A stretch of DNA of 36,458 nt. It comes from a virus (taxonomy: Duplodnaviria; Caudoviricetes). Position 1 is the first letter of the stretch. Each line of letters opens with the position of its first letter. The position numbers and the translations under genes are program-made. Below the pieces are notes generated by a model. The model did not search any database, was not told the origin of the DNA, and saw only the letters and a program-made list of their open reading frames with translations. Positions 1 to 36,458 of this stretch are shown here, one piece after another. The stretch lies in the IMG/VR virus record IMGVR_UViG_3300032318_002431, positions 1 to 36,458 of that record. The stretch is one strand, 5' to 3'.

Positions 1-123
1 AGGTCGTATATTGTTTTTTGTGTTCCTACTGATCCTGACATAATTTATTTTTTTTTAATTTTTAAAAGTTGTTAATATGTTGCGTTCTAAGATTTTCAAA
101 TATATAAATTTGCTCTTCTTCGG
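1..123. repeat. Terminal direct repeat, left copy (circular assembly overlap)
   Basis: 1-123 is identical to 36336-36458. Joining the ends places the protease gene directly upstream of the capsid gene. Confidence 0.97.
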
Positions 124-1117
124 AAATTTTTGCAAATTTTTCTTGATATTTTTCTATTTTTTCTCCTCTTTGTAAAAGTTCTCTTAGAGGGGCTTCTTGC
201 TGGTTTGCTTTTGCGTAAGCTGAGGCGTTAAATTCTATTTTTTCGATAGTTTTTTCCTCAGTTTTTTTTGATAAAACTTGTGAAATTTTAATCAAAGAAA
301 AAATATCTTGTTGCATAGCAACTAAATCTTTATTCTTTTCTTCGATTTTAAATTCGGCTACCAAAAATTCTGCTGCTTTTTTTAAATTTTCTTTACCTTC
401 ATTTTGAAGTGATATAATTCTACTCTGCAATTCTTCTATCTGCGTTTTTTTGGCAGAAATTTGTTCTTTTGCAACCGATAATTCGGCTTGCATTTTTTCT
501 AATTCCATAATTTTTGATTTTATATTAAGTTCTTTTTTTGCTGCTATTTTTATTGATTCTATTTTATCCGCAGTATAATAGCTAACTGATTTATCAATTA
601 TTCCAAGTTGTTTTAATTCTTCATAATCCGTAAAATAATAGTCTTTTTTCGTGTCTATAATGTTTTTAAAAACTTCATAATCTACACCCGTAAGCTCGTT
701 TAATTTTTTTGCGAATGAAATATTAGCAATTTCCGTAATAGCTTTTTGCTCGTCTTCGGAAATTTTTGATTGGTCAAAATTCGGAGCAATGCTAGCGGTG
801 TGTATCATAACCCCAGCATTAGAGCCTAAATATCTATGTTTTTTTGATCCAGCAGCCGCAATTAATGAAGCGGCTGAATAGGCTCTTCCCGTTACAGTAG
901 TTTCTACGATAACTTTTTTTGTTTTGATTTCTTCTAAGAAATCCAAGATAGCATAAGCCGCTTCAAGAGATCCTCCCAAACTATCAATCATTATTTCAAC
1001 TACTTTTACATCAGTATTTTCTGTGAAAATCCGCTTTAAGTCAGCTAAAATAGTATCTTCACCTATATTTTTGTTTAAATAAAGCGTAAAAGATCCGTTT
1101 TTGTTATCAATATACAT
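62..1117 (-). CDS. ClpP-like prohead protease with C-terminal coiled-coil scaffold
   Basis: IDSLGGSL, AYSAAS (catalytic Ser), VMIH (His) and DYYFT motifs; heptad-rich C-terminus; directly upstream of the capsid gene across the junction. Confidence 0.88.
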   Translation of the reverse strand: MYIDNKNGSFTLYLNKNIGEDTILADLKRIFTENTDVKVVEIMIDSLGGSLEAAYAILDFLEEIKTKKVIVETTVTGRAYSAASLIAAAGSKKHRYLGSNAGVMIHTASIAPNFDQSKISEDEQKAITEIANISFAKKLNELTGVDYEVFKNIIDTKKDYYFTDYEELKQLGIIDKSVSYYTADKIESIKIAAKKELNIKSKIMELEKMQAELSVAKEQISAKKTQIEELQSRIISLQNEGKENLKKAAEFLVAEFKIEEKNKDLVAMQQDIFSLIKISQVLSKKTEEKTIEKIEFNASAYAKANQQEAPLRELLQRGEKIEKYQEKFAKISEEEQIYIFENLRTQHINNF

Positions 1118-1125
1118 AATATCCG

Positions 1126-1133
1126 CAAATGTA
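1126..1133 (-). promoter_or_regulatory. Bacteroidota-type -7 promoter box (TACATTTG)
   Basis: TAnnTTTG match in the intergenic gap just upstream of the protease ATG at 1117. Confidence 0.55.
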
Positions 1134-1161
1134 TGAAAAAAAAATAATATTTAATTATTTT

Positions 1162-1665
1162 TTAATTTTTTTTTACACAAAATATATTTTCCACAGAATT
1201 TATATCTCCAACTTCGCTTGGTATAGGTTTATTTATTTTTTCATGATTACTAAAAATCATAATAGAATACTTTTGCTCTCTTATAATTAATTCTGTGTGT
1301 GGCAATACCGGAGTTTCTCCTCTGAAAGTCAAAGATCCAAATGGGCTATCTTGCTGCATCATTCTTACCTCTAAATTGTCGCAAAAAATAAATATTTCCC
1401 TGTGTTTTTCAATGTTAAAATCTTTATTTTTAATACAAACAAAAAGAGAGAAATCAATCTGTTTCTCTAAAGAAAAATTGTCTTGGCTCGAGTTATAACT
1501 GATATATTCGCTGTTAAAATCTAAATTAAATAGCAATGCATTTTCGGAATGAAATATATCCGCATTTTCTTCCTCATTTTGATTGTTCCAAGTTCCAAAA
1601 AAATCAAAACCTATTTCTTCCGATATAGTCTGAATATATTCTAAAAGATCGTTACGCCAACCCAT
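1162..1665 (-). CDS. Putative tail terminator / tail completion protein (Mu gp37-like)
   Basis: 167 aa, acidic, WNNQ motif near the N-terminus; follows the virion morphogenesis gene. Confidence 0.5.
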   Translation of the reverse strand: MGWRNDLLEYIQTISEEIGFDFFGTWNNQNEEENADIFHSENALLFNLDFNSEYISYNSSQDNFSLEKQIDFSLFVCIKNKDFNIEKHREIFIFCDNLEVRMMQQDSPFGSLTFRGETPVLPHTELIIREQKYSIMIFSNHEKINKPIPSEVGDINSVENIFCVKKN

Positions 1666-1667
1666 TT

Positions 1668-2075
1668 TTATCTTATATTACTTTTTAAAATTTTTTCAAT
1701 TACGGTTTCAATTTTACGATCTAAAGCAGTTGATTTTCCTAAAAACTCCCTAGCTTCCATGTTATTTGTTCCAAAATTTATGTTATCTGAATAATCTAAA
1801 TTCGAACTTATAACCACTTGGTCGGATGTTATTTTGTATGTTTTAACTGAATTTCTTAAAGATCCAGTTTTAACTAAAATTGCCCTTTCAGGATCTTTGT
1901 TGTTTTTTCTTTTAGCCCATTTTCCCGCATCGGTCTGTCCTCCTCCATTTCTAAAACCAGCTTTAAAATGCCTTACAGCTATTAACGCAATTTCTTTTGA
2001 AATATTTATTTTAGCCTGTTTTGTTTGTTTTTCCAATAATTTTGACAAATTATTAACCATCGTTACGCTTACCAT
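1668..2075 (-). CDS. Phage virion morphogenesis protein (Mu gpG / P2 gpS-like)
   Basis: KWAKRK...ILVKTGSLRNS...YSDNINFG...REFLG motif series. Confidence 0.85.
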   Translation of the reverse strand: MVSVTMVNNLSKLLEKQTKQAKINISKEIALIAVRHFKAGFRNGGGQTDAGKWAKRKNNKDPERAILVKTGSLRNSVKTYKITSDQVVISSNLDYSDNINFGTNNMEAREFLGKSTALDRKIETVIEKILKSNIR

Positions 2076-2082
2076 ATTATTA

Positions 2083-2628
2083 TTATTGTATTAAAAAAGA
2101 AGAAAAATCTAAAACATCATCAAAGCAACTCTCTAAATCCATTGTAAAAGGAATTTGACTGATATTTTGCTTGCTGCCAAAATTAAAACTTTTTAAAATA
2201 ACTTTATTTATCTTAGGGTTATTGTTTAACTCAGAATGCCTTATATTGATACCCTCCGCCACTTGATTGTACCCAAAGAATGCGTCCAGCTTATCCTTTG
2301 GGTAAAGCGTGTCTAACTCGCTTACTATCTTTCCCTGTATACGTATTTGGTATGGGCTTAAATTCCAAAATTCCTGAATTACCCCCAAATCTCTTACAGA
2401 GGTTCTTATTATTTCTTTTTCGTTAGAAAAATCTGTAATAAAAAAATGTAAAAAACTAAGTGTAGGCAATACTTTTGTACTTCCGTTGCTCATCCTGTAG
2501 CTACCGCCTACAAAATCAAAACGATCTAAAGCGATAGCTAGGGTCGGAAATACACCCTTAGGCAATAGTTCTTGATACGTGCCGTTAATACGTATTGTAG
2601 CAACCTCTGTTATCTCGCCTATTTTCAT
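2083..2628 (-). CDS. Putative tail tube initiator (DUF6046 / gpU-like)
   Basis: KEIIRTSV...GVIQEF...YQIRIQG pattern, as in Bacteroidota myophage DUF6046-type proteins. Confidence 0.55.
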   Translation of the reverse strand: MKIGEITEVATIRINGTYQELLPKGVFPTLAIALDRFDFVGGSYRMSNGSTKVLPTLSFLHFFITDFSNEKEIIRTSVRDLGVIQEFWNLSPYQIRIQGKIVSELDTLYPKDKLDAFFGYNQVAEGINIRHSELNNNPKINKVILKSFNFGSKQNISQIPFTMDLESCFDDVLDFSSFLIQ

Positions 2629-3410
2629 TTTAGATTAAAATTGGTTTTTTTAAAACTTTCTTTATATTCGGAGGGCATATTGAAGTACGAGTGCTTACCT
2701 CGCCCTTCTTCTTTGAATATCCAATCTGTTTTTGCCGGATTTCTCGCAAAGTCTGCATTTTTTTTGAAAAAATCTTTTATTTCTTTAGTTTTATTTTCAA
2801 TTTCGTTTTTGGGCGAAACCTTAAAATCACTTTCAAACTTGCTAACACCAACTATACTACAGCGGCAATTGTAGCCATTTGGTGGGGTTATACTATCCCA
2901 CAAAGGGTCGTTAATTGGCAAAATTAGTCCGTTAAGTGATTCGTGGTCATCACGTGTAAGTTCATCTCCAACTGCTATATACTGCAAGTATTCCGATCCT
3001 AACTCTCTATTTTCATTGAAGATTTTCGCTTGTTCAATGTTCGAAACTGCATTATTTCTTTCTGCTTCTAAATAGCTTACATTATAGGTTTCGAACGCTT
3101 CAAAGGCTAGCTCTTTGAATTTTTTAAATTCAGTTTTATTTCCGTTTTCATCGTAAATTAAAGAGGTCAAATATTGAGCCTCTTGAAATGTTTTTGCTCC
3201 GCTAAACCTTCCTATATTTTGGCTTTTTTTTTCTAAAATCTTTGTAGAAAAAAAACTTTTTTTTATAGAAACAATAGGGCTATTTAATTCTTCAAAATTA
3301 TATTCGTAAATAAAATTAAAGTCTGATAAATCGTTTAATCTCATTCCTTTTTTGTAAGAATACAAAGTCGGCAAAAAATCTTTAAATTTATTTCTTGTTT
3401 TTTCGATCAT
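2625..3410 (-). CDS. Minor head / head morphogenesis protein (Mu gpF / SPP1 gp7 family)
   Basis: LQYIAVGDELTRDDH...W...PPNGYNCRC signature. Confidence 0.92.
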   Translation of the reverse strand: MIEKTRNKFKDFLPTLYSYKKGMRLNDLSDFNFIYEYNFEELNSPIVSIKKSFFSTKILEKKSQNIGRFSGAKTFQEAQYLTSLIYDENGNKTEFKKFKELAFEAFETYNVSYLEAERNNAVSNIEQAKIFNENRELGSEYLQYIAVGDELTRDDHESLNGLILPINDPLWDSITPPNGYNCRCSIVGVSKFESDFKVSPKNEIENKTKEIKDFFKKNADFARNPAKTDWIFKEEGRGKHSYFNMPSEYKESFKKTNFNLK

Positions 3411-3449
3411 TTTTTTCTATAAAAAGTCGCTTTAAAAGATACATCTGGG

Positions 3450-3457
3450 CAAACATA
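3450..3457 (-). promoter_or_regulatory. Bacteroidota-type -7 promoter box (TATGTTTG)
   Basis: TAnnTTTG match in the intergenic region upstream of the gpF-like gene. Confidence 0.45.
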
Positions 3458-3482
3458 ACTGTTACCGTGAAGATTGGTAATT

Positions 3483-3869
3483 TTAAATCTTCTTGCGAAA
3501 CAAGAAAATTAAAAATAGTTGATATAATTGCTTCCATGTGCTTTTTATTTTATGTGCTAAGTTTAGAGAAAAAAAAAGAAAAGAAATTATAGCTGACAAA
3601 AAAATATAAGAAAATATTTTGGTGCTAGAGTAGTTAATTTTAATAAATTCCGCTAAAAAACCTAAAAAAATAGCAGGAATAAGAAGCATTATAGATGATA
3701 ATGCCACTAAATTTGATTTTTTTATTTCTTCTGATTTTGCTCTTTCTAAAAGTAAATTTAAAACGAGAATCAAAAGGCTCGTGTGCAATAAAAAACGAGT
3801 TATAATCTCGTTTGGATAAATTGAATTTAAAGCATATGCAAAAATAACAATTAAAACTTGTAATATCAT
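3483..3869 (-). CDS. Four-TM membrane protein (holin candidate or accessory membrane protein), 128 aa
   Basis: Four hydrophobic segments and a basic C-terminus. Start reassigned to ATG 3869 (MILQV), which overlaps the upstream TGA (ATGA). Confidence 0.7.
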   Translation of the reverse strand: MILQVLIVIFAYALNSIYPNEIITRFLLHTSLLILVLNLLLERAKSEEIKKSNLVALSSIMLLIPAIFLGFLAEFIKINYSSTKIFSYIFLSAIISFLFFSLNLAHKIKSTWKQLYQLFLIFLFRKKI

Positions 3870-4009
3870 GCTTCCTCGTCCTCTTCTACTTCTTCTACTT
3901 CTTCTACTTCTTCTACTTCTTCTACTTCTAATTCTTTTGGACCACCACCGCAGCACTCTTCCAATTTACGTTCGTCAGCTAAAATTTGGTCTTCGTTTTT
4001 TTCTATCAT
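3866..4009 (-). CDS. Unannotated 47-aa acidic peptide MIEKNEDQILADERKLEECCGGGPKELE(VEE)5DEEA
   Basis: ATG at 4009 with A-rich leader, TATATTTG box at 4029-4036, and stop overlapping the next ATG. Too short for the ORF track. Confidence 0.75.
   Translation of the reverse strand: MIEKNEDQILADERKLEECCGGGPKELEVEEVEEVEEVEEVEEDEEA
3883..3930. repeat. 9-bp tandem repeat (CTTCTACTT) x5 plus partial copy
   Basis: Read directly; encodes (VEE)5 on the minus strand. Confidence 0.95.
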
Positions 4010-4028
4010 TTTGTTTATTTTTTTTTTA

Positions 4029-4036
4029 CAAATATA
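4029..4036 (-). promoter_or_regulatory. Bacteroidota-type -7 promoter box (TATATTTG)
   Basis: TAnnTTTG match about 20 nt upstream of the acidic peptide ATG. Confidence 0.55.
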
Positions 4037-4059
4037 TGTTTTTTTTTTTATAAAAAAAA

Positions 4060-4476
4060 TTAAATATAATTTCTTGTTATTTCAACCCTTAGGCTACCTT
4101 TTCCTCTTAAAAATCCAATCATTTTTTTTAAAGCTGTTTTGCTGTCTTTTATGCCCAAAATATCCGCAGACATACCTATTAAAATACAACCCTTGGTATC
4201 TTTCGCTGTATTACCTGCGTGTATTAAAATTTCAGAAAACCATGGCACGTTTTGCACCCAAATACATTCTCCGAATTTTGGGCTTGTATGAAAAATAGCA
4301 TCGTAACTTCCGCAAGGTATTGCGGTCATTCCGTCTATTTTACTTTTCCCACCATTTTGGTCTAAAAATCTATCTTTCGGTTCAAGGGTGAAAAAGGTCT
4401 CTAAAAAACCCTCTAATTCCATCACGCCAAAACATCCGTGTGCCTCATTTCTTTTTCTTACTATCTTTATTTTCAT
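4060..4476 (-). CDS. DUF5675-like protein, putative endolysin (L,D-transpeptidase-like fold)
   Basis: TLEP...TAIPCGSY...ILIHAGNTAKDTKGCIL with conserved His and Cys; flanked by membrane-protein genes. Confidence 0.75.
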   Translation of the reverse strand: MKIKIVRKRNEAHGCFGVMELEGFLETFFTLEPKDRFLDQNGGKSKIDGMTAIPCGSYDAIFHTSPKFGECIWVQNVPWFSEILIHAGNTAKDTKGCILIGMSADILGIKDSKTALKKMIGFLRGKGSLRVEITRNYI

Positions 4477-4741
4477 CTTTTAAATTATTTTCTTGACTTG
4501 CTTTATTTTCTTGCCCTAAAACCAAACCCTCACTTTTTTTTGCGTTTATTGTATTTTTTGTTTCGACAGAACTAGAATAAGTCGGTCTATTTGTTATAAC
4601 CAATATTACGCTATCCGAAGTTCTTTTAATATCCACTTTTTCTTGCTGCAATGTTTTAAAAGTAAAAAAATGCTGATAAGAAATAAAGCAAAAAGAAGAA
4701 ATTAACGCCGTGGCTAAAACTGTTATAATGTAAGATTTCAT
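4445..4741 (-). CDS. N-terminally membrane-anchored protein (lysis accessory / spanin-like candidate)
   Basis: Single N-terminal hydrophobic helix; overlaps the start of the DUF5675-like gene. Confidence 0.45.
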   Translation of the reverse strand: MKSYIITVLATALISSFCFISYQHFFTFKTLQQEKVDIKRTSDSVILVITNRPTYSSSVETKNTINAKKSEGLVLGQENKASQENNLKDENKDSKKKK

Positions 4742-4745
4742 TTTT

Positions 4746-7217
4746 TTAATATATCCTTGTTAAATTTATTAAAACTAAGTCTGTGCCACTGCTACCAGTT
4801 AATCTAAGTTTAACCTCGTACAACTCACTATTTGACACAAATATCTCATAATCTAAAAATTCTGCTGATCCATCTAATCCTCCATTTGCATAAGTATCAA
4901 AAGTTGTAGTTAAAACAACGTTTGGAGAAAAAGCATTGGTTGTAAGTCCACCGTTAAATATTTGCCTTGCCGTTATCAGCTGACAAGTCAAAGTACCACT
5001 AACACAAGCTATATCAAGGTTTCCTCCTGTTCCATTTGCATTGTACCTAACTTTAATATTGCTAACCGTTGTAACACTATTGGCAATAGCCGAGGCTAAA
5101 GGTGCCGACGTGGTTTGGTACAATTGACTTACAGAATTTACAGTTGTATTGGCTGCCCACCCCTGTATTGGTATCTCAACTTGAAAGGTTATAATTTGAC
5201 CGTTGGCAAACAATGTAGTGCCTGTTAATGGATTTAATGAATTGGGTTGAGTTCCTGCGTTTCCCCCTTCATAATTTATATAAATCACTGAATCACCAGC
5301 TTTTGCAATGGAACTATACCCCCTACCGCTAGTAGTTGTGTCCCCGCCCCAAACTGCTGTACCTACCGTTGCGTAGTTGGTCGAAAAAATACTTGAAATA
5401 GTCAAGCCAGTGGGCAAGGAAAAAGAAGCTAAAGCGTTGTTGGTAACTCCCACGTTCATATACCCCAGTATAATCGCTACAGGGCCTCTTCTTGCCCAAG
5501 AAAATTTAACATTTGTCGGCGTGCCATAACCGGTGAAAGTTGGCGTGTAAGTAACTAAGTCGGTTAAGTTTGGAATAGACAAAGTTGTTGCTCCTGAACT
5601 GCCTGAACCTCCGCTATTAATCATCCATCCATTTGTGGTGTTATAAATTAATGTCGCAATTTTATTTGGCTCTAAGTTCGTGCCGTAAAGATTAAAGCTA
5701 GCTGTACCAGTATTGCATACATAAACTAATTTTTGATTAGTGGTAACACTGGGATTTGGTAAAGTAACCGTCTGCCCTGCCGTTGTTTGTGCAATGTTAA
5801 AAGCCTCAAATATATCCACGGTTGCAGTTGCTAAACCTATCACACCACCAGTTGGCAAGTTAGTAATTGTTAAAGCGTTGGGTATTTTAGCGGACAACAA
5901 AGAACCGTCTATATTTGATCCTACAACATTTATATTGTTTATACCGACATAAGCCACCCCACCACCCACGCCTGCCGAAGCATCTCCGTAAGGTGTTGCG
6001 GTTGTAAATATTGCTTGTCCAGTATTGTTTAATGTTGTTGCATTTCGCACAACGCTAATAAATCCAATCAAAAGAGCGTTGCCAATAGAATTAATTGGGT
6101 TGGCAACGAAACTTTCGTTTGGTATTGCTGCTGTTGCTGTTGCTAAGCTAGTATAAACCTGCTGTCCGTATTGGATAACAATACCGCCGTTGGCTTGAAT
6201 ATAAACTCTATGATTTATCGCTGTACCGTTAGCACCACCATTGGCAGTTATAACCCCGTTGCTGTCAAAATTAGATGCATTAGGCAATGAATTTACAATT
6301 GCGTCAATTATAGAAGTTTGAGTCGCCATTCTAAAATTAAAACCAGTTTGATTTGGCACAATTAAACTGTTAGGCGAATTGATGTTCGAAGAATAGCCAA
6401 CCCCTGTTCCTACTATTTCTCCTCCAATTAAATTTAGAAGCATATTAGCACCATTTGCAACAACTCTTATTCTTCCGACATTTCTATAAGCTGCACCGAT
6501 ATAATCCTGCATCTGCTTACTAGGATTGTACTGTATTGCCTTGTCGTTGATTACATCTAAAATTGAATTTTTTGCATTATTTAAATTCAATCTGCCTAAA
6601 TAAATGTTTGTTCTTCTTTGAGCCGCCGTTGGTTTAGTACTAAGCACTACAACTGCTCCTGCTGAATTGATTAAAATATAATTAACAGAGACGCCAGTAA
6701 TTATCGCATTGTTTGGTGTAAATGGTATGTTTACGGAGGTAATGCTTGGCGTCCCCTCGATTGTTTCATTGTTAATAATTAAACCGCTGCCTGCGGTAAC
6801 TGAAAAAGTAGATCCTGAAGAAATTAATTGAGCTCCTGAAATTACGCCTGTAGAAATTGACGACTTTACAAAATTAGCCAAATCAAATGTTTCTTTTTCG
6901 CCGATTGAATCATCGACAAAAACGCTTGACGAATTTATTATTTTGGGCGTTTTTTTTGAAGCAACTACCCAAGAATTGTTTTCATTTTTAATAAAAGTTT
7001 TTAAAGGAGTACCTCCTTGCATAGTTGGGGGTACGGTAGTGTATTTTAGTAACAATTGCCAAACAGTGCCAGTGTATTGGCATAAGTCGTTTAAACTTAC
7101 GCCAACTGGCAAACCATCTATTGGGGCCACTGTAAATATATATCTACCTGCCGCTAAACTTGCTTTATTTACCGCCGTAAAAAATACCTCGGTTAAATTA
7201 TTATCTGTTATTTTCAT
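4746..7217 (-). CDS. Tail fibre / receptor-binding protein
   Basis: 823 aa, rich in G/T/N/S beta-structure, Gly-Ser linkers, YTPTFTG-type fibre tip module; downstream of baseplate genes. Confidence 0.8.
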   Translation of the reverse strand: MKITDNNLTEVFFTAVNKASLAAGRYIFTVAPIDGLPVGVSLNDLCQYTGTVWQLLLKYTTVPPTMQGGTPLKTFIKNENNSWVVASKKTPKIINSSSVFVDDSIGEKETFDLANFVKSSISTGVISGAQLISSGSTFSVTAGSGLIINNETIEGTPSITSVNIPFTPNNAIITGVSVNYILINSAGAVVVLSTKPTAAQRRTNIYLGRLNLNNAKNSILDVINDKAIQYNPSKQMQDYIGAAYRNVGRIRVVANGANMLLNLIGGEIVGTGVGYSSNINSPNSLIVPNQTGFNFRMATQTSIIDAIVNSLPNASNFDSNGVITANGGANGTAINHRVYIQANGGIVIQYGQQVYTSLATATAAIPNESFVANPINSIGNALLIGFISVVRNATTLNNTGQAIFTTATPYGDASAGVGGGVAYVGINNINVVGSNIDGSLLSAKIPNALTITNLPTGGVIGLATATVDIFEAFNIAQTTAGQTVTLPNPSVTTNQKLVYVCNTGTASFNLYGTNLEPNKIATLIYNTTNGWMINSGGSGSSGATTLSIPNLTDLVTYTPTFTGYGTPTNVKFSWARRGPVAIILGYMNVGVTNNALASFSLPTGLTISSIFSTNYATVGTAVWGGDTTTSGRGYSSIAKAGDSVIYINYEGGNAGTQPNSLNPLTGTTLFANGQIITFQVEIPIQGWAANTTVNSVSQLYQTTSAPLASAIANSVTTVSNIKVRYNANGTGGNLDIACVSGTLTCQLITARQIFNGGLTTNAFSPNVVLTTTFDTYANGGLDGSAEFLDYEIFVSNSELYEVKLRLTGSSGTDLVLINLTRIY

Positions 7218-7232
7218 AGATGGTTTTTTTTA

Positions 7233-8081
7233 TTAATAAGTCGAAAGTCGCACTGAAAAAATACCCGCAGTTGCTCCAGTTGGTGCTGTAATTGTTATAA
7301 GCGGAATTGTGTTTTCTGAAAAAGGTGTTTTTCGAATTTCTTTCGTCCAATATCCATTTGCCGCAAAACTTTGCAGATTAAACCCTGCAGAAGTTTGAAT
7401 ATCTGAATTAGCCATAATTGAAGACGGTGCGGCTGCCGTTCCTACACTAATTGAACCAGTGCCTACCGTTCCGTTCGGTGTTTCTAAAAAGAAAATTTCA
7501 ATTTTGCTTGGTCTTGCACCGATTGGAAAAACCAAAGGGAATTGGTAAGTCCCACTAACCGAAATTGGCACGTCTACGCTCGAAACTATTACGGCGTTTG
7601 AAAGAAGTAAATTTCCTTCCACCCAAACATCGAAACCTGACGAACCGCCGTCGTATTTATAAATATACCCACCAAATAGCGTGTATGCCGGTGTACTTGG
7701 GTATTGAATTGTGGATGTCGTTGTAATCGTTTCGTCTTGCTTGATTACAATTTCAGTGAAAACAGCGGTTAAAATAGTGCCTGCCGTTACGCAACGATAA
7801 ATTTTAAAAGGTGTCATTGCTACTCCGTTCACTGTTACAGCGTCAAACGCCATAACTCCATAGCCCACGGTAAAATCTGTTTCGCCATTAATTGTTGCCG
7901 CTACTCCTGAGCCTGAATCATAAATACCGTCCTTAATTTCGTACGATACGGTTGTGGGGCTGTTCGCAACAATTGCAGCATCAACCTGTTCCTTGGTAAG
8001 AAGAGAGTTTTGGGTTGGCGTTGGATTTTTTACGCCAACTGTTGTTGAAAGGTCGATTTTTACATTGTTTAAAAATTCCAT
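7233..8081 (-). CDS. Putative tail fibre-associated structural protein
   Basis: 282 aa, T/G/V-rich, within the fibre cluster. Confidence 0.55.
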   Translation of the reverse strand: MEFLNNVKIDLSTTVGVKNPTPTQNSLLTKEQVDAAIVANSPTTVSYEIKDGIYDSGSGVAATINGETDFTVGYGVMAFDAVTVNGVAMTPFKIYRCVTAGTILTAVFTEIVIKQDETITTTSTIQYPSTPAYTLFGGYIYKYDGGSSGFDVWVEGNLLLSNAVIVSSVDVPISVSGTYQFPLVFPIGARPSKIEIFFLETPNGTVGTGSISVGTAAAPSSIMANSDIQTSAGFNLQSFAANGYWTKEIRKTPFSENTIPLITITAPTGATAGIFSVRLSTY

Positions 8082-8093
8082 TTTATATTTGTT

Positions 8094-8687
8094 TTATTTG
8101 GTTACTATTTGAAAGTTAATTAATTCGTTTGTGTTATTTTTTAACAAAATTTGCAGTTTGTTTTGCGAATTTACACAATTTTGAGGGAAAAACAAAAGCG
8201 GTTGGCTTTGAGAATCGTCAATAAAATAAGTTAGCAAAGAAATAAAACCATTTATTTCGTTATATTCCTGCTTGTAAAAAACAGTAGCCGTATTGGTTAA
8301 ATTTGAGCTTGTTATTTTTGCTGACAATTCATAAATCGACTTGTTCGGGTAAATATCGCAAATGTTAAAAGCCTGCTCCATGTTTGCTTCTATAATCGCT
8401 GTAAATTCTTGACCATTCGCACCGCCGCTAGTAGTTAAAAAAAAAATATTTTCTTGCAAATATTTCTCTAGCTCTTCGAAATTTTCAAAATCCGTTTTAT
8501 TTTTTATAATTCCATTTTCATCCTCTATACTTTCAAAAATTGAAAAATCAATCTCCAAATCTGTGCCAAAAAAGGCTATTTTATTATTTTGAAAATTTAT
8601 TTGAATTACAGATAAATCCAAGGTTTGTGTAGGTCGTCCGTTATTATTTTGAAATAATAATTTGTTTCCTTTTTTTATTAATTTCAT
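8094..8687 (-). CDS. Hypothetical protein (tail/baseplate cluster)
   Basis: 197-aa ORF with a 4-bp overlap to the upstream gene. Confidence 0.6.
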   Translation of the reverse strand: MKLIKKGNKLLFQNNNGRPTQTLDLSVIQINFQNNKIAFFGTDLEIDFSIFESIEDENGIIKNKTDFENFEELEKYLQENIFFLTTSGGANGQEFTAIIEANMEQAFNICDIYPNKSIYELSAKITSSNLTNTATVFYKQEYNEINGFISLLTYFIDDSQSQPLLFFPQNCVNSQNKLQILLKNNTNELINFQIVTK

Positions 8688-9865
8688 ATTATAAATAAAT
8701 TTTTAAGATAAATTCCATCGGTTTTTTGATATATTAATTTGTTTTTTCCAATTATTCTAGGAAAAAATCCACTGCATATTTTTTTAACGAAAGGAAAACT
8801 GTATGAGTATTTAAGGTTTATCAAAGAAATTATATTTTCTTTGGACACAAAAATAAAAAAATCTTCATAAAAACAAAAACCAGATGTCGTATCAATCCCT
8901 GCCGTAAGAGGAAAAGTAACTGATGATTGTGGTGTCTGAGCGTCTGTTCTCATAACATTTACGTTGTTAAAATCACTTCGGTTTGAAAAAGAAAGAGTTG
9001 ATGTCTGCATGTACTGCAATCCTACGGATTCGTTGATTAATAAATTTTGGCTAATTACCGAGAAATCTGCTGGATTTGTAGATATTATCTGTTTTTTTAT
9101 CAAAGAAGAACTTCCGATGAAAACCAAATTCTCGCTGTCTATCATTACTGGATTTGACCCAACAACGTTCGTAAAAAAAACACCATCATCTATAGTGTTT
9201 TTGTCTTTTCTTTTTAAAATTCCTGTAGAAAAATCTTTGAAAAATAGGTAATTACCTATTATTCTTGGAAGTTGTCCACCAACATCCGTTGTAGGCGTTC
9301 CAGCTCCTATTTCGTTATATCTTTTTTTATAAATCCTATAAGAATCGTTTGGGTTGGTGTAATAAAATGTCCCATCCGTGTCTATGTCAAAGGATGAAAA
9401 TGTTTCAAATGAAAATACTAAATCAACAATTTTAGTCCCTTCCGTTGTGTCTTCACAGATGGTTTTTTTTAACGCATTTTTAGTTAAATTTGTACTTGCA
9501 GGCTTCAAAGAATCTTCAAAGTAATCTAATTCAGATAGAACTGTATTTTCGGGTAAAATTAAGTCTGTTGCGCTTAAAAGTTCAGTTGTTATACACTCAT
9601 TTACGAGAACAGTGCTTTTTAAATACAAATCAAGCTCCATCCAATCGTCTGCATTTAAACTTGGATTTATTGCATTATTAGCAGAATTTGTTATTTTAAC
9701 ATATCTTTTATCGTCAAACCATACTATCGATTTTATTTTATAAGCAGGCACAAAAGAAACGGAAAGCCAGTAGCCATCAACGGTTACGTCGTTGTGAATG
9801 GCGGTCTGCACTTCAGTTGAATTAATTAAATAAGCCTGACTTGGTGTAGCTATAGGTGTGCTCAT
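8684..9865 (-). CDS. Baseplate/tail protein with CBM5/12-like motif and C-terminal beta-propeller-like repeats
   Basis: AYKIKSIVWFDDKRY...NPS...W motif; repeated DGTFYY / GNYLFF / KNKLIY blade-like segments. Confidence 0.5.
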   Translation of the reverse strand: MSTPIATPSQAYLINSTEVQTAIHNDVTVDGYWLSVSFVPAYKIKSIVWFDDKRYVKITNSANNAINPSLNADDWMELDLYLKSTVLVNECITTELLSATDLILPENTVLSELDYFEDSLKPASTNLTKNALKKTICEDTTEGTKIVDLVFSFETFSSFDIDTDGTFYYTNPNDSYRIYKKRYNEIGAGTPTTDVGGQLPRIIGNYLFFKDFSTGILKRKDKNTIDDGVFFTNVVGSNPVMIDSENLVFIGSSSLIKKQIISTNPADFSVISQNLLINESVGLQYMQTSTLSFSNRSDFNNVNVMRTDAQTPQSSVTFPLTAGIDTTSGFCFYEDFFIFVSKENIISLINLKYSYSFPFVKKICSGFFPRIIGKNKLIYQKTDGIYLKNLFII

Positions 9866-9871
9866 ATTTTT

Positions 9872-10384
9872 TTATGTATAATCAATTTTTTTTAAAATCG
9901 CTAAGCTATAATTGGATTTAGTTGCTAAAACAAAAATATTTATTCCGTCGCTAAAAGCCAAAGTGTAAGCGGTTACTACATTAACGCTTGTATTATTTCC
10001 GATCGGCAAAGGTATTAATTTTCCGACTAATTTGCTAATAAATTGCAAGTCGGTCGGTAAATTCGGGTTGTTTAATTCGGTTGGGGGAATGAAAATATTC
10101 ACGTAAGCAGCCTCTAAACTAGGGTTTGCATTTTCGTCTACAAAACCAATAACTTCTATATTCCTGCCTAATGGGTCGTATAGATCGTTTAAAAAAGCCT
10201 CTAAGCAGGGCTTGGTTGGGGCTGGCAAGTTTAAATTCAATGCTCTTGTTAATTGGTCTCTGTAAATATTTACATTGTTTAACAAATCTCCGATCAGTAA
10301 AGCAAAATTGTACCAGATAGACTTTTGTTTAAGCCATTTTGGTAGCTTTTCGGTCGCTTTTGTTAAGTAATCAAAAAAAATCAT
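9872..10384 (-). CDS. Baseplate wedge protein (P2 gpI / Mu gp48-like)
   Basis: LPKWL...LEAFLNDLYDP pattern; directly follows the baseplate J-like gene. Confidence 0.6.
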   Translation of the reverse strand: MIFFDYLTKATEKLPKWLKQKSIWYNFALLIGDLLNNVNIYRDQLTRALNLNLPAPTKPCLEAFLNDLYDPLGRNIEVIGFVDENANPSLEAAYVNIFIPPTELNNPNLPTDLQFISKLVGKLIPLPIGNNTSVNVVTAYTLAFSDGINIFVLATKSNYSLAILKKIDYT

Positions 10385-11265
10385 GGTCTTGCGTTAAAAT
10401 ATGTTATATTTAAAATTACTTCTTTTATAAAACCGCCGTAAGGATTGTATTGCTGACCCGTTGCTGCTAAAATATTTGTTTGTTGAGACAGATCGTTGGA
10501 TTTCCCTTCTGCACCAGTAAATTGAATGTTACCAACGCTTAAGCCGATGCCTAGCACAGACTGAACCAACTTTGACAATGCTAAAGGTGATCCAAAATTA
10601 ACACTTTTAGCTTCTTTTTGTAAAATTTCTTCAACGATCTTATTCCCACCAACAATTAACGCTCCATTATTGGCTGGAACGGAAGAATCAACGATAAAAA
10701 CCTCTGCATCAACATAAACATTTGCGGATAAAGTTAGTTTATCGCCTTCTAAGCTTTGCAAGCGATTAAAAGGAATACCTGCCGTTGAATTTCCGATTAT
10801 GAAATTAACGATCGGGGCGTTATCTTTGGTATAGTCGATTAAAGCGTTCATTTCTTGGGCACTAAGCGGGGTAGGTATTCCACCATTAGATTTGGCTACT
10901 TTTACAAATATAGCAAGTCCATTCGTGGTGATTTCAACGAATTTTATTATTTTTTTTGCTTCGTCCAAAGATTCGTAGCCTAATTGATACCAATTATCTA
11001 CAATTGTTTGATCTCCGTATTGGAAGTCCAAAAAAAGCTGTATATATCCATCTACCCCCATAGGTCTCTGCTTTAGTATTGCTTTTTGTGCGTCAGCTAT
11101 CATTTTTTCCATTATTGCAAATGACCAAGACAGAAGGGTGCAAAATAACCCTATAAGCACATTATGAGCAGCGGCAGGGCTTGTGTTTGTTAAATTTTCA
11201 CGCAAAACGTCATTAGACTGTATATACTCCTGAGCCTGCTGGTACAATTCTTCTTTATTTTTCAT
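10381..11265 (-). CDS. Baseplate J-like wedge protein
   Basis: FQYGD...KVAK...PLSAQEMNALIDY pattern of Bacteroidota phage baseplate J-like proteins; start likely ATG 11265. Confidence 0.7.
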   Translation of the reverse strand: MKNKEELYQQAQEYIQSNDVLRENLTNTSPAAAHNVLIGLFCTLLSWSFAIMEKMIADAQKAILKQRPMGVDGYIQLFLDFQYGDQTIVDNWYQLGYESLDEAKKIIKFVEITTNGLAIFVKVAKSNGGIPTPLSAQEMNALIDYTKDNAPIVNFIIGNSTAGIPFNRLQSLEGDKLTLSANVYVDAEVFIVDSSVPANNGALIVGGNKIVEEILQKEAKSVNFGSPLALSKLVQSVLGIGLSVGNIQFTGAEGKSNDLSQQTNILAATGQQYNPYGGFIKEVILNITYFNARP

Positions 11266-12502
11266 TTCCCATATAATTTGGTTCAATATATTCTAGCTTT
11301 TTCTCAACTTCTAAACCTGTTAAATCCTCTATATCTTCATTCGATATATCGTAGCCAGCTTGTGTAAGTACCTTGATTTTCTCTAGGCTAATCTGAATTG
11401 TATCTTTAGTGTCTTTATAAATTTTAACGTTTTTATTCGATAAATCCAAACCACAATATGTTAAAACATTCTTAAATTCAATGTCATCCAGCATGGCTTC
11501 GAACATACATTCGTAATTTCTTAGCCTTAAATCTGTGGCGGTCATCTGTGCGTCTGACTGCCTATAGTTAGTTGTTTCTGTCAATTTACTGCCCAATATA
11601 ACCTCGCAAACCTCTTGCTCGGCATCCCTCTTTACCTCGTTGGTGAATCTTATGCCATCACTAGGCACCGAGTGCATCTCCATGACCGTCTCTGGAGTCC
11701 CTAAATAATATTTTGAGGTCTTAAAATCTTCGATTGCGTCGATTATCTCTTGCTTTCGGCTTACATCTTTAACCTCGCTTTCTTCGTTCAATCCGTACTC
11801 CTTTACAAGGACATACGGGTAAATACCATCCTTTGCAAATTGAGTGGTAGATGCGTTTGCGTTATCTATCAAGGCAAGAGTATTAAAGCATTTGCTAAGT
11901 ATGCCTTTGAAGTCGAAAAACAAGAAAAAAAAACTTTTTTCATCATTTTTCGGATTATTAAAATCAACAACAGTTGCAAAATCATTCCCAACCATTTTTT
12001 GAATGGTTTTGTTTGTTGGATTTATTAAAATTTGCGGGGTTTTTGTTAAAAAGTCAAATTTCTTTTTTTCTGCTTTATATGAACCAACTTGAATAGATCC
12101 AAAGCCGTAAAAATATGAGTCAATAAAAAAATCAACTATTTTTGTCTTAAAATCAATGCTGTTTAAAACATTTTCGGCTTCTTCGTCTTCATTTTCATCG
12201 TCAATCATTACTTTAATATGTGTACTGATTAAATGTGCAGCTATTGTCTTTTTTAATCGCTCTACTACTGGAATGAAATCAACGCATTTTTTGTAAATAT
12301 TATAATAAAAACGATAATCAGCACTACTTTCAACGTATTGAATTGCAAATAAAACGTCTTCTCTAGTAAAAAGGAAATAATTAGCCGCTGCGTTATTATT
12401 TTTATAGTATATTAATGATGAGTTTGTTACATTTTTAACTGGTAACTTATCCGTATCGGCTTGCTTATACGGCGAAAACCAGTTTTTTATCTTTTCAAGC
12501 AT
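11255..12502 (-). CDS. Portal protein (DUF935 / Mu gp29-like)
   Basis: About 415 aa near the terminase; DSYFYGFGSIQ and EVILGSKLT motifs; start likely ATG 12502. Confidence 0.75.
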   Translation of the reverse strand: MLEKIKNWFSPYKQADTDKLPVKNVTNSSLIYYKNNNAAANYFLFTREDVLFAIQYVESSADYRFYYNIYKKCVDFIPVVERLKKTIAAHLISTHIKVMIDDENEDEEAENVLNSIDFKTKIVDFFIDSYFYGFGSIQVGSYKAEKKKFDFLTKTPQILINPTNKTIQKMVGNDFATVVDFNNPKNDEKSFFFLFFDFKGILSKCFNTLALIDNANASTTQFAKDGIYPYVLVKEYGLNEESEVKDVSRKQEIIDAIEDFKTSKYYLGTPETVMEMHSVPSDGIRFTNEVKRDAEQEVCEVILGSKLTETTNYRQSDAQMTATDLRLRNYECMFEAMLDDIEFKNVLTYCGLDLSNKNVKIYKDTKDTIQISLEKIKVLTQAGYDISNEDIEDLTGLEVEKKLEYIEPNYMGNEK

Positions 12503-12506
12503 TTTT

Positions 12507-12941
12507 TCAATATTTAGGTGTGTCAAAAAAACCGTTCACTCTCTTTGTGTTTCTATCGCCAGTAGTATAAGCCGCCGTCTTCGGAATCTCTGGCATGGGC
12601 AACTTGCCTTTGTACATTTTTTCTATCTCGGTTTTAATGTCATTTAGCTGTTCTTTTAAAAATGTATTACCGTTGTTTGCTGTTTTTCGCATCATTATCT
12701 TTGTTCCAACAATCCTAGCCAAATAAGGCATCAACAAAGGGTTTCTATCGTTTTCTGTTTTTTCAAGTTCTGTAGAAATATCCAAAAAAGGCGTTAAAGT
12801 CTTTGTCGCCCAGCTTTCAGTCTCTTTTGAGAATAAAGAGATTATTCTTTCTCTTTCTAATAAATTAATTCCGTTAAAGCTATCATCTATATATTTTTGC
12901 GTGAATTGATCGCAAAGATCATCGTACGTAATGTATGCCAT
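12507..12941 (-). CDS. Head-tail adaptor (Mu gp36 / DUF1320-like)
   Basis: MAYITYDDL N-terminus, RNPLLM and GKLPM patterns; start reassigned to ATG 12941. Confidence 0.7.
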   Translation of the reverse strand: MAYITYDDLCDQFTQKYIDDSFNGINLLERERIISLFSKETESWATKTLTPFLDISTELEKTENDRNPLLMPYLARIVGTKIMMRKTANNGNTFLKEQLNDIKTEIEKMYKGKLPMPEIPKTAAYTTGDRNTKRVNGFFDTPKY

Positions 12942-12952
12942 AATATTTTTGA

Positions 12953-12960
12953 CAAATTTA
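12953..12960 (-). promoter_or_regulatory. Bacteroidota-type -7 promoter box (TAAATTTG)
   Basis: Between the TerL stop and the adaptor ATG at 12941. Confidence 0.5.
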
Positions 12961-12970
12961 CAAAAAAAAA

Positions 12971-14419
12971 TCAATACCGCACCTTAACGTTTCTTTTTAC
13001 ATCTTTTAATGAAACAAAACTGTAGCGTTGCATCCAGTTTATCATCTCGTCTTTAAGATAAGAGCAGATCGCGTATCGAAAAATATCAGAGAAATGCCCC
13101 TCCCTTTCATAAATCAAGCCATCTTTAGTTTTTGCTTTCTTCTTTGTCATTCCTCCCTCTTTGTCGCTTTGAACAGTTAAATAGTCTATAATAGCAGGGG
13201 TACAGTGTATTTCGTCTATCAATATTTCCCAGTCTTTCCATCCATTTAGTAGATCATTGACGAAAGAACAAGATCGTGCAACTGGTGGATTAGATCGCAA
13301 GAACCGATCAAAAATATCAAAATCGCTTTTTTTCATTTCTTGTAAAAAAATGTCGGCGAACGACCTTGAGTTTTCATCTACCGCATTACCGCTCTTCGTA
13401 CTTACATCTCCTACGACCAGCACGCTTGTATTCATCTTATCATTTTCTTCCTGTAAATCACGTAAATATTCCAGCGATAAAACAGCTGCCTTTCTAGCAT
13501 TGTTATTTGGCGACACACAAGGTAAGGATTTTATTTGCGTTATTTTTTTATTTTTTTTATCAATTTGGAAAAAAGAAACTGCTATATAAGGAAGTTTGTT
13601 TTCGTCTATCGACACTATAATTGGCAAATCAGGATTATGCGGAGCGTAACCTACATGTTTTGATTGTTCGAAATTATAAAAAAATGCGTCTTGTATTTTG
13701 TTAACGTAATCCCAATTTCCCTCTACTTTTTCTTCGTATTCGGCTTTTGATAATGAATTTCTTAACTGCTCTTTGTATAATTCTTTATCTTCTATCCCTA
13801 TATTATCATCAATTTTAGCAGGTATGTAAGAATACTTTATATCTAATAACCCATCACGCCATTTGTCATAAAATCTAGTCTTTACCCAACCTCTTTGAGG
13901 ATTAGAAGTGCCAACCGCAAAATTAGGCGGAGATCCGATTTTACCAGTAACAGGATTCATTCCATTACCAGCTTGCTTCCAGCTGCCTACACGGCTCATA
14001 AGATGGTCAAACTCATGTTCTTGTATATCCATCTCATCAAAAGCTATGCCGTTCGTTTCAATGTTTAAGTGCGTAACATTTCCGCCTTTAGCCTCTGTAT
14101 TTGTGGCAAATAGCTTTATAATTGAGCCGTTTTTAAAGTAAAACGTTTTTGTCTGTCCGTTCCAATCAGCTACCTTTTGCAAAAAGTCTAGCCCTACCAT
14201 CATCTCTATAACTGTATCACGCAGTACACTCATATGCCTACGTACTATTGTCCATCGGCTTTTTGGATACAACAAAGCTAACGTAATAAATAAAAAAACA
14301 ATATTATAAGTCTTTCCGCCACGTATAGCTCCGCCGTACAATACAAAAAAATAATTACCACTCAGCAAAGTTTGATTGCAGAGTAATTGTTTAGCAGATT
14401 CTTTATATATTAATTTCAA
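12971..14419 (-). CDS. terL: Terminase large subunit
   Basis: Walker A YGGAIRGGKT, Walker B IAFDE, TSNP motif, nuclease SIDEN and GHFSDIFRY; TTG start. Confidence 0.95.
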   Translation of the reverse strand: MKLIYKESAKQLLCNQTLLSGNYFFVLYGGAIRGGKTYNIVFLFITLALLYPKSRWTIVRRHMSVLRDTVIEMMVGLDFLQKVADWNGQTKTFYFKNGSIIKLFATNTEAKGGNVTHLNIETNGIAFDEMDIQEHEFDHLMSRVGSWKQAGNGMNPVTGKIGSPPNFAVGTSNPQRGWVKTRFYDKWRDGLLDIKYSYIPAKIDDNIGIEDKELYKEQLRNSLSKAEYEEKVEGNWDYVNKIQDAFFYNFEQSKHVGYAPHNPDLPIIVSIDENKLPYIAVSFFQIDKKNKKITQIKSLPCVSPNNNARKAAVLSLEYLRDLQEENDKMNTSVLVVGDVSTKSGNAVDENSRSFADIFLQEMKKSDFDIFDRFLRSNPPVARSCSFVNDLLNGWKDWEILIDEIHCTPAIIDYLTVQSDKEGGMTKKKAKTKDGLIYEREGHFSDIFRYAICSYLKDEMINWMQRYSFVSLKDVKRNVKVRY

Positions 14420-14422
14420 CTA

Positions 14423-14833
14423 TTATTTTTCTTCTATTTCAATTTTACTCCCCCCTATTTCGATTATGGAAACACTAATCTTATCACCTTGACTTGTAAT
14501 ATCTGTATAATTCGTAGGTTTACCCATAGTTCTATCCAGCATTTTTTCGATCACGTCAAAGCCTTTTCCAGAAAGTATCGCTTTACCGACCACCCTTATC
14601 ATTGATGGCTGTTTTTCGTCCATTACCATATCCTTAAGCTCTGTTAAACCAATGTTAATTAACCTAAGGTAACAACTTTTTATATCATTGGGCGTTGCTT
14701 CTTTTACGCCATTTTCTTCTAGCTCTTTATTTACGGAGTTGATTGTTTTGCGGTTAGCTCCTGTTCTGTTTATGTTTTGCTTATTTTTTGAGAACCCGTT
14801 CGAGTTCCATTTATCACCGAAATTGTTTGTCAT
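14423..14833 (-). CDS. terS: Terminase small subunit
   Basis: Immediately upstream of TerL; NINRTG, MLDRTMGKP and DITSQGDKI motifs typical of TerS. Confidence 0.8.
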   Translation of the reverse strand: MTNNFGDKWNSNGFSKNKQNINRTGANRKTINSVNKELEENGVKEATPNDIKSCYLRLINIGLTELKDMVMDEKQPSMIRVVGKAILSGKGFDVIEKMLDRTMGKPTNYTDITSQGDKISVSIIEIGGSKIEIEEK

Positions 14834-14887
14834 TTTTTTAACTTGCTTTTAATTTGCTGTCTAAAATTAACCGATATTTATTTTTTT

Positions 14888-16408
14888 TTAATCCTGTCGT
14901 ATGCCATTGCGTTTTATTTCTATTGTTGGATCTAGCTTTTTCATTCTGTCAATGATTACTTGGCAATATTTCGGGTCTAATTCCATTCCGTAACATTTGC
15001 GTTTTAATTGGTGGGATGCTACCATTGTTGAACCGCTACCTAAAAACACATCTAAAACTAAACCGTTTTCGGGACAACTTGATTTTATTGCACGTTCGCA
15101 TAATGGTATAGGTTTTGGCGTTGCGTGTCCGCCTTCGCTTCCATTTCTTAAATGCCTTTCAAACTTCCAAACATTATTAAAGTTATCGTGTACATTATTA
15201 AAGTATGCCCTTGTAGAATAATATTCTTTTTTTAATTCTTCGTATTCTTTTTTTAATTCTTCGTATTCTTTTTTAAATGCTTCTATATTATTTTCAATGC
15301 AATAATTTTGTATTTTTTTATACGCTTCTTTTGTTGGAAATTCCCATTGACTTTTAGCCCAATAATGTGATACTCTTGTACTATCTATTTTTGATAATTC
15401 TTCTACTGATAATTTACTTTTTTTACGTTCATCTTCAAAATACAATCTTAATTTTTCAAATACTATATTATATTTTTGCTCATTTCTTTCAAATTCAAAT
15501 GATTGAACACCAATCATAACAAATAAACACTTTTCGTCTGCTATTGCATAGCTTCTTGTGTTCTCTGAATTTTGACCTTGTCCGTGTCCTTTATCCCAAG
15601 TAATTAAGTTTCTAAATGTTGCCTTTTGTTCTGCTATATATGGTTTTAATATTTCGCTGTAAATATCCATTAACGGCTCATCTATTCCCCAACAATAAAA
15701 ACTCCCACTTTCTTTTAAGTGTGTAAATTGTAAAGCAATCCATTCACGATTAAAATCTAATAAATCTGCATAGTTTAGATTATCATTTAGAACTCCTTCA
15801 TTTTCTTTTTTCATTCCGTATGGCGGGTCATTGTGCGCCATATCCGCTTTTTGTCCATTCATTAGCTTTGCTACTGCATCGCTATCAGTTGAATCGCCAC
15901 AAAGCAAACGATGTTCGCCTATTTCGAATAAATCCCCTAATACAATATCGGTTGTTATTTCGTTTGGTATTTCGTAATCGTCTTCTTCGGCTTCTAATAC
16001 TTCAGCTTCAAAGTTTGGTATCTCTAAACCCCAACCCTCTAACTCGGTAAGATCCCAATCCAATTTTAAAAGTTCAAAATCATGCTCGCCAAATCCTACA
16101 TTATCCTTGATAACATAAGCCTTTAATTTTTCTACAGGGGTATCTTCAGGAAGAATTTTGCAAGGAATTTCTTTAAATCCTAATTCTTTACACGCTCTAA
16201 ACCGCATATTTCCTGCAATAATTATAAGCGTGCCTTTATATTTATAAACAATTACTTCCCTTAACTCTAACATTTCAGGGTCGTCTTGAATCGATTTTAA
16301 CAGTTTCTTGTAGCGTTCTTCTTTTATAAATCGAGGATTTTTAGGCAAACCCTCGACTTGCCCAGTGTTTGGGCTTAAATCGCTAATTTTTACGCTTTGT
16401 ATCTCCAT
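14888..16408 (-). CDS. ParB-like N-terminal domain fused to an N6A/N4C DNA methyltransferase (beta class)
   Basis: KNPR...IIAGNMRFRA (ParB/Srx-like); HRLLCGDST, DPPY catalytic motif, HATPKP and VLDVFLGSGST SAM-binding motif. Confidence 0.93.
   Translation of the reverse strand: MEIQSVKISDLSPNTGQVEGLPKNPRFIKEERYKKLLKSIQDDPEMLELREVIVYKYKGTLIIIAGNMRFRACKELGFKEIPCKILPEDTPVEKLKAYVIKDNVGFGEHDFELLKLDWDLTELEGWGLEIPNFEAEVLEAEEDDYEIPNEITTDIVLGDLFEIGEHRLLCGDSTDSDAVAKLMNGQKADMAHNDPPYGMKKENEGVLNDNLNYADLLDFNREWIALQFTHLKESGSFYCWGIDEPLMDIYSEILKPYIAEQKATFRNLITWDKGHGQGQNSENTRSYAIADEKCLFVMIGVQSFEFERNEQKYNIVFEKLRLYFEDERKKSKLSVEELSKIDSTRVSHYWAKSQWEFPTKEAYKKIQNYCIENNIEAFKKEYEELKKEYEELKKEYYSTRAYFNNVHDNFNNVWKFERHLRNGSEGGHATPKPIPLCERAIKSSCPENGLVLDVFLGSGSTMVASHQLKRKCYGMELDPKYCQVIIDRMKKLDPTIEIKRNGIRQD
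15222..15277. repeat. 21-bp tandem repeat (about 2.6 copies) encoding KKEYEEL
   Basis: TATTCTTTTTTTAATTCTTCG at 15222 and 15243, partial copy at 15264. Confidence 0.9.
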
Positions 16409-16414
16409 TTTTCA

Positions 16415-16422
16415 CAAATTTA
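16415..16422 (-). promoter_or_regulatory. Bacteroidota-type -7 promoter box (TAAATTTG)
   Basis: In the short gap upstream of the methyltransferase ATG at 16408. Confidence 0.5.
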
Positions 16423-16431
16423 TAAAAAATA

Positions 16432-16692
16432 TTAGAAAAACAATGAAATTTCCTCAAAACAAGTGCAAACATGCACGGCAAAACCTTGACTTCTTAATTT
16501 TTCATGTCTGAATTTCTGTAGTTCAGAAGTTACGCCCTTGTCTGTTTTGACCTCAATAAATACTGTTTTTCCGCACTTTAAAGCCATTAAATCAGGGATG
16601 CCGTTCATTGTTGTTTTAATCAATTTTACAACAAGCCAATTCCTTTTTTCAAGTTCTAAAATTATTTTTCTTTGTACTTCGGATTCTTTCAT
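16432..16692 (-). CDS. VRR-NUC domain nuclease
   Basis: ESEVQ...GIPDL...FIEVK...SELQ PD-(D/E)xK signature. Confidence 0.92.
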   Translation of the reverse strand: MKESEVQRKIILELEKRNWLVVKLIKTTMNGIPDLMALKCGKTVFIEVKTDKGVTSELQKFRHEKLRSQGFAVHVCTCFEEISLFF

Positions 16693-16760
16693 TTATTTAA
16701 AAGCTCACGGTTTTCATAAATATTTCCAATGAAATACTTTTTCCTTGTGAAAATCCAGAT
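16689..16760 (-). pseudogene. 3' remnant of a YopX-family gene
   Basis: Startless frame reads ...YFIGNIYENRELLNK*, matching the YopX C-terminal IGNIYENPELL motif; its TGA overlaps the VRR-NUC ATG. Confidence 0.65.
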
Positions 16761-16773
16761 TTAAAAAGTTTAA

Positions 16774-17004
16774 TCATATATTTTCAATTTGTATTCTAAC
16801 TTCCTTCCACCAATTAATATGGTCAATATCATAGCTTCCTTCCGCAACGTCTAAAATTTCATCAACCGCGATTAAAGCACACATTTTAGCTTTTTTTTCA
16901 GCAATAATTGAATACCTTCCGTAAAACATAGGTCGGTATTTATCTACTAATCTTTTAGCTTCTTCTTTCGATTGTTTTTTTTGTTCTTCTGTCATTTTTT
17001 CCAT
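16774..17004 (-). CDS. Conserved small Bacteroidota-phage hypothetical protein
   Basis: AKRLVDKY...AKMCALIAVDEIL...WWKEV pattern. Confidence 0.75.
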   Translation of the reverse strand: MEKMTEEQKKQSKEEAKRLVDKYRPMFYGRYSIIAEKKAKMCALIAVDEILDVAEGSYDIDHINWWKEVRIQIENI

Positions 17005-18215
17005 TTTTTAAAAATTGATAAAGTAAAGTCTTTTTTACCCGATACTGTGTTATAAATTTCTTGTTCAATTCCACCTTTTGCGAAAATCCAGTAAATTTTA
17101 TTTTCCTTGCGTTCCATGGTTGTGAGCCTATCTCGGCTCTGCCAATAACTTACCGCTGAAAAGTCAATGTTATAATAAACAATCGCATCAGCTTTGGAAA
17201 GGTTAATTCCCTCACGCCCTGATACTATTTGTAAGGCAATAGATTTGTTTGTATCGTTAAATTCGGACAATTCAGTTGTCAAGGATTCTTGGAATGCTGA
17301 TTTTAAAGCATCTAGTTCAGCCTTAAACTTGTAAAATACAACTATCTTTTGGTAAGCAAATCTAACATAAATAAACACCGCTTTTGAGTTGTCAAATACT
17401 AAAGAATTGCCGCTCTCAAATTTTACTGTACCAGAATACATCTGATGCGTTTTCTGCATTAATTTTACAGCTGTATCCGCAAGTATAACCTCATCTTTAC
17501 CCTCAATTACTAGGTCTCGCTTTAATCGTTCTATAACGGCGTATGTTTCTTTATTCATTTCAACTTCCAAGATTTCTTCGTCAATTGTAGTGGTGAAACC
17601 AGCCTCTTTTTGCGTGTAAGTAATAAAATATGGCTCAATTATTTTAAATATTTTATCGTGATCAGCCCTAGAGTAGTCGTTTATCGTGCCGTGCGGTAGC
17701 TTCCTTTGTCGAATGTCCACAAAATCCTTAGCCCACTTATAAAATGTAGGGTAATTGCTAAATGGTGCGTATTTTGTTAAATTTAATTGATGGTAGAATT
17801 GCGAGTAGCTCTCAGGGCTTGGCGTGCCACTTAGGCATATCAATGGCTTGCCGTAAAATTTCGTTTTAAAAACATCCTGACCTTTAGATGGCTTAGGATA
17901 AGATCCATATTTATGGTGTTCATCACTTATGATGAGGTCGTAATCGTTCAAGGCTTTGTGTAAGGATTCTGCATTGGTAATTTTTATTTCAAAATGTTCT
18001 TTAAATCCGAAAGCCTCATAATCACCTTTAACCGAACTAAAAGCCCGGATTTTTGTAACAAACAAAACTTTTTTTGCCCCAAATAAACGAGCAGCCTCCA
18101 ACGCCATAAGTGTTTTTCCGCATCGGACTTCGGCTGAAATATAAACGAATTTATATTTTTCCAATTTTTCAAAGGCTAATTTGCCAATTTTAATTTGATA
18201 CTCCCTCATTTCCAT
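16992..18215 (-). CDS. SF2 (SNF2-like) helicase
   Basis: RCGKT, ISDEHH, LSGTP, SGREGINL and WQSRDR motifs. Confidence 0.9.
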   Translation of the reverse strand: MEMREYQIKIGKLAFEKLEKYKFVYISAEVRCGKTLMALEAARLFGAKKVLFVTKIRAFSSVKGDYEAFGFKEHFEIKITNAESLHKALNDYDLIISDEHHKYGSYPKPSKGQDVFKTKFYGKPLICLSGTPSPESYSQFYHQLNLTKYAPFSNYPTFYKWAKDFVDIRQRKLPHGTINDYSRADHDKIFKIIEPYFITYTQKEAGFTTTIDEEILEVEMNKETYAVIERLKRDLVIEGKDEVILADTAVKLMQKTHQMYSGTVKFESGNSLVFDNSKAVFIYVRFAYQKIVVFYKFKAELDALKSAFQESLTTELSEFNDTNKSIALQIVSGREGINLSKADAIVYYNIDFSAVSYWQSRDRLTTMERKENKIYWIFAKGGIEQEIYNTVSGKKDFTLSIFKKWKK

Positions 18216-20484
18216 TGTTCATTTTCTTTAAATAATCGTAAATAGTTACTCGTGATACGCCCAGTAATTCTGCTGCTTTTGTTTTGTTGAAATCAGGATT
18301 TTCTTCAAATAATGCTTTGATTTTGTCGCCTATTTTATCAACTTTCTTAGTTGAGTTTATCATATCTTTTGTTTCCGAAATTTCTATTTTCATTTTTTTA
18401 GCTTGTGCCACAAAATAATTACTCAATTTTTCGGCTTTCAACATGCTTTCTTTGCTAATTAGTAAAGCGTCGGGTGTTTCGCTAAAATTATACTCAAACA
18501 AATTAATCAGCAACGCAAAGCGTGGAATGTATGAACGCTGCTTTGGGTACATGCTTTTTAAATACTCATTTTCGTTCATATCATTCTGTTTTTCGACGTT
18601 TTTGTTGTAAATTCTTTCAAATTCATTTTCTGCATCTTTGGAAAAACGACAAATTTTAGGAATTATTTCTCCGTTCTGACCTCGAACGATTAGTTTTTGT
18701 ATAATTTCATAAAAACAAACTATTTCATTTGAATAATCCTGAATGATTTTTTCGTCCATTTGTTTCCTGTTGAAATTTTCCGCCTTTACGTCTGGAAAAG
18801 ACAGAAGCATTCGATCCATAAATCCATTTTCTTTATTTTCTTCGGTGTAAAGCGACGAAAAAATACTAGGCTGTACGCCGCCTAAAACAGGCATAGAAGC
18901 CCTTTCGACAAAAGAAGATTTAGCCGTCTTTCTGTTCAAATATATTTCTCCACCGCTCCAAGAGCTGAGCCAATTTTCAGTGTCCGAGCCCGAACGATAT
19001 TTATTCATATCCCTAAACCAACCTGCAATCTCGTCCTTAAAGATACCAACCGAATTGTCAGATTCTTGATGCAACTCGATTAAAGCCTCTAATGTGATAT
19101 CATTGGCTATAAATTGTCCGTTTTTTGGTTTTTTTTCATCTGGAACCTGTTCTTTTTCTTTCTTGTCCAGTGCCATATATTTGGCGTATTTTTCTGATTC
19201 ATGCGAATATTTTTTAATTTCTTTTGAATTGATATTTTTTAGCGGAAAAATAACATTATAAATACTCGGAGTCTTTCCCACGCCTGCCTTTCCAATTAAA
19301 GCCAGCCAAACCACAGACGGCTCAATATGTCCAACTGACACTTGGACAGCGAAGCAATTACCTACACAAACCGAAATAAGCCATAGTAACGAGCACCCCA
19401 TATAGTCCACGTTTAAAGAAAGTTTATCTTTACTTTCATATATATAATTTTGAATAAAAGGGTGGAAAATTTCTATAGGAAATTCAACGTCTTTAATTTT
19501 TTTTATTGGCTTTATTTCATTTAAAACCTCTTTTTTTTGCCGCCTACGGCTTCCAAAGCCCTGATCGTAAAGGTCGTTAATAGCCGCTTTTATGTCCTGC
19601 TTGTGATATTTACAAGCGTATGCAAAAAATGGAGTAATTAACTTCTCGTGGGGGTAAATCGTGCCCGTCGAAAATAAATAAACCGCATTTTTATTTTTAA
19701 AAATAGAACCACTTTGAGCATTTTTTGAGCCGTTTCTTTTTATTAAAATGAAAAATTCTTTATTGCCTCGTGGAATTATAGTAAAATCATCCTGTATTAT
19801 AGTCCAAATATCTGTTTTTTGGTTAAAATCGTCCCAAGGGGTTATTTCTCCATCCTGATATATTTTAACGTCTGTTTTTGGAGTTATTTTTGTTAATTCA
19901 ACTCTTGAATCATAGGATTTTGATATATTCCAAATTGTATCTCTGTCCTGATCTGATATATATTCGACAGAAAAATAACCGTTTTTTGAAACCCTTTTAT
20001 CAGGGTAAACAAAAATATAACCACCAATCCCTCTTGTCTCAATTACGGCTTCAACATGACCGTTGAGAACTGCTATTTTTTCATTACCACGTACTCTTTT
20101 TGACTTGTAAAGCAAATGATAACCGCCGGACTTGGTCTGGTAAATTACTATTTTATCGTCGAAATTTAGGATATTTTCTTTAATTGTAGATAGATATTCG
20201 TTCCAAAAATCATCTTTTTCTATTTGTGTAGAAAAAACTTTTGTGTCAATATCAATTACTTCTAAATCTTCAAATCCAGTTACAATCCCTACACCTTGAG
20301 TTGGTGCAATTTCTGAACCATCTGAGCGAAAAATACCACCTTTATAATTTAAATTCTTTAAAAAAGAATCATTTGGTAATTTTTCAGACTGTTGCTTTTT
20401 CCAAGGGAAATTTGGTACTTTATTTTCCCCGATTGTAATTATCGAAAAAAACTCAAGAAATTTTAAATATCTTTTTTCATCCAT
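18190..20484 (-). CDS. Prim-Pol primase fused to a DUF3987-like P-loop NTPase and C-terminal HTH (replication initiator)
   Basis: VIDID, TKSGGYH and IETRGIGGY (Prim-Pol); GKAGVGKTP and FKDEIAGW (NTPase); KAAELLGVSRVTIY (HTH); start likely ATG 20484. Confidence 0.9.
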   Translation of the reverse strand: MDEKRYLKFLEFFSIITIGENKVPNFPWKKQQSEKLPNDSFLKNLNYKGGIFRSDGSEIAPTQGVGIVTGFEDLEVIDIDTKVFSTQIEKDDFWNEYLSTIKENILNFDDKIVIYQTKSGGYHLLYKSKRVRGNEKIAVLNGHVEAVIETRGIGGYIFVYPDKRVSKNGYFSVEYISDQDRDTIWNISKSYDSRVELTKITPKTDVKIYQDGEITPWDDFNQKTDIWTIIQDDFTIIPRGNKEFFILIKRNGSKNAQSGSIFKNKNAVYLFSTGTIYPHEKLITPFFAYACKYHKQDIKAAINDLYDQGFGSRRRQKKEVLNEIKPIKKIKDVEFPIEIFHPFIQNYIYESKDKLSLNVDYMGCSLLWLISVCVGNCFAVQVSVGHIEPSVVWLALIGKAGVGKTPSIYNVIFPLKNINSKEIKKYSHESEKYAKYMALDKKEKEQVPDEKKPKNGQFIANDITLEALIELHQESDNSVGIFKDEIAGWFRDMNKYRSGSDTENWLSSWSGGEIYLNRKTAKSSFVERASMPVLGGVQPSIFSSLYTEENKENGFMDRMLLSFPDVKAENFNRKQMDEKIIQDYSNEIVCFYEIIQKLIVRGQNGEIIPKICRFSKDAENEFERIYNKNVEKQNDMNENEYLKSMYPKQRSYIPRFALLINLFEYNFSETPDALLISKESMLKAEKLSNYFVAQAKKMKIEISETKDMINSTKKVDKIGDKIKALFEENPDFNKTKAAELLGVSRVTIYDYLKKMNNGNEGVSN

Positions 20485-20531
20485 AAAAAAAAGCCCCAAG
20501 ATAAAAAAATTAGCGTTTTTTATCCTAGAGC
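20485..20531 (-). terminator. Intrinsic terminator/attenuator hairpin abutting the primase start codon
   Basis: 16-bp stem (20493-20508 with 20516-20531, three G-U pairs on the minus strand), 7-nt loop, then U8 and AUG. Confidence 0.8.
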
Positions 20532-20590
20532 CAAATTAAAAGGTTACACCTCTTATTTTTTCACAATCGCGCTAATCAATTGTTTTGTAA
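20485..20590 (-). ncRNA. Structured cis-regulatory leader RNA (three hairpins, complementary loops)
   Basis: Hairpin 20563-20583 with loop AUUAGCG; hairpin 20537-20555; terminator with loop CGCUAAU. Confidence 0.7.
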
Positions 20591-20593
20591 TAG

Positions 20594-20627
20594 TGCAAAT
20601 TTAATACTTTTTTTTCAATCTACCAAA
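20594..20627 (-). promoter_or_regulatory. Bacteroidota-type promoter for the replication operon
   Basis: TTTG (20624-20627), 20-nt spacer, TAAATTTG (20596-20603). Confidence 0.7.
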
Positions 20628-20629
20628 TT

Positions 20630-20968
20630 TATATATATATATATAAAAGTAAAGTGTAAAGTACTTTACGCTTTACAGTGAAAATGAAAAACCAAAAAAG
20701 GTAGTGTTTTTGCCATTTCGCAAAAAAAAGTGTAAAGTAAAGTGTAAAGTAAAGTGTAAAGTAAAATTAGCCTTTTTTCCAGTGTTTACCTATGTTTTGT
20801 TCAAAAAAAGTGTAAAGTTTACACTTTTGTATATTTTATTTTTATTTTTATATTTTTATATTTATTTTCTATAAAGTGTAAACTTTACACTTTACACTTA
20901 AAAAGCTAGTGTTTATCTAAAAAACTAGTGTAAAGTACTTTACACTACTTTACACTAGTTTACACTTT
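20630..20968. repeat. Iteron-like GTGTAAA array with palindromes; putative replication origin
   Basis: 7 forward and 6 reverse exact GTGTAAA copies, (AAAGTGTAAAGT)x3, a (TA)8 tract; adjacent to the primase gene. Confidence 0.75.
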
Positions 20969-21485
20969 TTTTTTGAACAAAAACAGATAATTCTTTATAA
21001 TCATTTTTTTCACATGATCTTTTTACGTAAAAATTACCTCCGTCTACGGAATAGAATGATCCGTTATCGTCTTTGTGACAGACATAATCATACCTATTTT
21101 TACTTATTAAAACAGTGCCATCCGGTGTTTGGATTGCGTTTAATATAATTTCTTTATATAATTTTTCTGCATTTTTTTTAATCAAATTCTCATGTCTTAA
21201 ACCCATCGTGTAAGATTTGTAATTGATATGCTGAGGATTTTTGTTAAAAACATTAAAATCAGTCTCTTCGTTTGACCAATTTTTAATACAACCCTTAGGC
21301 TGATTGGTTTTTAAATCAAATATAATGTCGGATAAATTGAAATAATATTGAAAAGAAAATGAAGCTATTCCCCCAATTTCATAATCAACCCATCCTTCAA
21401 AATCAATTTGTTGTTTTTTTTCAAATTTTGCAACAAATTCGTTACAAATGAACTCGTATTTTTCCTTTAATTCTTTTGTTTTCAT
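20955..21485 (-). CDS. Hypothetical two-domain protein with a conserved phage C-terminal domain
   Basis: C-terminal NAIQTPDGTVLIS...YDYV...VDGG...R motif; start likely ATG 21485. Confidence 0.7.
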   Translation of the reverse strand: MKTKELKEKYEFICNEFVAKFEKKQQIDFEGWVDYEIGGIASFSFQYYFNLSDIIFDLKTNQPKGCIKNWSNEETDFNVFNKNPQHINYKSYTMGLRHENLIKKNAEKLYKEIILNAIQTPDGTVLISKNRYDYVCHKDDNGSFYSVDGGNFYVKRSCEKNDYKELSVFVQKKSVN

Positions 21486-21501
21486 AAATTTATCATTTTT
21501 T

Positions 21502-21726
21502 TTAATAAAACCATTCTGTTTTTGTCGCATCTTTGTCTTTTTTTGATAAAAATGTTTGAATAACAGATGTGTTCATAAAATTGTCTGTTTTATCAATGAA
21601 AAAAGCTAATTTTAAAGCTCTTTTATTTTTTATTTTTTTTAATGCGGATTTTTTGGAAGTGAAAATTCCAGATTCTTGCTCTTGTTTTCCAAAATCTTTG
21701 TATTCTAAAATTTTATAAACCTTCAT
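21502..21726 (-). CDS. Hypothetical protein
   Basis: Likely start ATG 21726 (MKVYKIL), just after the upstream stop. Confidence 0.55.
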   Translation of the reverse strand: MKVYKILEYKDFGKQEQESGIFTSKKSALKKIKNKRALKLAFFIDKTDNFMNTSVIQTFLSKKDKDATKTEWFY

Positions 21727-21728
21727 TT

Positions 21729-21986
21729 TTATTTTAATTGATTTAACGCTTCTTCTAAATTCTCTATTTTTTTTTGGCGATCTATTATTCTTTCTTCCCA
21801 ATCTCTTATTCTTTCTTCATATTTTTTTACTATAATTGTCATTATAAATATTATTACAAACATTAAGTACATTATCGAAGTAAACCGTTTTAGCAAACTC
21901 GTTTCTTTCACTATAACTATTATCATGAATGTTATCATGAATGTTAAACAAATTAATGAAGCTAGAAGAAACCATTGTTGATCCAT
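21729..21986 (-). CDS. Two-TM membrane protein with C-terminal coiled coil
   Basis: Two hydrophobic helices followed by a charged heptad tail. Confidence 0.65.
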   Translation of the reverse strand: MDQQWFLLASLICLTFMITFMIIVIVKETSLLKRFTSIMYLMFVIIFIMTIIVKKYEERIRDWEERIIDRQKKIENLEEALNQLK

Positions 21987-22055
21987 ATTTTTTTTTTATT
22001 TTATTTTTTTTTTGTAACTTTGTAATGCTTTTTCATACATTAATTTTTAAATCGA

Positions 22056-22098
22056 AAAAAACCCACGTTGGATTAATCCAATTTGGGTATTTTTTTTT
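22056..22098. terminator. Probable bidirectional intrinsic terminator
   Basis: Hairpin 22061-22088 (ACCCAcgTTGGA-TTAA-TCCAAttTGGGT) with an A-run on the left and a T-run on the right. Confidence 0.7.
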
Positions 22099-22166
22099 AA
22101 TGCATTAAATAAATTAAATTTTTAATTATTATTATCAAAATAATAATCAGTAAAAAAATTATAACA

Positions 22167-22403
22167 TCAAAAAGATGTATTTTTCTTTTCATTTTCTCTT
22201 TTTATTAAAATTGGTTTTTTATTTTTTGCTAAAAGTTTGTTAACTTGCTCAACATTGTAAATTTTTGTTTTTTTTAAAACACAATGAGGAAATTTTAGTT
22301 CTTTATTAAATTTATGAAAAAAAACACTCACTGATATTTCTGTTTTAGAATATTTTTCAAAATAATATTCTCTAGCTATTTCGCTCGCTTTTTTATACGC
22401 CAT
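22167..22403 (-). CDS. Small basic protein, possible excisionase-like/HTH DNA-binding protein
   Basis: 78 aa, basic; ASEIAREY and KIYNVEQVNKLL resemble a winged-HTH Xis-type layout. Confidence 0.45.
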   Translation of the reverse strand: MAYKKASEIAREYYFEKYSKTEISVSVFFHKFNKELKFPHCVLKKTKIYNVEQVNKLLAKNKKPILIKRENEKKNTSF

Positions 22404-23079
22404 ATTCCGATTTTAAAAAATTTCTGCACAATTCTACTTTTTGATATATTTTATCAATTTTTTTTTGACACCTTGGTATTTTTTTTACAAAAACACGTTC
22501 TTCAATAATTATATCTGAATATTTGCCGTTTTTTTCAATATCATCAAACAAATTTTTGAATTTCATATCACCTTCTGAGCCTAAGCCCAATTTATATGCC
22601 AAACTTCTTTTTTCGCCGTCTAAAATATGGTCAGGCGTATCTACCAAGCAATAAACTAGTTCAGCTTCCTCAGCCCCTGTAAGTGCCATGTAGCCCTGCA
22701 ATTGCCAATCGTACGCCTTGTTTATGTCATCCATTTTTGCCTTATGAAAGGTAAATATATCCCAAGAACTTTTTATATCAATCACTTTTTTTTCTAAAAT
22801 TATGTCGGGCGTTCCAGAAATAAAATCATTTTGAAAATTCTTCTCATTTTTTTTGTAAAAAGTATTATAAAAAAGAGAAAGTAGCGTAATACTATCCTCT
22901 TCAACCAAGGTGCCTTTCTCCATATATTTGCTTGAGACATCTTTTTTTCTTCCATATTTTTCCCTTATGAAAACTTCTTGCAAGTATGTTTTGCAAGTTT
23001 CGGAAAGTACCTCAGATTTGCTCCGAGGTTCAGTCATTATAGCCCCTAAAGAGGAGCACCTAAATAGTATTTGTTTCAT
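22393..23079 (-). CDS. YqaJ / lambda-exonuclease-like recombination nuclease
   Basis: RCSSLG, MEKGTLVE, GTPD, DIKSSW and YDWQLQGYM motifs. Confidence 0.9.
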   Translation of the reverse strand: MKQILFRCSSLGAIMTEPRSKSEVLSETCKTYLQEVFIREKYGRKKDVSSKYMEKGTLVEEDSITLLSLFYNTFYKKNEKNFQNDFISGTPDIILEKKVIDIKSSWDIFTFHKAKMDDINKAYDWQLQGYMALTGAEEAELVYCLVDTPDHILDGEKRSLAYKLGLGSEGDMKFKNLFDDIEKNGKYSDIIIEERVFVKKIPRCQKKIDKIYQKVELCRNFLKSEYGV

Positions 23080-23842
23080 TTTCTATTTCTGTTTTTTTTG
23101 TTTCAAATTCTACTTTAAATTCGTCAATTTTATTTTCAATAAATTTTAAAACGCCCTCTTTATCCCTTTCTATCTCTGTTTTTTTTGTTTCAAATTCTAC
23201 TTTAAATTCCTCAATTCTATTAATTGGAATTGAATTTTTTAAATTTTCCAAATCCTCTGTGTTTTGGCTTTTTTCAATAAATTTTAAAATTCTTTCGCCC
23301 TCAACATCTTTTTTTTCAGGTGCCAAATCTTCTAATTCGTCCACCGAGTGCATTCCTGAGGTTATTTGACTTGCAAATAATCGGCTGAAAAAAGTTGCCG
23401 ACCTGTACATTATCATTAATTCAGGCATGTTTTTCCATTTGCTGCCGGGCTTCTGAGCCCAACCCTCGGCAATTGCCATCTGCATAGTTACTTTTGGCGA
23501 TTTTAAAACTGCACCTGTCTTGCTGCAAGTACCAAAAGCTGTGCATTCTAAAGTATTACCGTGCCCTTTCACGTCGAACGCCAACGGCCCGGTAATTATT
23601 CCGCTTGAATTGATTAAAGCAATCAAGAAAGTCGATGAAAAACTGGGCTTGCCTTGAATTACATCTAAATTTTGCATGACCATTAAAGGCTCGCATTGCA
23701 TTCTTTTTGCCATACCAATTGCAATCATGCAATCAGCTACGTTTCCTTGATACCTTTTTGGCACTAATGCACTTACCGAAAGTGCTTTAGCCAATCTTAC
23801 TTCTGCATTCAAGCTTTCTGTTTCTGTTTTTGTTATTTCCAT
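23060..23842 (-). CDS. RecT-like single-strand annealing protein
   Basis: LVPKRYQGNVADC...VMQNLDVIQGKPSFS...KWKNMPELMIMYRSA; paired with the exonuclease. Confidence 0.82.
   Translation of the reverse strand: MEITKTETESLNAEVRLAKALSVSALVPKRYQGNVADCMIAIGMAKRMQCEPLMVMQNLDVIQGKPSFSSTFLIALINSSGIITGPLAFDVKGHGNTLECTAFGTCSKTGAVLKSPKVTMQMAIAEGWAQKPGSKWKNMPELMIMYRSATFFSRLFASQITSGMHSVDELEDLAPEKKDVEGERILKFIEKSQNTEDLENLKNSIPINRIEEFKVEFETKKTEIERDKEGVLKFIENKIDEFKVEFETKKTEIENETNTI
23080..23221. repeat. 55-bp direct repeat (52/55 identical, 87-bp period) in the RecT-like 3' end
   Basis: Copies at 23080-23134 and 23167-23221, each encoding EFKVEFETKKTEIE. Confidence 0.9.
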
Positions 23843-23862
23843 ATTTATTTTACGTATTTTTA

Positions 23863-24234
23863 TTATTTATTTTTTATAACACATTTTCCTCTTTTTTTAA
23901 GTTCTGTTTCCCAGTTTAACTCAAAATCATTTAAATTGAATTGCAACAAAATATCAAGCCATGATTTTATTAAATTTGAAAAAACTATTTGAAATCTTTG
24001 ATCATCTTGACCTCTTTGCAAAATAACTTGAAAATATTCTTTTGGAAATTTATACTCATTGTAAAACTTTATAACATCGTAAATTTGATGCCATTGATGC
24101 GTGCCTATATCTGTGCCGCCTATTATAGTTTTAATTTTTCTCATAACTGAAGATGGAAAAAAATTTTTTTCAATTAATAAAAAAACATCTTCTTTTGTTT
24201 TTTCTTCTTTTTTTGTAAAATTAAAATTAATCAT
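23863..24234 (-). CDS. Hypothetical protein
   Basis: 123-aa ORF with ATG and A-rich leader, in operon. Confidence 0.7.
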   Translation of the reverse strand: MINFNFTKKEEKTKEDVFLLIEKNFFPSSVMRKIKTIIGGTDIGTHQWHQIYDVIKFYNEYKFPKEYFQVILQRGQDDQRFQIVFSNLIKSWLDILLQFNLNDFELNWETELKKRGKCVIKNK

Positions 24235-24263
24235 AATATTATTTATTTGTTTTTTTTAAACTA

Positions 24264-25430
24264 TTAAAAGCCAGCCATATAAAATTGGCTTGTATTCTCG
24301 AACCTAGACAAAGCAACATATTGAATGCTTATCCAGTCTTTTTTGTTATATCTTTTTGCGTCCAAAATGCTAGCGTGCAAAATTCCTTTTTGCAAAGTCA
24401 AACCTTGGCAACGGCGTATGGATAAATAATTTGCGGGTAAAATCGGCATGAAAAGATAAGATTTTTCTATCTTTTTTATTTCAAAATCATCATTTTGAAC
24501 AGTTGTTATATATTTTTTCTCGCAAAGCGAAACAAAAACAACTACTCCATTATCTTTTTTTATTTTTATTTTTTCATCTATAAAATCTAAGATAATTCCA
24601 GTTTCGCCGTTGCAATATCCTTCACGCATGCTGTTTTTTGTTATAATAACTGGCATTCCTTGCCAAACTTTAATATTTGAGTACGATTTGTCTTGGTCTT
24701 CCTCTTCGCAATAAAAATGATATTCTTTGACACCATCTGGACACTTAACGTTTGCATTTAATTTGTCCATCAAAGATCGGTTAGCAACGATTTTTATTGC
24801 GTTCTCATTCTCTATTTTTTTGTTATGATTTTTTTTGATAAAAATTTCAGTTTCTTTACAAATACCATTTTCTCTGATTTTTTGTAATATGTTAAAAAAT
24901 TCTTGATCTTCTTTCTGTCTAACATTTTCGTTTAATTTGATAAAATAAAAATGTTTTAAAATTTCTGAATTTTGCAAACTATTCCCCCAACCAACAGACG
25001 GCATCTGTTTAAAATCTCCAGCCACAATAATTTGGAAGCCACCGAAAGGCTTTTTTCTTTCACCTTTACAACGAAGTCCAACGTCTATTTGTCTGAATTG
25101 TTCTTCGGAAAGCAAACAAATCTCGTCAATAACAATTATACTGTTTTTTGGATATTTTTCCCATTTATTATTTTCTCGTATCTCATCGTCTGTTTGATCA
25201 TACAAAAATAGAGATAATGCAATACTTGAGCTTACTGTTACGCCGCCTAAATTTAGAGCCGCAATCCCAGTACTTGCGTAAAGATAAACTGTTCTTTCTG
25301 TTATTTCTGCTAAACTTTTAAGAAGAAAGGTTTTTCCTGTTCCAGCGACACCCTCAATAAAGATATTTTTGCCTTGTTTTGCTGCCAAAATAACTTTTTT
25401 TTGGCTCTTTGTTAAAAATTTTAAATTCAT
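24264..25430 (-). CDS. Pif1/RecD-like SF1B helicase
   Basis: GVAGTGKT, ASTGIAA, VIDEI, PFGG, GDFKQM, ENVRQ, NGETG and CQGLTL motifs. Confidence 0.92.
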   Translation of the reverse strand: MNLKFLTKSQKKVILAAKQGKNIFIEGVAGTGKTFLLKSLAEITERTVYLYASTGIAALNLGGVTVSSSIALSLFLYDQTDDEIRENNKWEKYPKNSIIVIDEICLLSEEQFRQIDVGLRCKGERKKPFGGFQIIVAGDFKQMPSVGWGNSLQNSEILKHFYFIKLNENVRQKEDQEFFNILQKIRENGICKETEIFIKKNHNKKIENENAIKIVANRSLMDKLNANVKCPDGVKEYHFYCEEEDQDKSYSNIKVWQGMPVIITKNSMREGYCNGETGIILDFIDEKIKIKKDNGVVVFVSLCEKKYITTVQNDDFEIKKIEKSYLFMPILPANYLSIRRCQGLTLQKGILHASILDAKRYNKKDWISIQYVALSRFENTSQFYMAGF

Positions 25431-25498
25431 ATTATTTATTTATTTATTTTATTTATTTATTCAAGATTCATCCAGCAATCAAATAGCCAGCTTATTTT

Positions 25499-25777
25499 TT
25501 ATAAAAAAGGAACTACCCTTTTTTCGTAAATTTCTAGGCAAATTCTAAAATCATGTTTTTTTCTTTCGCATAAAAATGGTTCTGCGAAATTTCCATTGCA
25601 AAGATCGTTATACATGCCTTTAAGCATCCATTCTTTGTCTGCTTTAAAAATATCTTCTTCTATTAAATTGTAGAAATCCCTGCAAGAGTTAGCTATTATT
25701 TGCCTTCCTTCTGATGTGAAGGTTTTAGCTTTTTCTACATTTTCTTTTAATTTTGTAATTTCTTTGTATTTTTTCAT
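25499..25777 (-). CDS. Hypothetical protein (first gene of the leftward early operon)
   Basis: 92-aa ORF downstream of the TAACTTTG box. Confidence 0.7.
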   Translation of the reverse strand: MKKYKEITKLKENVEKAKTFTSEGRQIIANSCRDFYNLIEEDIFKADKEWMLKGMYNDLCNGNFAEPFLCERKKHDFRICLEIYEKRVVPFL

Positions 25778-25802
25778 TTTAATGTATTTTAATAACTTGG
25801 GG

Positions 25803-25956
25803 CAAAGTTATAACTTTTAAAATAATAAAAAAAATATTTAAAGAAATAATTATCAACAAAGATGTGTTAATAATTTTTTATGTAGATAAATACAACCTTT
25901 TTTGTGTTATAGAAATAAATATTTTTTTTTATTCAAAATAAAGTATTAAATTTGCA
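25803..25956. promoter_or_regulatory. Divergent promoter region
   Basis: TAACTTTG on minus (25803-25810) and TAAATTTG on plus (25947-25954) at the strand switch; palindrome at 25804-25817; inverted repeat at 25848-25875. Confidence 0.7.
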
Positions 25957-25982
25957 ATACAATTATTTAATAAAATGAATAT

Positions 25983-26393
25983 ATGGAAAAAATATTAATA
26001 GGCGGTCAAGCATTAAGAGAGTTAGGTTCAAGCCGACACACTAACGATGTTGATTATCTAATTTACGACGAAAAAAGCAACAAAATGTTTCTAAAAGACG
26101 AGGAAAAAAACACGGACTACCTTAACGCTGCGGCAAGTTCTTTTTTCAATGAAATTTTCAAAATTGAAAAAAACAACGAAATAGCAAGTGCTCAAAGTTT
26201 GCTTGAATTAAAGGCTTACAGTTGGATACAGCACCTTACCAACGGTAACTGGGCGAAAGCCGCTGATTGTGAATTTGACATGGCTTTTTTAGTTCGAGAA
26301 AAAAATGCAAAAATGCCATCAATTGTTAAAAAATATGTTTCAAAAAGCGAATTTGAAGAAATAAAAAAAGAAATTAACCAAATTAAAAAGTAA
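25983..26393 (+). CDS. Putative nucleotidyltransferase (Pol-beta superfamily motif)
   Basis: ILIGGQAL...SSRHTNDVDYLI matches the hhGG...RxTxDxD NTase signature. Confidence 0.68.
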   Translation: MEKILIGGQALRELGSSRHTNDVDYLIYDEKSNKMFLKDEEKNTDYLNAAASSFFNEIFKIEKNNEIASAQSLLELKAYSWIQHLTNGNWAKAADCEFDMAFLVREKNAKMPSIVKKYVSKSEFEEIKKEINQIKK

Positions 26394-26400
26394 TCAATAT

Positions 26401-26610
26401 ATGGAAGAAAAACTATTAGAAATTATAAATTTTTACAAAAATTATGTCAAAGAATTAGCTGAAAGCTACAAGGATATAACAACAGGCGAGGGTAAAGACC
26501 CATACGACTGGCAACTTGAGGATTTAGCTCAAGAATGTCGAAAAATAGAGTATCAAGTTATAGATCCTTTACAAGAAGTTTTAGATTTTATCAAAAAAAA
26601 TAATATATGA
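26401..26610 (+). CDS. Small acidic hypothetical protein
   Basis: 69-aa ORF, in operon, 4-bp overlap with the next gene. Confidence 0.7.
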   Translation: MEEKLLEIINFYKNYVKELAESYKDITTGEGKDPYDWQLEDLAQECRKIEYQVIDPLQEVLDFIKKNNI

Positions 26611-26870
26611 AAATGTTAACAATAATAGTATTACTACTATTAATTTCTTGCAAAAAAGAAGGAAAATTAAACCAATTGTCTTTCGAAAAAATAAATATAG
26701 TAAGTCAAGATAATTTTTGTGATTATGAAGTTTTAAGCCACAAAATTTATTTAATTAATAAAAAAACAGTATTTTTTTTAGAAATAAAAAAAGAAAAAAT
26801 TGAAAATCATATAGTTTCTGGGGAAATATTTTATAAATATCAAAACAAAGAAAAAATTAAATGCCTATGA
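26607..26870 (+). CDS. Putative lipoprotein
   Basis: Signal peptide with lipobox LLISC followed by KKE. Confidence 0.65.
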   Translation: MKMLTIIVLLLLISCKKEGKLNQLSFEKINIVSQDNFCDYEVLSHKIYLINKKTVFFLEIKKEKIENHIVSGEIFYKYQNKEKIKCL

Positions 26871-27439
26871 AAGCAATAATATTTTACAGCATAGCAATGT
26901 CTATGCTTGTTTTAACCTCTTTTTCTGTCCATGACAGAAATTTTGAATTTGAAAAAGAAAAAAAAGAAGTAATTCAAAAAAAAGTTACTAAAAAGAAAAA
27001 GACAAGAAGCCAAATAAACTTTGATTTATTTGTCGATTCTTTAGCTTTTAAAGAAAGCTCAAATGTTGTTGATACGATGCATCCACGTACTGGTTGTGTT
27101 GGCTTGTACCAATTTTGTTCAAATAGAGCATCTGATTTTAATTTAACAACAGAAAAGATAAGAAAAATGAGCGAAAAAGAGCAAAAAAAATTATTCAAAA
27201 ACCATGTTAAATCTATAAAAAAGGGACTTGGTAATCAAAATTATTTTGCTTTAAAAAAGAAAGGGTTTAGCGATGGGTCAATCATTGCTATAGCCCACTT
27301 AGGAGGAGTAACTGGGCTTAAAAAATACGCTAAGTTAGAAAATTATACTAAAGATTATGACCCTAACGACGGCAAGACAAAATTATCTGATTATGATGCA
27401 AAATACGCAAAATTTGATGGTTTTTTAAGTGAAATATAA
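26861..27439 (+). CDS. Secreted lysozyme-like / lytic transglycosylase-like protein
   Basis: N-terminal signal/TM segment; LAFKESS (catalytic Glu), GLYQF and AIAHLGG motifs. Confidence 0.72.
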   Translation: MPMKAIIFYSIAMSMLVLTSFSVHDRNFEFEKEKKEVIQKKVTKKKKTRSQINFDLFVDSLAFKESSNVVDTMHPRTGCVGLYQFCSNRASDFNLTTEKIRKMSEKEQKKLFKNHVKSIKKGLGNQNYFALKKKGFSDGSIIAIAHLGGVTGLKKYAKLENYTKDYDPNDGKTKLSDYDAKYAKFDGFLSEI

Positions 27440-27453
27440 ATAAAAAAAACAAT

Positions 27454-27804
27454 ATGAATACAGAAAAAAAAACAAAATTCTACACATACAGACAATATAA
27501 CTCGTTATGTAATTATTATTATTTCGAAGAAGAAAAAGGAATAACGAAGTATGTAATAATTGAAGCATTTGACCATATACACGCTAACGCAAGAGCAGAA
27601 GATATAGGCATTTACTTTGACGGGTCTGATAACGGAGAAGACTGTTCTTGTTGCGGAGATAGATGGTTTAGAGCAGAAGATGAGCATGGGAAGGATGTAC
27701 CTTCTATTTTTGGCAAACCTTTGCGTGATATAGAAGAATTCAGATTTAATGAATTTTGCTTTGTTCATTATTTAGACGGAAAAATTGAGAAAATTGCACT
27801 TTAA
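27454..27804 (+). CDS. Conserved phage hypothetical protein with DCSCCGDRW motif
   Basis: FYTYRQ...YVIIEA...GIYFDG...DCSCCGDRW, a pattern widespread in phages. Confidence 0.78.
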   Translation: MNTEKKTKFYTYRQYNSLCNYYYFEEEKGITKYVIIEAFDHIHANARAEDIGIYFDGSDNGEDCSCCGDRWFRAEDEHGKDVPSIFGKPLRDIEEFRFNEFCFVHYLDGKIEKIAL

Positions 27805-27821
27805 AAAAAAATAAATTGAAC

Positions 27822-28118
27822 ATGAAAAATTTTAATTTAACAACTGTCAGCCGCACTTGCGTAAGTGTATTGTTAGCGGCTGCCCTTCTTTCTTCTTGTT
27901 TGAAAGTAAAAATTGTACAGACTACGCATGATGCTAAAATTTGCGAAAACACAGTATATGTTAGTACCAATATATACACATACAAGTATGGCTTTATTGT
28001 TAATACTAAGTAGTATAGCGATTATGACGTGGTAAAAAAACATAAGTCTGATAGTGCTTTATCGGCACAATACGAGAAGGCTTATCAAGTTTTTGTCCGT
28101 TTACAAAATTGTTACTAA
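27822..28118 (+). pseudogene. Lipoprotein gene interrupted by an in-frame TAG at 28011-28013
   Basis: Lipobox LLSSC; the frame stays open for 34 more codons after TAG, to TAA at 28116-28118. Confidence 0.55.
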
Positions 28119-28126
28119 CTACAAAA

Positions 28127-28172
28127 GATCAAGCTACTTAGGGGCTATGTGGGTTCGAATCCTGCTTGCTCG
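28127..28172 (+). ncRNA. tRNA-like minihelix (T-arm plus acceptor-like stem); not a full tRNA
   Basis: GTGGG-TTCGAAT-CCTGC T-arm at 28149-28165; GATCAA/TTGCTC outer stem; no D or anticodon arm. Confidence 0.45.
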
Positions 28173-28190
28173 CTAAAAAAACAAAAAAAA

Positions 28191-28604
28191 ATGGAAAATC
28201 AAAAAGAAATTTTAAAAATGTTAAGAAAAAAGCAAAATAGTAAAGAATATAAAGAAATTCTTAAAAAAGAAGAAGAACAATTAAAGAAAAAAGAGGAAGA
28301 AGAACTTGAGACAGTAAAAGAATTTTTAAAAAAACATAAAGTTATTGACAGAGCTAATGAATTGTTTTTGGAAAATTGTTCAAGAATAGCTCATTTCGAA
28401 ATTGAATTTTATTCAGAAGATATAGGAGAATATTTAGTTCTATCTTCAAAAATCAACTATAACAAAAATATAATAAAATACTTTGAAAAACTCGGATATA
28501 ATTTGCATTTATATGAAGAATATCAAAAAAAACACAGGTTTCGCGTAGAATTATTAGAAGTAAAAAAATGGTGGCAAATATGGAAGTACATAAAAATAAA
28601 ATAA
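28191..28604 (+). CDS. Hypothetical protein with charged N-terminal coiled coil and KKWWQIWK tail
   Basis: Start likely ATG 28191 after an A-rich leader. Confidence 0.7.
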   Translation: MENQKEILKMLRKKQNSKEYKEILKKEEEQLKKKEEEELETVKEFLKKHKVIDRANELFLENCSRIAHFEIEFYSEDIGEYLVLSSKINYNKNIIKYFEKLGYNLHLYEEYQKKHRFRVELLEVKKWWQIWKYIKIK

Positions 28605-28606
28605 AT

Positions 28607-28933
28607 ATGAAAAAAATAACAGAACTTTTCTTTAAAATATTTTTCTCTGAAAGATTTGATGAAATTTTTGATCTCTCTTTTTCGATAGAAAAAAAACAAA
28701 TCTTCGTTTCTTTGATTTCAAAAAAACAAATAGACTTTGAACTTTGGTTTTATTTTGTAGATCAAAATATAGTAACCAAAGTTATTTTGGTTGAAGAAAA
28801 CAAAGAATTTATCTTCAAATCTATATTTGACGCTTTAAATTTTTGTAAAAAAGAAGATACAAATTTCTTTAATGACATTGATTTTGCCCAAGATTTTATC
28901 AATATGGAAATTTCAAAATTAAAAAAATATTGA
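28607..28933 (+). CDS. Hypothetical protein
   Basis: Start likely ATG 28607, just after the upstream stop. Confidence 0.6.
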   Translation: MKKITELFFKIFFSERFDEIFDLSFSIEKKQIFVSLISKKQIDFELWFYFVDQNIVTKVILVEENKEFIFKSIFDALNFCKKEDTNFFNDIDFAQDFINMEISKLKKY

Positions 28934-28976
28934 TTTTCAAATCTTTTTGCATTTTTTGAGAGTTCGTTTTTTTTCG

Positions 28977-28984
28977 TATATTTG
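28977..28984 (+). promoter_or_regulatory. Bacteroidota-type -7 promoter box (TATATTTG) for the + strand tail block
   Basis: TAnnTTTG upstream of ATG 28998, with TTTG at 28955-28958. Confidence 0.6.
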
Positions 28985-28997
28985 CTAAAAAAAATTT

Positions 28998-29492
28998 ATG
29001 AAATTAGATTTGGTTCAAAAAAATGAAATAGATGGGGTAAAAAATGCCTTTTACGAAAATTTAACTAGAAACAACGTAAAAAAATATTGGTTCGACATTT
29101 TGGTCGAAGAAAAAGAAACAATAGCGTTCGGGTTTGACGCTATTGAAATTTTCAAAATTCAGCAATACATGGTAACATACCATGTATCTAGAAAAAAAAA
29201 CTCTTCAAAAGAAGACGAACATACGGATGCATTTATTGATTTTAGCAAATTTTTAAACGAAAACATAATTAACCTTCAAAATTTGCTTTTCAAAAACGTT
29301 CCGCACCAAGACGTTCAAGAAAATTGGGTTAATTCAAATCAAGCGTTTAATTTTTATAAAGATTTAAACGAGTTTGAAATTCTATCTTTTTTGCAAGAAA
29401 AAGTTTATGAAATTACACAAGACGCTTATCTTTTTTATTTGAATAAGGCAAAAAAAAAAGAAACGACGAGCCTTCAAAAAGCAGAGAACTAG
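28998..29492 (+). CDS. Tail assembly chaperone (gpG analogue)
   Basis: Directly upstream of the tape measure gene; A10 slippery run near the 3' end. Confidence 0.75.
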   Translation: MKLDLVQKNEIDGVKNAFYENLTRNNVKKYWFDILVEEKETIAFGFDAIEIFKIQQYMVTYHVSRKKNSSKEDEHTDAFIDFSKFLNENIINLQNLLFKNVPHQDVQENWVNSNQAFNFYKDLNEFEILSFLQEKVYEITQDAYLFYLNKAKKKETTSLQKAEN

Positions 29493-29659
29493 AGAAATAT
29501 TTTGAGGCTTTTTATTTTTTAATAAACAGACAAAAACCAGTTGAAATAGAAGAATTACAGGATATGCCAGAGCATATTGCGGCTATATTTCAATTTATTT
29601 CACACGCTTTTGAAAATTCTTTGATAAATTTTTACAATAAAATAACACCAAATAAATGA
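28998..29659 (+). CDS. Tail assembly chaperone -1 frameshift product (gpGT analogue, about 220 aa)
   Basis: Slip in A10 (29450-29459) enters a 66-codon -1 frame ending at TGA 29657-29659, which overlaps the tape measure ATG. Confidence 0.78.
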
Positions 29660-31140
29660 ACGGAGTACAATTTGCCATTAATTTAAAAGATAACTTCGAT
29701 CAAACGCTTGAAAAAATGGACAAAAGATTCAACAAAACGTTTGATAATATGAAAAAACGATCAAAAGAGCTGTCAGAAAATTTTTCTGGCCTAGGAACTA
29801 CACTTCTAGGAGTAGGTGTTGTAGCTTTTTCAAAGAAAATAATAGACGCAACTGCTAATGTTGAAAAAATGCAAATAAGGCTTAATCAAGCATTTAAGGC
29901 TGATTTTGGCTCTGGATTTGGTAGTGAATTATATAAAGATATCGTCAAAGTTCAAGAATCTTCGGAAATCAGCAGAGATTCTTTTGTTGATTTTGCGATA
30001 AAAATGAAGGAAGTTCAAAATAGAGGTGGAGATCTTTCAGACACTTTAAGACGGCTTTCCGACATTTCGCAAGGAAATGAGGGCTCTTTTTCGACTCTTG
30101 GCGATAGCTTAACCAAGCTATCTAAAGGATTTTCGTTCACTGAAAAAGATTTGAAAAGTTTTACTTTAATGGGTTTTGATCCGCTAATCGAGATTTCAAG
30201 AGAAACTGGCGAATCGATGACAAGTCTTCATAATCGATTAAAAGAAGGAAAAATAGGCTTTGACGACATTCAAATCGCTATAAAAAAAGCAACTAGTGAG
30301 GGGGGAGATTTTGCAAATTTATCTAATCAAATTGCTGAAATTTTCGGAAACAGGCTTAACTCGCAAATAGCTAGATTTCCTGATATTTTGGCTAAAATGG
30401 GTAAGCCGCTGACAGATAAATTAGAACCATTGTTGGGATGGATAGAAAAATTTACTGATAAAATAATGAACGGAAGTATCGATTTAACAAGGTTCACAAA
30501 CGTAATGTCTAATCTGACCTTAATAACTCTTGGTTCAGTCGCTGCAATTAAAGCATTTAATTTCGTTGTTTCAATGAATCCCGTTACAAGAATGGTTACA
30601 TCTGTAGCTCTACTCGGATCATATCTATACGAAGTCGTCAATTGGAGTACGCGATTTTCAGAAATATGGAAAAATTTTGGATCTGGTAAAATTTTTGATG
30701 GAATCGCAAGTTTTGGCAAGTTAATTAGGGAAATGATAACTAAACCTATTCTTGCTTTATTTGATGCTTTAACTTCAATTATACCTGGAGAATTTGCCAA
30801 AAAAATAAATGATAGAGTTAAAGTTGCTATTGCTTCCAACGATAAATATTTTTCTCCTAAAATAGATGCGACTGAAAAAATAGATGCAACTCAAAAAGTT
30901 GAGCCAATAAAAAGAAAAACAACAACCGAATTGATCCGAGATATGGAGCAAAATCAAGACGCTGAAAATAAAACCAACCGATTAAATAGCGGCGGAATAC
31001 AGACCTTTAATTTATCAATCCAAAATTTAATTGGCATGAGCGTGGGAACGCTAGAGGGTAAAGATATAGATGCGTCCAGAGTGGCTGAAATTTTAAAAGC
31101 AGAGCTGCTAAAGCAAACCGCTCAATTAAAAGGTTTCTAA
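29656..31140 (+). CDS. Tape measure protein
   Basis: Tape-measure domain (LSDISQG, GFDPL, ATSEGGDF), helical, with hydrophobic central segments; 494 aa. Confidence 0.9.
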   Translation: MNGVQFAINLKDNFDQTLEKMDKRFNKTFDNMKKRSKELSENFSGLGTTLLGVGVVAFSKKIIDATANVEKMQIRLNQAFKADFGSGFGSELYKDIVKVQESSEISRDSFVDFAIKMKEVQNRGGDLSDTLRRLSDISQGNEGSFSTLGDSLTKLSKGFSFTEKDLKSFTLMGFDPLIEISRETGESMTSLHNRLKEGKIGFDDIQIAIKKATSEGGDFANLSNQIAEIFGNRLNSQIARFPDILAKMGKPLTDKLEPLLGWIEKFTDKIMNGSIDLTRFTNVMSNLTLITLGSVAAIKAFNFVVSMNPVTRMVTSVALLGSYLYEVVNWSTRFSEIWKNFGSGKIFDGIASFGKLIREMITKPILALFDALTSIIPGEFAKKINDRVKVAIASNDKYFSPKIDATEKIDATQKVEPIKRKTTTELIRDMEQNQDAENKTNRLNSGGIQTFNLSIQNLIGMSVGTLEGKDIDASRVAEILKAELLKQTAQLKGF

Positions 31141-31141
31141 G

Positions 31142-31708
31142 ATGAATAAAGAAAAACCGCTAATCGGGGTTATATCCGATTTGATTGATTCGCAAATTAA
31201 GAGGTTCTTGCCAGCCACTATTTCAGTCGATTTGGTTGAGATTAAAGAAGTAAACGAGACGGATTTGAATGCAAAGGTGCAAAGTTTAGAAAGTCAAGGG
31301 GAGTATTTCGTGGATTTAGTCTTGGATAAAGAAAAAAAAACAGCTTGGATAAAGCCGAAAGTAGGCTCAACGGCTTATGTTACAAGCAATAATGGTGTTA
31401 AGTTTTTTTGCCTGTATAATCAGATCGAAAAAATCGTGATAGGAGACGGAGCTAACGAGCAGGGCGTTGTTAAAATCAAAGAACAGCAGGACGAAATTAA
31501 TACCAAGCTCAAAGATAAAGTAAATGAAATTATTACTTTTTTAAACACACTAAAAACAAGCTACGTAGCCCACACCCATACAGCACCACCTGCTGGGGGT
31601 GCGACCTCTCCTTTAATCGTCCCTTTCACAGAAACACCTCCGACAAATGCACAGGCGATTGACAAGGCAAATTATGAATTACAAGATATTATTTTAACGA
31701 AATATTAA
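31142..31708 (+). CDS. Baseplate central spike (P2 gpV / Mu gp45-like)
   Basis: PKVGS OB-fold motif and C-terminal HTH (HxH metal-binding apex) followed by GGATSP. Confidence 0.8.
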   Translation: MNKEKPLIGVISDLIDSQIKRFLPATISVDLVEIKEVNETDLNAKVQSLESQGEYFVDLVLDKEKKTAWIKPKVGSTAYVTSNNGVKFFCLYNQIEKIVIGDGANEQGVVKIKEQQDEINTKLKDKVNEIITFLNTLKTSYVAHTHTAPPAGGATSPLIVPFTETPPTNAQAIDKANYELQDIILTKY

Positions 31709-31712
31709 TAAA

Positions 31713-32099
31713 ATGAGCAGTTTACGACTAAAAAAATATAATCAAGAAGAACCGTTTGATTTTGAGATTTTGAACGGCACTTTTTCTTTTTCTTCGGACA
31801 CAACGGATAAAATCACAATGGCTTTGCGTATTTCGTCGAATAATATAGTCAATGAATTAGGCGAAGATACATCTGATTTGGGCGGAGAATTGTTAATTGA
31901 CAGTGATTTTTTGCCAAAAATAGAGGATTTTATCAACACCTCATTGAACGATAATATAGATAATATCAAGAATGAGATTAAAAGTTCAATGGAATACGTG
32001 GGTGTTTTTTTGCAAGATTTGAATGTAGTAACCGAAAAAAGCGAACTTTTTATCGAAATTACGCCAGTTAATGGAGAAACTTTTCAAGTAAATTTTTAA
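31713..32099 (+). CDS. Putative gp25/gpW-like baseplate wedge (sheath initiator)
   Basis: 128 aa, acidic, DFEILNGTF N-terminal pattern; follows the spike gene. Confidence 0.55.
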   Translation: MSSLRLKKYNQEEPFDFEILNGTFSFSSDTTDKITMALRISSNNIVNELGEDTSDLGGELLIDSDFLPKIEDFINTSLNDNIDNIKNEIKSSMEYVGVFLQDLNVVTEKSELFIEITPVNGETFQVNF

Positions 32100-32102
32100 A
32101 AA

Positions 32103-33092
32103 ATGTTGAGGTTAAATTCACAAGTAACAATTGGTAATTTTCGCTTGCCGGCTATCACCGAAATAAAAATTGAAAGCAGCCGAGATCTATTGTTAGATTT
32201 TGCTTCAATTGAATTTTACGGATCAAAAAAAGATACTAAAGGTAAGAAAATATTAGATTTTATAAAGAATGGGGATGCGGTTGAAATAAAGTTAGGATAT
32301 AATGACAATTTAAAATCATATTTTAAAGGTTTTTTAACACAAATAGCTACTGGTGGAGATAAAGTAAGGCTAGACTGCTTAGACGAGGGATATGCATACG
32401 CAAACCTATCTACAACTAAGTATTACAATTTTAAGAAAACAACTTTTAAAAAACTCTTAAACCTGATCGCTCCTAAAATCCCGCTGAATGTAGTTGATGC
32501 CGAGATAGGAGATTGGGAAATTCAAAAAGATGTTCAAATTTTCGAAGTTATCGACGAAATTAAAAAAAAAATAGGCGTTTTTCCTTATTTCAGAAATGGC
32601 ATTCTGACAATGGGAGTTGCCGACATTAACGCTACTTTTACAGCAAATTTCCAGAAAAATTGCCCAAGTTCAGGCGGAGATAGTAAGTTAGAGGTAAGTT
32701 TTGGACTCAACGCTGGAACGCACGTTAAAGGAGTTAGCAGGGGGTTAACTAATAATAAAACAACTATAGTAACTAGCTATTATTCGGATAAAGGTGTAAG
32801 CTCAAGCAAGCCGAGTGGCACGGCAATAGGTACTATAGACATACCAAATTTAACATTACAAGAATTAAACGATTTGTTAAAAATAAAATATGAATCCTTA
32901 AATACTAAGGGTTTAGTAGGGGAAATAACTACTTATGGCGAACCGAGGGTAGAGCACGGAATGATCTGTAAAATACAAGATACCTATCGATCGGACATCA
33001 ATAATGCTCAGGTATATATTAACGCCGTTAATACTATATTCAACGAAAGCGAAGCGTTTAAACAAAAATTAAAATTAGGAAAATTAAAATAA
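32103..33092 (+). CDS. Baseplate hub protein (P2 gpD / Mu gp44-like)
   Basis: GDAVEIKLGY...YFKGF...CLDE and GEITTYGEP motifs. Confidence 0.82.
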   Translation: MLRLNSQVTIGNFRLPAITEIKIESSRDLLLDFASIEFYGSKKDTKGKKILDFIKNGDAVEIKLGYNDNLKSYFKGFLTQIATGGDKVRLDCLDEGYAYANLSTTKYYNFKKTTFKKLLNLIAPKIPLNVVDAEIGDWEIQKDVQIFEVIDEIKKKIGVFPYFRNGILTMGVADINATFTANFQKNCPSSGGDSKLEVSFGLNAGTHVKGVSRGLTNNKTTIVTSYYSDKGVSSSKPSGTAIGTIDIPNLTLQELNDLLKIKYESLNTKGLVGEITTYGEPRVEHGMICKIQDTYRSDINNAQVYINAVNTIFNESEAFKQKLKLGKLK

Positions 33093-33111
33093 AACCCTAA
33101 AAAATTAGGGT
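33086..33111 (-). terminator. Hairpin terminator between the convergent hub and tube genes
   Basis: ACCCTAA-AAAA-TTAGGGT (33094-33111) with an A-rich left flank, giving a U-tract on the minus strand. Confidence 0.65.
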
Positions 33112-33119
33112 CTTAAATC

Positions 33120-33626
33120 TTATCCGCCTACTTTTTTTCTAATATATTCAAAATTAAATGTTAATGGTTGTGAACCATTTTCTTTTGAAACTTTTGAATT
33201 ATCCGTCTGAAATGTAACGTCTTCAAAAGTTGTTATTTTTTTTGCAGCTGAACCAACTAGGATATCATTATAAACAATTATGTTTACTTGCTGATAAATT
33301 TCATGTATATTTGGTAAAGAATAATCTAAATTTCTAGCAATAAAAATAGGATTATTCCTAAAAACTAAATCACATAGTGCATAATAATCATTCTGTGTCA
33401 TTGTCAGCGTTCCAGTCTTTCGTACAGCAATATTTCGTGATCTGCTTGTTGGCTCACCATTAAAGGTTCTGCCATCGTAATTCATTGTGTAATGATCGTC
33501 GGTTGTTACATCTTCTATATATAAAGAGTTACGCTGAAATGTTATATTTGGCGATCCGAAAGTAAGCCCAAGCAGTTGTAGGCTTACTTCACGATTCGAG
33601 GCGTCTGGGGTTTGATCTAATGCCAT
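33120..33626 (-). CDS. Tail tube protein
   Basis: 168 aa beta-rich protein directly downstream of the sheath gene. Confidence 0.65.
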   Translation of the reverse strand: MALDQTPDASNREVSLQLLGLTFGSPNITFQRNSLYIEDVTTDDHYTMNYDGRTFNGEPTSRSRNIAVRKTGTLTMTQNDYYALCDLVFRNNPIFIARNLDYSLPNIHEIYQQVNIIVYNDILVGSAAKKITTFEDVTFQTDNSKVSKENGSQPLTFNFEYIRKKVGG

Positions 33627-33659
33627 ATTGTTATATTTTTAATATTATTTTATTTTATT

Positions 33660-34892
33660 TTACTGCAAAAATACTGAGATTTTGTTAGTAATCGTTCTAA
33701 TTGTCCCCTTGTATTTTAAACAGGTACTAATTATAAGTACGCCGTCCAGTTTCACCTTCTGAGCTGGGTCGATATAAATTCCCTCTGGTGTTGCCGTGCC
33801 AACAGGCGTTTTGTCTATGGGAATTGACCCATTCTCATAATCTAACTCGTAATTGTTCTTGTCCGATCCTGAAAGCATTTGTAGCTCGATTGCCCTTTGT
33901 ATATCTTGTTTGATTCGGTATATATCGGTTGCCTTCATCGTAGAATCGGGGTTAAAGAAATAATCCGTTGAGTTAATAATTGGGTCTGTAATATCTCCTA
34001 CGATTTTAGCCAATTTAACAAACGGCCTTGCAATGTACATCTCGTTTATTGCATCCGTTAATTTTGTGCATGTTCTCGAATTTTGGAAAAATATGTTTTG
34101 CAACTGCTCAGATTTTTCAATAAATACAATCCCTTTTTTATATAAAGCCTCTTTTTCGGTTTTAGAAATGTTAATTGTGTTTTTTTCGTCGCTGGTAGGA
34201 ATTATAGCTTTTGACACAAAAGGAGTTAAAATATTCTCTGTATGGTCTCCAATGTGGTGGCGTACAGATTTTTTTGTCAAACTTCCTAAAATCAATCCGA
34301 TAGCACCGCATAATTTTTCATTTTCGGTGTAAACCTGTTTTGCAAGGCTATTATCAGAAAAATCCTGAGCACAGTCAAGCATAACTAGATTAGCCGTTCC
34401 AGTCGTTTCAAAATTTGGTAAATTCGTGTAAGTTATATTTTTTAATCCCGTTGACACAACAACGGCAGCAGATTTATTTCCAACGGCAAGCATGTCTAAC
34501 AATTTAGTCTGAGCCGAATTAACTAATGTTAAAACGGCAGCAGCGTCAACCGCCTGAGATCCTGTAAAATACCCTAACAATTGAGTTTTTGCATCGAAAA
34601 CGTTGAGGTCGTCAATAGTTATGGTCGTTGTCAAATAAAGCTGGACGACTGCCAAAGGGCTAAGGCTAAATATAGTCGATAAGTGATAATATAGTAGCTT
34701 ATCCGCTGGCAATGTGCTACCAGCGGAAACAAAAACTTTTGTGGCTATTTCTTCTTTCGAAAAGATTTCAATGATCGTCTTTTCCGCCGCACCTGTTGGC
34801 ACGGCATCAATTCCCCAAACAAGACCTATGTACTTATCTCTTGAAGCCGCTGGGCGGGAATTATTTCCGACGTATTCTATATTTATTCCCAT
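33660..34892 (-). CDS. Tail sheath protein (DUF2586-like)
   Basis: 410 aa; LLYYHLS, GAIGLILG and IYIDPAQKV patterns of Bacteroidota myophage sheaths. Confidence 0.75.
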   Translation of the reverse strand: MGINIEYVGNNSRPAASRDKYIGLVWGIDAVPTGAAEKTIIEIFSKEEIATKVFVSAGSTLPADKLLYYHLSTIFSLSPLAVVQLYLTTTITIDDLNVFDAKTQLLGYFTGSQAVDAAAVLTLVNSAQTKLLDMLAVGNKSAAVVVSTGLKNITYTNLPNFETTGTANLVMLDCAQDFSDNSLAKQVYTENEKLCGAIGLILGSLTKKSVRHHIGDHTENILTPFVSKAIIPTSDEKNTINISKTEKEALYKKGIVFIEKSEQLQNIFFQNSRTCTKLTDAINEMYIARPFVKLAKIVGDITDPIINSTDYFFNPDSTMKATDIYRIKQDIQRAIELQMLSGSDKNNYELDYENGSIPIDKTPVGTATPEGIYIDPAQKVKLDGVLIISTCLKYKGTIRTITNKISVFLQ

Positions 34893-34896
34893 TTTT

Positions 34897-35325
34897 TTAT
34901 TTTTTAACAGAATCTAAATTTTCCAAATTTAGTTTTTCATTCGTTTTCGTTAATTGAAATTTTTCTTCACTGATATCAATGCACTTGACTTGGTATACTT
35001 CATAAAAAAGTTTTTTAAAAAAATCTTTACTTTCTTTTCCAGAGTCGACAAGATCCGAATCTTTGTTTGAAGAAATGTTTTTTTGCTTTTGTGCAAATTG
35101 GTTTAAGGCCCCAAAATCTAAGAAAATTTCATAATAATTTTCTCTGTTTTGATCTTTTGATTGCACTACAAATATTTTTATTTTTTCTAGTTTTTTATCT
35201 TTTTTAAAAATATCTGCAATAACCTTCTTGTTGGAAGGAATTACTAGAACTGCATTTTCTATTTTTTCAAATAAAGTCAAGGGTTTTTCATCGACTTCTT
35301 GGATTGTTTTATTTTCGTTTTCCAT
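34897..35325 (-). CDS. Hypothetical protein
   Basis: 142-aa ORF between capsid and sheath genes. Confidence 0.65.
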   Translation of the reverse strand: MENENKTIQEVDEKPLTLFEKIENAVLVIPSNKKVIADIFKKDKKLEKIKIFVVQSKDQNRENYYEIFLDFGALNQFAQKQKNISSNKDSDLVDSGKESKDFFKKLFYEVYQVKCIDISEEKFQLTKTNEKLNLENLDSVKK

Positions 35326-35362
35326 TATTTTTTATATTTTTTATTATTTTTTATATTTTTTA

Positions 35363-36376
35363 TTATTCTCCAGAAATTACTATACAACATCCTACTTGGT
35401 CATATCTGCTTTTCCAAGCCGTAACCGCCATTTGAGCCATTCTTTGCTCATTCGTTCCATATTGGGCGTTCATTGTATTATTCCATAGCTTTAATGGACT
35501 TCTTCCGGCAATTAAAGCCCCGTCTTGCCAAACTAAGAAAGCCTCTCGGCTATCCGCTGTGATCAAGCTGCCATCCGCTTGCCCAATGTAAGTATTTGCA
35601 GCGGTTTTTTTATAAACCGCATTCTTACTAACATCTGAGCGAACCCAAAAATTACATCCGTAAGCCGAAAATGCTTCTTGCAATCCCCAGGAGAATGGCT
35701 TACCGGTAACATTGTAGTATTCTTTCCAAGTATTTTCTTTCTTAATTTCTAAAGCAGTTTTGGGATCAATAAGCCAATTGATCGCACCTCCATTTGAATT
35801 TTGCATTTGAATTTTAGTTTGAACTTCTAAAATATCTTCCGCAGTTAATTTTTTCACCGTAGCCCCATTTCCGAGGAAAGACGGGCGGGGTGATCCCGTA
35901 GTAAGTCTTGTGAAATATTCGTATTTGGGCAAACTAATATCGATCTCTGTGTCCGCATCAATAGGATTGATTAAACACTTTCTAATGATCAAATTTGCTG
36001 CATCTTCTTGTAGTTGTAAGACATAAGAATCCCAATCTTGATTGAAATTGTCTTTTTTAAAACTTTCTTGCACTTGCCTAGGCACATAGCTTACTAGCTG
36101 AGTCTCCAACCAAGATGCAGTCTCGTAACGCGATAAAGGCGTCATATTAATAGGCGTTTTGCTGTCCAATGGAACGTTATTTCCTTTGCCGTAGTTAATT
36201 GTGCCTCTAATAATGGCTGGCAATGTATTTTGCCTAGCCACTTCGATTTTGTAACCATCCATTAACAGATCGTTCGATGTTTTGAACGTTGTTAAAAAGC
36301 TGTCGTTAAGATTTAACCTTTTCTCGTAATTTGAAAGGTCGTATATTGTTTTTTGTGTTCCTACTGATCCTGACAT
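35363..36376 (-). CDS. Major capsid protein (HK97-fold, inferred)
   Basis: 337 aa directly downstream of the protease/scaffold gene in the circular map; WLIDP and YGCNFWVRS patterns. Confidence 0.78.
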   Translation of the reverse strand: MSGSVGTQKTIYDLSNYEKRLNLNDSFLTTFKTSNDLLMDGYKIEVARQNTLPAIIRGTINYGKGNNVPLDSKTPINMTPLSRYETASWLETQLVSYVPRQVQESFKKDNFNQDWDSYVLQLQEDAANLIIRKCLINPIDADTEIDISLPKYEYFTRLTTGSPRPSFLGNGATVKKLTAEDILEVQTKIQMQNSNGGAINWLIDPKTALEIKKENTWKEYYNVTGKPFSWGLQEAFSAYGCNFWVRSDVSKNAVYKKTAANTYIGQADGSLITADSREAFLVWQDGALIAGRSPLKLWNNTMNAQYGTNEQRMAQMAVTAWKSRYDQVGCCIVISGE

Positions 36377-36458
36377 AATTTATTTTTTTTTAATTTTTAA
36401 AAGTTGTTAATATGTTGCGTTCTAAGATTTTCAAATATATAAATTTGCTCTTCTTCGG
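36336..36458. repeat. Terminal direct repeat, right copy
   Basis: Identical to 1-123. Confidence 0.97.

Follow-up and report, generated by a model that had tools for sequence, protein, structure and literature searches.

A putative attenuator leader with complementary hairpin loops heads replication operons in probable Bacteroidota phages

The window analyzed here is the whole 36,458-base virus record IMGVR_UViG_3300032318_002431, which carries direct terminal repeats and encodes terminase, portal, head protease, baseplate and tape-measure-like proteins together with a block of DNA-metabolism genes. None of the 60 window ORFs scanned matched an integrase or repressor family. From its TAnnTTTG promoters and from the Bacteroidota titles of most MAG loci with relatives of its primase, we infer a host in Bacteroidota. 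The gene of interest is a primase-type replication gene on the minus strand (18190..20484; 764 aa), identified by family matches as Prim-Pol, DUF3987 and a C-terminal HTH, and its AUG at 20484 agrees with the start of its relatives. It is followed on the same strand by an SF2 helicase, a small ORF, a VRR-NUC nuclease and a ParB_N-methylase (14888..18215), which, to judge from the gene spacing, are probably cotranscribed with it in the same operon. A PIF1/Dda-like helicase and a RecT-like/exonuclease pair lie upstream on this strand (24264-25430 and 22393-23842). Farther on, a second copy of the promoter segment (25907-25959; 77% over 53 nt, including AAAGTATTAAATTTGCA) drives a divergent plus-strand ORF at 25983, and the leader hairpins are absent there. 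A strong hairpin with U tracts on both strands (22046-22088) occupies the 21986-22167 gap downstream of a plus-strand TAnnTTTG box, without a loop-loop match of the type described below.

The primase leader extends over 20485-20591 on the minus strand and leads from a Bacteroidota-type promoter through three hairpins and a U8 tract to the AUG. By its sequence pattern, the promoter is TTTG-20 nt-TAAATTTG (20627-20596, minus strand). Its TTTG (20624..20627), which we take to be the -33 element of a Bacteroidota sigma-A-type promoter, falls within a second TAAATTTG box (20624-20631), and the -7 box TAAATTTG (TAnnTTTG, 20596..20603) forms invariant columns in the leader alignment. The pattern alone was not rare in the window (6 matches, 3.1 expected). 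Considering that the Bacteroidota -7 box spans -12 to -5 (PMC9723704), the predicted start is ~20591 and the terminated RNA would measure about 105-107 nt. Folding gave hairpin 1 at 20563..20583 (7 bp, -3.8 kcal/mol), with the loop AUUAGCG at 20570-20576 (seed a); a middle hairpin 2 at 20537..20555 (8 bp, -6.1 kcal/mol), also present in 20 of the 63 parsed family leaders; and a terminator-like hairpin 3 at 20492..20532 (16 bp plus a terminal G-U, -18.0 kcal/mol, z = -6.3), all on the minus strand. The latter has a weak A-U apex, a G-C/G-U base and the loop CGCUAAU at 20509-20515 (seed a'). The U8 tract (20485..20492) is directly 5' of the start codon, and together with hairpin 3 it has the form of an intrinsic terminator, a stable hairpin and then a U tract; family-wide, the U tracts have a median of 7 U in 9 nt. 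Loop 1 and the predicted terminator loop are exact 7-nt complements. The initial annotation had described this promoter, the three hairpins, their loops with the exact complementarity of AUUAGCG and CGCUAAU, U8 and the AUG, and sequence and folding recovered each of them in its place. Its argument that G-U pairs fix minus as the RNA strand also stood, since folding of the whole leader gave -29.6 (z = -4.4) for the minus strand and -13.8 (z = -1.2) for the plus strand. The middle hairpin (20541-20549) holds GGTGTAACC, which shares GTGTAA with the repeats upstream and also occurs, at a different structural position, in L024, L025 and L169.

Those repeats, just upstream of the leader, had been overlooked in the initial annotation. 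Ten copies of GTGTAAAG in both orientations at 20654-20955, separated by AT-rich spacers, make up an origin-like array (20640..20975), and a (TA)n run at 20628-20642 adjoins it. The repeat was counted 12 times in the whole window, with 0.9 expected, and the array presumably acts as an origin. We compared 20640-20975 of the window with the 350 nt upstream of the promoter in relatives (L002-L061, L097, L101, L111, L125, L127, L132, L166-L199). About half of the relatives had no repeat array at the corresponding place. In the relatives, the repeat type tracked the recognition helix in the HTH at the C terminus of the primase: GTTCACA occurred with SRRHIINIVK, TGTCACA with SRRQVIRA, CTTTACA with SRQQ(V/I)INLIK and GGTTTAA with SLQMIYKY. 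Even between L055 and L056, despite near-identical primases, repeat and HTH helix both differed. The repeat type varied independently of the kissing seed.

Relatives of the primase were collected in several searches, two of which took the best 80 of 533 and the best 80 of 583 matches. Among the 196 matched sequences (window included), 162 had the start and 200 nt upstream, and these gave 130 distinct regions. With a detector that took no account of complementarity, a promoter and a terminator were recognized in 58 of the 130 regions; the 72 left out included many primases inside an operon and some leaders that the detector had missed (L004, L085 and L147, seen by eye, and L082, recovered by RNA model). 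Pairing was measured as the number of contiguous Watson-Crick pairs that the first 32 nt can form with the apex of the terminator. At least 6 loop-loop pairs were found in 54 of the 58 leaders and at least 7 in 40, compared with 9.4% and 3.9% of non-cognate and 7.3% and 1.8% of shuffled combinations. Thus, the loop complementarity, which the initial annotation had proposed to look for in homologous leaders, was retained there with changed letters. A wider scan recovered the leader in many of the remaining regions, at 280-590 nt upstream and separated from the primase by an inserted small ORF. This variable ORF of 52-133 aa, which belongs to no known family among those scanned, lies between leader and primase as if in a cassette slot (L007, L010, L018, L062, L071, L073, L076, L089, L093, L103, L110, L125, L136, L161, L168, L191). 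On the primase tree, the leader was detected for 83 of 135 members; none was found within 650 nt for 41, and the flank was too short for 11.

MAFFT did not align 36 diverse leaders true to their structure, and scripts were used in its place. In a subfamily of 16 sequences, the kissing pairs were 95-100% paired, five of seven changed on both sides, and 0 of 500 shuffles reached the whole-structure measures; P1 pairing stayed at 59% in this count because its register shifts with loop length. A subfamily-specific RNA model, R1, had no match in 5 MAGs. A loop-blind pattern, whose set overlaps the first in at least one locus, returned 37 loci with 27 distinct leaders and 7 different seeds, and all 27 had exactly 7 pairs; 24% of non-cognate pairs also matched in this set because its members share seeds. 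Throughout the family, the loops have kissing size (7-9 nt), both stems are intact, and spacing and unpaired linker length are conserved. Beyond A/U-rich linker words, the leaders held no conserved unpaired motif and no conserved sequence able to address another target. The comparative sequence evidence indicates that the leader is a real, selected, widespread and uncatalogued RNA element.

The initial annotation had linked the leader to replication initiation, and this link proved stronger than claimed, as the leader precedes unrelated initiator families. Among 25 ORFs after loop-blind leaders, 14 matched replication families of at least five unrelated kinds (Prim-Pol, BT4734-like_N with PriCT_1, HTH_36 or Phg_2220_C initiators, AAA_25 and ResIII helicase), one matched DUF6291 and one HNH, and nine had no match, five of which resemble initiators by eye. 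Presence of the leader was the criterion for choosing 20 largely complete related genomes. Of their 100 promoter-plus-terminator units, 28 kiss, and a part of these probably do so by chance. Fourteen of the genomes had one kissing unit only, and the unit lay at the replication operon in 19, the 20th being recognized by RNA model. Wherever both were read, second leaders carried different seeds. These second kissing leaders (L010:7033, L015:1250, L019:904, L070:244, L099:731, L101:6879, L107:269, L111:8680) precede HNH/NUMOD4, GIY-YIG and unknown genes. Cultured carriers were also found, with the leader before replication genes: Flavobacterium phage 11b (8 loop-loop pairs; one of its seven units), elemoF_6-3D, elemoA_7-9A, Olleya phage Harreka_1 and hattifnatt9-1. 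No such leader was present in 6.4 kb of MW202828, and no full-length primase relative was found in cultured phages.

The carriers seem to be lytic. A search for tyrosine integrase by its family PF00589 gave none in 33 related records, 21 of them near-complete, and the study behind hattifnatt9-1 describes its 38 LMO phage isolates as virulent and without lysogeny genes (PMC7077304). A role in lysogenic immunity is therefore unlikely, and any effect in trans would be exerted within the lytic cycle or during co-infection.

Seeds were far from uniform, with about 55 different ones among 69 leaders. They differed in 9 of 22 nearest-neighbour primase pairs at ≥95% identity, which amount to about five independent cases, five of the nine coming from one clade, and seed alleles were balanced among primases 96-99% identical. 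Few non-cognate seed pairs (66 of 3080, 2%) came within 2 kcal of cognate. The phages elemoA and elemoF have a common host and different seeds. In one subfamily, all 26 loci carry a third, co-varying copy of seed a immediately 5' of the AUG, as three alleles in 15, 10 and 1 loci, the second allele's copy having one mismatch; family-wide, a third copy of at least 6 nt was found in 5 of 69 leaders, and the window has none. Seeds starting with GU on one strand were also overrepresented (34 of 56, 7.9 in shuffles), which suggests a structural constraint. Seed pairs with swapped polarity between phages (loop 1 versus terminator loop) numbered 22, with 3.2 expected and relatives being non-independent; examples are L002/L063 and L074/L075.

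Across the family, the median kissing duplex (-9.2 kcal/mol) is stronger than the apical nucleation of hairpin 3 (-2.6 kcal/mol). When the window was folded at successive transcript lengths, as equilibrium folds and not kinetics, the best nested fold at 88-92 nt paired loop 1 with a', and the terminator won at 96 nt. The element likely functions in attenuation of the replication operon, and we consider it quite probable that it sets initiator output through the kiss. The kiss would somewhat more plausibly be the ON state than the OFF state, because the pre-formed loop 1 would capture the emerging a' ahead of nucleation at the weak apex of hairpin 3, which would delay closure of the terminator; guanidine-IV, compared below, provides a precedent. 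In the window, the closed hairpin-3 stem would also mask the start region. This stem ends 7-8 nt 5' of the AUG, and since translation initiation in Bacteroidota is tuned by mRNA structure (PMC6847099), a closed stem near the AUG is expected to lower translation as well.

The initial annotation had interpreted the leader as a switch of termination or translation. Selection on the complementarity and the tie to replication partly support this interpretation, the switching itself being a predicted function, but mutual exclusion of kiss and terminator was unsupported in most members by a length test. With 5.9 A per free base, 2.8 A per pair and no bend, this rough test found kiss and complete terminator compatible in 57 of 63 leaders, with a median slack of 1.6-1.8, and general steric exclusion of the terminator by the kiss was rejected. 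The window had a slack of 0.62 with the extended middle hairpin and ~1.2 by hand count with the 8-bp form; counting weak A-U extensions shortens the linkers to 11-13 unpaired bases, so the length result depends on the pairs counted. Without exclusion, the kiss may form within the terminated RNA and leave it inactive in trans.

A separate trans-encoded partner in the window was rejected, as the seed occurs 6 times with 4.9 expected. An antisense promoter on the opposite strand was rejected as well: within 160 nt downstream, a sigma-A -7 box, the only promoter element sought, was found in 7 of 69 leaders, compared with a 16.9% background, and in the window there was none. The remark in the initial annotation that no antisense partner is evident holds, and the family has no conserved opposite-strand promoter. 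An AUG before the terminator was present in 11 of 69 leaders, with unrelated peptides, and absent from the window, and leader-peptide coupling of the IncI/B/K type was rejected on these counts. With no counter-transcript promoter, leader peptide or conserved aptamer, the terminated RNA would be the obvious carrier of a'. Our leading reading, tentative and slightly less likely than not, is that the leader attenuates, with read-through promoted by the kiss and with the terminated RNA as an allele-specific off signal in trans. As it accumulates, the ~105-nt terminated RNA could, with a similar degree of reserve, present the a' loop that it carries to loop 1 on newly made transcripts, block the cis kiss and latch termination. 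The initiator would then be made in an early pulse until copy number or multiplicity shuts it off, an effect confined to phages sharing a seed. The seed switching, the low cross-pairing, the elemoA/elemoF difference and the third copy in 26 of 26 loci make this trans reading plausible but unproven.

The alternative that survives best is a cis-only kinetic attenuator, which we regard as possible though rather unlikely. Competition between kiss and terminator folding would fix the read-through fraction, which would follow polymerase speed, Nus factors, Mg2+ or temperature and tie initiator output to host state, and seeds would differ merely by drift and module exchange. The weak apex, the stronger kiss and the spacing and unpaired linker length conserved across the family agree with this alternative, as do the lytic appearance of the carriers and the missing counter-transcript promoter. 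Moreover, in the 16-sequence subfamily, both-side changes affected 23 of 112 cells of the seed pairs and 55 of 272 of the terminator pairs; seeds changed no faster than stems, and seed switching could be plain module exchange. However, the balanced alleles among nearly identical primases are left unexplained, and so is the three-way co-varying copy at the AUG, though a cis pseudoknot could account for the copy.

The protein Rom reads the ColE1 RNA I/RNA II kissing structure without regard to sequence, and a phage or host protein might likewise recognize the kissing structure here, whatever its letters, and tip termination or translation. Conservation of shape, loop size and spacing with free letters, and the excess of seeds starting with GU, are what such a reader would predict. 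Nevertheless, we consider it improbable: no candidate protein was identified, the downstream initiators are mutually unrelated and none of them can be the common binder, and no unpaired motif is conserved beyond the A/U-rich linker words. Slightly more doubtful still is the reading that the terminated ~105-nt RNA is itself the functional product, as a stable small RNA whose tertiary fold is the kiss, and that constitutive leak supplies the initiator. The coexistence of kiss and full terminator by length in most leaders, the kissing-size loops and the intact stems would suit such a product; against it, the leaders are placed strictly in front of replication operons, which are of unrelated types, and have no conserved sequence to address another target. 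Finally, the window is an outlier, with a long primase branch (best identity 59%), a leader missed by subfamily model R1, one of the weakest seeds of the family (-6.6) without the usual 5'-GU, and no hairpin-form use of this seed elsewhere (0 of 51 distinct matches), yet a chance match or decayed relic beside an ordinary terminator is very improbable, since two given loops would match exactly over 7 nt with p ~6e-5 at window composition, covariation in relatives excludes a chance origin, position and layout are as in relatives, both stems are intact and the leader is the only kissing promoter-plus-terminator unit in its genome.

In pT181 and pIP501 counter-transcript attenuation and in the IncI/B/K rep pseudoknots, a structured leader and loop-loop recognition control a replication initiator, and sequence variants give specificity. 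The leader described here would share these traits and differs in that its complement is on the same strand. For guanidine-IV (the mepA motif), a kiss between a 5' hairpin and the terminator hairpin was proposed to hinder terminator completion and promote read-through (PMC11611296). A 5' hairpin loop complementary to the terminator loop is present here too; in contrast, our leader has no conserved ligand-binding letters, its seeds vary freely, it has no Rfam match, and it precedes phage replication initiators instead of mepA-type guanidine exporters. In P4, the CI RNA derives from the operon's leader, is complementary to seqA and seqC, which flank CI there, and silences the replication genes by ending transcription prematurely (PMC4825925), and in P1/P7 the loop-borne antisense c4 is linked to heteroimmunity (PMC12197685). 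Complementary boxes in the leader of a replication operon recur here, and the subfamily with the third seed copy has an upstream-and-downstream target layout like seqA and seqC. Unlike CI and c4, the RNA would be ~105 nt, with the antisense seed in the terminator's own loop and no processing evident; there was no C4 or IsrK match in Rfam, and the carriers lack tyrosine integrase. An Rfam search, which the initial annotation had suggested, gave no family at gathering score in the window and none among matches with E<=10; the best match by E-value, Spy779816, was rejected as terminator resemblance (30 bits, cut-off 67). Taken together, these comparisons suggest that the leader resembles guanidine-IV in geometry and P4 CI/c4 in logic, and belongs to neither of them nor to the plasmid counter-transcript systems.

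Anonymous candidate structured RNAs, such as DNAVirus_4940 and DNAVirus_4859, were listed by Fremin et al. (2023) no more than 25 nt upstream of PriCT_1/VirE_N or HTH_36/Phage_rep_O genes (PMC10690425). Like our leader, they sit upstream of replication-type genes. DNAVirus_4940 measures 85 nt, comes from freshwater and marine viruses and is marked as without terminator (PMC10690425). The word "kissing" was absent from the main text of PMC10690425. Some of these candidates may be pieces of this leader class, and the supplements of PMC5737381 and the alignments of PMC10690425 may hold overlapping motifs. Our literature searches, which covered few subscription papers, found no description of the leader, and the searchable literature gave none of replication timing or dosing in repressor-less Bacteroidota phages. 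Sequence-based catalogues would miss the leader because almost no letter is conserved.

Since the leader is found time and again in front of replication operons with different initiator families, it is a candidate general control point. It is directly testable in the cultured carriers, including two Elemovirus groups with different seeds on a common host. If the trans model is true, a short RNA could be used to silence phages of a given seed allele, and the ~55 natural, largely orthogonal seeds could be used as regulators in Bacteroidota genetics. More speculatively, and rather doubtfully as a whole, lytic Bacteroidota phages may use a self-sensing, protein-free latch, with the leader as attenuator and its own trans repressor, and the 7-nt seed, as an exchangeable identity code, may together with the exchangeable pair of origin repeat and HTH define plasmid-like incompatibility groups. 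If so, these groups would decide which co-infecting relatives silence each other's replication.
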